DNA from: a virus
Taxonomy: Duplodnaviria > Caudoviricetes
Direction: 5' to 3' (one strand)
Length of the DNA: 64,000 bases
IMG/VR virus record: IMGVR_UViG_3300009185_000001
Span: 32,001 to 96,000 of that record
Shown: one piece after another, positions 1 to 64,000 of the stretch
Numbering within the stretch: the first letter of the stretch is position 1
Layout of the letters: each line of letters starts with the position of its first letter
Notes under the pieces: generated by a model
Told to the model about the DNA's origin: nothing
Databases searched by the model: none
What the model saw: only the letters and a program-made list of their open reading frames with translations
Made by a program: the position numbers and the translations under genes

Positions 1-143
1 CAATTGCTTCAAATTTCTCTTTATCATCTCTATAGCTATCTTGCTCCATTTCAAGCCAATATATATCTTTAGATGAAAGGTTTTTTTCTTTTGTCAATAC
101 TTCGGTATCGTCTGGATCTCTCATAATTTATTTTGCAAAAGAA

Positions 144-251
144 TTAACCATGGCATAAACGTAAAAACATGGCAAAAAGGTAAAAAGCTAATGAGCAAAC
201 AAATGCAAACCAAATAAATGCTTTGCCAAATTTTTCAAATAATGGGTTCAT
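144..251 (-). CDS. Small hydrophobic peptide (35 aa, MNPLFEKFGKAFIWFAFVCSLAFYLFAMFLRLCHG)
   Basis: Manually translated ORF below the track cutoff; one TM-like stretch; co-oriented with neighbours. Confidence 0.45.
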   Translation of the reverse strand: MNPLFEKFGKAFIWFAFVCSLAFYLFAMFLRLCHG

Positions 252-266
252 GTAATCAATATAGAA

Positions 267-602
267 TTATTCGTAGGACAAGTCAAGCCAATTTGTATCG
301 TCTGGCATTATTTCTACATTTACTCCAGCTTCTTTGGATTTGTTGATAATGTCCTGCAAAACTCCGTGACCATAGATAGTAGCACCATAACGATTTTCAT
401 TGCAAGAATAAACAGAACCAGAATAACCTTTAAACAGATAAAAATTTTCTTCTTTTGTAACTTTTGTAATACCGCTATTTAGTTTCCAAGAGTCTTCACT
501 TAAATAACCTCCATACCAACAAGCAAATACTTTATAAGTCAAAGGAAATTTTTTTCCCTCAATCTTGACAACTAGCCATTTGTCCGGTGTGTATTGTTTC
601 AT
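267..602 (-). CDS. Conserved phage hypothetical protein
   Basis: 111 aa ORF; PDKWLVVKI...WYGGY...WKLNSGI...GYSGSVY pattern resembles a common phage hypothetical family. Confidence 0.75.
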   Translation of the reverse strand: MKQYTPDKWLVVKIEGKKFPLTYKVFACWYGGYLSEDSWKLNSGITKVTKEENFYLFKGYSGSVYSCNENRYGATIYGHGVLQDIINKSKEAGVNVEIMPDDTNWLDLSYE

Positions 603-659
603 AAATTACTATTTAAAATATTTTAAAGTATTTTTAATTTTTACTCTAAAAATACATTC

Positions 660-1958
660 ATCTGAGATAAGTATAATAAATGATCGGGAAATGTCAAGAA
701 CTAAAAGAGAACGAAATGCATAAAGCATTTAAGTTCCGTTTGCTTCCTACAAAGGAGCAAGAAGTTCTTTTAGCAAAGCACTTTGGATGTTCTAGATTCA
801 TCTATAATCACTTTTTATCTGAAAAGCAAAAACATTATTTGGAAAACAAAACAACGTTGAATTTTAATCAATGTGCAGGAAATTTAGTAGCTAAGAAAAA
901 AGAAGAAGGATATGAATGGTTAAAAGAAGTTAATTCGCAAGTTCTTATATCCACTCTAATGAATTTGGAAACAGCTTATGGCAATTTTTTTAAAAAGAAA
1001 TCTAAGTTCCCTCGTTTTAAATCAAAAAAGAATAAAAATTCGTTTCAGATCCCTCAACATATTTCTTTAAAAGAAGAAAATGTAGTTCAAATACCAAAGT
1101 TCAAAGAAGGATTAAAATTTGTTAAACATAGAGAACTAAAAGGAGAAATTAAATCAGCAACCATTTCCAAATTAACTACAGGAAAATACTACATTTCCTT
1201 CCTGTGCGTTGTGGAAAAGCCAATTAAACACAAGAAAACAGGAAAGAGCATTGGAATTGATTTGGGGTTGAAAGACTTCATTATTACTTCTGAAGAACAG
1301 AGATATTGTAATCCGAAGTTCACTAAGAAGTATGAAGCTAAGTTAGCTAAAAAGCAAAGAATTTTAAGTAGAAAAGAAAAAGGATCAAAAGGAAGAGACA
1401 AAGCTAGAATAGCTGTTGCAAAGGTACATGAGAAGATAACCAATTCTCGTAATGATATGCAACATAAAGTTTCTTCTAAGTTAGTAAAAGACTACGATCT
1501 AATTGCAATAGAAGACCTGAATGTTAAAGGAATGGTTAAAAACCATAAACTCGCTAAAGCAATATCAGATGTAGCTTGGTCAAGCTTTGTGACCAAATTA
1601 AAGTACAAAGCACAATGGAATGATAAAGAAGTGATCACTATAGATCGTTTTTATCCTTCCAGCAAAACATGTAGTTGCTGTGATCAGGTCAAAGAGAGTC
1701 TTTCATTGGATGAAAGAACTTGGACTTGTTCTAAATGCAATACAATACATGATAGAGATGTTAATGCTTCAAAGAATATTTTAAGAAGAGCATTAGCAAT
1801 TCAATCGGCAGGAACTGTCGATAACAGGAATGGAGCTAAGGTAAGACCAAAGGAGATCTCAAAGGTTTCTAGAGGCACTGGCGTTGAAGTTCTTAAAAAG
1901 AAGAATGGACGTAAGTACATTCTGAAGCCAGTAGGTCTTTAGCCTACTGGCAGTTCAC
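660..1958 (+). mobile_element. Solo TnpB (IS1341-like) element with no tnpA; left boundary uncertain
   Basis: tnpB in opposite orientation to flanking genes; right-end hairpin then ...AGTTCAC; no Y1 transposase nearby. Confidence 0.7.
680..1942 (+). CDS. tnpB: IS200/IS605-family TnpB RNA-guided endonuclease
   Basis: N-terminal HTH (KAFKFRLLPT...FGCSRFIYN), RuvC-I GIDLG, RuvC-II IAIEDL, Zn ribbon CSCC/CSKC, RuvC-III HDRDVNASKNI; all three catalytic residues present; alternative start at 716. Confidence 0.95.
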   Translation: MIGKCQELKENEMHKAFKFRLLPTKEQEVLLAKHFGCSRFIYNHFLSEKQKHYLENKTTLNFNQCAGNLVAKKKEEGYEWLKEVNSQVLISTLMNLETAYGNFFKKKSKFPRFKSKKNKNSFQIPQHISLKEENVVQIPKFKEGLKFVKHRELKGEIKSATISKLTTGKYYISFLCVVEKPIKHKKTGKSIGIDLGLKDFIITSEEQRYCNPKFTKKYEAKLAKKQRILSRKEKGSKGRDKARIAVAKVHEKITNSRNDMQHKVSSKLVKDYDLIAIEDLNVKGMVKNHKLAKAISDVAWSSFVTKLKYKAQWNDKEVITIDRFYPSSKTCSCCDQVKESLSLDERTWTCSKCNTIHDRDVNASKNILRRALAIQSAGTVDNRNGAKVRPKEISKVSRGTGVEVLKKKNGRKYILKPVGL

Positions 1959-1978
1959 CTGGACAATACTCACTCACG
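1790..1978 (+). ncRNA. Putative omega/reRNA (scaffold overlapping tnpB 3' end; guide from ~1959)
   Basis: Hairpin GCCAGTAGG-tctttag-CCTACTGGC (1927-1951) followed by AGTTCAC; TnpB omegaRNAs are known to overlap the ORF end and transposon right end; 5' boundary is a guess. Confidence 0.6.
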
Positions 1979-2297
1979 ATTCAATAATAAATTCACCCTC
2001 TTTGCATTTATCTGGAGAAAGATATAAAGAAATTGTTTGTTCTTCATTAACCCATGTTCCAAAAAGAACTGGAAATTCTAAAGTATCTCCGTCATTCTTT
2101 TCGACTTTATATTTTGAAGACATTTGAATGTATTTGTAAATTTTTGGTCCACAATATAGAGTATTAAGATCTACACTGTACTTCCCATAAAAACTCTTTG
2201 TACTAGACAAAAATTCATCAATTTTTTTAATGATTTCGCTAGGAGTTAGTGTAGATATATTTTCTATTATATTTTCTAGTTCGTATGTTATTTTCAT
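1974..2297 (-). CDS. Hypothetical protein
   Basis: 107 aa ORF in tightly packed minus-strand run. Confidence 0.6.
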   Translation of the reverse strand: MKITYELENIIENISTLTPSEIIKKIDEFLSSTKSFYGKYSVDLNTLYCGPKIYKYIQMSSKYKVEKNDGDTLEFPVLFGTWVNEEQTISLYLSPDKCKEGEFIIES

Positions 2298-2300
2298 AAA

Positions 2301-2501
2301 TTAAAAATGATCTGGAATGTTTCTAATAGCTTGATCAAGCTTCTTATACAGGTTTGGAATCTTTGTTTCGTTTTGTTTTTCTTCGGTATATAGTTTTCCT
2401 TCAAACCAAATCTTACCAGTAGAGTCTTTTATTTCAATTTTATGAAATATAGTTTCATTTTGAAACATTCTATAAATTTTTGTTGTTAATTCGTCGTTCA
2501 T
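2301..2501 (-). CDS. Hypothetical protein
   Basis: 66 aa ORF; ATGA overlap with upstream ORF. Confidence 0.55.
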   Translation of the reverse strand: MNDELTTKIYRMFQNETIFHKIEIKDSTGKIWFEGKLYTEEKQNETKIPNLYKKLDQAIRNIPDHF

Positions 2502-2734
2502 AAATCTTCAATAATATCAAACCAAGTTAGTTCTACTTCTTCGTTTGTTTCTTCTAGTATAACACCAGTTGAAGAAGAAGCAACACTAATTTTCTTTACT
2601 GTATAAACTTGTCCAGATACTAGCTTCTTTGCATTCTCAATTCTATTTGTGAACCAATGCATAGTGGATTCTCTAAACCTAATCTTGTCTCCAACTTTGG
2701 TGTTTTGGTATGTTGCGTATTTTCTAGGTATCAT
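2498..2734 (-). CDS. Hypothetical protein (small beta-rich)
   Basis: 78 aa ORF; ATGA-type overlaps on both sides. Confidence 0.6.
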   Translation of the reverse strand: MIPRKYATYQNTKVGDKIRFRESTMHWFTNRIENAKKLVSGQVYTVKKISVASSSTGVILEETNEEVELTWFDIIEDL

Positions 2735-3225
2735 TCTAATATATGTCCTCTAAATGTGTATCTCAGTTCAGGGTTATCTAGGCGATATGGAACAAAACTA
2801 GCACTGTCACATCCTTTAGTTTTAACAGAAACAATAATCATATACAATAGATATTTCTTGCATTTAAGATATTCTCTTAAATCCTGCATCGTCTTAAAAG
2901 TTTTATTTGATGCTGCTTCTACCTTAGTTTTATATTTAAAAATGGGTGCTGTAATATAACCCGAAGCATCTTTGATTGTCTCATAATCAAAGTTAAAATC
3001 GGAACATTCAGTCAACCATAAATCTGGTACTCTATCTGGATTAGGTCCAGATCCTTCCGTATTTTTACCAAGAATATCAATCTGTTTTATAGTTTCTAAC
3101 CATTCGATTGCATCCGTTATACAATTCAAATCGTTTTTATCAGCCTCGTCTTGAACTATATTAGATTTAATTTCATCTAGTTCTTTTGTTATTATGCTTG
3201 TTAATGTTTCTATTTCTGTATTCAT
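2731..3225 (-). CDS. Hypothetical protein
   Basis: 164 aa ORF, coupled by 4-nt overlaps. Confidence 0.65.
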   Translation of the reverse strand: MNTEIETLTSIITKELDEIKSNIVQDEADKNDLNCITDAIEWLETIKQIDILGKNTEGSGPNPDRVPDLWLTECSDFNFDYETIKDASGYITAPIFKYKTKVEAASNKTFKTMQDLREYLKCKKYLLYMIIVSVKTKGCDSASFVPYRLDNPELRYTFRGHILE

Positions 3226-3506
3226 TTGTTTATTTCTTTTTTAAGTTGTGCTATCTCTTCTTTAAGTTTTTTATTCTCAAGAATAAGATCTGTAATGACA
3301 TCGTGTTGAGCTATAACAACAGGGTTTTTAGTATGTTTTTTAAAAGAACCTGACCTTACAAGTTTATCCAAAGTTTCTTCCGTATACTCACTAACCAAAT
3401 GTCCTTTGTCTTTAAACTTTTTCATCGCTGATAAATAGAATTTTTTGCTTTCTTCACTGTAAACAAAAAATTCCCCATCATGAATTCTTTCGTAAAATGT
3501 ATTCAT
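3222..3506 (-). CDS. Hypothetical protein with C-terminal coiled coil
   Basis: 94 aa ORF, coupled by overlaps. Confidence 0.6.
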   Translation of the reverse strand: MNTFYERIHDGEFFVYSEESKKFYLSAMKKFKDKGHLVSEYTEETLDKLVRSGSFKKHTKNPVVIAQHDVITDLILENKKLKEEIAQLKKEINK

Positions 3507-3889
3507 AATAATTCTGGATGTTCAAACTTGTTCCCAATTACTTTTACTTTGCTTTTATAGATGGCATTAGAAAGATTATGTAACCACACATGAGCCAGTG
3601 TTCCTTCAACAGACACTGCTTTAACCGAAAGCAAATAAGCTGCATCTGCATAGGATACTACAGCGGTATATTTTTGAGAATCTTTGTTTGTCAAAGGTCT
3701 TTCATATTCTAAAATATCCCCTTCCCAAATTTCTTTATTATTGCAATCTTTCATTCCTGTGTATTGGGAAGGAACTAGAATACTCCATTCTCTCTCATCA
3801 AACAATTCATCAACAAGTCCATTGTATTTGTATTGTTGTACAAATGCTTTTCCCTGCGGACTCCAAAAACGAAATTTTATTGTTCTCAT
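3503..3889 (-). CDS. YopX-family protein
   Basis: IKFRFW...QYTGMKDCNNKEIWEGDIL...VIGNKFEHPELL is the YopX signature; start placed at MRTIKF. Confidence 0.85.
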   Translation of the reverse strand: MRTIKFRFWSPQGKAFVQQYKYNGLVDELFDEREWSILVPSQYTGMKDCNNKEIWEGDILEYERPLTNKDSQKYTAVVSYADAAYLLSVKAVSVEGTLAHVWLHNLSNAIYKSKVKVIGNKFEHPELL

Positions 3890-4071
3890 CTTGCTTCTAC
3901 TATAACTCGGATTTGTTCTGGTGTCCAATTCTTTTCAATAGCTTCTTTAACAAGCTCTGCTCTCTTGTTTTTATCGTCTCTTTCTAATTTAGACATATAA
4001 CAAAGTGTAAGCAGAATACAACTAAACATAATAGCCATAAATACCAAAACAGGATCAATTTTTTCTTTCAT
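3886..4071 (-). CDS. Small single-TM membrane protein
   Basis: MKEKIDPVLVFMAIMFSCILLTLCY hydrophobic segment; start re-placed at 4071. Confidence 0.55.
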   Translation of the reverse strand: MKEKIDPVLVFMAIMFSCILLTLCYMSKLERDDKNKRAELVKEAIEKNWTPEQIRVIVEAR

Positions 4072-4072
4072 A

Positions 4073-4342
4073 TTATTTTTTAATAAAATTTCTATAACTC
4101 TTTCCAAGAGTTTGTACATAATGAGCAAAGTCATCAATTTCTTGATCATCGTTGTCTACATTGTAAATGTAATCGAAAAGATATTCTTCTCCTTCTTGGG
4201 TTAATTTTAATCCTTTAGACAATTTTTGAAAATAATCTTCTTGAACGTCTTGGAGTTTATTGATGAAGGTTTTAACTTCATGGATTGCGTCTTCTGGATG
4301 TTTTTCTTCGGGTGTGTATGTTTTAAATGTATTATTTTCCAT
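4073..4342 (-). CDS. Hypothetical protein
   Basis: ORF directly downstream of sigma70-like promoter. Confidence 0.65.
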   Translation of the reverse strand: MENNTFKTYTPEEKHPEDAIHEVKTFINKLQDVQEDYFQKLSKGLKLTQEGEEYLFDYIYNVDNDDQEIDDFAHYVQTLGKSYRNFIKK

Positions 4343-4349
4343 CGATATC

Positions 4350-4379
4350 ATTATAACAGTATATTGCCCATATTGTCAA
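4350..4379 (-). promoter_or_regulatory. Sigma70-like early promoter
   Basis: TTGACA-18nt-TATAAT with TG extension; -10 ends 7 nt before ATG at 4342. Confidence 0.7.
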
Positions 4380-4419
4380 CACTAAAGTTAGAATAAAATA
4401 AAAAATTGCGATTGTCATA

Positions 4420-5091
4420 TTATTCGTGTTGTTTTAATTCTATTTTACCACTGTCATCAATCATAGCATAGGTAATCGGTAACTCACACTGAGAACCTAA
4501 ATTTACGCATTCTACTCCACCTACATAGTATTGTTTAGGAACGTGTGTATGACCAAAACAAACTGCATCATACTGGTTATTGTAGCAATACTGAGCAATA
4601 CGGACAGTTAAATCATGCGCTGCTCCGTGCCATGTTTTAATTTTAGTTTTAAGTTTTCTTGTCAGCTTTTGCTTCTTGTCTAGTTTTTGTAGAATATAAT
4701 ATATGCCAGACGCTAATTCTGTCAAAAACGGCTTTGTAGTAATAAAAAAATCAAACTTATCACCATGAGTAAAAAGTATTCTTTTATGGTTAATTGTTTG
4801 CGAATATTCATCTACAAATTCAAACCCAAGAAGAGCGGAAATTGTTTCTAGATCTTTATCATGATTTCCTTTAATAAAGATACATTTTTTATTTTTTGAT
4901 ATTTTTCTTAAAGTTGAAAGAATTTTCCATTGTTGTTTGCAAAGTCTGTGAATATTGTAACTATCCAGTAAGTCTCCACAAATTATTAAAGTATCATATT
5001 TTTCATTTTCTAGTAAATGTAAAGTCAAACTTGCTTGGCAAATTGGACTACCTAAATGTAAATCAGAAAGAGCTAAAATCATATTTTCCAA
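4420..5091 (-). CDS. Calcineurin-like metallophosphoesterase, UDP-2,3-diacylglucosamine hydrolase (LpxH)-like
   Basis: SDLHLG, GDLLD, GNHD, HGD, GHTH motifs in order. Confidence 0.8.
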   Translation of the reverse strand: MENMILALSDLHLGSPICQASLTLHLLENEKYDTLIICGDLLDSYNIHRLCKQQWKILSTLRKISKNKKCIFIKGNHDKDLETISALLGFEFVDEYSQTINHKRILFTHGDKFDFFITTKPFLTELASGIYYILQKLDKKQKLTRKLKTKIKTWHGAAHDLTVRIAQYCYNNQYDAVCFGHTHVPKQYYVGGVECVNLGSQCELPITYAMIDDSGKIELKQHE

Positions 5092-5348
5092 GTTTTAGTT
5101 TCTACAGTGTCAAAACATTGGGAGCATGGTTCTGGATCGTGTTCATAATCATCATATTGAAACAATTGCACAACGTCTTGAAAGGATATAGAATTTTGTT
5201 TAATTCCTTCTTTTACTTTAACAAAAAGATAATCTAATATTTCTTCTTGTTTTTCTAAAGATATCTCAGAAAGAGGCTGATCATTTACATAAAAATTAAA
5301 TGCAGTGCAGCCCGTTACTTCTTCAAATAAATATTTAGTGTTTTCCAT
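5079..5348 (-). CDS. Hypothetical protein
   Basis: 89 aa ORF with C-terminal CxxC. Confidence 0.55.
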   Translation of the reverse strand: MENTKYLFEEVTGCTAFNFYVNDQPLSEISLEKQEEILDYLFVKVKEGIKQNSISFQDVVQLFQYDDYEHDPEPCSQCFDTVETKTWKI

Positions 5349-5523
5349 GATATTGAATAATTTCTTTTTCTACGATTTGTTCCAGTTCTTGCATGTCTAA
5401 TTTGCTTTGGTCTTGTATATAATAACTAAAAACAAAAGCCAGTAATATTAATACAAGAATAACTAAAAAGAATAGGATTTTTTCAAGAATTGGTGTTATA
5501 TTCTTCATACATTTTAATAGCAT
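5335..5523 (-). CDS. Small single-TM membrane protein
   Basis: ILFFLVILVLILLAFVFSYYI hydrophobic helix. Confidence 0.55.
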   Translation of the reverse strand: MLLKCMKNITPILEKILFFLVILVLILLAFVFSYYIQDQSKLDMQELEQIVEKEIIQYHGKH

Positions 5524-5836
5524 TTACTGCCTCCGAATAAAAATTTGGACCAACTACAACTAATATATTTGTTTTAGAGACTTCTTGTAATTGCAAAACA
5601 ACTCCATAAAGTCTTCTCGCAATTTCTTCCAGTTTTTGATTTAATATCCCTACAGGTTCACAGCAATAACAAGATCCTTGAAACCCTTCTATGAAATTTT
5701 CTTTTTGTTTTTCTACAAGAATTCTACCATATCTTTCAATGGCTTCAATAGTGTAAGCGTCTAATTTTTTTAAACATCCATCAGCAGACAATCCGCTTTC
5801 GTAAAATGCAAACTCTTCAAGTTGTTTCTGGTTCAT
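5483..5836 (-). CDS. Hypothetical protein
   Basis: ORF; start re-placed at MNQKQ to limit overlap. Confidence 0.55.
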   Translation of the reverse strand: MNQKQLEEFAFYESGLSADGCLKKLDAYTIEAIERYGRILVEKQKENFIEGFQGSCYCCEPVGILNQKLEEIARRLYGVVLQLQEVSKTNILVVVGPNFYSEAVNAIKMYEEYNTNS

Positions 5837-6326
5837 CGTGGTCGTCATTTTTTTCTCCTTTTGCGTCTTTTTCTTTCCAGTATGCTTCGGTTGATTCATT
5901 ACAAGCTACATAACCTAGCTTTCTTGCTTCTTCATAAGATAGCGTCATATACCATCCACCTTTTTTACACGCTTCTCCATGTTTACCTGACATCTCGCAT
6001 GTTCTGGCGGACTCTGCTTCCGCTTGATTAATAATGTCATCAATAATGTTATTTTCAATACTATTTGCACCATAGACACTTACGTAGAATCTTAATGTCC
6101 CGTACTTTTCCTTAATAGTCGTAGAAATAACCTGCACTTCTCTATCATCTGTTGAACAAAGATCGCAAAAATATTGAAGTTTCTCCATGCATTTATCTAG
6201 AAGATTATACCAGCCATCCTCATGTTGGCAGCCAAAATATAAAGCTGTTTGCATAATATCTCCTTTATAATCTCTGAGGATTTTAGGATACTTTTTTACG
6301 AGTTGGAGTTCTAGTTCTTCATTCAT
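5817..6326 (-). CDS. Conserved phage hypothetical protein
   Basis: GWYNLL...IKEKYGTLRFY...CEMSGKHG...GGWYMTL pattern; TTGACT-16-TAATAT upstream. Confidence 0.7.
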   Translation of the reverse strand: MNEELELQLVKKYPKILRDYKGDIMQTALYFGCQHEDGWYNLLDKCMEKLQYFCDLCSTDDREVQVISTTIKEKYGTLRFYVSVYGANSIENNIIDDIINQAEAESARTCEMSGKHGEACKKGGWYMTLSYEEARKLGYVACNESTEAYWKEKDAKGEKNDDHDEPETT

Positions 6327-6394
6327 ATATCCAATATTAATATATTTTTGAAAGAAGTCAATAGAAAAATACAATATAAAAGATAAATACTTAT

Positions 6395-7375
6395 ATGACC
6401 AAATTAAATAATACGGAACGCGAAGAGTTTATATGTCAAGCATACCTTAACAGGACGCACACTACAACACAGCTTCAACAAGAATTTAGAATATATCCAA
6501 ATGAAATATACAAAGTGTTAAAGAAAAACAATATAGAACTCAGAGGTGCAAATTTACCAAAAGAAAAAGCATTAAAAATTTGCGAAGAATACAAAAGCGG
6601 AAAAAGCTTCAAAAAAGTATGCAAAGATTTGAATGTAGCTGAATCTACAGTGATAAAAATTTTAAAAAAATATAAGGTAGAAACGAGAAAAGACGCAGGA
6701 CAATTTTCAAGAGTCTACAATTTAGACGAAACGATATTAAAAAATATAGATACCTTTGAAAAGGCTCAATTTTTAGGGTTGATATACTCGGATGGATCTT
6801 TATCTAAATACAATAAAAATATATCAATTAGGTTAAGAGAAGATGATAAAAACTACTTGGATGATTGGAGAATTAATTTTCTAAAATCTAATAAACCAAT
6901 GAATTATACATTCAAACCTATAACAATAAGCCCACTTAATAAAAAAGAATATAAAAATACTTATGGAGCATTCATTCTTGATATTTCATCTATAAACGTA
7001 TACAAAGATGCATTAAAATTGGGATTGTGTCCAAACAAAACTAAAGCAAACCTACCAATGCCAAACATTCCGGAAGAACTAAAAATAGCATTTATTTTAG
7101 GATTATTTGAAGGAGATGGAACTGTGGCGTATTGTTTAAGCAATAGAAGCCGATATTTTTCCATAGCTTGTCAAGAAAATATGGGATTAGATATCAAAAA
7201 ATACTTTGACTCTATTGGATTGTTTTCTTCTTTCTATAAAAGAAAATATATATGTACAGTATCAATCAAAAGAAAGGAAGATCTTAAAAAACTTTATAAT
7301 TTGCTCTATCAAGATACATCAATATACATGAAAAGAAAGAAGAAAAAATTTGAGGAAGCTTTAGATGCTTTTTAA
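6395..7375 (+). CDS. Free-standing double-motif LAGLIDADG homing endonuclease with N-terminal HTH repeats
   Basis: FLGLIYSDGS and FILGLFEGDG motifs; two HTH-like segments at the N-terminus. Confidence 0.85.
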   Translation: MTKLNNTEREEFICQAYLNRTHTTTQLQQEFRIYPNEIYKVLKKNNIELRGANLPKEKALKICEEYKSGKSFKKVCKDLNVAESTVIKILKKYKVETRKDAGQFSRVYNLDETILKNIDTFEKAQFLGLIYSDGSLSKYNKNISIRLREDDKNYLDDWRINFLKSNKPMNYTFKPITISPLNKKEYKNTYGAFILDISSINVYKDALKLGLCPNKTKANLPMPNIPEELKIAFILGLFEGDGTVAYCLSNRSRYFSIACQENMGLDIKKYFDSIGLFSSFYKRKYICTVSIKRKEDLKKLYNLLYQDTSIYMKRKKKKFEEALDAF

Positions 7376-7383
7376 TGTCAAGA

Positions 7384-7659
7384 CTATTCTTCCCAACACC
7401 AATTTTTATAATCCCAATGTCTGGAATCATAAATTCTCAGTCCTGCTTCAAATCCCAAAAAATTTAAAGTTATATTCAAACCGCCATGATCTTGTGCAAT
7501 TGGACAAAAATCAAATTCAAATTGAAAAATGTTATGCCCTGAATAAAATGTTTCGAATTCTACATTTTTATATTTAGAAAGTTGTTTGTAAAAAGAAAAA
7601 TACTTTTCAAACTCTTTTCTTGGCTTGCAAAAGTTTCTTAATGTTATATTAAAATACAT
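7384..7659 (-). CDS. Hypothetical protein
   Basis: 91 aa ORF preceded by TTGACA-16-TAATAT. Confidence 0.6.
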   Translation of the reverse strand: MYFNITLRNFCKPRKEFEKYFSFYKQLSKYKNVEFETFYSGHNIFQFEFDFCPIAQDHGGLNITLNFLGFEAGLRIYDSRHWDYKNWCWEE

Positions 7660-7694
7660 TCATTTATATTAGCTTATTTTTTAACAATGTCAAT

Positions 7695-7731
7695 AAAAAA
7701 CCCTATCCGAAGGTTTGAACTCCAGATAGGG
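7695..7731 (-). terminator. Intrinsic terminator with T-loop-like loop
   Basis: CCCTATC-TGGAG-TTCAAAC-CTTCG-GATAGGG followed by TTTTTT on minus strand. Confidence 0.65.
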
Positions 7732-7756
7732 AATATTATGTTTTATTACCGAAATG

Positions 7757-7978
7757 TTAGATGTTTACTAATCTTTCCTCAAATTGAGAAAAGTCAGGAA
7801 GATTTAGAATAACTTCGTCCAAGGTAAATGTAATGTCGTTATTTTCGTCTACTTCCATATCTTCTACAAGAGGAAGAATTGTTTTACATCTTCCAGAGTT
7901 GATGATGTCGATGTATTTAACATCGACATCTTTTTGGAATTGGATATATTGTTCTTTTGATGATTTGAATGTTTTCAT
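7757..7978 (-). CDS. Hypothetical protein
   Basis: 73 aa ORF. Confidence 0.5.
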   Translation of the reverse strand: MKTFKSSKEQYIQFQKDVDVKYIDIINSGRCKTILPLVEDMEVDENNDITFTLDEVILNLPDFSQFEERLVNI

Positions 7979-7987
7979 AGTTTTATA

Positions 7988-9721
7988 TTAAAAAGATACG
8001 CTGCCATTAAGAGTGCTTGCTTTCAAATAATTCATCACTTGTAGTCTTTCATAATCTGTATGGATTGCTTTGTAAACTAAAACGTGATATATAGTTGTAT
8101 CTGCAAGAGTTTGTGTGGCAGACGAAAATAGTCTTCCTCCTAATGTAAAGGAGTTTGGTTGATTCGTGTTATTTAACCCTGTTCCAATACCAGTTGCTGC
8201 ATACGATTGTATTGTTTCACCACCATATTGTTTTTTATAGACATTTCCATTACCATTATTGAAATTAGCACTAACGATAATTGGTAAATTGTCGCGATTA
8301 GATGTCTCAATATCAGTCACTCTTGATGTTCCGTTAGATATTCTAAATGCACCAATGTTGTTGATGCCAAAAGAGAATCTGTGAGTTGTCGGAGTCGTAA
8401 AATTTCCAAATCTTACTATAGGAGTTTCTGTTCCAGATGTTATAAAGAAATTCTTACCAACAATATAATAGGTCAGAGGGCCATTAATATTAAGAAATTC
8501 ATTGCTAAATACAGATAACTCTCCCATGGCTTTATTATTAAAATACAAACCTTTGTCAGCAAGAACTGCAGGTTGAAGGCTAAGAGTACTTTGTGGCAAG
8601 AATTTGTTGCCATATCTACTGCTCCAAACCCTAACTCCATCTCCTTCAACTGCTGGTGTATAGTTGGTATCTTTATATACGCCCGTTCTGTAATCCCAGT
8701 GAGCAATAAGATCAGTTAAATCTTCAGGCGAGAATGGTCTAGAAGAATCAATTACTTGGAATTCATAAAAGTTGTCTTCTCCGTTGATAGTCGCTCTGTT
8801 GTCCAGAGCTAACTTAAGAGTTTCACTTCCTTCTGTCAATACGTCATTAGCAAGAGTAATTGATGTTGTTGCTGTGTTATTGTTAACAGTAAAGTTTCCG
8901 GTTACTAAACCAGAAGAAAGATCTTCTTGAGTTATTCCGGTAATTGTATAAGGAACGAGAGTGCCGTTTGATACGTTGGTTGTATTCAATGTAAATGTTA
9001 CTGTTGTTCCTTCGTTAATATTGCCATTATTGTCGGCTGTTACAGCATAAGTTGGAGTTCTTGATGTATCATTGACGGTTACAGCCACAGAACCGACAGA
9101 AGTGCTTAAGGTAGCAGTTTCGGTTCCTTCTGTAAGAACGTCATTTGCAAGAGTAATAGAAGTGCTTGCAGAACCATTAGAAACAGTGAAAGATCCTGTC
9201 AAAGAACCAGAGCTTAAATCACCAGAAGAGATACCAGAGATTACGTAAGGAACAGAAGTTCCATTAGCAACATTTGCAGTGCTTAAGGTAAATGTAACAG
9301 AAGATCCTTCATTAACTGAAGCAGAGCTAGAAGTTAATGAGTAAAGTGGAGTCTTAGAAGTATCATTAACAGTTACAGAATCAAAATCTGCTACGTTATC
9401 AAGTGTTAATGTGGCTGTTTCAGCACCTTCTGTTAATTGATCAGCAGTTGCTGTAATAGTAACTGTTGCGGTGTTGTTATTAATCGTGAAGTTACCTGTT
9501 AATGTTCCGCTTGTTATATCAGCAGCAGAAATGCCAGTGATTGTATAAGGGACCTCTGTTCCGTTTGCTACGTTGGTTGTTGTGAGAGTAAAAGTAACAG
9601 AAGCTCCTTCGTCTACAGAACTTACGCTTTTTTCGATAGAATAAGTTGGTTCTGGTTCTGATAAATCAAAGAAAGCTTTGCCTTGAATTTTAGTGTTTCC
9701 AAATAGTTTAATGTTTGCCAT
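7988..9721 (-). CDS. Putative virion adhesin/decoration protein: three Ig/Calx-beta-like repeats plus C-terminal lectin(LamG)-like domain
   Basis: Three ~100 aa repeats (VxEGxxVTFTLxTxNVxNGTxVPYxIxGI...LTEGxET); C-terminal beta-rich domain starting LIAHWD. Confidence 0.65.
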   Translation of the reverse strand: MANIKLFGNTKIQGKAFFDLSEPEPTYSIEKSVSSVDEGASVTFTLTTTNVANGTEVPYTITGISAADITSGTLTGNFTINNNTATVTITATADQLTEGAETATLTLDNVADFDSVTVNDTSKTPLYSLTSSSASVNEGSSVTFTLSTANVANGTSVPYVISGISSGDLSSGSLTGSFTVSNGSASTSITLANDVLTEGTETATLSTSVGSVAVTVNDTSRTPTYAVTADNNGNINEGTTVTFTLNTTNVSNGTLVPYTITGITQEDLSSGLVTGNFTVNNNTATTSITLANDVLTEGSETLKLALDNRATINGEDNFYEFQVIDSSRPFSPEDLTDLIAHWDYRTGVYKDTNYTPAVEGDGVRVWSSRYGNKFLPQSTLSLQPAVLADKGLYFNNKAMGELSVFSNEFLNINGPLTYYIVGKNFFITSGTETPIVRFGNFTTPTTHRFSFGINNIGAFRISNGTSRVTDIETSNRDNLPIIVSANFNNGNGNVYKKQYGGETIQSYAATGIGTGLNNTNQPNSFTLGGRLFSSATQTLADTTIYHVLVYKAIHTDYERLQVMNYLKASTLNGSVSF

Positions 9722-9801
9722 AATATTTTAAAAATTGTTTCTTTTGTTTGTGTACTTTATGTACACGATTACTTATTCTTTTTGAGAGTCTTTTTTTCAG
9801 A

Positions 9802-10188
9802 TTATTTTAAAAATTCTGCGAAATAAACGTCTCTGTCCTCAAATCTAACTCTAACTGCTTCCTTTGCAATCTGTAGAGGATTGTCTTTAAATGCGCGAAC
9901 TCTATAACTGCCCCAAAAATCATAAGTCCAGAGTTTATTTTGTCCTTTTGGGTACATATATACCACAATTGCATGACCATTTTGTTTTAGAGTCTTTTTG
10001 TCAATCCATTCATACCTAAGAACTTCGGACCAAACATCATATTTTTGCAAGCCTTCTCTGAAAGCAATTGCTGTGGGAAGACAGGCATTTTTTTGATTTG
10101 CCATCCAAGATTCTGAATTTGTTGGTGTTGTGGAGCAGGACATCAAGCTGGCTCCAATTAATGCTAACAGTGTATTTTGTATTTTCAT
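9802..10188 (-). CDS. Putative lipoprotein with transglutaminase/papain-like Cys-His-Asp pattern
   Basis: Signal with lipobox LMS-C; NACLPTA, GHAIVVY, WTYD. Confidence 0.5.
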   Translation of the reverse strand: MKIQNTLLALIGASLMSCSTTPTNSESWMANQKNACLPTAIAFREGLQKYDVWSEVLRYEWIDKKTLKQNGHAIVVYMYPKGQNKLWTYDFWGSYRVRAFKDNPLQIAKEAVRVRFEDRDVYFAEFLK

Positions 10189-10197
10189 ATTAATTAT

Positions 10198-10410
10198 TTA
10201 TCTTAATATAATGATCGCTTTGGTTTTTAGTAATTCTGCTTCCCTGCAATCGTCGTATTCTCCATAATACCATGCTCTTTTAAATGGACCACATACTTCC
10301 ATTTGTTTTGTTCCTGTGGGTATGGCATAACCGTCTTCATATCCATTTACTAAGATGAGTGTTTCGGGATCTAGTTTTTGCAATATTTCAATTAGTTCTT
10401 TGGCTTTCAT
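10198..10410 (-). CDS. Hypothetical protein
   Basis: 70 aa; MKAKELIEILQKLDPE pattern common in small phage proteins. Confidence 0.65.
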   Translation of the reverse strand: MKAKELIEILQKLDPETLILVNGYEDGYAIPTGTKQMEVCGPFKRAWYYGEYDDCREAELLKTKAIIILR

Positions 10411-11485
10411 AATTTTGATTTATAAGTTTCGTCCACTGTTCTTTTGTTATTATTTTACCATCTAAAACAGAAAATACAAATGAAGAATTTTCTTTAAAAT
10501 TTCTTTTGATCATTAATGCCTGTTCTTTTCTGGTTTCGACTGTTCTTATATCATGCACTACTTCTAGGATATGGTCAATATATTTTTTTGATTTTTCTCC
10601 TGCTTCGCAAATTTTTTCTAGTTCATGTCTTAGTTGAACTGCGATTTCATAGTCAAATTCAGTTTCGATTGTCTCGTAAAAGTCTTCATAAGGAGGCATT
10701 TCTTTTTCTATATAATAATCAATAAGGTTCTTGGTAGAACTAAGTTGTGATTTAACACGATGTATAAAAAGATACCAATCCGACTTTAATTTGATTCTAT
10801 TTTGTCCATTATTATACGAAACAACAATACCCTCTTTACCTTTCCAAAATTTTATACTTTCAGCAATTTTGGAAAGATCATTAGTATCTAAAAAATTATA
10901 AAGTTGAGGTATAGGAATTGGTCCAATCTTTCTCCATATTTCTAATAAATCAGAAGAAGAAACAATTTCCATACTATTTTTATTGATCGCACCCAAGAGA
11001 TAAAATTCTATCTGTGGTGATCTAATAACTATTACATTATTAGGAGTTACGATCTCAAACAATAAACTAAGATGTTGATTTTCTTTTAAGAACTCGACTA
11101 TAGTTGGATACTTTTGAGTTAGTAATTCAAAATCCTTTGCGTTTTTTTGAGTAACATAACTTACTGTTCCCCTAGTTCTCATAGAAAATTGATCATTTAC
11201 AAAATCAGCGATTAAAAGGGAACCATCCTTTTTCTCTTCATATTTCCAATCATTGTATTGTTCGGGATTTGGATAACAATCTGGTTTCTCTCCATAGTTA
11301 AAAAACTTAGGCCAACCAGAAGACAATACATTTCCTTCTCTATCAACAATTAAAGATCTATAAAAAAGGTTATTTTTATTCCATTTCGCATCAATTTCCG
11401 GTGTTATCAGCCAGCAATACAATCCGCAGAATTCATCTGGAGTGATATTAAAACACCCTTCTTCTATAGGAAGACTAACTTTCAT
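10388..11485 (-). CDS. T4 Rnl1-like RNA ligase
   Basis: GWPKFFNYGE, motif I EEKKDGSL, LLFEI, KEGIVV, RIKLKSDWY. Confidence 0.85.
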   Translation of the reverse strand: MKVSLPIEEGCFNITPDEFCGLYCWLITPEIDAKWNKNNLFYRSLIVDREGNVLSSGWPKFFNYGEKPDCYPNPEQYNDWKYEEKKDGSLLIADFVNDQFSMRTRGTVSYVTQKNAKDFELLTQKYPTIVEFLKENQHLSLLFEIVTPNNVIVIRSPQIEFYLLGAINKNSMEIVSSSDLLEIWRKIGPIPIPQLYNFLDTNDLSKIAESIKFWKGKEGIVVSYNNGQNRIKLKSDWYLFIHRVKSQLSSTKNLIDYYIEKEMPPYEDFYETIETEFDYEIAVQLRHELEKICEAGEKSKKYIDHILEVVHDIRTVETRKEQALMIKRNFKENSSFVFSVLDGKIITKEQWTKLINQNYESQRTN

Positions 11486-11494
11486 CTAATAATA

Positions 11495-11584
11495 CTATTT
11501 TAAAACAACCATCAACCAGTAATACAGTATTGATGCTAGAAGAAATGTTATTGCTGCTAAAATGTTTTTTGTTCTATTTTTCAT
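11495..11584 (-). CDS. Small membrane peptide (29 aa, MKNRTKNILAAITFLLASILYYWLMVVLK)
   Basis: Manually found; fills the gap between 11574 ORF and the ligase; basic N-terminus plus TM helix. Confidence 0.5.
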   Translation of the reverse strand: MKNRTKNILAAITFLLASILYYWLMVVLK

Positions 11585-11807
11585 TTCTTCGATAATTTCT
11601 CCAATTAGTCCTATGTTTTAAAATCCAATCAATTAAAGCAGTACTATAACCAATATCATAGCCTTTCTTTTCACTCTCTAACCATTTGTGTTTCATTACC
11701 TCTTCCTTTTCTTCTACGAATTCCCTATAAATCGAGGAATTATAAAAAGAAAATTCAGCAGCTACGACTGTTTCTTTCACTATACTACTTATCTTTTTAA
11801 AAATCAT
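11574..11807 (-). CDS. DUF4032-like small protein
   Basis: SIYREFVEEKEEVMKHKWLESEKKGYDIG...ALIDWILKH matches the DUF4032 pattern as recalled. Confidence 0.7.
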   Translation of the reverse strand: MIFKKISSIVKETVVAAEFSFYNSSIYREFVEEKEEVMKHKWLESEKKGYDIGYSTALIDWILKHRTNWRNYRRNEK

Positions 11808-12504
11808 AACTCATTGTCCACCAAATTTCGTTAATATCTAACAATTTATGTACACATCCATTTACTCTTTCGGTCCAAGAACTATGAAAGTGTCCATATA
11901 GATGAAGTCTTGGTTTACATAGCTTAGAAATTTCATCCATTACTGCTCTTTCGTCTGTGAGGTCTTCTAGTAAATAAGCATCCTCGTTTGCCCAGCCATA
12001 GACCGTTTCATTAAACTGTTGCGGAAAGCACCAAGAAGGAGCAGTATGAGTTACGAGAATATCTACTTCTTTGCATTTTTCCCCATCAAATTTAACTATT
12101 TCATCTTCCCAATAAGAGCGTCCTTCGGTTCTAGATGTTCTATCAATAGAAACAGCACCACCAATGAATTGAAATTTTTTGCCATTATATTCCATTATGG
12201 TATAATCTTCAATTAGTTCAAAATTACTTAAAGAAACTCTGTTAAGTCCTTGAAAATAAGATGGGTCTGAATGATTTCCTCTTATGCTTTTGTATTCTAT
12301 ATTGTATTTTTTAAAACGATTATTTAAAAGTTCAAACTGCCTCAATTGTTTGTCTTTTGAAATGAATCCCTCTCCACCATCTCCAACACAAATAATATAA
12401 CAATTTTCTATTTCTTTAGTTTTTATAATATCAAAAACAAAATCCCACTCCCCATGATGATCTCCTAAAAATAATAAAGGAATATTTTTGTTTAGTGTTT
12501 TCAT
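11797..12504 (-). CDS. Calcineurin-like metallophosphoesterase
   Basis: GDHHG, VGDGG, RGNH, GGAVSID, THTAP, GHFH motifs. Confidence 0.85.
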   Translation of the reverse strand: MKTLNKNIPLLFLGDHHGEWDFVFDIIKTKEIENCYIICVGDGGEGFISKDKQLRQFELLNNRFKKYNIEYKSIRGNHSDPSYFQGLNRVSLSNFELIEDYTIMEYNGKKFQFIGGAVSIDRTSRTEGRSYWEDEIVKFDGEKCKEVDILVTHTAPSWCFPQQFNETVYGWANEDAYLLEDLTDERAVMDEISKLCKPRLHLYGHFHSSWTERVNGCVHKLLDINEIWWTMSYDF

Positions 12505-12505
12505 A

Positions 12506-12793
12506 TTACCATCCATTTTCTTCGTTTTCTTTTTGAGATTTTTTCTCTTCTTCTATTTTTTCTTTTAAGGTGTCTTTTAAAACAATTAATGCTTCTTCAT
12601 AAGAAGAACATTCTATTTCCTCAAAATCGTGTAAAATGTAACCTTGATGTTGCACACTATATTTTGGAGGTTGGCCATAACTCCATTTGGTTTCTATATA
12701 CCAATGAAAATCTCTATCTTTACAATGTCCTTTCCCACCCAAAGACCTCCAATCATTGGTTAATTTTGTGATTTCTTCAATAATATTTTCCAT
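12506..12793 (-). CDS. Hypothetical protein
   Basis: 95 aa ORF. Confidence 0.6.
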   Translation of the reverse strand: MENIIEEITKLTNDWRSLGGKGHCKDRDFHWYIETKWSYGQPPKYSVQHQGYILHDFEEIECSSYEEALIVLKDTLKEKIEEEKKSQKENEENGW

Positions 12794-12795
12794 AA

Positions 12796-13443
12796 TTAAT
12801 TTGTTTTATAAGGTTCTGTAATTACAACATAGTAAGTTCCTGCAACTTCTTTTACACTAGAACTAGAACCTTTTGGTAAAGTATTCTTAAATGCCTTATC
12901 TACTAGATCCCAAACCAAAGTAAAGTCTTTATCTTTCATTGCTTTATCTACCCGATTTTGATACCCTTGTGGAATTCTAAATTCTTTTTGTGGTTTCCAA
13001 TATGCAAATTCCGACAACATACGAGAAGGTTCTATGATTTTTGGCATAGGGACTTCGGAACTTTGAAATGCTCCAGCACCGGAAACATCACAAATTTGTC
13101 TGTATCCATCATTCCTTTGGTAATGTAAATACTGATCAATTGTCTTTTTAATTTCCCATGCTACAGTGCCATCTTTCATTTTTTCGCAACCAATACCATA
13201 ATAACAATTGCGATTTTTCATTAGTTCTTCTTCTCTATAGAAAACAATAGTTCTTACCATGCTTTCAAGAACTTCTCCATCTTGATATGTTAGATCCTTA
13301 TCCCAAAATGCAGTATCCATTGCCATTTTAATTTGACCAGAACGGAGACGAGAATAAACTTCTAATGCTGTTGCGATAGTACCAAGATGCTTTTCATCAA
13401 ATTCTATTGCTACTTTTTTAGATGGTTTGGTTTTCTTTTTCAT
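12796..13443 (-). CDS. Hypothetical protein
   Basis: Start re-placed at MKKKTK (13443) to avoid overlap with upstream ORF. Confidence 0.65.
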   Translation of the reverse strand: MKKKTKPSKKVAIEFDEKHLGTIATALEVYSRLRSGQIKMAMDTAFWDKDLTYQDGEVLESMVRTIVFYREEELMKNRNCYYGIGCEKMKDGTVAWEIKKTIDQYLHYQRNDGYRQICDVSGAGAFQSSEVPMPKIIEPSRMLSEFAYWKPQKEFRIPQGYQNRVDKAMKDKDFTLVWDLVDKAFKNTLPKGSSSSVKEVAGTYYVVITEPYKTN

Positions 13444-13444
13444 T

Positions 13445-13798
13445 TTAGTTATCGTTACTGCTACAACTAACATCAAATCCGCCAGTCCTACGATATGCTG
13501 GATTTTCTTCTCCCAATTCAAACCAATTATTAGAACCTTGTTCAGCAGAGTTTCCAAATTCTGTCCATGACAAATTTTCTCCAAGTTTCTTTAACTCTTC
13601 TTGAACCTCAAAATCCAACTCATCGGATGGTTCATTATATTGAAGATTTAAATCTTCAATATATTTCAAAAACTCTTCTTGACTATCTCCGGTATATGGA
13701 TTTTCTTCTAACTCTCGAAAATCATTTGGGTCTAATTCAACGATTTCGCTTGTCATATATACTTCCATGTTTTCTCGTTTGCGGATTTTGTATGTCAT
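13445..13798 (-). CDS. Acidic hypothetical protein
   Basis: 117 aa ORF downstream of promoter. Confidence 0.6.
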   Translation of the reverse strand: MTYKIRKRENMEVYMTSEIVELDPNDFRELEENPYTGDSQEEFLKYIEDLNLQYNEPSDELDFEVQEELKKLGENLSWTEFGNSAEQGSNNWFELGEENPAYRRTGGFDVSCSSNDN

Positions 13799-13808
13799 AA
13801 TTTTTTAT

Positions 13809-13837
13809 ATAGTAGTGTAAAAATAATAAAATGTCAA
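13809..13837 (-). promoter_or_regulatory. Sigma70-like early promoter
   Basis: TTGACA-17nt-TACTAT. Confidence 0.65.
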
Positions 13838-13840
13838 CAA

Positions 13841-14188
13841 TTATTTGTAGTATGAATCTTGTCCAAAATTTTCATCCAGATCAACTCTATCTTTTAGCCA
13901 TGCTTTTAATGCCCAATGATAATATGTATAATTTGGATCGCCCTCATAATGAAAGAAAGCATGGCCAAGATCATATTGAATCTGCATTAGAATTTTATTT
14001 TTAATTCCTTTTGGTTCTCTACTTTCCAGAATCCAAGAATCCAAAAATACTTTACAATCCATTCCAAAATCCCATTCAAAATATGCTAGATGATTATGAC
14101 GATCTACATGATATAGATCAATATATGCGGGTTCTTTAAACGTAATCAAACCAAGTTCATATATCGATTTTGGTAATTTAATTTTCAT
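13841..14188 (-). CDS. Hypothetical protein
   Basis: 115 aa ORF. Confidence 0.6.
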   Translation of the reverse strand: MKIKLPKSIYELGLITFKEPAYIDLYHVDRHNHLAYFEWDFGMDCKVFLDSWILESREPKGIKNKILMQIQYDLGHAFFHYEGDPNYTYYHWALKAWLKDRVDLDENFGQDSYYK

Positions 14189-14378
14189 TTGATGATATGT
14201 CGAAAGTTCCGTTTTTATGTATTTTTAATTGATCAGATCTAAAATGAAGTATACCTCCACCCTTCTCTAATGCAACGGTCCAAATATCATTTTCAAAGGT
14301 TCCTCCATTTGAAACATATATAGCATAACCATCACCTAATGGCGTTATGACAGGAATTGGGTTTTTAAATTCTAACAT
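14178..14378 (-). CDS. Conserved phage hypothetical protein
   Basis: 66 aa; NPIPVITPLGDGYAIY pattern. Confidence 0.6.
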   Translation of the reverse strand: MLEFKNPIPVITPLGDGYAIYVSNGGTFENDIWTVALEKGGGILHFRSDQLKIHKNGTFDISSNEN

Positions 14379-14626
14379 TCTAAAAATATTGGTGTGTTTT
14401 CTCCGACATATGCACCTTCCACATTAAAAGAAAAATACTCTTCTGCTTCTTCTTCAGACATTCCTTCTTTTGTTAAAATTTCGATACATTTTAATTTATT
14501 ATAAACGGCCATTGGTTTACCAAATTGTCTACCAATACCAACAAATGCATCTTCAAATCCATCTGCCAATAACACTGTTTCATCATCATATAAACAGTTT
14601 TCCAACGTTTCTTGTATGTTTTTCAT
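14372..14626 (-). CDS. Conserved phage hypothetical protein
   Basis: ADGFEDAFVG...EEAEEYFSFNVEGAYVGENTP, a pattern common in aquatic phages. Confidence 0.75.
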   Translation of the reverse strand: MKNIQETLENCLYDDETVLLADGFEDAFVGIGRQFGKPMAVYNKLKCIEILTKEGMSEEEAEEYFSFNVEGAYVGENTPIFLEC

Positions 14627-14630
14627 TTTA

Positions 14631-15719
14631 TTATTTTATTGTTTTTTTCCAAATCCAAACAGGTTCTACGAATATACCGGATCTGTCCGAATTACTTCCC
14701 ATTCGTTTTGCCATTCTATAATTTATATTTTCTGATTTTGTAGAATTTGGCAAAGTAGATATAAAATCATTCATAGGATCGCATATTTTGTTTATTGTAT
14801 GGTTGCAATATACATCACTTATGTTTATTGCTAAATGACCATCAGATTTTAATAATCTCCAAGAATTTTCAATCACCGGAAATAAGAAATTTGATAACCA
14901 TTTATCTATTTTTTTATACCTTTGCCACGATTGATTATCTTCTTTTGAATATCTTTCTATAATAAAGTACGGTGGACTTGTGAATATGAAATCAAATTCT
15001 GATTGATTGTAAGAGGGTAAAAAATCTTCAGCAGGAAAACAATTCATTTCAATACTTTTATCAGAATTGAAAAGATTCATTTGTTGATTATAGGAATCAT
15101 ACAAATTATCATTTGGATCAATTCCTACGTATGTTTTAACTGTTTGTGATGCCATTGCACCATTAAGTCTATCTCCCCATCCTGAACTAAAATCCAATAC
15201 GCTTTCAGCATTAAAATGATCGTATAATGCTTTAGCTGCCGATGGACGAAACTGACTTGCAATATATTTTCTCATTGCTATACAGGTTCTCAATGTATCG
15301 GAAGTGACTTCTTTAACTTTTAATGTCCACAAAGCATTTAAAAGAGTCATGAAAAACTTCTCTGTATGCCATGTTCTATATGGTGATGGAGAATTTATAG
15401 AATCACATTTAAATCTTAGATCCTGATGGAAAAAATTTGATGATTTGTTTCCTATATTACATGAATCTATATATTTTGTACCCAATTCCCACTTATATTC
15501 ATATCTACTGAATAGGTCTCCCTCTTTTATAAGAGGGAGTGTATTTAGATTTTTAAGCGATTGAAAGTCTGTCTCTGCCTCCGTTTGTGTAATTTCAACC
15601 AAAGGAACATCATAATTTCTAGTCCTTTTCCATATCTCTTCTTTTATAGAAACATCAAATTTTGGACGATTTTTTATAATATCTGACCATTCTGATTGAT
15701 TGTATATTGTAAACATCAA
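14631..15719 (-). CDS. Orphan DNA amino-methyltransferase (N4-C/N6-A type)
   Basis: SAM-binding VLDFSSGWGDRL followed by catalytic FTSPPYF. Confidence 0.75.
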   Translation of the reverse strand: MMFTIYNQSEWSDIIKNRPKFDVSIKEEIWKRTRNYDVPLVEITQTEAETDFQSLKNLNTLPLIKEGDLFSRYEYKWELGTKYIDSCNIGNKSSNFFHQDLRFKCDSINSPSPYRTWHTEKFFMTLLNALWTLKVKEVTSDTLRTCIAMRKYIASQFRPSAAKALYDHFNAESVLDFSSGWGDRLNGAMASQTVKTYVGIDPNDNLYDSYNQQMNLFNSDKSIEMNCFPAEDFLPSYNQSEFDFIFTSPPYFIIERYSKEDNQSWQRYKKIDKWLSNFLFPVIENSWRLLKSDGHLAINISDVYCNHTINKICDPMNDFISTLPNSTKSENINYRMAKRMGSNSDRSGIFVEPVWIWKKTIK

Positions 15720-15724
15720 TCCTA

Positions 15725-18502
15725 TTATGCTTCACATGATTTACATGTCAAGATAGATCTTGCAAGCTCCTGGGCTGGATTTGCACTACGTTGATAATAC
15801 AATGATTTAATCCCCTGTTCCCAAGCAAAGATCATAAGTTCATTTACTTCTTTTGGCTTTGTATTTGGTGGAATCATTATATTTAAACTCTGTCCTTGAT
15901 CAATATATTTTTGACGTTGAGCAGCTTGAATAATGATTTCTTTTTGTGAAATTTCACCAAATGTTTTAAACACTTCTTTTTCATTATCAGAAAGAAAATC
16001 TAAATGTTGAACCGATCCACCATGAACTAAAATAGACTTCCAAGTATCATCATCGTGTTTACCTTTTTCTTTCAAAAGATTTTTAAGATGTGGATTTTTA
16101 TTTGTAAATTTACCTTTAGCAAGGTCTTTGACATAATAGTTACTATTCAATGGTTCAATACTAGGCGATACTTGCCCAAGAATAAAGCTGGATGAGGTTG
16201 TCGGAGCAACTGCAAGGGTTGTTGTATTTCTCCTAGCATATTCGGTTCCTTCGTAAATTGGAGCTTTTCCAAGAGTCTGTGCTAAAAATCTTGTTGCGTA
16301 ATCAGCGCGTTTTCTAATATCTCCCCAAATTTGATTATTTAACATCTTCGCTTCCATTGATTCAAACGCAATCATTTTAGATTGCAACAAAGAATGCCAA
16401 CCAAGAACACCGACACCCAATGCTCTTTGATTCATAGCAAACTTTCTAGGTGCTTCCATGAACTTCATTCCTTCGGTTTTTTCGATGAACTCAGACATTA
16501 CAGCATCCAAAAAGTAAACTAAAACCTCTACTGTATCGGAGGTCCATTCTTCCCAAGTTTCCAAGTTTAGAGAAGAAAGATCACACACAAAAGATTCATC
16601 TTCTGAATTAGAAAGCATAATTTCTGAGCAATTATGAGTAATAAATCCATTACACACCCAATGATGCTCTTCTGAATCAACGCTAACGCAATAAACGTCT
16701 TCTTTTCCAACATATTCAATGGATTGAACTTTGTAGAATTTTTTAGTGTTGTTTCTATATTCCTTTTCTTCTATTTTAATTTTTTTTCTACTCAAGAAAC
16801 TCGTGTTTTTTTCAAAAACAAGTGCATCATTTTTATTTCCAATAATAAGTCGATAGCAATCTTTACATTCATAATGTTTTTTACCACCTTTACCATCAGG
16901 TAATAGTGTTTTACCAGCTTCTCTAAGAATTCTAATAGAGGTTTGCATTCCAAGATTAGCCAAAATTATCTGAATTTCTTCTAAAAATTCTTTATTAATA
17001 GATGCTAATGAAATTTGTACTGGTTCGCCATCAGATTTTGATTTAAAAACCGTACCATCTGCATAATAAAGACCTTTAATATATTGCCATTGTGTCTCTT
17101 CGTTAGAAGACCAAATCCAATCTGGCACATATCCCTTTTCAAAATTGAGTGCCTTTTTCAAAGCCTTTGACGTTAATCTCTTTTTTAAAGATGAACCCTC
17201 TTGAACCACGCAGTCTCTAAAAATTGGATTTTCATAAATTCTTTTATTATAACTAGAAATTTGAGTTTTATATTCATTGCAAACATAATCATGATATGAC
17301 TGAACTTCATTTAAAAGATCAAAATCATTTTCCCATAAATCAATCATAATAAAATCTTTATGTTGAGTACCGTCGGCTTGATATAACCCAAGCAGAAATG
17401 CTTCTTTTGGCATATTATTGTCTCCAAAAAGTCCTTTGTTTGTTTGAATTGCAACCGAATCACCAATTTTTAAATCTTCACATGCTACATCTCTCGTAAT
17501 TATCACTTGAGGTTCGTTTGTTTTTTGAGTTCTTTTATCAAAAACAGAAACTTTATGGTAAGACGTAATTTTGTGTGTCATACCGTTTTCTAATGTAATT
17601 TTAAATACATCAGCGTTATTTTCTATAAGTCTCATTGGAGAAGATTTTACTATTTTATTATTGTCAAATAAAGTTAATTCTTTTCCAATTTCATAAAGTT
17701 CCTTTGCTGTCAAAATGCCAAAGTTGGAAGGAACTCTTTGATCACCTGTTACACACAAATTAGAATTATTAATTTTCAATCCTTTATCTTTATAAATTTG
17801 CGGAGCTTGATTATTAACATTGTCACTAAAAAGAATATATGGATATCCAGATTCAAAACGCTTTTTAATAACAAGACCCCAAATTTTACGAGCATCTTTA
17901 TCACCATCAATCATTTTTTTCATCCATTCATCGGAAACCGAAACTCCAATTGATAAATCTTGAATATCGCATCCATCGGATTTAATCTTCAAAAACTCTT
18001 CAATATCCGGATGATCGATTGGAAGATATGCAGCAAATGATCCCCTACGAACATTTCCCTGTGAAACAACATTCATGAGTTTATCAAACAATTCCATGAA
18101 ATGTACCGAGCCTGTAGATTCTCCACCGGATGAAATCGGTGTTCCTCTTCCTCTAAGACCACCAAAATATGCAGATGTACCGCCACCGTGTTTTGTCATT
18201 ACAGCAGTCTCAGAAACCTTCTCCATGATTCCTTCCATAGTGTCGGGAATGTAAGAACCAAAGCAACTAATAGGCAATCCTCTTTTGCGTCCAAAATTTG
18301 ACCAGATGGGCGAACTCAAACTGAAAAAACCCCTGGACATATAATCCTCAAATTTATCAGCAAACCCTTCACATTTTAAATATTTTTCCGCTGCTTCTGC
18401 AATATCTCTAATTCTCTGTTCTGCTGTTTCTCCTTCTAACAAGTACCCTCTTTCGAGAAATTTTCTTGAGTCTTTGTTTAGCCATTCGTATTTGTTTGTC
18501 AT
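15725..18502 (-). CDS. nrdA: Ribonucleotide reductase class Ia alpha subunit, intein-containing
   Basis: LSSPIW, ISCF, GGGTS, RRGSFAAY, SNL-[intein]-CSEI, APTTSSS, GIKSLYY, terminal CxxC. Confidence 0.95.
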   Translation of the reverse strand: MTNKYEWLNKDSRKFLERGYLLEGETAEQRIRDIAEAAEKYLKCEGFADKFEDYMSRGFFSLSSPIWSNFGRKRGLPISCFGSYIPDTMEGIMEKVSETAVMTKHGGGTSAYFGGLRGRGTPISSGGESTGSVHFMELFDKLMNVVSQGNVRRGSFAAYLPIDHPDIEEFLKIKSDGCDIQDLSIGVSVSDEWMKKMIDGDKDARKIWGLVIKKRFESGYPYILFSDNVNNQAPQIYKDKGLKINNSNLCVTGDQRVPSNFGILTAKELYEIGKELTLFDNNKIVKSSPMRLIENNADVFKITLENGMTHKITSYHKVSVFDKRTQKTNEPQVIITRDVACEDLKIGDSVAIQTNKGLFGDNNMPKEAFLLGLYQADGTQHKDFIMIDLWENDFDLLNEVQSYHDYVCNEYKTQISSYNKRIYENPIFRDCVVQEGSSLKKRLTSKALKKALNFEKGYVPDWIWSSNEETQWQYIKGLYYADGTVFKSKSDGEPVQISLASINKEFLEEIQIILANLGMQTSIRILREAGKTLLPDGKGGKKHYECKDCYRLIIGNKNDALVFEKNTSFLSRKKIKIEEKEYRNNTKKFYKVQSIEYVGKEDVYCVSVDSEEHHWVCNGFITHNCSEIMLSNSEDESFVCDLSSLNLETWEEWTSDTVEVLVYFLDAVMSEFIEKTEGMKFMEAPRKFAMNQRALGVGVLGWHSLLQSKMIAFESMEAKMLNNQIWGDIRKRADYATRFLAQTLGKAPIYEGTEYARRNTTTLAVAPTTSSSFILGQVSPSIEPLNSNYYVKDLAKGKFTNKNPHLKNLLKEKGKHDDDTWKSILVHGGSVQHLDFLSDNEKEVFKTFGEISQKEIIIQAAQRQKYIDQGQSLNIMIPPNTKPKEVNELMIFAWEQGIKSLYYQRSANPAQELARSILTCKSCEA
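16631..17755 (-). mobile_element. Contiguous 375 aa intein with LAGLIDADG endonuclease in nrdA
   Basis: Begins CVTGDQRV after NSNL; ends GFITHN before the catalytic Cys (CSE); internal LLGLYQADG and IKGLYYADG. Confidence 0.93.
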
Positions 18503-18508
18503 ATAAAA

Positions 18509-19480
18509 TTAAAATAATTCAGATTCATCAAAACACTGAGATTTTTTAGAATATCCAGTGTCTTTGGAATGGAAAAAGTCGGTCATGTTATTGCCCAATA
18601 ATTCCTCCTGAAACCACATTGTAGAAGAAATAAGATTTTTGTCAATCTCAAAAGCAGCAGGAAATCCAATCATTTTAAGGGATTCATTGATTCTATTTTT
18701 AACAAACTCTTTAAGAATAACAGCACTAAGACCTTCCTCTTTGATTCCGTTTATCATCCAATCAATAATTTTTGCTTCTGCTGCGTATGCTTCTTTAGCT
18801 TCCGCAATAATTTTACTCACAAACTCATCATCAAACAATTCTGGATATTCTTCTCTGATGGTATTAATGATTTGAGCACCGACCATGCCATGAATATTCT
18901 CTTCATTTCGTGTGTATTTTACCTGTTGATCCGTATCTTTAAGAACATTCTTGAAGCGAGCGAACCAATTGATTACATAGAATTGAGAAAACAATGATAC
19001 GTTTTCAACAAATAATGTAAAAAGAGTTAATGCATAGACATATTGCTTTTTTGAGTCCTTATAATAGCGATGAGTATATTTTTTAAGATATTTTACCCTA
19101 CCTTGAATCCAATCGAGGTTTAAATTATTTTCAAAAACCTCTTCCAAACCAAGAATAGAAATAAGACGTTCATATGCATTGTTATGTATAACTTCTGTAT
19201 TCGCCATAACGTATCCCAAATCTTGCAGTGCGGGATGTGGAAGATTCTCACCAAGCTTTGCCCAAAAAGATTTTACAGAAATTTCAATTTGTCCAATTGC
19301 AGATAAAGTGCGTATAACTATTTCTCTTTCTTGATCAGTTAAATTAACTTTAAATTGTTGAACATCAGACTTAAAGGAAAATTCTTTATCCGTCCAAAAG
19401 CCATTATGCATAGCTTCAATAAATTTTTCTGTCCAAGGGTAGTTGTTTGGTTTGCGCGAGATTTGTTCTTCGAATATCAT
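18509..19480 (-). CDS. nrdB: Ribonucleotide reductase class Ia beta subunit
   Basis: EVIHNNAY, VENVSLFSQF, RNEENIHG diiron-ligand motifs; adjacent to nrdA. Confidence 0.95.
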   Translation of the reverse strand: MIFEEQISRKPNNYPWTEKFIEAMHNGFWTDKEFSFKSDVQQFKVNLTDQEREIVIRTLSAIGQIEISVKSFWAKLGENLPHPALQDLGYVMANTEVIHNNAYERLISILGLEEVFENNLNLDWIQGRVKYLKKYTHRYYKDSKKQYVYALTLFTLFVENVSLFSQFYVINWFARFKNVLKDTDQQVKYTRNEENIHGMVGAQIINTIREEYPELFDDEFVSKIIAEAKEAYAAEAKIIDWMINGIKEEGLSAVILKEFVKNRINESLKMIGFPAAFEIDKNLISSTMWFQEELLGNNMTDFFHSKDTGYSKKSQCFDESELF

Positions 19481-19515
19481 ATGTCTATATTTAATAAAAG
19501 TTCCCTGATTGTCTT

Positions 19516-19890
19516 CTATTTTTTTTTAGATGTCAAAGCTTTTTTTTGTTTAGATAATCGTTTTTGTAATTCTGATTTGTATAACTTGTTGGACAAAATT
19601 TTTAAAAAATATGCTAAGTCTAATGAATCACAAACATTTACTATTCTACTTTCTGTATACTTTACCATACTTTCAGAGTAATCAGGAAACAAGTAATGAA
19701 CACATTCATGATACGCTGTTGATAATAAATCTCTCCTATAATCCAATTCAATGTCTGTCCAATTACACAATCCTACCGATGCTCTCATTTTCCTAAATGA
19801 AAAAAATTCTGCTGGTTTTCTTTTAACCAAATTTACGCATTTTTCATGTATTTCGTAAATTTGTTTTTTTGATAACTTTTCCATATGCAT
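19516..19890 (-). CDS. Hypothetical protein with HExxH motif
   Basis: TAYHECVHYLF. Confidence 0.55.
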   Translation of the reverse strand: MHMEKLSKKQIYEIHEKCVNLVKRKPAEFFSFRKMRASVGLCNWTDIELDYRRDLLSTAYHECVHYLFPDYSESMVKYTESRIVNVCDSLDLAYFLKILSNKLYKSELQKRLSKQKKALTSKKK

Positions 19891-19953
19891 AATAATTATG
19901 GAATGTTTTAAAAAAGGCTTGCCTTTTATGAATATTCATATATTCTGAAGATC

Positions 19954-21183
19954 ATGCTCTCATTAAAACAAAATCAGATACAGTCAATCCATGTAGAAGG
20001 AAATGAAGATTCTTTCTATAATACTATTAATGATAATGAATTTCCAATAAGAAAATATATAGAAAAAAAATATGGTCATTGTACAGGGTTTTTTTATTCA
20101 GACGACGAATATACTGGGCTTGCTTTTAAACATTTACTTAAAAAAGGAAAACTTTTATCATATACTTCTGTCGGAAAGAGCAATTTTGTTAAAAAAGATT
20201 TTTATGAAGGTATTAGAGGAGGAACTTTTTGGTTTTATTATAAAAACATATATGTTCGTCTTTCAATGAAAAATCAACCGGATGATTGTGAGTATATGTC
20301 AAACAGCAGTTTGAGTTCTCCTCCTAGTAATATTATTATCGATGAATCAGAAGATGTGGAAGGTGGTTATAGTGAAAGTAATAAAACATTTTCTATTTTA
20401 TTCTGTGCTCCAATCACTGTTCAAAAGTTTCCTTTAGAAGATTTTGATCCATTTATACTAACAAAAACTAAAGGAAGAATTCATATTTTCATTAAGAATC
20501 AATATGGAGAATATGATTTTGAACCGATAAAATTAGATAATTCAAGGAGTGTAGACATTGAACTCAATTATGGAAGTGGGTTTTCAGAAATAAATGAAAC
20601 TATTTTAGAACGATTGCAAACAAAAACAAATGGATTGTATATGTTTCATGGTTCTCCGGGTACGGGAAAAACCACATATATAAAATATCTAACTACTCAA
20701 GTAGAAAAGGATTTTATTTATGTTCCAACAAATATGTTGGAATACTTTACTACAGATCCTAATAGCCTTTCTATACTTCTTAGAAAGCCAAATTCAGTTA
20801 TCATCCTAGAAGATGCAGAGAAAGCTATTTTAAAGCGAGAAGACGGTGGAAGTTCGTCTGCTGTTTCTTCTCTGTTGAATCTTTCAGATGGAATCATGAG
20901 CGACATCATGAAAACTTCTATTATAGTTACATATAATTGTTCTAAGCATGATATTGATGAAGCTCTTAGACGCAAAGGACGCTTACAGATAGATTATGAA
21001 TTCGGATTATTATCAATAACAGATGCAAAGCTACTTGCTAATAGTCTTAACTATCCTGCGGATTTTGTAGAAACCGAAATAACCAAAAATACCTCATTAG
21101 CAGATATATATAATCTACAAACTAAAGTGGATTTCTTGGATAAAAAAACAAAATCAAATCGTGTGATTGGATTTGGACAATGA
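19954..21183 (+). CDS. AAA+ ATPase
   Basis: Walker A GSPGTGKT, Walker B VIILEDAE, LLNLSDG, arginine finger ALRRKGRL. Confidence 0.9.
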   Translation: MLSLKQNQIQSIHVEGNEDSFYNTINDNEFPIRKYIEKKYGHCTGFFYSDDEYTGLAFKHLLKKGKLLSYTSVGKSNFVKKDFYEGIRGGTFWFYYKNIYVRLSMKNQPDDCEYMSNSSLSSPPSNIIIDESEDVEGGYSESNKTFSILFCAPITVQKFPLEDFDPFILTKTKGRIHIFIKNQYGEYDFEPIKLDNSRSVDIELNYGSGFSEINETILERLQTKTNGLYMFHGSPGTGKTTYIKYLTTQVEKDFIYVPTNMLEYFTTDPNSLSILLRKPNSVIILEDAEKAILKREDGGSSSAVSSLLNLSDGIMSDIMKTSIIVTYNCSKHDIDEALRRKGRLQIDYEFGLLSITDAKLLANSLNYPADFVETEITKNTSLADIYNLQTKVDFLDKKTKSNRVIGFGQ

Positions 21184-21998
21184 AGACTCCTAATTTAGAT
21201 ACTATTATAGAACTATATGATTCTTTTTCAGATATTAAATTCTTTGAAAAGAATCATACATATGAAATTTCAGGTAAAAAGGCTAAAATTTCGGTTTCTG
21301 GTCTCATTTCTAAATACGAAAAGCCTTTCAATACTGATGTAATCGCAGCAAGAGTAGCAAAAAAGGAAAAAGTTCCTGTAAAAACTATTCTTGAAAAATG
21401 GGAGAAAAATAAAAATTATTCTTGTCACAAAGGTTCAGAATTTCATTTACATGTTGAAAATTTCTTAGAACGTAGAATTGTTCCAATAGATAGAGAAGCA
21501 TTTGTCAATTTCATGTCACCAAAGGGAGAATTATTCTCTTGTGAAAATTCTGAAATTGAAAAATATTATAATGAAATGGCCATTCTTATAAGAAATTTTA
21601 GAAATTTTTATGAATGGTGGAAAGAAGATCATATTCTTATTAAATCAGAATTTGTAATAGGAGATAAAGAATCTATGATCTGTGGAACAATTGATAATCT
21701 TTCTTATAACAAAAAAACAAAAGAATTTGTTATTTTTGATTATAAAACTAATAAAAAAATTGAAAGAAAAAATTCATATGGTGAAAATTTCTTAAAACCA
21801 TTTGAACATATTTCAAAGTGTGAACATACAAAATATAGCTTTCAACTTTCATTGTATAGTTTGATATTTGAAAGAAATTCTCCATTTAAAATAAACTCTT
21901 CTTATATTGTTTGGGTTGCTGGAGAAAATGATTATGAATTAATTTCTCCGATAGATTTTAAACACGAAGCAGAAATAATGTTAAATTCAAAAAATTAA
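21180..21998 (+). CDS. PD-(D/E)XK exonuclease (Cas4/lambda-exo-like)
   Basis: KGSEFH, KSEF, CGTIDNL, IFDYKT, YSFQLSLY. Confidence 0.85.
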   Translation: MKTPNLDTIIELYDSFSDIKFFEKNHTYEISGKKAKISVSGLISKYEKPFNTDVIAARVAKKEKVPVKTILEKWEKNKNYSCHKGSEFHLHVENFLERRIVPIDREAFVNFMSPKGELFSCENSEIEKYYNEMAILIRNFRNFYEWWKEDHILIKSEFVIGDKESMICGTIDNLSYNKKTKEFVIFDYKTNKKIERKNSYGENFLKPFEHISKCEHTKYSFQLSLYSLIFERNSPFKINSSYIVWVAGENDYELISPIDFKHEAEIMLNSKN

Positions 21999-22069
21999 AA
22001 TAAAAAAAATATTTTTTTTTGTTGAAATGTAATAATTCGAGGTAAATATCATTACAACAATACAACTAT

Positions 22070-22891
22070 ATGTCATTCATGAAATCATACCTCTCAGTAT
22101 TAAACGAAGATACAAAGAAGAATTCCAGCGTTGCAGCTGATAACACTGGAGAACTTGAAGGTGCAGAAAAAGCAAAGAAATTTGTTAAAGATTCTGGACC
22201 AGAAGCCGTAAAAACTGAAAAACCAGTTAAGGGACCACACTCCGAACAAGATGCTGATTCACTTCCTAAATCTGTTAGCAGCGAATCTAAAAACCCATTT
22301 GATCTCCTTTATAATAAAATTTTAGCTCAAGAAGCATTTGGTGAAGAAGAGGGCGATACCTTAGATTTTTCCGGTGAAGTTGAAGATGAAGCTGGTGATG
22401 AAATGAACTTTGACATGGAAGATTTAGAAGAACCTTCTGAAGAAGAAGGAGAAGAAACCGAAAAAGAAGGTCTTGAAGCTGTTCTCGATCATTTAAAAAG
22501 TGCTGTATCCGCCTTAGAGTCTTTAATCGGTGAAGAAGAAGGCGAAGAAGAAGGCGAAGAAGAAGGCGAAGAAGATATGGATATGGACGAAGAAGACATG
22601 GATTCTGATGAAGATATGGGAGAATATCCAGTTTCTGAGGAATCTGTGGAAGCCGAAATTGAAGGCCATGCGCTCGTTAATAAGGAAAGATTAGAAAATA
22701 AATTAAACAAATCTTCAAATCAAAAAGTCAAAAATGCTGTTCCGGTAACTAAAAAGAAAGCACAAGTTACTAAAGGAACTCGATATGACGGAAAGCCTGA
22801 ACCCTTCCGTTCAAATCCAGAAGAATTAACAAAACCATCTAAACACAATGTTGGTGGAGTTAAAGTTGGAAAAGGTCTTTTTGATCAGTAA
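22070..22891 (+). CDS. Highly acidic protein, possible prohead core/scaffold
   Basis: Long Glu/Asp tracts; lies at the start of the morphogenesis block. Confidence 0.45.
   Translation: MSFMKSYLSVLNEDTKKNSSVAADNTGELEGAEKAKKFVKDSGPEAVKTEKPVKGPHSEQDADSLPKSVSSESKNPFDLLYNKILAQEAFGEEEGDTLDFSGEVEDEAGDEMNFDMEDLEEPSEEEGEETEKEGLEAVLDHLKSAVSALESLIGEEEGEEEGEEEGEEDMDMDEEDMDSDEDMGEYPVSEESVEAEIEGHALVNKERLENKLNKSSNQKVKNAVPVTKKKAQVTKGTRYDGKPEPFRSNPEELTKPSKHNVGGVKVGKGLFDQ
22532..22576 (+). repeat. Coding tandem repeat (GAAGAAGAAGGC)x3 plus partial copy
   Basis: Read directly; encodes EEEG repeats. Confidence 0.9.
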
Positions 22892-22911
22892 TATAAAAAA
22901 ACATAATATTT

Positions 22912-22946
22912 AAAAAATCCGATACATTGTATCGGATTTTTTTTTG
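22912..22946. terminator. Bidirectional intrinsic terminator
   Basis: AAAAAATCCGATAC-att-GTATCGGATTTTTT perfect 14-bp inverted repeat with T tract. Confidence 0.85.
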
Positions 22947-22965
22947 CTATGACTAAGTATAGGAT

Positions 22966-23316
22966 ATGGAAAACTTTTCTAAATTTTTTGATGCTTCGAA
23001 AGAAAGATTTACTCCGAACACTAGAAAACATCATCAGAATCCAATTCGTTCTATAAACAGAAAACATCAAAATCAGGTTGCAAGAATGTACGGTGCAGCA
23101 GGAAGAAAAGATGATCCTATAGTAGATAGCATTGTAAAATATGATAAAGTTGGAAAATGGCCTGTTGGAATCGCTGCTGCACAACGACTTTTAAAAACAT
23201 ACGGAATAAAACATCTTCCAGAAAAAAGCTATTCAAAGGCAATAAACAGAACAGGAATCATGATTAATTATGATTCAAACACTAAAAAATTTACGTTAAG
23301 TAGACAAAGAAAATAA
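22966..23316 (+). CDS. Basic hypothetical late protein
   Basis: 116 aa ORF with TAAGTA 6 nt upstream. Confidence 0.65.
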   Translation: MENFSKFFDASKERFTPNTRKHHQNPIRSINRKHQNQVARMYGAAGRKDDPIVDSIVKYDKVGKWPVGIAAAQRLLKTYGIKHLPEKSYSKAINRTGIMINYDSNTKKFTLSRQRK

Positions 23317-23317
23317 T

Positions 23318-23947
23318 ATGGAAAGTTTAAGATATTTAAATAAAACAAAAAACCAAACAGAAAGACAAAACTTTTCAAATTGGTGGAAAGAACAAATAAA
23401 CATCTACGGACAAGAAGTTTTATATTATTCCAATACCGCACCGCTTTCTAGTTTTAACTTTTTATATGGTGAAAAACCAGACGGTGGCTTTACCGATGGT
23501 AAACCACTGATTGTTTTATTAAATTTAAATAACGATTCTCTTTTACTTTCAAAATTTGGAATACTAGCAGATAGTGATATGTCCGGAGTAATCCATCCTT
23601 ATCACTTTACGTTGCTATATGGTCTATCCTCGGAACCAAGAGCAGGGGATTTGATGATGCTATCTGAATTTGGAATAGACAGATTGAATTACCCTAGAAG
23701 AGGACCAACAATTTATCAACTTACAGAAGTAATAGATGAATTTCAAGGGAATCCACTAGGAGGACATTATGTTTGGTTTTTTAAAGGTAAGCGATATGAC
23801 TATAGCTTTGAAACAAATAGTCCAGGTTCTGGAATGGGAAATATTCCTCTGGATGATAATGATAAAGCCAATGAAGCAAGTTTAAATAACTTTGATTATG
23901 CTACAGAAAATCCATGCGACAATACTTCTGTATATGGAAATTATTGA
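23318..23947 (+). CDS. Neck/head-closure protein (gp14-like)
   Basis: EQINIYGQEVLYY...SKFGI...GDL pattern of T4-like neck proteins. Confidence 0.55.
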   Translation: MESLRYLNKTKNQTERQNFSNWWKEQINIYGQEVLYYSNTAPLSSFNFLYGEKPDGGFTDGKPLIVLLNLNNDSLLLSKFGILADSDMSGVIHPYHFTLLYGLSSEPRAGDLMMLSEFGIDRLNYPRRGPTIYQLTEVIDEFQGNPLGGHYVWFFKGKRYDYSFETNSPGSGMGNIPLDDNDKANEASLNNFDYATENPCDNTSVYGNY

Positions 23948-24231
23948 ATAATTTCTATATTTAGATTGTCATTAGAATTTTCTTCGGAGTAACAAACATC
24001 TATGTTATAATCTTCCATTAGGATTTTCTTTAAAATGATATCCTCGGTAGCGGTGATATAATCTCTGATTGCCTTTGGCTTATATACTATCTTTTCTGGA
24101 GAAACACCCTTTTGTTCTGCTTTATCAGAAACAATATTCACAGCCTCGTATAGAGCTATCCACTTGGATAACATAGAAGCTTTTCCATGCATTTCTTCCC
24201 ACCATGTAATTGGATTTGTTTTAGTATTCAT
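23941..24231 (-). CDS. Hypothetical protein
   Basis: 96 aa ORF. Confidence 0.6.
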   Translation of the reverse strand: MNTKTNPITWWEEMHGKASMLSKWIALYEAVNIVSDKAEQKGVSPEKIVYKPKAIRDYITATEDIILKKILMEDYNIDVCYSEENSNDNLNIEIIQ

Positions 24232-24233
24232 GA

Positions 24234-24662
24234 TTATTCTTTTATAAAAGTTGGAGCTGAGAGTGCGCTTTGATTGCTTATAACTGGTTCTGTAATTCTA
24301 GCAACTGTAAAATTGATATTAACAAAATTCCTCTTTTCGCATGAATCACACACAAATTCTACTCTTTCGTTTTCATCTGGAATAAAAGTCAATACATTAG
24401 GTTTTTTACAATAAGCACATTCCAATATTGTAGATAGTTGCTCTAACTTATCTAATTCTTTTTGTCTGGTGATTTGATAAAAATAGTTATTAAACAACCC
24501 CCCAAAAAAGGAAAATAGAATATATTGAATGCTAAGAGATAATAGAAATGCAGCAATATAATTCTGTCCCACCATCCAAGCAGATAGTGATATTAAAGCA
24601 GATGTTAGTGTTACAGTTAGTGTTGATTTTAGAAATAATATTACTTCTTTGTTAATTTTCAT
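24234..24662 (-). CDS. Membrane protein with Zn ribbon
   Basis: Two N-terminal TM segments; CAYC...CDSC. Confidence 0.65.
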   Translation of the reverse strand: MKINKEVILFLKSTLTVTLTSALISLSAWMVGQNYIAAFLLSLSIQYILFSFFGGLFNNYFYQITRQKELDKLEQLSTILECAYCKKPNVLTFIPDENERVEFVCDSCEKRNFVNINFTVARITEPVISNQSALSAPTFIKE

Positions 24663-24707
24663 AATTTGAATATTACATCAAATCATCAAAATTGTAAAGA
24701 TATATTT

Positions 24708-25151
24708 TTAAAAAATATTAGGATTTTGCTTTGCATCAATCTCTACTAGATTTGCAAAGTTTAATACATTACTTCCAACCTTTTTAATTCCTATTAATGA
24801 AGTTTTTGTCAATTTCATCAAAACTTTAATAGCTAGTTTTTGTCTTTTGTTTAGTGATGGGTTTTCACTTACACAACGCTGCATTTTTCTATATGCAGAA
24901 AGAAGATATACAAAACTATCCGCTAAATCGCTAGTAACTGTATCCAAAGGCCAAGGAATTGATGGAATCTTTTCCGGTTCTGGAGCAGTTGGTGGAAACA
25001 CTGGAGGAGAACCTTTCTGGTATGGAAAGGAATATCCTTGGCTACTGCTGTATGGTTGATAATCTTTTCTAGGTAATTCACTAGTACCACCATATTGGCG
25101 ATTATTCCACAAGCCATCCAAGGACTCTTCAAGTGTTTCTTCGAAGTTCAT
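24708..25151 (-). CDS. Hypothetical protein
   Basis: 147 aa ORF, Pro-rich middle. Confidence 0.6.
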   Translation of the reverse strand: MNFEETLEESLDGLWNNRQYGGTSELPRKDYQPYSSSQGYSFPYQKGSPPVFPPTAPEPEKIPSIPWPLDTVTSDLADSFVYLLSAYRKMQRCVSENPSLNKRQKLAIKVLMKLTKTSLIGIKKVGSNVLNFANLVEIDAKQNPNIF

Positions 25152-25152
25152 T

Positions 25153-25335
25153 TTAGTTTACTCTTCCAACTTTAACCAAATTTCCACATCTGGAACAAAC
25201 CCATCTACAGATGTTTTCTGTTTCTTTGGTTTGTTGATTTTGTATAGAAGATACTTGACCGCTAACATTTGCTCCGCAAAAGGTGCAAGCAATCGGCCTG
25301 TTTGTAACTGTATTATATGATGGAGTATTATTCAT
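25153..25335 (-). CDS. Small Zn-ribbon protein
   Basis: CTFCG...CSRCG. Confidence 0.65.
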   Translation of the reverse strand: MNNTPSYNTVTNRPIACTFCGANVSGQVSSIQNQQTKETENICRWVCSRCGNLVKVGRVN

Positions 25336-25346
25336 GTCGTATTTAC

Positions 25347-26153
25347 TTACTTACCATCCGATGGTCTCCAAGTGTCTTTTGGTTGTTCATTTGTAATTAA
25401 TTCTTTAAATTTATGTGTTATATATTTGCAAAGTTCTGAACGAACAATATCTTCTTCGGTTAATTCCATGCAAAAAATTCCATGTTCTTTAGATTCTTCA
25501 TTATTGAAAAGATTATAAATTTTATCAAATCCTGATTTTCCAATTGGCAAATCGCTTTGTTCTGGATCACCACATAAAAAAACCTTTGAAAATTCTCCAA
25601 TTCTACTCATAAGAGTATGTATTTCTCGTTTAGAAAAGTTTTGAACTTCATCTGCACATACAAATTTTGCCGAAAAATGAAGTCCTCTTGCAAAATTTAT
25701 AGGACATATTGTTAGTCTATTATCCTTTTCTAGCTTATCTATCAAGGATTTATTCAATAATTCTTGAAATTTATCGTGAAAAGGAGTCAAATAAACATTA
25801 AATTTCTCCGCAATATCACCCGGTAGAAACCCCAACTTAGAATCCGATGATTCGACCGCTGATCTGACTAAAACCATATCAGAAACTCTTCTCATATTTA
25901 AAAGAGTAAGACCGCAATACATTCCCAAGGTAGTTTTACTCGTTCCTGCTGGACCCTTCAACAATAATACCTTTGTTTTTTTGTCTAAAAACGTTTTTAT
26001 TATTTCCTTTTGTCTATTCGTCCACGGTAATTCCTTAACTGTTAAGTCGAATTTTATTTTATCACGTTGAAAAACATATGGAGAGGTGTCTTCGGAAGAT
26101 GTTTCAATTTTACTTTCCAAAGGCTTCGCTTTTGATCGAGGTTTATTACGCAT
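25347..26153 (-). CDS. phoH: PhoH-family ATPase
   Basis: GPAGTSKT, KLGFLPG, FARGLHF, DEVQN, RIGEFSK, GDPEQSD, IVRS. Confidence 0.92.
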   Translation of the reverse strand: MRNKPRSKAKPLESKIETSSEDTSPYVFQRDKIKFDLTVKELPWTNRQKEIIKTFLDKKTKVLLLKGPAGTSKTTLGMYCGLTLLNMRRVSDMVLVRSAVESSDSKLGFLPGDIAEKFNVYLTPFHDKFQELLNKSLIDKLEKDNRLTICPINFARGLHFSAKFVCADEVQNFSKREIHTLMSRIGEFSKVFLCGDPEQSDLPIGKSGFDKIYNLFNNEESKEHGIFCMELTEEDIVRSELCKYITHKFKELITNEQPKDTWRPSDGK

Positions 26154-26165
26154 CAGTAATAATTA

Positions 26166-26606
26166 CTAAGCACTCGGCTGATTTAAAGGGTTGTATTGTT
26201 TTCCGTTTGGTTGTTGTGATGTTTGTTGTGTAGTTTTTGTTCCCGATTGTTGATATGTAGTTGGATTTTCTCCTTGTTTTGCCTCTTGTTTTTCAACTGG
26301 TGTTTCAGTTGGTTTCAATTTATCAGCAACCGATAGAAAAGTTTCTAATTCTTTTGGAGATAGATTTGGATTTTCTGGATTGTTTTTTAGTTTTTCAAAA
26401 GCACTGTGTAAAGGATCATCTGCTGTACCGCTTGGTGTATCAAATAATTTAGAAGCAAGTGCCTTTGCGTTTGGGTTTGAATTTGCTTTTCCACTACTTG
26501 TAATAGCATTTCTAATATCTTCTACTGCTTTGTTAATAAGAGGATTTTGATTATCTTCTAACAATTGTTCACTAGCTTTATTTATAATTTTGTCAAAATT
26601 TTTCAT
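26166..26606 (-). CDS. Hypothetical protein
   Basis: 146 aa, Gln/Pro-rich tail. Confidence 0.55.
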   Translation of the reverse strand: MKNFDKIINKASEQLLEDNQNPLINKAVEDIRNAITSSGKANSNPNAKALASKLFDTPSGTADDPLHSAFEKLKNNPENPNLSPKELETFLSVADKLKPTETPVEKQEAKQGENPTTYQQSGTKTTQQTSQQPNGKQYNPLNQPSA

Positions 26607-26697
26607 TCTATATATAATTATACTGTATATTAAAATTTTCTTAATAAAAAAAAATAATTAAATGGATATTAATGAAAGGTAAATAGTATTATAAATT

Positions 26698-29097
26698 ATG
26701 TCAACAAGAACCATAGCATCTCCCGGTGTACAAATTAACGAAGTAGATCTTAGCCTTATTGCAAGACCAATTGGAGCAACAAATACCTTTATTACAGGGT
26801 TTGCCAGCCAAGGACCAACTGATGAGATTATCAATGTTGGAAGCATTTCCGAATATGAAGAAGTTTTCGGAACTCCAACAAATGCAGCTGAAAGATATCT
26901 TTACCATTCTGCTCGTCAACTTTTAACACAATCTCCTACCAATCTTTTGGTGACGAGAATGCCATATGGATCTGGTGCAGGAGCAGGGTTTTCCAATCAA
27001 TATACTGCTTTAGTATATCCTCTTGAAGGAAAAACTACAACTAAAGTAGCTGCATTAAGTACATTTAATGGAAGTACTGCATTGAGTTCTGACGGATCTA
27101 ATTCATATCCTGTATATTTGGGATATGATAATGAAATTTCACATTCAACTTATTGGTCTAGTCCCACAGCAGTAAGTGCTGTTTATGAAAATACAATGGT
27201 AAGCGTTATTACCGGATATACTATATCAACTACCAACATTTCCTATACAGATTCTACATCATATAATGTATTGTCTCCTAAATCTATTTTGCTTTCTGAT
27301 AATCAATATTTGGATATCGTTGAAAATAATATTACTTGGGGAAATTCTTATAGTGCTGTTAATATAAAAAGTTTTAAAGATCTTCAAAACTATGGCGGTA
27401 TTGTTGTTATTGATTCTGCAAAAACTTCTGTCAATAATCTTTATGAAGGTTATTACATTGCTGTTGCTGATAATTCCAATCACAACCCTGCAACTGACTT
27501 TACTTCTATAACAAGTGTAAAAGCAGGTAATACAATTATTAATGGAAATTATCAAACATTTGTAACAGTTCCAAGCTCAAGATTAAACTTTACTCTGACT
27601 CAATCATTTTCATCCGCAGGAAATAGTATTTCTCAAACAGTTGAACAGTTCCCAAGAGGAATTGATTTTGGAACTAGCTATTATAACGATTGCTTAACTC
27701 TTATGGTGTTTAAGCTTCGTACCTCTATATATGCTCAGGACACGGTTGTTATCGACGCAATTGTATCAGAGGGCTATACTGGTTCATTATATAGCAAACG
27801 CACACAAAATGATAGAAATGGTGGTCCTGCTGTTACTTTCTTCTTGGAAGATATAGCAAATAAAGCATCAAATACCATTAAGGTTGTAATAAATCCTTAT
27901 ATTTCAAATACTGGAGATTGGGTTAATGATGATGGTTTACCAGCCAAGACAGTAAGAACTGCTAATGAAACTAAAAGTCTTTTCTCACAGGGCGTTTATA
28001 TTTCAGATACAAATGCAGTTGCGGGTGATGTTGGAAATGTTCCAGCAAAACTTCAAAGAATTTTAAATAATATCGACAATCTTGATATTGATTTAGACGT
28101 AACTGTCGAAGCTGGATTAGGAACCATTTGGACAGGTGCTAAAGCAAGAAAAACTGCTTTATATGGAACTTCTACTGTGAATGCTCCGTATATCTATGAC
28201 GAAACCTATAATGTTTCTACAACAGTACTTAAAGATCAGACTAATAATCCGGTTGGAGGAATAGGTGCGGATTATAAAGATATTTCAAATCAATTCATAG
28301 CATTTGCTGATAATACTAGAAAGGATCATGTTTTTATTGCAGATCCTCTTAAATATATCTTCATTCAAGGAGCGGATTCTAAAGTATCTAGAAATGCTAA
28401 TTATGTTTTCTCTAGTGATACCTACTGGCCATTAAAAAATCTTTATGCTGGAAACGTTTCAAGCTATGCAGCGGTTTACGGAAACTGGATTAAAACAAAT
28501 GATACCGCTTCTAACAAGCAAGTTTGGATTCCTTCTTCTGGTTATGTTGCCGCAGTGTTTGCGACATCTTCACAAATAGCATATCCTTGGTCTGCTCCTG
28601 CTGGTTTTAATCGCGGTGTTCTAACGAATATTACTGATGTTGGAATCAATCCTACACAAAAACAACGTGATTTACTTGCGAGAATAAATGTCAATCCAAT
28701 TGCATTCTTTCCCGGAGATGGATTTGTAATATTTGGTCAGAAAACATTGTTTACAAAACCTTCCGCATTTGATCGAATCAACGTAAGAAGACTCTTCTTA
28801 TCACTCGAAAAAACAACAGAAAGCTTATTAAAATTCTATGTATTCGAGCCTAACACATTCACAACCAGATCTCGTTTGGTCAATGGTTTAGCTCCTGTAT
28901 TCAATCAGGCTAAAAACAATGATGGTTTATATGACTATAGAATCGTTTGCGATGAGCGTAACAATACTCCTGATGTAATTGATAACAATGAACTCAGACT
29001 TTCTATATACATTCAACCAGTCAGAACTGCTGAATTTATTTTAGCTGATTTCATTGCAACCAGAACAGGCATCGATTTTAACGAGCTTATTAGATGA
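26698..29097 (+). CDS. gp18: Tail sheath protein
   Basis: SPGVQINEVDLS, FGTPT, PWSAPAGFNRG, INPIAFFPG, GQKTL, FDRINVRRL, FEPN, CDERNNT. Confidence 0.95.
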   Translation: MSTRTIASPGVQINEVDLSLIARPIGATNTFITGFASQGPTDEIINVGSISEYEEVFGTPTNAAERYLYHSARQLLTQSPTNLLVTRMPYGSGAGAGFSNQYTALVYPLEGKTTTKVAALSTFNGSTALSSDGSNSYPVYLGYDNEISHSTYWSSPTAVSAVYENTMVSVITGYTISTTNISYTDSTSYNVLSPKSILLSDNQYLDIVENNITWGNSYSAVNIKSFKDLQNYGGIVVIDSAKTSVNNLYEGYYIAVADNSNHNPATDFTSITSVKAGNTIINGNYQTFVTVPSSRLNFTLTQSFSSAGNSISQTVEQFPRGIDFGTSYYNDCLTLMVFKLRTSIYAQDTVVIDAIVSEGYTGSLYSKRTQNDRNGGPAVTFFLEDIANKASNTIKVVINPYISNTGDWVNDDGLPAKTVRTANETKSLFSQGVYISDTNAVAGDVGNVPAKLQRILNNIDNLDIDLDVTVEAGLGTIWTGAKARKTALYGTSTVNAPYIYDETYNVSTTVLKDQTNNPVGGIGADYKDISNQFIAFADNTRKDHVFIADPLKYIFIQGADSKVSRNANYVFSSDTYWPLKNLYAGNVSSYAAVYGNWIKTNDTASNKQVWIPSSGYVAAVFATSSQIAYPWSAPAGFNRGVLTNITDVGINPTQKQRDLLARINVNPIAFFPGDGFVIFGQKTLFTKPSAFDRINVRRLFLSLEKTTESLLKFYVFEPNTFTTRSRLVNGLAPVFNQAKNNDGLYDYRIVCDERNNTPDVIDNNELRLSIYIQPVRTAEFILADFIATRTGIDFNELIR

Positions 29098-29118
29098 TCT
29101 AAAAGATAAATATATTAT

Positions 29119-29685
29119 ATGGCAAACCTATTTCAAAACCAAGATATCAATAGCTTCTTTCAGAATGCTATCAACAAAGATTTCGCAAGAACAAATCTTT
29201 TTCGAGTTCTTTACATATCATCTGGAGCAACAAACATTGTTTTTGATCAGCAAGACTTAGTATATATTACTACAACAAGTCTTCCTAAACGTGCGATTAA
29301 AAACATTCAAGTTCCTTTTATGGGTCTTCAATTCAATGTTCCCGGAACCGCTAGCTATCCTTCAAGTGATTCTTGGAATGTAACCTTTAGAATGCCACAG
29401 GACGTATCCATTCGTTCTAAACTTGAACTCTGGACTCGCGGGACATTCGATGATGCAACAAGTACTGGTTCTTATAACGTAAAAGACTTAGGAAATATTG
29501 GTCTTGCACTTATGGGCAAGGGCGGTCAAGTCATAAGAATTTATAATTTAATCGGTGCTTATTGTGTAAACATTGGTGATTATAATCTTGATGTAACTGC
29601 TGGTGGTGAAATTGTTACTACACAGGCAACAATTGCATATCAGTACTGGGTTCAGCCAGAATCATCTCCGCTTCTTACTAGATAA
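29119..29685 (+). CDS. gp19: Tail tube protein
   Basis: ARTNLFRV, SLP, VPFMG, PG...WNVTF; follows the sheath gene. Confidence 0.85.
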   Translation: MANLFQNQDINSFFQNAINKDFARTNLFRVLYISSGATNIVFDQQDLVYITTTSLPKRAIKNIQVPFMGLQFNVPGTASYPSSDSWNVTFRMPQDVSIRSKLELWTRGTFDDATSTGSYNVKDLGNIGLALMGKGGQVIRIYNLIGAYCVNIGDYNLDVTAGGEIVTTQATIAYQYWVQPESSPLLTR

Positions 29686-29722
29686 CTAGATCAAATGATT
29701 CTAAGCATATAAGTATTCTTAT

Positions 29723-30418
29723 ATGACTAGCCCATATCGTTATTATTTAGACGTAATAAGTCAATGGCCAACCGCTATTGTCAGTGAAAGTCAATGGTTT
29801 ACATGGTTTGATTTGCCGTCTGTTGGTGCTTTAAAGGCTGACTTGGCAACTACCGTGAGGAATGTTGATTCTGGAGCGGATAATACATGGGATATACCAA
29901 AGGGTATTGTAGATAATTTAATAAAAAGTGAATATCAATTAGCTACAGAAAACTTAATTGGCTGTGTTTTTGCCAGACAAGTAACCCTTCCCGGTGAATC
30001 TATAACGGCAGGAAATGATGGATTGGATTATTCCGGATATCAAGCACCTGCAATTACTAGTGGTAGACAAAGTTATAAAAAATTACAAATATATTTTGTA
30101 GAAACCAATAGTTCTTTTATTGATTTAGTAATTCGTCCTTGGATTATTTTGGTTGGTTATTATGGATTTATAGCAAGAAGCAATCCAACAAACAATCCTA
30201 GAAGTGTTAAGTGTAATTCTTTAGATGTTGTATATTTAGGAAAAACCGGAGCATATTCACCATCTATAAAAAGAAAAATAGTAAGGTTTTATGGAATTGC
30301 TCCTGTTTCAGTAAATGGATTATCAAATACATATGCAAGTGATGGTATGCAATTCACATCTGTAGATTTTACATACGATTCTTATAGCGTATTAGCACCT
30401 GATTATATAATTGAGTGA
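29723..30418 (+). CDS. Tail tube-like baseplate/tube initiator (gp54-like)
   Basis: Tube-fold pattern (VTLPG...F.E...PW...P.S.....F.Y); position. Confidence 0.5.
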   Translation: MTSPYRYYLDVISQWPTAIVSESQWFTWFDLPSVGALKADLATTVRNVDSGADNTWDIPKGIVDNLIKSEYQLATENLIGCVFARQVTLPGESITAGNDGLDYSGYQAPAITSGRQSYKKLQIYFVETNSSFIDLVIRPWIILVGYYGFIARSNPTNNPRSVKCNSLDVVYLGKTGAYSPSIKRKIVRFYGIAPVSVNGLSNTYASDGMQFTSVDFTYDSYSVLAPDYIIE

Positions 30419-30453
30419 GTAGATAATAAGCATATCTACAATAAGATATAATA

Positions 30454-31419
30454 GTGGAATACTTTTTATACTCATCGGATCTGCCATTTTCTGGAATACA
30501 ACTTTCCTATAGGGAAATAAATTCTAAAGAACAATTAATATTAGCAAAGACTAATATCCTTTTTCCTATGAGTGAGGAAAATTCTTTAGATTATGCAAGA
30601 ATATGTAAAAATATAATATCTAATTGCGTAGAAAACAAAGAAGAATTTTATAAATTAAATCTTTTGGATTATATTTTGTTTTTAACAAAATTAAGAATAA
30701 TAAGCATCGGTCCTGAATTGAATTTACAGATGAAATCTGACGAGGATTCTACAGAAAATACAATAAAAATTTCTATAGATTTGAATGTTTTTATGAAAAA
30801 TTTGTATCAAGCTGCTACAGAAGCTATGAGCAATAATTTTATAGAATCCAATGGCATAAAAATTATTTTAAATTGGCCTAGTATTAAATCTGAAAGAAAT
30901 TTATTAAATAAAAATGATAAAACTGAATTGGAACATATTCTATCAACTATACCGGAATATATAAAAACAATTATAATAAATGATAATACAATTGATTTAT
31001 TAGACTTTAACACTGAAGAAAAGATAGAAATTTACGAAAAACTACCAATTTCTTTAAGAACACAGGTGCAAATGGCAGTTATTGAATGTATAAAAAAATT
31101 ATCAGAAAAAAATATGTTTGATATTCCTATGATGGAATTTTTAAAATTTAGTTTTTACAATAAAACACATCAAGAAATTATTAGATTGTTATTTTCTAAT
31201 GATTTAAGAAATATATATCAAGAATACTATGTTTTAGCGTCAAAAAAGATAAATCCGGAATATGTAGATAAATTATCAATACCAGAGCGAAGAGTTTTTT
31301 GTTCTTTCATAGAAGAAGAAATAAAAGCTAGAGAAGAAAATAATAAAACAGGTGATGAAATGCCAATATCAGACGGTCAGACCGGATTGCAGGATTTAAT
31401 AGATGAATTTGAGGGATAG
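30454..31419 (+). CDS. Baseplate hub assembly protein (gp26/gp51-like)
   Basis: YREINSKEQ, LNLLDYILFLTKLRIISIG (gp26-like); C-terminal YVDKLSIPER (gp51-like); GTG start. Confidence 0.55.
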   Translation: MEYFLYSSDLPFSGIQLSYREINSKEQLILAKTNILFPMSEENSLDYARICKNIISNCVENKEEFYKLNLLDYILFLTKLRIISIGPELNLQMKSDEDSTENTIKISIDLNVFMKNLYQAATEAMSNNFIESNGIKIILNWPSIKSERNLLNKNDKTELEHILSTIPEYIKTIIINDNTIDLLDFNTEEKIEIYEKLPISLRTQVQMAVIECIKKLSEKNMFDIPMMEFLKFSFYNKTHQEIIRLLFSNDLRNIYQEYYVLASKKINPEYVDKLSIPERRVFCSFIEEEIKAREENNKTGDEMPISDGQTGLQDLIDEFEG

Positions 31420-31435
31420 GTAGGTAATTACTAAT

Positions 31436-32248
31436 ATGTCCGAAGAAAATAATAACATTTTAAATTTTAATGAAGCATTAAACCTATTAGACAATGCTTC
31501 TAAAGAATCGTTTTTAACCGAAGCCTATATTCCATCGTTAAAAAGAACCGTTAAAATAAAAGAAATTAATGCCAAACAACAGAAAACTATAATAGAATCT
31601 GCAATTGATTCTGCAATGGCCAAATCTACTTTTTCTAAGGTTTTTTATGATATTGTTTGTTCTAATTGCTTAGAAGAAAAGTCTGTAATAGAAACATTTA
31701 CTACAGTAGATAAGGCATCTATCGCATTTTCGATGCGATCACAAATTTCTGATAGTATTAAAGTAATTTTTCAAGAAGAACCTAAGATTGAAAACACTAT
31801 TATTTTAAATGATATTATTAGTAAATTTTTTAATTATACACATCCGAGTGAAAGTCTTATAAATTTTTCTAAAAATGGAGTTAATATAGATGTAAAAATT
31901 GATATTCCATTATTTTCTGAAGAAGCAAAGTTTGATAGTATTATCTACGGAAAAGAAAAGGTAGGAAATCAGGTAGAAGAAATTAAAAGCATTATTACAG
32001 GAGCCTTTTTAGGAGAAACTGCAAAGTATATTAAAGAAATTAACATGAATGGTGCTGATTTTAATTATAAAAAACTACAAACAACTCAAAAGGTACAATT
32101 TGTGGAGAAACTACCAGCTTCTTTAGTTCAAAATATTTTAGAAAAAATTGTAGAATGGAAAGCAGAAATTGATACTATCTGTACAGTTTCTCATGAAAAT
32201 ACAAATAAATTGATAGAAGTTAATAGTTTATTGTTTTTGACCAATTAG
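31436..32248 (+). CDS. Second baseplate hub assembly paralog (gp26-like)
   Basis: YIPSLKRTVKIKEINAKQQK...VDKASIAFSMR; precedes tape-measure-like gene. Confidence 0.5.
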   Translation: MSEENNNILNFNEALNLLDNASKESFLTEAYIPSLKRTVKIKEINAKQQKTIIESAIDSAMAKSTFSKVFYDIVCSNCLEEKSVIETFTTVDKASIAFSMRSQISDSIKVIFQEEPKIENTIILNDIISKFFNYTHPSESLINFSKNGVNIDVKIDIPLFSEEAKFDSIIYGKEKVGNQVEEIKSIITGAFLGETAKYIKEINMNGADFNYKKLQTTQKVQFVEKLPASLVQNILEKIVEWKAEIDTICTVSHENTNKLIEVNSLLFLTN

Positions 32249-32296
32249 TATTCAATCTGCCTTTTAAATAAATGTCATATAGATTAAGTATTATAT

Positions 32297-34543
32297 ATGA
32301 CAGTAGAAGAATTTGATCAATATCTAAAGAATCAAGGAATTGAATCCGTTGATTCCAAAGAACTTTTACGAACAATTTTAGGAGTAAAAATCTTTAATAT
32401 TGAAGAAACTAATGAAAAAATTTCTCAATTGAGAGAAAGTATTTTGGATTCTGCTACTAAAACTGCTTCCAAAATAAAAAATAATGTAGAAAATATTGAT
32501 CAGAAGAAGGCTGTTAGTGATTTATTGGGAATTCCTGTTGAGAAAGTAGACTCCACCCCACTTAATATCTTAAGAAAAGATCTATTATCAAAGGTATTTG
32601 AAAATTTTAATCAAATAAAAAATGAATTAACCGCTAATAAAGAATCTGTTAAAAGTAATATAACAGATCCTTTTGGAATGTCAGATAATTCTGATTTTAG
32701 AAAAGAATATAGGAATAAATTAGCAGAAACTTGGGAAAATATAAAGAAAAATATAAGTGGTTCTTCTGAAAATGTATTCAGCAAGGTTTTTTCTACTGAA
32801 ACTCCTTTCACATCAAACCCAAATGGCCCAAGTGGTAGTAATGATCCATTAGATCAGCTAATAGAAAACTTGACCAAATTAACTTCGAAAAAACCTTCTT
32901 CTAAACCCCCAATTCCACCTGAAAATAATAATTTACTTGCTATAATTATTAATAAACTTGATGAAATTATTAAAAATAAACTTAATACACCTACTAAAAA
33001 AAGTCAAACACAAGAACTTTATGAAGTTGGTCCTAAAAAATTTAGACTCGATGAAGATTCTATAATAAGAATTACAAAGGGATTGAATCTTTCTAGCGAA
33101 CAACAGGAAAAACTTTTATCCGCATTATTAGCTGAAACAAGGGAAACCAGAGGAGAATTTGGAAAACTTAGTAGTTTTCTCACACAAAAAGGAAATGGTC
33201 TTGTAGATATACTATTCGACTTGGCTACTTTAACGGCAACAGGTGTTCTAGGACTTCTTTTTGGAAAGGGAATACTAAAGCTTGCTGATAGTATTTTTGG
33301 AACTGATTTGGTTGGACTTTTTGAATCAGTAACAGATCCATTAAAAAAATTTGGTGGTTATATCTTAGATGGAATGAAAGCTCTTATTTCATTTTCTGTT
33401 GTTCTAATGAATATAACGAATGGAGCAACAAATATTTTAACAAAAGGACTTAAAAATGTACTTAATGGTCTTACGGAAGCTGGTAAAAGTATTAGATCCG
33501 TTCCCAAATTTGTTAGTAGTTCATTTTCAAAAATGACTAGTGGATTATTTGGTGCAGGAAAACTTGCTGGAGCAGTGGGAACAACTGCTGTAGCAGCCTC
33601 CGAGACTGCTACAGGAGCAACAAAAGCTCTCGGAGCAGTTGGAGCAGCTGAAGGAGCTGTTGCAAGTGGAGCAACTAAACTTTTATCAAAAGCAGGACTA
33701 GGATTTCTCTTTAAAGGAGCACTGGGGGCTGTATTTAGAAAAATACCTCTTATCGGTGCTTTTATTGATGCTGGAGCAGCAATATCAAACATTATGAGTG
33801 GAGATACGATAGGAGGAACATTAAGAACTATTGGTGCTCTTGGCAATATTTTAAGCATGTTTCCTGGATTTGGTATTGTAGGATTTGGTGTTTCTTTACT
33901 TGCTGATTTTTTAGATGATGCAATGACAGAGGAAGCAGGTGGTGATGTTACGAAAAAAAATACAAATATATTTGCAACTATGTCAAAAATTATATCTGGT
34001 TGGGGGGAATCAATTTGGAAATGGATTACAAAAAAAGTAAAATCTATACTCGGATTTGCTCCTGATGAAGACGAGTCAGCGGAACCAAAACCAATGGAGC
34101 CTGAAACAAGCACAAGCAGTTCTAAAGTAGTTGAAAAGGCAAAGGAAATTTCTTCGTCAAAAACACAAACAGAATCAACAGAATCTAATGAAATTGATAA
34201 AATGTCTGCCGCAACTGGAATAAATTTTAGAGATTTAATTAAAATGAATTTGAATCCAATGTCAATTCCTTCTGCACCTCAATTAAATGTAAATGATATT
34301 GCAAAGAGTTCGCAATATTCCATATCAATGCCAGAGTCTATTGGAATTAATAATTCATCTATGCAAGGTATTATGGATATGATTTCAAATTCTATGGGGC
34401 AGATAATGCCAAGTCAACCCGTGTCGATTGCTGGCGGGGGCGGTAATGCAAATATGACTGATATGTTTATACACGGTTCTAGAGATCCTATATACGATAC
34501 GCGATCTGATTGGTGGGGAGTTTTAAATAAAAGGAAATGGTAA
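32297..34543 (+). CDS. Tape measure/hub-like protein (gp29-like)
   Basis: 748 aa; helical N-terminus, Gly/Ala-rich amphipathic centre (KIPLIGAFID); located in tail cluster. Confidence 0.6.
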   Translation: MTVEEFDQYLKNQGIESVDSKELLRTILGVKIFNIEETNEKISQLRESILDSATKTASKIKNNVENIDQKKAVSDLLGIPVEKVDSTPLNILRKDLLSKVFENFNQIKNELTANKESVKSNITDPFGMSDNSDFRKEYRNKLAETWENIKKNISGSSENVFSKVFSTETPFTSNPNGPSGSNDPLDQLIENLTKLTSKKPSSKPPIPPENNNLLAIIINKLDEIIKNKLNTPTKKSQTQELYEVGPKKFRLDEDSIIRITKGLNLSSEQQEKLLSALLAETRETRGEFGKLSSFLTQKGNGLVDILFDLATLTATGVLGLLFGKGILKLADSIFGTDLVGLFESVTDPLKKFGGYILDGMKALISFSVVLMNITNGATNILTKGLKNVLNGLTEAGKSIRSVPKFVSSSFSKMTSGLFGAGKLAGAVGTTAVAASETATGATKALGAVGAAEGAVASGATKLLSKAGLGFLFKGALGAVFRKIPLIGAFIDAGAAISNIMSGDTIGGTLRTIGALGNILSMFPGFGIVGFGVSLLADFLDDAMTEEAGGDVTKKNTNIFATMSKIISGWGESIWKWITKKVKSILGFAPDEDESAEPKPMEPETSTSSSKVVEKAKEISSSKTQTESTESNEIDKMSAATGINFRDLIKMNLNPMSIPSAPQLNVNDIAKSSQYSISMPESIGINNSSMQGIMDMISNSMGQIMPSQPVSIAGGGGNANMTDMFIHGSRDPIYDTRSDWWGVLNKRKW

Positions 34544-34549
34544 TAATAT

Positions 34550-35929
34550 ATGGCTAATAATGTAAACTTCAGTTTATTTACAGTAACAGAATCTGAAACC
34601 ACAAATTCTATTGGTTCAACATTTAAATATCCAAAAATATCCAAAACCGGAGATGGATATATAGACATAGTAAAAGATTTTTATTGGAAGAATAATGTAT
34701 CGAATAATATTGATGAAGTTCCCTCCGTTACCTTGAAGGAATATACTTTAAAATATGGAATGTGGGCAAACAATCTTGCAAGCATTATTAATCAAGCCAC
34801 CCAATTCGCATCAAGTAAAAATAATTTAGACCCCTATTCAACATTATATTTTGGAGAACCAACAGGGTTTATTTATAGACTTCCACATTTGTTAAAATCT
34901 GGATCAAGTATAAGAGGAGATATTAGCAATAGCTGGTCTGAAATAAGCAATCCGATAGGTGATATATTAGCTGCGGTTCCAGTAGTTGGAAGTTCAATTA
35001 AAAGAGCAGGAGATCTTATACAAACTCAAGCACAAAACGCAGCAAATTTTTTAACACCCGGATACGGAGCAGAAAAGGTATATAACTTTGGAAAAACAAA
35101 CTCAAAATCAATAGTAATTACATTTCCTCTTTATAATACTTATAGCGAAGAAAGTGCTATGAAGAATTTTAGTTTTGTAAATTTAATTTCAATTCAAAAT
35201 TTAAAGACTAGAACAAGTTATTTAACATATATTCCACCAAAATTATACACTGTTGATAGTGATTTATTGGGAGGCATTTATATGCCAGTGGCTAGTATTA
35301 CTAATTTAAAAATAGATAGTATAGGAACGACTAGAAAAATAAACGAATATACTGCTGATAATTCCCGAAATGGTGTTCTTATACCTGAAGCATATAGAGT
35401 AAGCATAACATTAACAGAACTATTACCAGAAAGTAGTAATATTATGATGGGTGCATTGGGTGGCGATAAGGTTCAGGTATTTAGTGAAGTAAGTCCTAAA
35501 AATATTATAAACAATGCAGTTTCCCCTAAGCCATCAGCAATTGCAACACCATCCGATATTAATATACCAAGTCCCAATTTTGACAGATTTTCTCGTACAA
35601 CTTTTCAGTCTATCCCAACATTCACAAACGGAGGAACTTCTACAACAGGGTTTCCAGCGGGAGTTGGTCCAACAATTAATGTTCCAGAAGGTGCATTAGG
35701 CCGTAACTTTCAAAATGTTCCTCAAGGAAGTACTGGTCCCTCAGTAACCCTATCCGAGCAAGCAGGTCCAAGCACAGGAAAGCCATCTCCTTCTTTAGTA
35801 TATAAACCACAACCTGCTCCTCCACCCATTACCAAAGGAGGACAGCCATTAGGACAGCAATTACCTTTAGTTCCTCTTAATGGTAATCCGCTTCCATTGG
35901 ACGTAACGCAATATCAAATTAAATTATGA
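34550..35929 (+). CDS. Baseplate tail-tube cap-like protein (gp48-like) with Pro-rich tail
   Basis: ITFPLYNT, YIPPKLY, IPEAYRVSITLTEL; position. Confidence 0.5.
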   Translation: MANNVNFSLFTVTESETTNSIGSTFKYPKISKTGDGYIDIVKDFYWKNNVSNNIDEVPSVTLKEYTLKYGMWANNLASIINQATQFASSKNNLDPYSTLYFGEPTGFIYRLPHLLKSGSSIRGDISNSWSEISNPIGDILAAVPVVGSSIKRAGDLIQTQAQNAANFLTPGYGAEKVYNFGKTNSKSIVITFPLYNTYSEESAMKNFSFVNLISIQNLKTRTSYLTYIPPKLYTVDSDLLGGIYMPVASITNLKIDSIGTTRKINEYTADNSRNGVLIPEAYRVSITLTELLPESSNIMMGALGGDKVQVFSEVSPKNIINNAVSPKPSAIATPSDINIPSPNFDRFSRTTFQSIPTFTNGGTSTTGFPAGVGPTINVPEGALGRNFQNVPQGSTGPSVTLSEQAGPSTGKPSPSLVYKPQPAPPPITKGGQPLGQQLPLVPLNGNPLPLDVTQYQIKL

Positions 35930-36282
35930 GACAAAACGATTTTACAGATTTATCAAAACTTTCAATGTATAGATATGAAACATTTTTCAATATATATACT
36001 GATAATGATGATTTTAAGTTCTATAATTTACTAAGAAATATTAATCTATTTCCCGCAAATAACTCAGAAGTAGAAGTTTCTTATAACACCAAATATAATG
36101 ATACTTGGCATTTAATATCTTATAAATATTATAATACTATGGATTTATGGTGGTTAATATGTGCTTATAATCAAATACAAAATCCGGTTAAAATGCCAGA
36201 AGTTGGAACTGAATTAAAAATTTTAAAAGCAAATTATGTTTCTACTATCATTTCGGAATTGAATAAACAAATCGGTAGGTAG
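35926..36282 (+). CDS. Baseplate wedge protein (gp53-like, LysM-related)
   Basis: DTWHLISYKYYNTMDLWWLICAYNQIQNP. Confidence 0.75.
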   Translation: MRQNDFTDLSKLSMYRYETFFNIYTDNDDFKFYNLLRNINLFPANNSEVEVSYNTKYNDTWHLISYKYYNTMDLWWLICAYNQIQNPVKMPEVGTELKILKANYVSTIISELNKQIGR

Positions 36283-36312
36283 TATTTTTTAATGTTTTTG
36301 TAAATATTCTTA

Positions 36313-45778: not shown

Positions 45779-47776
45779 ATGGCAAAACTACCTAATCCTC
45801 TTTTAGACGAAAAAAATGAAATAGAAGGTCATTCAATTTTTACAAAAATTGGTGGATTGCTTTTTAGAGTTTATAAAACTTTTGATAAAAAAAAATCAAA
45901 TGTTGTTAGAGATGATTCATATATAGAATTATCAAATAACGAAAAGGCTCAGTCTAAAATAAGAATATCTTCGGGTGGTCATATTTTAATAAATGCTGCG
46001 GAAAATTTAACATTAGGCTCTAGTAAACATTTTAATCTCAGTATTAAAGGAGATAAACAAGAGGTTGTTTCCGGTTCTAGTACATCATATGCAAAAGGCG
46101 ATGTAAAAAATATAAAAGGAAAACAGGGAGATTCTGAAGTTGAAGCCGCAAAAAAACTTCAAGAAGCAACTGCTAAAATACAAGAAGCAAGACTAGCTGC
46201 AATGGATAAAAAGGGAGAAATGGTTGCATGTCCTGTTTGCAATGTTACTCACTTGGTTGATAACCATAGTTCTGTAGTTCAAAATTTATTTACGTGTATT
46301 AGAAAATATGTAATACCGTATTTTTGCTTTCCTTTAGATGTAGTTGAATTTTTAGCAAAAACATTAATATCTCCTATATTAACTCCTAAAAAAAACTTAG
46401 CACTTACAGGATCGAGTGGCTGTGGAAGTCCTGCTTGTAAGGGAGGGCAGATAGAATCGCCTGTAGCAGCAACCAAGGCTGCTGATAAGGCAACTGCACA
46501 GGCAATAAAAGATAATTCAGAGAATATTTCAAAATATTCAAAACAATTAGGTTCTGGTGGTGCAGAAATTGTTCCATATAAAACAGATGTTGTTTTTAAA
46601 TCAGGATTAAAGAAAAATACTGTTCCTGCCTATAAGAAAAAAGGACATAATGTATTTGGATTGTATTTTATGCCTGGAAAAAACGGCAATGGCCATGTTT
46701 TGGCTATGGGAAGTAAGGGTAGTTGCGAAAAGGTTGTATTCTGTCCTCCGCAAAGAACACATGGTAGCGTAATGTTTGATGTTGCAAATAATTTTACAAT
46801 TAACGCAGGATCACCCGGTGTTGATATTCAAACTTCTGGAAGATTTAATGTAATGGCAGGTGATATGGTTTTAAATGCCAACGAAGGAGAAGCTGTTTTT
46901 GGTTCTGCTAATGTTACTACAATTAAAGGTAAGAACATAATCATGGATGCTAATGATATGAGTGGTGATAGTGGATTTGTTGTGCAATCTCAACACACAA
47001 TGGTTAATGGCTCATTTAACGTCAGAGGAGATGCCGCATTCAAAGGACATGTAACAATGGATGGTGCTTTATCATGCCCATATTTAATTGTTCCTAGTAT
47101 GAGAACAGAAACTACAGCAGGATCTCCTTCTAAATTTAAAATAGAAGGTCCAAATTGGGTTGGAAGTGCTGCTACACTTTCAATTGGAAATCTAGTAAAA
47201 GATATTGTATTTAGATATGTAATGTCTGGTTATATAATGACACCATCTGGAATATATTCTTTAATTTGTGAAATTTATGATACTATAATGATGTCAATGA
47301 CAATAGAATTGACGCAGACTGGAATAGGAATTGGTTTGTATTATGTTGCTGTTTTTAATTTTAAACACAATCATACAAGAGTTGGAGAAGACCATAGCCA
47401 TAGCACAACAGTTCCAAAAGCAAGTTTCTGGAATGACAGAAAGGCATGGGGGCAGGAAAGAATGGGTGGAAGTTCTATTCCCACTCCTAGTCCAGTACAC
47501 GGAGATACCTCCTCACCGGGTCCTAAATCAAAAGCTGGTGGTTGCGGTGGTGGTGGGTTATATACTAAAAATAGAAACGAAAAATATGGATTAAATGCGT
47601 TAGATCCTTACAGTGGATTGAATTATATTCCATACAATATCAAAAGAGATTCCGGTGGAAATTTAATTCCCCCACCACAATTTAGTGTAGTCTACGGAGA
47701 TACTACAACAACACCTATAACAGGAAATTATACAATCCCTGCAAATACATTACCAGCATCTGCACTAAATTGTTAG
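45779..47776 (+). CDS. Spike protein C-terminal part (gp5 beta-helix-like)
   Basis: Repetitive beta-strands (ISSGGHILI, GDMVLNA, VNGSFNVRGD), HNH/HSH His pairs, Cys cluster. Confidence 0.6.
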   Translation: MAKLPNPLLDEKNEIEGHSIFTKIGGLLFRVYKTFDKKKSNVVRDDSYIELSNNEKAQSKIRISSGGHILINAAENLTLGSSKHFNLSIKGDKQEVVSGSSTSYAKGDVKNIKGKQGDSEVEAAKKLQEATAKIQEARLAAMDKKGEMVACPVCNVTHLVDNHSSVVQNLFTCIRKYVIPYFCFPLDVVEFLAKTLISPILTPKKNLALTGSSGCGSPACKGGQIESPVAATKAADKATAQAIKDNSENISKYSKQLGSGGAEIVPYKTDVVFKSGLKKNTVPAYKKKGHNVFGLYFMPGKNGNGHVLAMGSKGSCEKVVFCPPQRTHGSVMFDVANNFTINAGSPGVDIQTSGRFNVMAGDMVLNANEGEAVFGSANVTTIKGKNIIMDANDMSGDSGFVVQSQHTMVNGSFNVRGDAAFKGHVTMDGALSCPYLIVPSMRTETTAGSPSKFKIEGPNWVGSAATLSIGNLVKDIVFRYVMSGYIMTPSGIYSLICEIYDTIMMSMTIELTQTGIGIGLYYVAVFNFKHNHTRVGEDHSHSTTVPKASFWNDRKAWGQERMGGSSIPTPSPVHGDTSSPGPKSKAGGCGGGGLYTKNRNEKYGLNALDPYSGLNYIPYNIKRDSGGNLIPPPQFSVVYGDTTTTPITGNYTIPANTLPASALNC

Positions 47777-48523
47777 GCGAGTATTATATAGGGGAATTTC
47801 TGCTTGCAATGCTTCTAATATAGCAGAGTCTGTTGCATCTTTTTGTGCTATGTATATAATAGGCGTTTTGAATAAAATAGATAAATCAGTTCTATCATCG
47901 TAATGATATTTTATATATTTTGTTTCATTTCCTTTTCTTAATCTCAAAAAAACAAAATATGGAAATTTATCAATTTGACAAATTTCAACTATAAATCCAT
48001 TCTTAATGTAATTATCATTTATATAATCATAAAATGATTGAACGTCTTCTATCTTTTTTGTATTATATTTCGTAAATACAAAGTCTATAACTTCCTGTGG
48101 ATTTATTATGTCTAATGTTGTACCCACCGGACATGTGGTTTCTAATTGTTTAATAGGAACGCCATCGGCATCGCAAATATAATTTTCTATAACCTGACAT
48201 CCACCTGCCTGTGCTACTTCTGTATACAATAAAATTCTAGGAAGAAAAGTTTCCAATGCAGCGGAAACCATATGTCCTAATGAATATCTATAATCTCCAA
48301 CTCCACTCAATAATGAAAAGTCCGGAATAGTTTGAAGATAATCAAATTCTTTATATGGAGTTCCATCTTCATTGACATATCCGTTAGGGGTTTTAATTGG
48401 TTTTAAAACGGGATCAAAGTCTTCTATTCCTGCGGTTTTAACAATTTCATTAAGCCAAGTCCTGTATCCACCAGTTGCGGTTGCACTTGGAAATAAATTT
48501 AAATTTACAAAGCTATTAGACAT
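47765..48523 (-). CDS. Hypothetical protein
   Basis: 252 aa ORF. Confidence 0.6.
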   Translation of the reverse strand: MSNSFVNLNLFPSATATGGYRTWLNEIVKTAGIEDFDPVLKPIKTPNGYVNEDGTPYKEFDYLQTIPDFSLLSGVGDYRYSLGHMVSAALETFLPRILLYTEVAQAGGCQVIENYICDADGVPIKQLETTCPVGTTLDIINPQEVIDFVFTKYNTKKIEDVQSFYDYINDNYIKNGFIVEICQIDKFPYFVFLRLRKGNETKYIKYHYDDRTDLSILFKTPIIYIAQKDATDSAILEALQAEIPLYNTRLTI

Positions 48524-48529
48524 AATATA

Positions 48530-48934
48530 TTAATCATCGTATCCTTCATCATCTAAAAAATTTTCATGCTGTTGTCTTAAAAATATAGTTTTTAAGAAAT
48601 CCATTATAGCATCTCGATCCTTTGGGGTTTTGAATTGTTGAACAATTACTCGTTCTCCTTCTAAATTGTATCCAAACAATATATAAGCATCAAGATACTC
48701 TGTTATAATGTCTCTAAGAATGCTCAGATCTCTTACTATTAAATTTTTATCTTTAATATTTTTCTTGAGAAAATTATCGAGAGCCTTTTGAAGCTCTACA
48801 TCATTCATAGAAGAAAAAACTACATCTCTTACATTTTTAATGCAAGCATCATTATGCTCTACACTTGATGTAGAGGATAATGATGGGATTACGGTTTCTT
48901 GTTTTTTACGTGAGGGTTTTTTACGCTCCCGCAT
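48530..48934 (-). CDS. Hypothetical protein
   Basis: Start re-placed at MRERKK; YLDAYILFGYNLEGERV. Confidence 0.6.
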   Translation of the reverse strand: MRERKKPSRKKQETVIPSLSSTSSVEHNDACIKNVRDVVFSSMNDVELQKALDNFLKKNIKDKNLIVRDLSILRDIITEYLDAYILFGYNLEGERVIVQQFKTPKDRDAIMDFLKTIFLRQQHENFLDDEGYDD

Positions 48935-49244
48935 AGGTTGAGGATTTGTTGTTGATATTAAATTTAACAAGATATTCAACGATAACCTCAATGGAGCTTG
49001 TTTTAATTTTAAATCGCTCTGGAATGAACTGTCCTCCATCATGCATTTCAAAATATTCTTCGCCCAAATCATTATGATTATTATAGCAAGTTACTAATAT
49101 GGAAGCCACATTAGGATCTACGATTGCCGTCCAACTACGTGGATCGGAATCTGCATAATCGTTGAATAGTTTATCTACTACATATCCACTGTCACGAAGA
49201 CGCTTAATGAAGTAGCTGCATGTTGTTACTCTGTTTTTTGACAT
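48921..49244 (-). CDS. Hypothetical protein
   Basis: 107 aa ORF downstream of clamp. Confidence 0.65.
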   Translation of the reverse strand: MSKNRVTTCSYFIKRLRDSGYVVDKLFNDYADSDPRSWTAIVDPNVASILVTCYNNHNDLGEEYFEMHDGGQFIPERFKIKTSSIEVIVEYLVKFNINNKSSTYAGA

Positions 49245-49272
49245 AAGATTAATATTATTTATTTTTTAGTTA

Positions 49273-50022
49273 TTATTTTACAAGGGCTGATACGATATAT
49301 TTTAATTCTACATCGTTATCATCTTTATTTTGAAAGACAAATACTTTGTATTCATTGTTAATTTTTATTTTAACATCAGTTCTGCATGTTGCAAGATTTT
49401 TAAAAACTTCAGTATTTATAGGAATTGGTTCTATAACTTCTACTCCACTAAAAGTATTAGAAACCTTTAATGTTATGTTATCTACATTTGATAATGTTTT
49501 ATCATTAATCTCTGCATACATACCATCATCTTTGCTATAAAAGTATATCTTTGTTGTATCAGAAGCAAATGCATATCCCGCCATTATCTGTTTTATTTTA
49601 TTGCTAGACACTAAAAACTCTGTGTCAAAATTCAATTTAGAAATCTTATTGATATTGATAGGACATTCTCTGATGACACTATCATCTACCAAATGATATT
49701 TAAAATGAGTATTTTCCCCATCCAAAGTATTAGAACATTTTATGTTATTTTCCGTATTTTCTATTGAAAATTCTCCATCGCTCCCCAAACAATCCAATCC
49801 ACACAAAAGTTTTTTTACGCTTATTAAATTCAACCTAACAGGATTCTCAACATCATTAGGAAGTTTTACTCTAGCATATAAGACAACAGTACTGTCCGGT
49901 GAAGAACATATTGTATATAAACCTTGATTATCGGTTTTTAAAATACAACTTTCTGTTAATCTATTTACAGGTTTTAATAGTCGTTCTAAAAAAGCTTTTG
50001 GGATTGGTATTAATTTAGACAT
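49273..50022 (-). CDS. gp45: DNA polymerase sliding clamp
   Basis: 249 aa two-domain pattern, FKYHLVDDSVI linker, YIVSAL end; replication context. Confidence 0.75.
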   Translation of the reverse strand: MSKLIPIPKAFLERLLKPVNRLTESCILKTDNQGLYTICSSPDSTVVLYARVKLPNDVENPVRLNLISVKKLLCGLDCLGSDGEFSIENTENNIKCSNTLDGENTHFKYHLVDDSVIRECPININKISKLNFDTEFLVSSNKIKQIMAGYAFASDTTKIYFYSKDDGMYAEINDKTLSNVDNITLKVSNTFSGVEVIEPIPINTEVFKNLATCRTDVKIKINNEYKVFVFQNKDDNDVELKYIVSALVK

Positions 50023-50515
50023 TAGTTTCTTTTTCTTTTAAAAGAGTAAACATCTTTGCCAAGGTTTTGTCAATATTTTTCAATGAATTTTTAATAGAAC
50101 CAACATCTTCTTTACGCAAAGAATATCCATCAAAGACACTTGAGGGTTCATATTGTTGCTGTTGTTGCGTATTTCTAATCGGTTCCGGTGTATGAATTGT
50201 CAAATTAGCTACTTGCGGCAGTAATGGTGCTGCATTTGGTTGTGGTTGACTCATTACAGGATCTGTAACAGATCTCAGTGCCAATTCATTGAGACCTTCA
50301 TATGCCTTTACCATTTCAGGAGAAGCTGATCGTGGATCGATAAAGGTCTGTGAATGTGTTTGCTTGCCCAACAATGGAGCAACAAAGTTCTCCATGTTAA
50401 TTTTATTTGCTGGATTATTAGAACGCTCTGTTGTCAGTTGGTCCACACCAATAAGGTGTGAACCAACCATACGTGCGAGCATTGCGGCTTCAATGACTTC
50501 TTCTCGGTTTTGCAT
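50015..50515 (-). CDS. Hypothetical protein
   Basis: 166 aa ORF between gp32 and gp45. Confidence 0.6.
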   Translation of the reverse strand: MQNREEVIEAAMLARMVGSHLIGVDQLTTERSNNPANKINMENFVAPLLGKQTHSQTFIDPRSASPEMVKAYEGLNELALRSVTDPVMSQPQPNAAPLLPQVANLTIHTPEPIRNTQQQQQYEPSSVFDGYSLRKEDVGSIKNSLKNIDKTLAKMFTLLKEKETNV

Positions 50516-50516
50516 A

Positions 50517-51371
50517 TTACAGATCCTTTAGAATGTCTTGAATCTTGTCATCGTTAGACAACTCATCGGAGTTTCGTTCGATTACGTTATCTGCCTTCTT
50601 AGTTACTGGAATAAAATCCTCTTCTACATCCTCAACAATTGTCTTGTTTGTAGGAGCAAAACTTTCTTCCTGACCCAAGAAATGAGTGTTCAAAGTAGCC
50701 TGAATCTCTTCCCTTGTCTTGTGTTCAAAAACAGTATCAAGATCCTTAGCAGATGCATATAGTTGTTCAATATCATCAACTCCTTCAAGTGCGGACGGAG
50801 CCATGAATCTAGAGGCTGTATACTGTGGATATCCACCATCATTGCCCTCTACCTTAATGCGAAGACTGCATCCCTTTTCCGAAAGATCAAAAATTTTTGA
50901 ACCAAATTCATCAGAATCATCACCACTAATTGCAGCAGAAATTACATTGTAAAGTTGCTTGCCGAAGCGAAGAACTTTCATCTGACCTTGATTTTCTGGA
51001 TTTGTCGGATCCTTCACAACAAATACATTGCAGAGCCAATTTTCATTCCTACGAATAGGCTTGATCCTTTCAATTTCCGCTTCATTCTTGGTGTTATAAA
51101 TCTTAGAACGATATTCGTCAATAGGACAAGTCTCTCCGTATGTATTCGGACAGAGAACAGATACCAACTGAGTTGTAATGACGCTCTTCCAGATATGATG
51201 ATAATAGTGATACATTGTCCTCTCTGGAGCGTTTAGGTTAGGAACCAAACGAACTACATAGCTGTTTCCGACCTCCAGCTTTAGAAAGTCTTTGTAGTTG
51301 GCATTCTCTGATGTTGTTTTCTTGTTAAGAGCCTCTTTAATGGACTCGAATAGGTTACTTGTATATTTCAT
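50517..51371 (-). CDS. gp32: Single-stranded DNA-binding protein
   Basis: VVRLVP, YHH, CPNTYGETCPI, VFVVKDPTNPENQG, FGKQL, FDLSEKG, YTASRF, acidic tail. Confidence 0.9.
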   Translation of the reverse strand: MKYTSNLFESIKEALNKKTTSENANYKDFLKLEVGNSYVVRLVPNLNAPERTMYHYYHHIWKSVITTQLVSVLCPNTYGETCPIDEYRSKIYNTKNEAEIERIKPIRRNENWLCNVFVVKDPTNPENQGQMKVLRFGKQLYNVISAAISGDDSDEFGSKIFDLSEKGCSLRIKVEGNDGGYPQYTASRFMAPSALEGVDDIEQLYASAKDLDTVFEHKTREEIQATLNTHFLGQEESFAPTNKTIVEDVEEDFIPVTKKADNVIERNSDELSNDDKIQDILKDL

Positions 51372-51421
51372 ATATTTTGTATTTGTGTTATTTTGTTGTT
51401 TCTATGCTTCTAAATATTAGC

Positions 51422-52078
51422 TCAAACTCTTGAAGTTTGCAACTCTTTTTTTAGAAAATTTTTTATTTTATTAGCAGCCTCTTTTACAAGGTTTTTTGTT
51501 ATTTCGCTGTTATAATATCGAGTACGATACGAATCAATCTTTTCAAAAAAATCACCAGACCATACGATTCTTTCCTCTTCATTCATCATTTTAAATTTAT
51601 TAAAATCTCCCAATTCAAAGAAGGTATATGGATTTACATGATGTTCTCTATAATGTTGCATCCATGTAGGCATATTGTGGGTTTTATGACTAAGGTAATC
51701 TTCTAAGAAAAGATTATTTTTTAAACAAAACATTGCGATATAATGAAAACTTTCTTTGATTTTGTCAAGCTGTTTTTCAGGAGATTCGTCTTCCCGCTTT
51801 TTAATAGCCAATGAATATGATTTAATCGCGGGTCTTGTTATGAAAAAGTTGAGAGGAGGACATTTTTCGTCCGGATGCAAGAAATTTGGTGCTCCTAAAA
51901 AATCATCATATGTAATATGAGGAAATTTATTGAAAAACGCATTGAGTTTACGCAGAAGCACTATATTAGTGTAATCAATGTCTGAAAAATCTTTTCTAGG
52001 TTGGAACGGCAGTCCTTTCCTATAATGTTTTAAGTAGCAATTATAAATATTTTTTTCTTGCTGCGTAATATTATTCAA
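51422..52078 (-). CDS. Hypothetical protein, possible helicase loader (gp59-like)
   Basis: 218 aa helical protein immediately upstream of gp32, matching T4 gene order; no clear motif. Confidence 0.4.
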   Translation of the reverse strand: MNNITQQEKNIYNCYLKHYRKGLPFQPRKDFSDIDYTNIVLLRKLNAFFNKFPHITYDDFLGAPNFLHPDEKCPPLNFFITRPAIKSYSLAIKKREDESPEKQLDKIKESFHYIAMFCLKNNLFLEDYLSHKTHNMPTWMQHYREHHVNPYTFFELGDFNKFKMMNEEERIVWSGDFFEKIDSYRTRYYNSEITKNLVKEAANKIKNFLKKELQTSRV

Positions 52079-52081
52079 TTT

Positions 52082-52381
52082 TTATGGTTTTTCTTTGTTA
52101 AGTTTTGATCTGAATATTTTTTTGTATATATTTGGCGTACTATTTAAATATGCCTTCATTATTATTTGAAAATTTTCTTCATTCAAAAGTTTGAAGTAAA
52201 TGTTCTGTGTCTTCTTATCTTCTATCACGAATTTTAAGAAGTTCAAGAAATTAAATTTCTTTTTTTTCGCTATGCAAACAAAAGATCCAACTTTTAAAGT
52301 AATATCTTCGAATTCCGACAAATCCATTGCATTTGATGGGTTCATCATGTCTTCTACTTGTTGTGTTGAGGTAATAATCAT
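52082..52381 (-). CDS. Hypothetical protein
   Basis: Start at MIITST, ATGA overlap with DHH gene. Confidence 0.6.
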   Translation of the reverse strand: MIITSTQQVEDMMNPSNAMDLSEFEDITLKVGSFVCIAKKKKFNFLNFLKFVIEDKKTQNIYFKLLNEENFQIIMKAYLNSTPNIYKKIFRSKLNKEKP

Positions 52382-53304
52382 ATAATGGGGTTTAAGTTTT
52401 TTGTAATTTCCATGAATAATGGAGTAATAGTACCTGCGGCAGCATTCATATGACCACCACCATTGCAATATTTTTCTGCAAATGCTCCACAATCTATTTT
52501 ATCATTTTCGTTGTACTGTCTTATGGAGACTTTTTCATTTTTCATGTTTATAAAAAAGAATAAATCAGTTTTATTTTTTCTTACCAACACTTCCATGACT
52601 TGTGGAACTATTCTATCTACCATAGCAGCACAAACTTTTTTTTCTTTTCCTTCTACATGGACAGAACCGGAAAACATTTGTATTTTTGAGGCTTCTTTTT
52701 CTGCTTCATTTTTTATAAAAGCAATTGCTTTTTTTTGTTTTTCGGTGAATGGTTTGAACCCATCATAATAATCATTTAAAAAGTCTGAAAACCTATTTTG
52801 ATATTCACTCCAAAATAATATATTCAAATCATATGAATATTGAAGGCTTAATTTATAAGAATCAAAATCATCGGTCAAAACAACCAATAATTTCCTAGCA
52901 TCGGTTGTTTCTATCTTATCTTTAAACAATTTATACATCAAAAGAGTATTGGATGAATATTCTTTATAAATTATTTTTGCATTTTTAAACCTATCGATAA
53001 AATTCTCGGAAGATTTATGGTGATCAAAAAAAACTATATGCGATTTGTCTAAATCTGGTAGAAATTCCTCCCGCAATCCCATATCAAATATCAATGTCTT
53101 TGATGGATTGTGAGAGTTTAATACTTCTCTTTTTAATTTTGGAATTTCTAGATTAGATATGGGTGTATAATAAAAGGAATCGCCCTTGGGTTGACTCCAC
53201 ATGTATACTAAAACACTTACAGCCCCGTCTAAATCGTTATGCGTGAAAATATGATGACAATTAGCCATTTGAAACATATTTATAGGTCTTTCACATAATT
53301 TCAA
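52378..53304 (-). CDS. DHH/DHHA1 phosphoesterase
   Basis: THNDLDG, FDMG, FDHH, TDDFD, GGGH. Confidence 0.88.
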   Translation of the reverse strand: MKLCERPINMFQMANCHHIFTHNDLDGAVSVLVYMWSQPKGDSFYYTPISNLEIPKLKREVLNSHNPSKTLIFDMGLREEFLPDLDKSHIVFFDHHKSSENFIDRFKNAKIIYKEYSSNTLLMYKLFKDKIETTDARKLLVVLTDDFDSYKLSLQYSYDLNILFWSEYQNRFSDFLNDYYDGFKPFTEKQKKAIAFIKNEAEKEASKIQMFSGSVHVEGKEKKVCAAMVDRIVPQVMEVLVRKNKTDLFFFINMKNEKVSIRQYNENDKIDCGAFAEKYCNGGGHMNAAAGTITPLFMEITKNLNPII

Positions 53305-54686
53305 TCATCACTTCCAATATTTTCAATTGCATTTAAGGTATCGGCTATGCTTTGAATTGCTGGAATGGATCCAGGAATGATTTTTTTCTTCGGTATAAAC
53401 ATTTTAGACACATCACTTGGATCTCTAAGTGTTAACGTAGGGTAGTCCAACTCCAATACAGTATGACACTGAACGGGTCCAAACCTATTTTTATTAATTC
53501 CGAGGTGAATCTGTCCAAGATCAACGTCTCCTTCTTCCGACCAAATTGCAAACTGTGCATCTGCTGTATGTGAAAGTCCCATGGATTCACTCATCGTTTC
53601 AAGACCGGGATTAGCCTCTCCGTATGCACTTCTATTAGCTTGTGTAGCGGTTATAATAGGACATTCAAAGTGATAAGACATTGCTCGTATTTGTTCTGTA
53701 ATTGCTTTGACGGATTCGTATGAATTCTTTCCCTTTTCTGGAGGTGCTAGGAGATTTAAATAATCAAGAACCACAACATCAGGCTTTATTCCCTTTTTTA
53801 CCAATCTATCTAGATATGCTTTTATCTGATTAGGTGTTACTGTTTGTGGCGGGAACTCTTTTATGATAAGTTTTGCGTTCTTATGCTTTGTTTTATAAGA
53901 TCCAAGTTCCTTTTTAAGTGGTTCTATGCTACTGGTAAGATCTGCCATCGCTATTTGTGTGAGATTTGCACTCATTCGCTTGGCATATACTTGTTCTGAC
54001 ATCTCCAAAGAGATCAAAACTACGGTTTTATCTTGATTTAAGATATTTGAGGCAATATTTCCCAAAAATATTGATTTTCCTACGTTAGTAACACCATAAA
54101 ACACATATATAGCTCTACCTTCAGCTAAAAACCCTCCACCAATCTTTTCATCTAACCAATTCCATCCACTAGGAATTGTTTTTGATACCTTTAATAGTTC
54201 TTTACAATGCTCATCAACAGATTCTAGATAATCAAACCCCATCTTTTCGATTAAAGAGATTCCACAAGCCTTTTCAAAATCTGCCAAGATTTTAGCACTG
54301 TCTATTTCTCCGGATTGAACGTCCACGGAGGTTTTAATAACAGTATTCAATACTGCCTTTTCTTTTAAGAACCTTTCAGTGTTTTTTAATAAAACATCTC
54401 TATCATAACTCTTATCAATACCGGAAAAACTCAGTGCAACATTCTTTAGCGCGTCTCGTTTTTCTTGTTCCACCAAATGAACCTTCAATTCTGTTATATT
54501 TGGAACTTTATTGTATGTAGAGTAGTATTGACACAATGATTCAAAGATTATTTTTATATCTTTATCTTTAAAATATGAAGGTTTTGCATGTTCTACAATA
54601 CTTTCAAGATAAATGGGATCCATAAGAGCATTATAGATCACCATTTTCTCAAAAAGTTCAACATTTAAGGGCAAGCTTTTTACCAT
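53301..54686 (-). CDS. gp41: Replicative DnaB-like helicase
   Basis: GVTNVGKS, ISLEM, VVLDYLNLL, TATQANR, SESMG, KNRFG. Confidence 0.93.
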   Translation of the reverse strand: MVKSLPLNVELFEKMVIYNALMDPIYLESIVEHAKPSYFKDKDIKIIFESLCQYYSTYNKVPNITELKVHLVEQEKRDALKNVALSFSGIDKSYDRDVLLKNTERFLKEKAVLNTVIKTSVDVQSGEIDSAKILADFEKACGISLIEKMGFDYLESVDEHCKELLKVSKTIPSGWNWLDEKIGGGFLAEGRAIYVFYGVTNVGKSIFLGNIASNILNQDKTVVLISLEMSEQVYAKRMSANLTQIAMADLTSSIEPLKKELGSYKTKHKNAKLIIKEFPPQTVTPNQIKAYLDRLVKKGIKPDVVVLDYLNLLAPPEKGKNSYESVKAITEQIRAMSYHFECPIITATQANRSAYGEANPGLETMSESMGLSHTADAQFAIWSEEGDVDLGQIHLGINKNRFGPVQCHTVLELDYPTLTLRDPSDVSKMFIPKKKIIPGSIPAIQSIADTLNAIENIGSDD

Positions 54687-54692
54687 GTTGGT

Positions 54693-54721
54693 ATCATATG
54701 CTTATTTCCTAGAGATGGCAA
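54693..54721 (-). promoter_or_regulatory. Sigma70-like promoter of gp41
   Basis: TTGCCA-17nt-TATGAT, 6 nt before ATG. Confidence 0.6.
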
Positions 54722-54729
54722 TAACAAAA

Positions 54730-55827
54730 TTACTCTTCTTTTTTAAATCTTAGTTCTGTTTTCAATTTCTCTTCCAAAAGCGGAAGAATTCTTGCCCAAA
54801 CTGCATCATCATCTTTAAAATCCTTATAAAACCCAATAATTTCTTCTCCCAAAGCATATCGATGTCCTTGTTTATGGACAATATTATATCCTTCGGCCAT
54901 TTCCAAGAGTCCAGAGTACTTAGAAATACCTGTTCTAAAATTTAAATACATCTCTGCTTCCAAGAATGGAGGTACAAATCGATTTTTAGTAGTCAATGCC
55001 CTCATCGTAAGACCATTAACGTCTTTTGATAGCGGTGTTGTTTCGTCAGAAGCATTTTTATTGTCTGATTTACCGACTCTTTCTTGCTTGGTTGACATTT
55101 GAACTAATACAGAAGACATATAAAGCGGTCCAGAACCTCCAGATTGGCTTTTTACTAGAGTTGGATACATTGCACCGGGATTGTCATAGGTATGATTAGT
55201 GAAAACAACCGGACAATTTGCCTTTGCTGCTGCATGTGTGATTGCTCTCAGCATACTTTTCAAACTAACTGCTCTTGCACCCATGTCTGCGGAATCTTTA
55301 CCATCATCAATAATCTTTGCTTCTCTAGCAGATATCAAATTTCCCAAAGAATCAATCGCTAACATAATTTTGCCTTGTAGACCACTATCTACAACTGATT
55401 TTAAGAATTTTACGATTTGGTTCCTGCATTCTTCGATAATTTCAATCGGACAATGCTTGATTTTTGAAGAATCACATCCCAATGACTCAGCGGTTTCTTT
55501 ATCCAAAGCATTTTCAGTATCGAAATACACCACATGCATTCCTTTTTTTTGTGCATTGGCCATTATTTTATTAACCATCAAAGTTTTTCCACATGCTTGT
55601 GGACCTGCAAACCCAGTTATTCTTCCTACTGGTATTCCACCATACAAAGAACCAGATATAATAGCATTTAATGCCATACATCCAGTATCCACCCATTCTT
55701 TTACAGTAGATAGTGTGTTTTCATCCAAAAATTGAGCATCTGGATTCAAATCATCAAGGATTTTGAATGCGTCTTTGATATCGCCACTTAGTTCTGTTTC
55801 GTCTGTTTCGTTTTTTCTTTTAGCCAT
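54730..55827 (-). CDS. uvsX: RecA-like recombinase
   Basis: GRITGFAGPQACGKT, YFDTENA, IDSLGNL, FTNHTY, SGGSGPLY, KNRF. Confidence 0.95.
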   Translation of the reverse strand: MAKRKNETDETELSGDIKDAFKILDDLNPDAQFLDENTLSTVKEWVDTGCMALNAIISGSLYGGIPVGRITGFAGPQACGKTLMVNKIMANAQKKGMHVVYFDTENALDKETAESLGCDSSKIKHCPIEIIEECRNQIVKFLKSVVDSGLQGKIMLAIDSLGNLISAREAKIIDDGKDSADMGARAVSLKSMLRAITHAAAKANCPVVFTNHTYDNPGAMYPTLVKSQSGGSGPLYMSSVLVQMSTKQERVGKSDNKNASDETTPLSKDVNGLTMRALTTKNRFVPPFLEAEMYLNFRTGISKYSGLLEMAEGYNIVHKQGHRYALGEEIIGFYKDFKDDDAVWARILPLLEEKLKTELRFKKEE

Positions 55828-55842
55828 GTTAGTATTATAAAC

Positions 55843-55880
55843 AAAAAACCTAGAAAGTCAAAAACTTTCTAGGTTTTTTT
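55843..55880. terminator. Bidirectional terminator overlapping uvsX promoter
   Basis: AAAAAACCTAGAAAGT-caaaa-ACTTTCTAGGTTTTTT 16-bp inverted repeat. Confidence 0.8.
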
Positions 55881-55901
55881 GTGTGTCAAACTAACTTTAA
55901 T

Positions 55902-56300
55902 CTATTCATCAAATAGATTAATGATAGTTGGGGATGGTTTTTCCCCTGATGAAGGTTGCGGTGGGGGTTGTGACGGTGCAGTGAATACATTGTTCTTATT
56001 AAACATCTGATCATACTGTGATTTTAAACGATAATCAAATGCATCAACATTTGTTTCTGTAATACTTGCCTTTTTATAAAAGGCAAGAGAGTCACTAGCC
56101 TTGTCTCCCAAGAATTCTCTAAAAATAATTGGAAATAGCTTAACAGACATTCTACCCATTTGATCTTGTTGCTCAACGTGTAGAATAACTGGATTTTTAA
56201 CAGCCAGAATTTGTTCTGTGGTTTGTGTATCTTCTCGTTCTCCGATAACTGTTCTGCCAACGGTGTCGAGAATTGCGATGAATTTATTTTGTGTTTCCAT
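55902..56300 (-). CDS. Hypothetical protein (Sm-like beta pattern possible)
   Basis: 132 aa ORF upstream of uvsX. Confidence 0.6.
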   Translation of the reverse strand: METQNKFIAILDTVGRTVIGEREDTQTTEQILAVKNPVILHVEQQDQMGRMSVKLFPIIFREFLGDKASDSLAFYKKASITETNVDAFDYRLKSQYDQMFNKNNVFTAPSQPPPQPSSGEKPSPTIINLFDE

Positions 56301-56318
56301 GTTGTTATATATTTTATA

Positions 56319-57038
56319 TTAATTTTCGGTTTTGTCAACTGGAAGATTCCAACTAATAATTTTTTTAATGTGATTTAAAAAATCAGTTTGAGATAATTTG
56401 TTTTTCATCCAATTACAAGTTTTACAGCATGTACAAACATTATTTTTAGTATAACCTAATCTATTATCTATTCTATCCAATCCATTACGTTTCCAAATAT
56501 TTAAATTGCTAGATTTTGAATTATTACTTTCAATACTACCGCAATAAAAACATTTTTTTTCGCATAAAAAAACAAAATCACGAAAATTTAAAGAAAATTT
56601 TAAATTTCTATTTTTAGCATTTGATTTATACGAATTATACGTTTTAATTTTAGATGATTTTTTATCGGGATCACATCTACATCCTAAAAATTTTTTTCTC
56701 TTTAGTGCTGTTGCTCTGATTTTATATTCTTTTTTGCAATCTATACATTCACATAAATACAAATGACCCTGTTTACCATTACTTTTTGAATTTTTTTCTA
56801 AAAGTTTTAAAACTTTTAATTTTCCAAAAAAATTATCAGTTAAATCATTCCAAAAATCTTTTTTACAACCACAAGATATTTGTTTTTTTAAAAAATGACT
56901 TTGTATTATTGTTTCTTTACCACAATTACACAAACATCTAATATTAGAATGTTTTCCACTTTTATTAGAAGGTATTATCTCTAATACCGTTAAATTTTGA
57001 AATTTTTGATTTAAATGTATACTGCATCGTCTACCCAT
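56319..57038 (-). CDS. Free-standing HNH homing endonuclease
   Basis: Two CxCxCG-type N-terminal repeats; CFYCG...NGLDRIDNRLGYTKNNVCTCCKTCNWMK. Confidence 0.88.
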   Translation of the reverse strand: MGRRCSIHLNQKFQNLTVLEIIPSNKSGKHSNIRCLCNCGKETIIQSHFLKKQISCGCKKDFWNDLTDNFFGKLKVLKLLEKNSKSNGKQGHLYLCECIDCKKEYKIRATALKRKKFLGCRCDPDKKSSKIKTYNSYKSNAKNRNLKFSLNFRDFVFLCEKKCFYCGSIESNNSKSSNLNIWKRNGLDRIDNRLGYTKNNVCTCCKTCNWMKNKLSQTDFLNHIKKIISWNLPVDKTEN

Positions 57039-57076
57039 ATAAAATATTTATACTAAATGCTACAAATTACATACAT

Positions 57077-57742
57077 TTACATAAAATTTCCTTTAAATTC
57101 GTTAAAATTATTTAATGCACTTGTTGTATTTGGAAATATTTCTGAAATTATTTTTGATATTTCTAATGCAATTTCTCTATGTTCTAGTTGTGTATTTTCT
57201 TCCAACCTCACGTTGAAGTAAGAAATCCAGGAACGAAGATTTCCGGTCATATAAAGTGTAGTCTGAGTACAAAGAGGAAGCAACATTCTTGCACATTCTC
57301 TTGCTGCACCCTTTTCTAACAAATTTTCATATAAAGAAACTCCTTCTACAATGTGTGATTTCAGCCTTTCCAAGTCCTCTTCGGAAAGATCCAACATATC
57401 ACTACTGGATTGTCTATTTTTATCTGCTTGTTTTCTTATGTTAAAAGATTCTAATGACGTGATTGTGCTATATCTCTGACTAAATTCTTGAAAACAAAAG
57501 CTTCTATGCCGAAGAATCTGAGCAGCAATCGCTCTTGAGGTGACAATTTGGAACGTCAAAGAAACTTGTTCAAAAGGAGACCAATGTTTATGCTTAATTA
57601 AGTACTTCAACAATTTTGGAGCAGTTTCAGTATTCATTTGATTGCTAGGGTTAGAGACTCTAGCAATATAGCTGATTAAATCTTCAGCGGATAGTAATCC
57701 TTCGACTAGTGGTTGTGTTATGCTTATTAGTTGTACTTCCAT
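57077..57742 (-). CDS. thyX: FAD-dependent thymidylate synthase
   Basis: HWSPFE, QILRHRSFCFQEFSQRY, ARMLLP, GNLRSW, TQLEHR. Confidence 0.95.
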   Translation of the reverse strand: MEVQLISITQPLVEGLLSAEDLISYIARVSNPSNQMNTETAPKLLKYLIKHKHWSPFEQVSLTFQIVTSRAIAAQILRHRSFCFQEFSQRYSTITSLESFNIRKQADKNRQSSSDMLDLSEEDLERLKSHIVEGVSLYENLLEKGAARECARMLLPLCTQTTLYMTGNLRSWISYFNVRLEENTQLEHREIALEISKIISEIFPNTTSALNNFNEFKGNFM

Positions 57743-57751
57743 AAATAAAAT

Positions 57752-57825
57752 TATAAATTAATTTACAAATAAATCAAATAAATTTTTGTTATATAAATTA
57801 ATTGCCAAATAAATCAAATAAATTT
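57752..57825. repeat. 34-nt near-perfect direct repeat, 40-nt period
   Basis: tataaattaatt(ta/gc)caaataaatcaaataaattt at 57752-57785 and 57792-57825. Confidence 0.8.
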
Positions 57826-60374
57826 GTATGTGTTTCGAGTGTAATTTGAGGAAGATCCCATCCTATGCAATCATAAAGACGCTTTACGGGAGGGGTTACA
57901 CTCTTATCAAACATCTTTGAATGATTGATAGTAAAAATATGATTAAATTCTGTAGGAAACTCATCTAAGAATGCCATTGAAGTGAAATTAAAAGCATTTT
58001 TAGACGGATAAAACCATTTAATCTTTATTCCGCTACCAATGGCTTCGTATCTTCCCTCCAAATCAAAATGTTTTAACATATTATTAAAATATATAGCACC
58101 CTTCGCATGAACTGGTGTGCCTAATCCAATTTTTCCATCAGATGTTATCTTTTTTTTCTGTTTTTCTATATCAGATATTTTGCTTCTGAATGCAATGTCA
58201 GCTATAGGAAAATTACAGAATTGTTGATAGGCAGATTTTAAAATTTTATTAGAAGCTTCTTTGTCTTGTGATAAAATTGCAGATTCGATTACATTTTTAA
58301 TCAAATCCTTTGTTGCATCTGAAAAGGATGATCGAACAACTTCTACCCCAACATATTTAAACGGTTTTTTTGGGACAACCCCCTCCGATTCCAATACATG
58401 CATTATGTATCTTTTCTTTTCCATGAACACCGCCACATCACATATTGCTTCCTGCTTAAAAATAAATCTAGGATCTGTTGATTTTAGTTCAGACTTAGAC
58501 CATTCAATAATTCCCTTATTTAAATAATCCCCGATTTCATTAATAATAGAATATGATTCATCAGTAATTTTATTATTCGCTAACAATTCTACATTAAAAT
58601 GATCTAAGACAGGTTGAATAGAAAAATAACAACTGTCCGTATCTCCATATTTATAAATAGCAGATTTTTCACACTGAACATTCTTGCTTTTTACATATTC
58701 ATAGACAATTTCCGATGCTTGTTTAACCACTGCCTGACCTGTTAATGTAATGCTTGCTGCATGATCAATATCAAACAATGGAGAATACTTTTGACCAAAA
58801 ACTCCATAAATAGAATTCAAAATTAATTTATACACATTTTGTATGGTATCTAAATCCATGATCCTCTCTTCTATTTTAGATACTTCAGCAGGATCTTTGA
58901 TTTTTTTAGATTCTTTTGACAAAGAAATCATTTTATTTTTAGCATTTACACGTTCTTGATATAATCTATCGATAAATTTTGGAACAACACCCTTGAACTT
59001 TTGTGTATACAGAACATTATACTTCGATATAGAAATTTCTTCTTTCTTTAAAAGTTTTTGAAACTTCTCTTCTTCTAGAATAAAACTTTTTCCATTTGAA
59101 AGTTTTAAAGTATAGTTATTATTTTCTACATTTGTAATTCTTCCAATTTTAGTTTCTGGAGAAACGTTTAACGATATGATTGTATTTGGATATAGGCTGT
59201 TTGCGTCATAACTAACCACCGCTTTGCTCAATCCCCTTTCCGGATCGTGTACATAACCACCGACATATTCTGAAATCACATCTTCATTCTTAAATGTTGG
59301 TATGATCATATTATCTTTAGACGCCTGATTAGCTATTGCACCTGTAATAAGAGACACCTTTCCCATTGATTGTTCAAATTGGATGAATCCTTTATAAGAA
59401 ACATTTCTAATAAGGTTCAAATATTTTAATTTCTCATCTAATTTTACAAGAAGCCTTACGTCTTGAATGTTATAATCTACAAACTTGTCCCAATCCATAT
59501 CTGATAACGTGGAAAGATTAGTTGCTCCGATATTAACCTTTGTTTCGCCTAGCTCATACTGTCCGATATATCCAAGTGAATACGATTCCCTATCATTCCT
59601 AGAAAATGTTTTATATGCTTCCATATAATCGATACAACTCAATCCTCGTATATACCAACGATTGATTTGTTTTCCAAATTTATCAATTCCTACATTTTCT
59701 CTATAATAAATTTGATTTACCGGAGACATTTTAGCCGCTTCCTCGTCTCCTACAACATCGCTGAAGCGTCTCATGATATATGGAATATCGAATCCGCTAG
59801 AATTCCAACCTACTAGCATGTCTGGTGGTTCCTTTTCCCAAAAAGAAAGAAATTTTTGAATTAATTGTGATTCGCTAGCACAATAAAAGTATTTTACATT
59901 CGTATCTATTGGATTATATTTCTTCGTTCCCCAAGTATAGAATGTTTTGTCTAAAGAATTGTAAATTGTTATTAGATTGATGGGATCTGCTGCCTTTTCA
60001 GGAACAGGAAATGAACCTGTAGAATATGTTTCGATATCGAAGAAGTAAATCTTAAGAGGATTTTGACCAAATTCTGGTTTATCAATTTCATCCTTATAGG
60101 TACTCAATAAAAATTCTTGCTCACAACCAATATTATGAAACAATCTTTTAATAGGAGTTTCATTTACGTATTTGTTTCTCTCGAACTGATTCTTGAAGGT
60201 GAGCTTCTTTAAAGAAGTATTAAAAATAGATACCGCATCTGCACTTTGAGAAGATTCCACATAAAGATATGGTTCATAACTAGTCTCAATCTTAATTCTA
60301 TTGCCCAATTCATCCCATGTCCATAGGTGAATCAGCTGTTGTCTTCCATCATAAAAAATATTTCGCCATGCCAT
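57798..60374 (-). CDS. gp43: Family B DNA polymerase
   Basis: Exo FDIET, GWNSSGFD, YNIQD; Pol SYDANSLYP, KLILNSIYG, YGDTDS, KKRY. Confidence 0.97.
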   Translation of the reverse strand: MAWRNIFYDGRQQLIHLWTWDELGNRIKIETSYEPYLYVESSQSADAVSIFNTSLKKLTFKNQFERNKYVNETPIKRLFHNIGCEQEFLLSTYKDEIDKPEFGQNPLKIYFFDIETYSTGSFPVPEKAADPINLITIYNSLDKTFYTWGTKKYNPIDTNVKYFYCASESQLIQKFLSFWEKEPPDMLVGWNSSGFDIPYIMRRFSDVVGDEEAAKMSPVNQIYYRENVGIDKFGKQINRWYIRGLSCIDYMEAYKTFSRNDRESYSLGYIGQYELGETKVNIGATNLSTLSDMDWDKFVDYNIQDVRLLVKLDEKLKYLNLIRNVSYKGFIQFEQSMGKVSLITGAIANQASKDNMIIPTFKNEDVISEYVGGYVHDPERGLSKAVVSYDANSLYPNTIISLNVSPETKIGRITNVENNNYTLKLSNGKSFILEEEKFQKLLKKEEISISKYNVLYTQKFKGVVPKFIDRLYQERVNAKNKMISLSKESKKIKDPAEVSKIEERIMDLDTIQNVYKLILNSIYGVFGQKYSPLFDIDHAASITLTGQAVVKQASEIVYEYVKSKNVQCEKSAIYKYGDTDSCYFSIQPVLDHFNVELLANNKITDESYSIINEIGDYLNKGIIEWSKSELKSTDPRFIFKQEAICDVAVFMEKKRYIMHVLESEGVVPKKPFKYVGVEVVRSSFSDATKDLIKNVIESAILSQDKEASNKILKSAYQQFCNFPIADIAFRSKISDIEKQKKKITSDGKIGLGTPVHAKGAIYFNNMLKHFDLEGRYEAIGSGIKIKWFYPSKNAFNFTSMAFLDEFPTEFNHIFTINHSKMFDKSVTPPVKRLYDCIGWDLPQITLETHTNLFDLFGN

Positions 60375-60408
60375 GTTTCTAAGATATCATACTCCTAGAA
60401 ACATGGCA
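60369..60408 (-). promoter_or_regulatory. 13-bp inverted repeat covering gp43 promoter and start codon
   Basis: TGCCATGTTTCTA (60369-60381) / TAGAAACATGGCA (60396-60408); TTGCCA-17-TATCTT, 6 nt before ATG. Confidence 0.7.
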
Positions 60409-60414
60409 AGTATT

Positions 60415-61734
60415 TTATACCTTTTGATCAGGATTTAGTTTTATAAGAGTTGAAGACATTTCATTTCGTTCCTTGGAACCCCACGGAGTCGTATACAAGG
60501 CTTCATACTCGTCCAAATGGTCTTCTAGCCATAATTTATCGGTAAACTCTCTAGCCCTTTCGGAATATTTCATATATCTACCAACATCAGAGGTAATATG
60601 TTCCAGTTGAGAGATGAGATCCCTGCCATCATCAAATTTAAACGCTGCTTCTTCATAGGTACAAAGGTTTTGATACGTACCCGGAAGTCCCAAAGCACCA
60701 GATTCCACCATTTTAATGTTGCTCTTCGATTTATTAAAAACATTATCAACCAAAGGAGCAAAAGTTGCATTGCATCCCGCATCATACAAGGCTTTTGGAA
60801 GATCCAAAAGTGCAGACCAGTTAATAAACTCCATTTCACCATTATCAATGAATGGTTTTACTGCAAGTGGGTAACAACCCTTCCAAACAAACTTAAATTT
60901 CTTTCTAGCCTTGATAATTTCATCAACAACATGATGGAAATCATCTTTCATTCCAGTTCTATTCGTAGTGTCGATGTGTGTTCCAGAACCTGCATATAAA
61001 ATTCTAGGACGCTTTTTGTTTTTATCATATAGTTTTTCTATACGTTCCTTGTGATAAAATCTATCTAACCAAAATTTAGGAGCATAATTTGGAATAACCG
61101 TAATATTTTTATTACCAGTCTTATTAATATAATAATCCTTCATGTATTGACATGTTACGGTAATTTCATCCATCATTCCCATTATTTTAAGAATATTATC
61201 TACAATAGTTTGATCAGTAAATGCATCTTTACATCTGTTATAGTCTGGAATGTCATCTCTGAAGACGATATCATCGACTTCATATAGCAATCTGTATCCA
61301 AAATTTGATTGAGCCTTCTTTAACTCTCCGATAAATGCTGCTTGTGCTGGTGTAGCCTGTCTTTGCATTCTAATGGACTTTATATTTTGATAAAACCTAA
61401 GATCTAACACCATACTAGTCAATCCAGTAATAATTGCCTTGTTATAGCTATTCAAACAAAATTCCGGCCAAATCATTCTCCAGTTACCACACCCACCGTA
61501 GTCCGCATAGTAATTTATGCTCCTAGGCAATCCAGCTTCAGGCATTTCAACAGGAGCAGGAGCAGGTACTTTTACTGGTTTCAACTCAACATAGCTATAC
61601 TTGGGCATTCCAAGCGGAGAAGCATTGGGTAAATTTGGTATACCACCATTTACAAACGAATATTCATACACAATACTGTTTGAATTATCTACTGCTTTCT
61701 TATCCAAGGTTTCAGATCCTTTTATTTTTATCAT
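60415..61734 (-). CDS. GT-B fold glycosyltransferase
   Basis: GGCGNWRM, YEVDD, DEITVT, VIPNY, ILYAGS, APLVDNVFNKSKSNIKMVE. Confidence 0.85.
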   Translation of the reverse strand: MIKIKGSETLDKKAVDNSNSIVYEYSFVNGGIPNLPNASPLGMPKYSYVELKPVKVPAPAPVEMPEAGLPRSINYYADYGGCGNWRMIWPEFCLNSYNKAIITGLTSMVLDLRFYQNIKSIRMQRQATPAQAAFIGELKKAQSNFGYRLLYEVDDIVFRDDIPDYNRCKDAFTDQTIVDNILKIMGMMDEITVTCQYMKDYYINKTGNKNITVIPNYAPKFWLDRFYHKERIEKLYDKNKKRPRILYAGSGTHIDTTNRTGMKDDFHHVVDEIIKARKKFKFVWKGCYPLAVKPFIDNGEMEFINWSALLDLPKALYDAGCNATFAPLVDNVFNKSKSNIKMVESGALGLPGTYQNLCTYEEAAFKFDDGRDLISQLEHITSDVGRYMKYSERAREFTDKLWLEDHLDEYEALYTTPWGSKERNEMSSTLIKLNPDQKV

Positions 61735-61769
61735 AATATACTCTATACTAACATTGATTTACATATAAA

Positions 61770-63566
61770 TCAAGAAACTATAGTTGTTTTTCCATTTTTC
61801 TTCTGTAATTCAATAATATTACTAAAATTTGTGTTTATTGCAGCTTTATTGTGTGAAATTACGTAGATAGCTTCTTCAAATTTTTCTGATCTTTCCTTTA
61901 AAACATCAAAAACTTTTAATACTCCATTTTCATCTAAAGCAGAGTCAAATAACTCATCATACATGCTAATATTAAATGAAATGCCAGTCTGCATTCTTAA
62001 AATATCTTGAAACATGAATAATATTGCAATATCTATTCTTTTTCGTTCTCCTCCACTAAAATTAAAGTAAGAACACTCCTTTGAATTTGAATTATAGATT
62101 GTTTCTTCAAACATTTCATTAAAATAGCAAGTACAGGGAGCACCTAATGTTTTTAAATAATAATTTAACTGTGCATTCAAGACAGAAAGCATTTTTTTAA
62201 CAATAAAGGTTTTAACACCTTCTTCTGAAACAACAAATTTTGCGTTTTCTAGAATTAAAAGTTGTTTTTGAAGTTTTTGTAATTTTTCTTCAGTTTCTAC
62301 TATCTCTTTTTCAATTTTTTCTATAAAATCAAATACGCTATCCTTTGTATTCTTAATTTGTTCTATTTCACTCAATATTTCATCATTTCTAGTCTGCAAA
62401 TGACCTATTTCTTGTGAAGTCAACAGCAATTTTTGTATATCTTTATCTGTTAAGTCGATAAAATTCTTAGTTTCTCGAATTGCCGTTTTTATTTTGACTT
62501 TTTTTTCTGCTATTACGGAAATTTCTCCATTTGTATCTGATTGCAGAGTTAAATTATTTTTTAAATTTTCTTTTAATTGTTCTAAATCAACGCAGGAATC
62601 ATCAAAATCATATTTTCTTTTACACGTTGGACATATTCCAGTCTTTTCTTCGATAGATTTTATTTCATCCTTTGAATTTTTTACTTTAAAATCATTCGTC
62701 AACTGTTCTTTTAACTTTTCTTGTAATTTTGTTTCGGTTTTTTCTAAACCATCTTCTAATTTTATAAAAAATTCTTTTTTATTTTCAATTTCTTCTCTTT
62801 TTGTTTTAATTTCTTCTTCTATTGAGGAATTGTTTGAAAATATATTAATTTTTTCAGTATTGGATTGAATTTTTTCCAATAAATTTGTTATCTTATCTTC
62901 TTTTATTTTTTTATTTTTTTCTATTTGCTCTTGATATAGATTTAAATTTTTATTCTGTGTATTAAATGAAGATGCTAATATATCATTTTCTTTTTTGTAT
63001 TCATTGTAATGCGATCTAACTTTTAACAACATTTCACTGAAAATTCCCAAATTTAAAATACCTTCTACAAATTTTCGTTTGTCTATCTTTTTCTGAGCCA
63101 TAAATGGCATCGTATTGTTTGCAGTCATTATCACTGCATTCTGGAATACCTCTTCATTTGCTCCTATTAGCTCTTTAATGCGTTCATCGGTCTTGGGCAT
63201 TGTAGATAGCGTTACATCCTCATCATCTTTAAACAGAGAGACTTTATTAGGCTCTAACGAGCGAATAATTTTATAATTATTTGTAGTTTCTCCCTCTTTT
63301 AGGGAAAATGTCAAAGTAACTTCACAATCCTTTTTTGATTGATTGTGGATTATTTTGTCTTTTTTGATTTCTCTAGTCGTGGAACCAAATAGCACCCAAT
63401 ATATAGACTCTATAATAGAACTTTTTCCGACACCATTCCTACCAGAATTGTCGCAATTTGTCCCTGTTATAAGATTTGTTCCGTTTTTAAACTCTAAACA
63501 AACTTCTTGCTCTCCTATAGATAGAAAATTTTTTATAAAAATCTTCTCAAATAAAATTTTTTTCAC
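61770..63566 (-). CDS. gp46: Recombination endonuclease ATPase subunit (Rad50/SbcC-like)
   Basis: KNFLSIG, NGVGKSS, Zn hook CPTC, signature FSGGE, DELFD, VISH; GTG start. Confidence 0.93.
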   Translation of the reverse strand: MKKILFEKIFIKNFLSIGEQEVCLEFKNGTNLITGTNCDNSGRNGVGKSSIIESIYWVLFGSTTREIKKDKIIHNQSKKDCEVTLTFSLKEGETTNNYKIIRSLEPNKVSLFKDDEDVTLSTMPKTDERIKELIGANEEVFQNAVIMTANNTMPFMAQKKIDKRKFVEGILNLGIFSEMLLKVRSHYNEYKKENDILASSFNTQNKNLNLYQEQIEKNKKIKEDKITNLLEKIQSNTEKINIFSNNSSIEEEIKTKREEIENKKEFFIKLEDGLEKTETKLQEKLKEQLTNDFKVKNSKDEIKSIEEKTGICPTCKRKYDFDDSCVDLEQLKENLKNNLTLQSDTNGEISVIAEKKVKIKTAIRETKNFIDLTDKDIQKLLLTSQEIGHLQTRNDEILSEIEQIKNTKDSVFDFIEKIEKEIVETEEKLQKLQKQLLILENAKFVVSEEGVKTFIVKKMLSVLNAQLNYYLKTLGAPCTCYFNEMFEETIYNSNSKECSYFNFSGGERKRIDIAILFMFQDILRMQTGISFNISMYDELFDSALDENGVLKVFDVLKERSEKFEEAIYVISHNKAAINTNFSNIIELQKKNGKTTIVS

Positions 63567-63621
63567 TCTTTAAGAGTATATTGTTTTAAACATATTTCAA
63601 CTCAATATATTTAAAAAAGTA

Positions 63622-64000
63622 TTATTTTTTTACTATTATGAGATTTTCTAGGTTTATGAGCTTTTTTTCGTAATCATTCCAAAATTTTCGTATGATCTTT
63701 TCATAACTTTTGTCATGTTCGATGCACATACAACTAGGTTTTACTATATTTAAATCAACTTCAAGTGCTAATTCAGCCGAAAATCCCTCTACATCAATGG
63801 ATAAAAAATCTACAGTGCCTTCACGTTTTTTCACAAATTCTAATATTTCATTTATAGATATGCTACTAAGGAATATTTCTCTAGTTTTTTTATCAAATTC
63901 TTCGGGCGATTTGTGACATCTTTTAAGATTGTCTTTATTAGTAGAACTGAATGCTGAAAACGGAGAATCCCAAAACGATATCAATCCAGATTCTTTTGTT
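63622..64000 (-). CDS. FkbM-family methyltransferase, C-terminal part (truncated by window)
   Basis: VDFLSIDVEG...MCIEH...NLENLI. Confidence 0.75.
   Translation of the reverse strand, partial: TKESGLISFWDSPFSAFSSTNKDNLKRCHKSPEEFDKKTREIFLSSISINEILEFVKKREGTVDFLSIDVEGFSAELALEVDLNIVKPSCMCIEHDKSYEKIIRKFWNDYEKKLINLENLIIVKK

Follow-up and report, generated by a model that had tools for sequence, protein, structure and literature searches.

A transposase-less, left-end-deleted tnpB beside its predicted target gene in a freshwater T4-like phage: a candidate RNA-guided homing cassette

Described TnpB systems and intronless homing

In chromosomes and plasmids, TnpB is already known to protect insertion sequences or to drive their spread. 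ISDra2 TnpB (PDB 8H1J and 8BF8; PMC8612924; PMC10097598) shares its domain order, D/E/D triad and CCCC zinc finger with the TnpB described here, which is encoded in a 64,000-nt stretch of phage DNA (hereafter, the window), and in both cases the omegaRNA overlaps the end of the ORF with a pseudoknot and takes its guide from the right flank. Unlike ISDra2, the window copy is without tnpA, has lost its left end and has TTTAT as its predicted TAM, and its guide matches another allele of a gene that is kept intact next door (gene X), not the donor joint. The TAM-contacting residues Y52, S56, K76, F77, and Q80 of ISDra2 correspond to F62, A66, S86, Q87, and I90 of the window protein. ISGst2 (TAM TTTAT, TEM TTCAC; bioRxiv 10.1101/2023.03.14.532601) resembles the window copy in its TAM (predicted here), its right-end motif, its tnpB-only organization and, probably, its mobilization in trans. 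The TnpB of ISGst2 restores the element after excision, whereas the window copy cannot be excised and its flanks are duplicated and non-contiguous.

TnpB can drive the spread of insertion sequences between plasmids (PMC11870625), and it does so without TnpA according to PMC13565253, where "non-restorative homing" is the term used. Like the plasmid TnpB gene drive (PMC11870625), the window TnpB would cut an element-free homolog by means of an RNA guide; on plasmids self and non-self are told apart by the presence of the insertion sequence, whereas here, in a lytic phage population, the distinction would also depend on the sequence of the neighboring gene. Intronless homing was defined for T4 (PMC2988022; PMC13565253). 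The window tnpB would resemble T4 segF, segB, and mobE (PMC2988022) as a stand-alone nuclease gene that adjoins its target gene and whose own allele is predicted to be resistant; putative promoters of neighboring genes are embedded in it, as promoters are in the free-standing endonuclease genes of T4 (PMC2988022), and its late-type motif reminds us of the late-promoter expression of the T4 intron endonucleases. The arrangement expected of a free-standing homing endonuclease is seen here at the sequence level, with the target in the neighboring gene of relatives and a differing allele at home. In the T4 enzymes a GIY-YIG or HNH protein sets the specificity; here it would come from an exchangeable RNA guide that transposase junctions provide. 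The target is 0.1 kb away, and the guide template carried along is a dead piece of the rival allele.

TldR proteins are nuclease-dead TnpB repressors of prophages. The window TnpB is phage-borne and transposase-less as they are, but its RuvC domain and right end are intact, and its guide matches a phage gene, not a host promoter. A role of TnpB in lytic phages in telling self from rival by the allele of a neighboring gene was not found in the literature searched, the coverage of which was incomplete.

The phage, the defective element, and its TnpB

The window covers positions 32,001 to 96,000 of IMG/VR record IMGVR_UViG_3300009185_000001 (G000), a complete virus genome of 202,880 bp that encodes T4-like DNA polymerase, helicase, tail sheath, tail tube, and terminase. 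Among public runs a freshwater metagenome, perhaps the source, was the sole full match, beside partial ones, and this list was not taken as evidence; the tnpB-gene X cassette was assembled in identical form in only two further data sets, one of which is perhaps the source sample. The tnpB gene lies antisense within a block of small minus-strand genes, with ordinary ORFs on both sides (Table 1). The product of gene X had no match in Pfam, NCBIfam, or PHROG; its relatives are encoded at 90 viral loci, and it falls in Atlas clusters of viral hypothetical proteins. Other nuclease genes were noted in the window, namely a LAGLIDADG-type endonuclease gene, free-standing and with HTH domains, which runs antisense in the block that holds tnpB (6395-7375, plus strand; TAAATA 5 nt 5' of its ATG), an HNH/endonuclease VII-like gene (56319-57038, minus strand; TAAATA 6 nt 5' of its ATG), and a gene for the ribonucleotide reductase large subunit with an intein-like insert bearing a LAGLIDADG domain (15725-18502, minus strand). 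In another phage (L242), a distinct 539-aa protein with a Cas12f1-like TNB domain is encoded 0.7 kb from gene X (1668-2470, minus strand).

Table 1. Features of the tnpB-gene X locus, in window coordinates.
Feature	Position	Strand	Basis or remark
Gene X, complete allele, 111 aa, conserved phage protein; target gene of the predicted guide	267..602	-	ORF; viral homologs
TAM position in own gene X allele: TTTGT (synonymous Asp codon), not the predicted TTTAT	579..583	+	
Replacement gene X 5' end, foreign start MKQYTP; 10/20 mismatches to guide, seed included	584..602	+	Letter-for-letter as in L005
TAAATA late-type motif, 7 nt before gene X start	610..615	-	Probable left junction TTTAA (612-616) at motif edge
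Residual left arm of the element; hairpin and its guide tetranucleotide deleted	617..679	+	63 nt long; 100-127 nt where the end is intact
TAAGTA late-type promoter motif of tnpB, 6 nt before ATG 680	668..673	+	Family-wide trait
Putative outward sigma-70-type promoter, TTGACA-16-TATACT, 11/12 consensus match; -35 in tnpB codons 5-6	670..697	-	Faces gene X
tnpB, 420 aa; RuvC D194/E278/D360, zinc finger C331/C334/C350/C353, A66 at TAM -1 contact position	680..1942	+	ORF, profile, alignment
Predicted omegaRNA scaffold overlapping the tnpB 3' end, with invariant GAA/TTC pseudoknot pair	1804..1958	+	Fold and covariation
Right end: GAAG guide tetranucleotide, hairpin 1927-1951, TCAC cleavage motif 1955-1958	1924..1958	+	Arm complementarity, family alignment
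Predicted guide; reverse complement of 19 nt displaced from the start of a different gene X allele (start codon GTG at 1977, VSEYCP)	1959..1978	+	
107-aa hypothetical gene, upstream; stop overlaps the displaced gene X GTG by 4 nt	1974..2297	-	As in empty-site phages

The tnpB product matched the NCBIfam NF038281 IS200_TnpB model over its full length (444.8 bits, cut-off 425) and aligned with ISDra2 TnpB at E 2e-74, its catalytic residues falling on D191, E278, and D361 of that protein and its CCCC zinc finger being intact. An IS607 identity was rejected (model score 193, below the cut-off of 350), and a nuclease-dead, TldR-like protein was ruled out by the intact RuvC triad. M1 is invariant in 11 close homologs, and an alternative start at an internal ATG (713-716 region), which is lost in L024 and L025, was discarded. 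Judging from profile and alignment, the window tnpB encodes a genuine IS200/IS605 TnpB inside a defective element, and it is the single copy of tnpB in G000, where no second one was found. Values of dN/dS in family comparisons (0.05-0.17), which mostly mirror history predating the left-end loss, point to purifying selection; for the window and L005 proteins, both from left-end-less copies, the value is 0.17.

The predicted omegaRNA region (1790-1958) folds better than 200/200 shuffles (z = -3.9). Across 21 copies, two-sided changes were seen at 17 of 36 pairs, as against five or fewer in slid controls, while 97.7% of the alignment cells are paired and the pseudoknot pairs do not vary. An Rfam search of the region gave chance matches only, and no second omegaRNA copy was found in the phage's own genome. 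The arms of the right-end hairpin (1927-1935 and 1943-1951) are 100% complementary and are followed by AGTTCAC at 1952-1958, and the right boundary of the element falls between 1958 and 1959; because family conservation stops exactly after 1958, the guide is taken to start at 1959. At the other side, the left-end hairpin, kept by 22 relatives 100-127 nt 5' of the start, is absent from the window copy, and TnpA could therefore no longer excise it; an AT-rich inverted repeat at 625-658 is a different feature and was rejected as the left-end hairpin. The flanks, which for a mobile IS200/IS605 element should be contiguous in the empty site, carry a 33-nt duplication in comparison with the empty sites L004 and L123. 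The left junction (TTTAA) is inferred only, as the left end is deleted; many family left junctions lie at the edge of the TAAATA motif of the leftward gene, a harmless site. No Y1 tnpA was found in the complete genome, nor any tnpA in 16 related records (most of them fragments) or beside matches to the left-end pattern, where L255 stops at the contig edge.

Of 259 ORFs, 45 have TAA[AG]TA at 4-11 nt 5' of the start (2.3 expected), and 10 have TAAGTA itself (0.2 expected). Among those with TAA[AG]TA are genes for a terminase subunit and the tail tube, as well as the two free-standing genes for protein endonucleases in the window; the term "late" is inferred from T4, and some non-structural genes such as nrdB have the motif too. 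Throughout G000 it stands only 5-9 nt before many starts and would yield nearly leaderless transcripts. In the tnpB family it was found, as TAAATA or TAAGTA, 5-13 nt 5' of the start in 29/29 copies examined, including those with intact left ends, as opposed to 0/21 bacterial relatives. Since mobile copies carry it as well, it is no sign that the window copy was domesticated; judging from this distribution, the motif is an adaptation of the insertion sequence lineage to phage that predates the left-end loss. The TAAGTA of tnpB overlaps the -10 of the putative outward promoter, which is kept, with its TTGAC, at 4/4 independent left-end-less loci that have a leftward gene (window/L005, L009, L012/L021, and L015).

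A first-pass annotation of this DNA had described intact RuvC D/E/D residues, the hairpin at 1927-1951 with AGTTCAC, the lack of tnpA and of an obvious left-end hairpin, and a TAAGTA placed before ATG 680 as it is before structural genes, all of which agrees with the results above; its view that the copy is immobilized is supported by the deleted left end and the absent tnpA. Its reading of the late promoter as a hint of co-option was not sustained, the motif being common to all 29 family copies.

The guide, the alleles of gene X, and the tnpB family

In related phages an intact 111-aa gene X comes straight after the 107-aa gene, the two overlapping by 4 nt. The right junction of the window copy lies 19 nt inside gene X, at a TAM position, and uninterrupted sites in seven contigs from several studies (L245-L248 and L251-L253) match the guide at 30/30 positions. 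The complete gene X of this phage begins with the start of another allele; it is preceded by a TAAATA of its own, reads TTTGT where the TAM would lie and departs from the guide at 10 of 20 positions, and no target with TAM and seed was found in the phage's genome. The presumed immunity of the own allele is independent of whether TTTGT is tolerated. The first-pass annotation had placed the guide at about 1959, antisense into the stop of the 1974-2297 gene; the start stands, and the guide is moreover the displaced start of gene X, which had been missed. The search for the guide elsewhere in the phage, which it had suggested, yielded no match with TAM and seed, and the empty site it had asked after is present in the seven contigs. 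Its proposal of RNA-guided homing against co-infecting relatives with the empty site is supported in that such sites exist; the perfect matches sampled have TTTGT in place of the predicted TTTAT.

As 7/7 of the perfect-match relatives carry TTTGT, no clearly sensitive target was sampled. Alleles with TTTAT (L002/L003, L254, and L240) have one to five mismatches to the guide, seed included. TTTAT together with a perfect seed was seen in 0/63 gene X haplotypes, and in an IMG/VR pattern search no TTTAT allele had a perfect seed, only two TTTGT alleles. A sweep making TAM and seed mutually exclusive was considered; the count among seed-matched haplotypes (0/6, P = 0.32) is not significant and shows neither a sweep nor its absence. 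The cleavage motifs of IS200/IS605 elements normally hold A at -2. Since, in addition, ISGst2 TnpB is sensitive to TAM changes (bioRxiv 10.1101/2023.03.14.532601), the TTTGT relatives may be escape alleles and the guide may be spent. Q80, which reads -2 in ISDra2, is I90 in the window TnpB, so that this protein may tolerate G at -2.

Close relatives of tnpB (63-97%) were seen in viral and metagenome contigs, at numerous sites with no relation to one another, and two of the contigs carry two each. Elements of the IS608 type follow a full pairing rule between guide and cleavage tetranucleotides, and precise right junctions at the TAM boundary require TnpA. In the family, whose junctions were positioned by eye, the tetranucleotide at the hairpin foot predicts the left junction in 21/22 copies (AAAA with TTAT, AAAT with TTAA, and AAAG with TTAC), as the end tetranucleotides of IS608 predict its cleavage sites, AAAG with TTAC among them (PMC3201880). 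Because the family ends obey this rule, some TnpA, probably host-derived, has acted on them. Four right junctions checked on empty sites gave TTTAT for L005, L009, and L015 and TTTAA for L021, and the predicted TAM of the family is TTTA(T/A/C). Residue 66 of TnpB corresponds to ISDra2 S56, the residue in contact with TAM base -1. Copies at TTTAT have A at this position, those at TTTAA have Q and those at TTTAC have C (exceptions, L014 and L023), a series of kin copies that amounts to three classes and not to 29 tests; from its A66 the window TnpB is predicted to recognize TTTAT. The tracking of the -1 base by residue 66 suggests that the nuclease keeps up with the insertion motif. This residue is encoded at window positions 875-877 (codon 66), and its classes across L005-L039 match the left-end tetranucleotides AAAA, AAAT, and AAAG; in the same copies the left-end tip between TAM and hairpin varies in length and sequence, and the hairpin foot is conserved.

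Family copies differ by dS of about 1, with dN/dS of 0.05-0.13. Apart from one phage-like MAG contig (L125), which is the same locus as L010, the best bacterial relative has 55% identity among the matches listed from 185,579 prokaryote genomes. Together with the failure to find tnpA, these figures indicate that the family is old in these phages and non-autonomous. Two observations on other copies may be added. L234 contains a protein-free mini element of this family (minus strand, about 4950-5340), in which a short filler joins a TTTAC junction and left-end hairpin to the full omegaRNA scaffold and right end; it could provide a guide in trans for a TnpB. G000 also contains empty sites of other family copies, at window 3534-3560 and at G000 24351-24375 and 26517-26545, the types being TTTAA with a 17-nt match (L021), TTTAT with a near match (L015), and a TTTGT variant (L009, in a YopX-like gene).

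A similar layout of duplicated and patched sequence was recognized at seven right junctions in six genes (window, L005, L011, L012/L021, L034, L010, and weakly L007), and none of the seven is a full self match. The duplication is 33 nt in the window, 154 nt at 71% identity in L011 and 37 nt in L012/L021. Among the remaining copies a score was possible only for L015, which inserted cleanly, and L009, which has a deletion of 20 nt; the share of duplicated copies lies between 7/26 (a lower bound) and 7/9. This count is biased, as a duplication is self-evident and a clean insertion is recognized only against a reference. The comparisons relied on were those of proteins and of empty sites, since an ungapped 30-nt self-scan misses short or recoded duplicates, including that of the window itself; a 9-nt self match in L022 and a 7/30 match in L030, near control levels or distant, were not counted. 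No letter differs between L005 and the window over the initial 29 nt of gene X, the spacer and some 530 nt of tnpB. The right junction of L005 is placed 48 nt deeper in gene X, and the 3' half of its tnpB shows patchy differences. The own allele of L005 has 6/20 mismatches to the L005 guide, for which 13/63 gene X haplotypes have TTTAT and a perfect 10-nt seed. Left and right junctions are shuffled among L020, L024, L025, and L030.

Origin and possible activity of the cassette

We give a little better than an even chance to the reading that the locus is a selfish, RNA-guided, free-standing homing cassette, possibly spent, formed from a left-end-deleted copy of a phage-resident, tnpB-only IS200/IS605 family. 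TnpA acting in trans would have made the right junction inside gene X, and the gene would have been restored when this insertion recombined with a second copy situated immediately 5' of a different gene X allele. If the exchange took place within tnpB, between a copy at a TAAATA edge and a new insertion that a relative carries a few dozen bases into the same gene, exactly the structure of the window would result, and with an active nuclease only those recombinants whose left allele escapes the new guide would survive. One-ended strand transfer or flank capture at an alternative TAM could have given the same end product; flexible boundary choice was reported for ISGst2 (bioRxiv 10.1101/2023.03.14.532601). 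After the loss of its left end the cassette would move by recombination only. Late in infection, TnpB with its omegaRNA would cut gene X of a co-infecting relative that bears TTTAT and a guide match, and recombination repair would copy the patch and tnpB into the cut relative, as in T4 intronless homing. Homing here would mean the spread of a selfish element, not a demonstrated benefit to the phage. In favor of this reading are the empty sites with their 30/30 guide match and the 33-nt duplication, the lack of a self target in the genome, the L005 cassette, which shares the left half but directs a second guide at gene X, the layout recurring at seven right junctions, purifying selection on TnpB together with a compensated omegaRNA, the tracking of the TAM by residue 66, the late motif common to tnpB and the free-standing endonuclease genes of the window, and the TnpB-driven spread described for plasmids. 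The guide may be largely spent, as the perfect-match relatives sampled carry TTTGT, and survival by itself would account for self-immunity if the nuclease was ever briefly active.

Somewhat unlikely, in our judgment, is a passive history, in which a non-autonomous insertion sequence broke gene X, recombination with another allele rescued it, and no homing from the window copy ever followed. The left hairpin would have been lost as it separated the outward promoter from the genes cut off from their operon, and tnpB would persist because the promoter -35 sits in its first codons and decay is slow. Consistent with this are the retention of the outward TTGAC promoter at all four left-end-less loci named above, the observation that embedded promoters favor retention of T4 endonuclease genes (PMC2988022), the shuffled junctions and the absence of a sensitive target for the window guide among those sampled. 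However, a promoter in codons 5-6 leaves the intact 420-aa ORF and the scaffold unexplained, the outward promoter is also kept by several intact copies, the L005 guide has many apparent targets, and the dN/dS between the window and L005 is low, though the differing part may come from a mobile copy.

We consider it improbable that the phage keeps TnpB as a domesticated weapon, gaining fitness by destroying or excluding competing relatives with or without copying. The late-type motif, the self-immune allele and the guide matches in relatives would fit such a role; the cassette is patchy, with an empty site in many close relatives, the late motif is older than the immobilization, the target, a small hypothetical gene, lies within a mosaic region, and the family insertions are scattered over many unrelated sites, all of which speaks against it. 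That a host IS605 element inserted recently, without any earlier history in phages, is already largely refuted and has a very small probability: the ends follow the TnpA rule, so TnpA did act, probably from a host, but the copy has no intact left end and the matches listed included no near-identical host copies with tnpA, the two marks that the first-pass annotation had named for a recent insertion. Moreover, the bacterial matches listed (barring phage-like L125) reach only 55%, the copies in related phages have diverged to dS of about 1, and the late motif, seen in all 29 family copies examined, was in none of the 21 bacterial relatives.

More broadly, and with a chance that we put slightly below even, we propose that in freshwater T4-like phages a late-promoter-rewired, tnpB-only insertion sequence family repeatedly yields transposase-independent cassettes that cut the rival allele and supply a resistant copy, the guide being swapped by recombination with fresh insertions. 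This would be a natural, re-programmable, RNA-guided form of intronless homing, against which TAM-escape alleles would already be present. If the homing reading is false, the locus is an ordinary stranded insertion sequence with a repaired neighbor. Apart from this, the copies of the tnpB family form a natural series along which a single TnpB residue changes with the TAM. If homing is true, two known selfish strategies would be joined in one locus, which would mark a route from a transposon to a stand-alone RNA-guided nuclease, and a natural gene drive with drive, sensitive, and resistant alleles would lie in public data.
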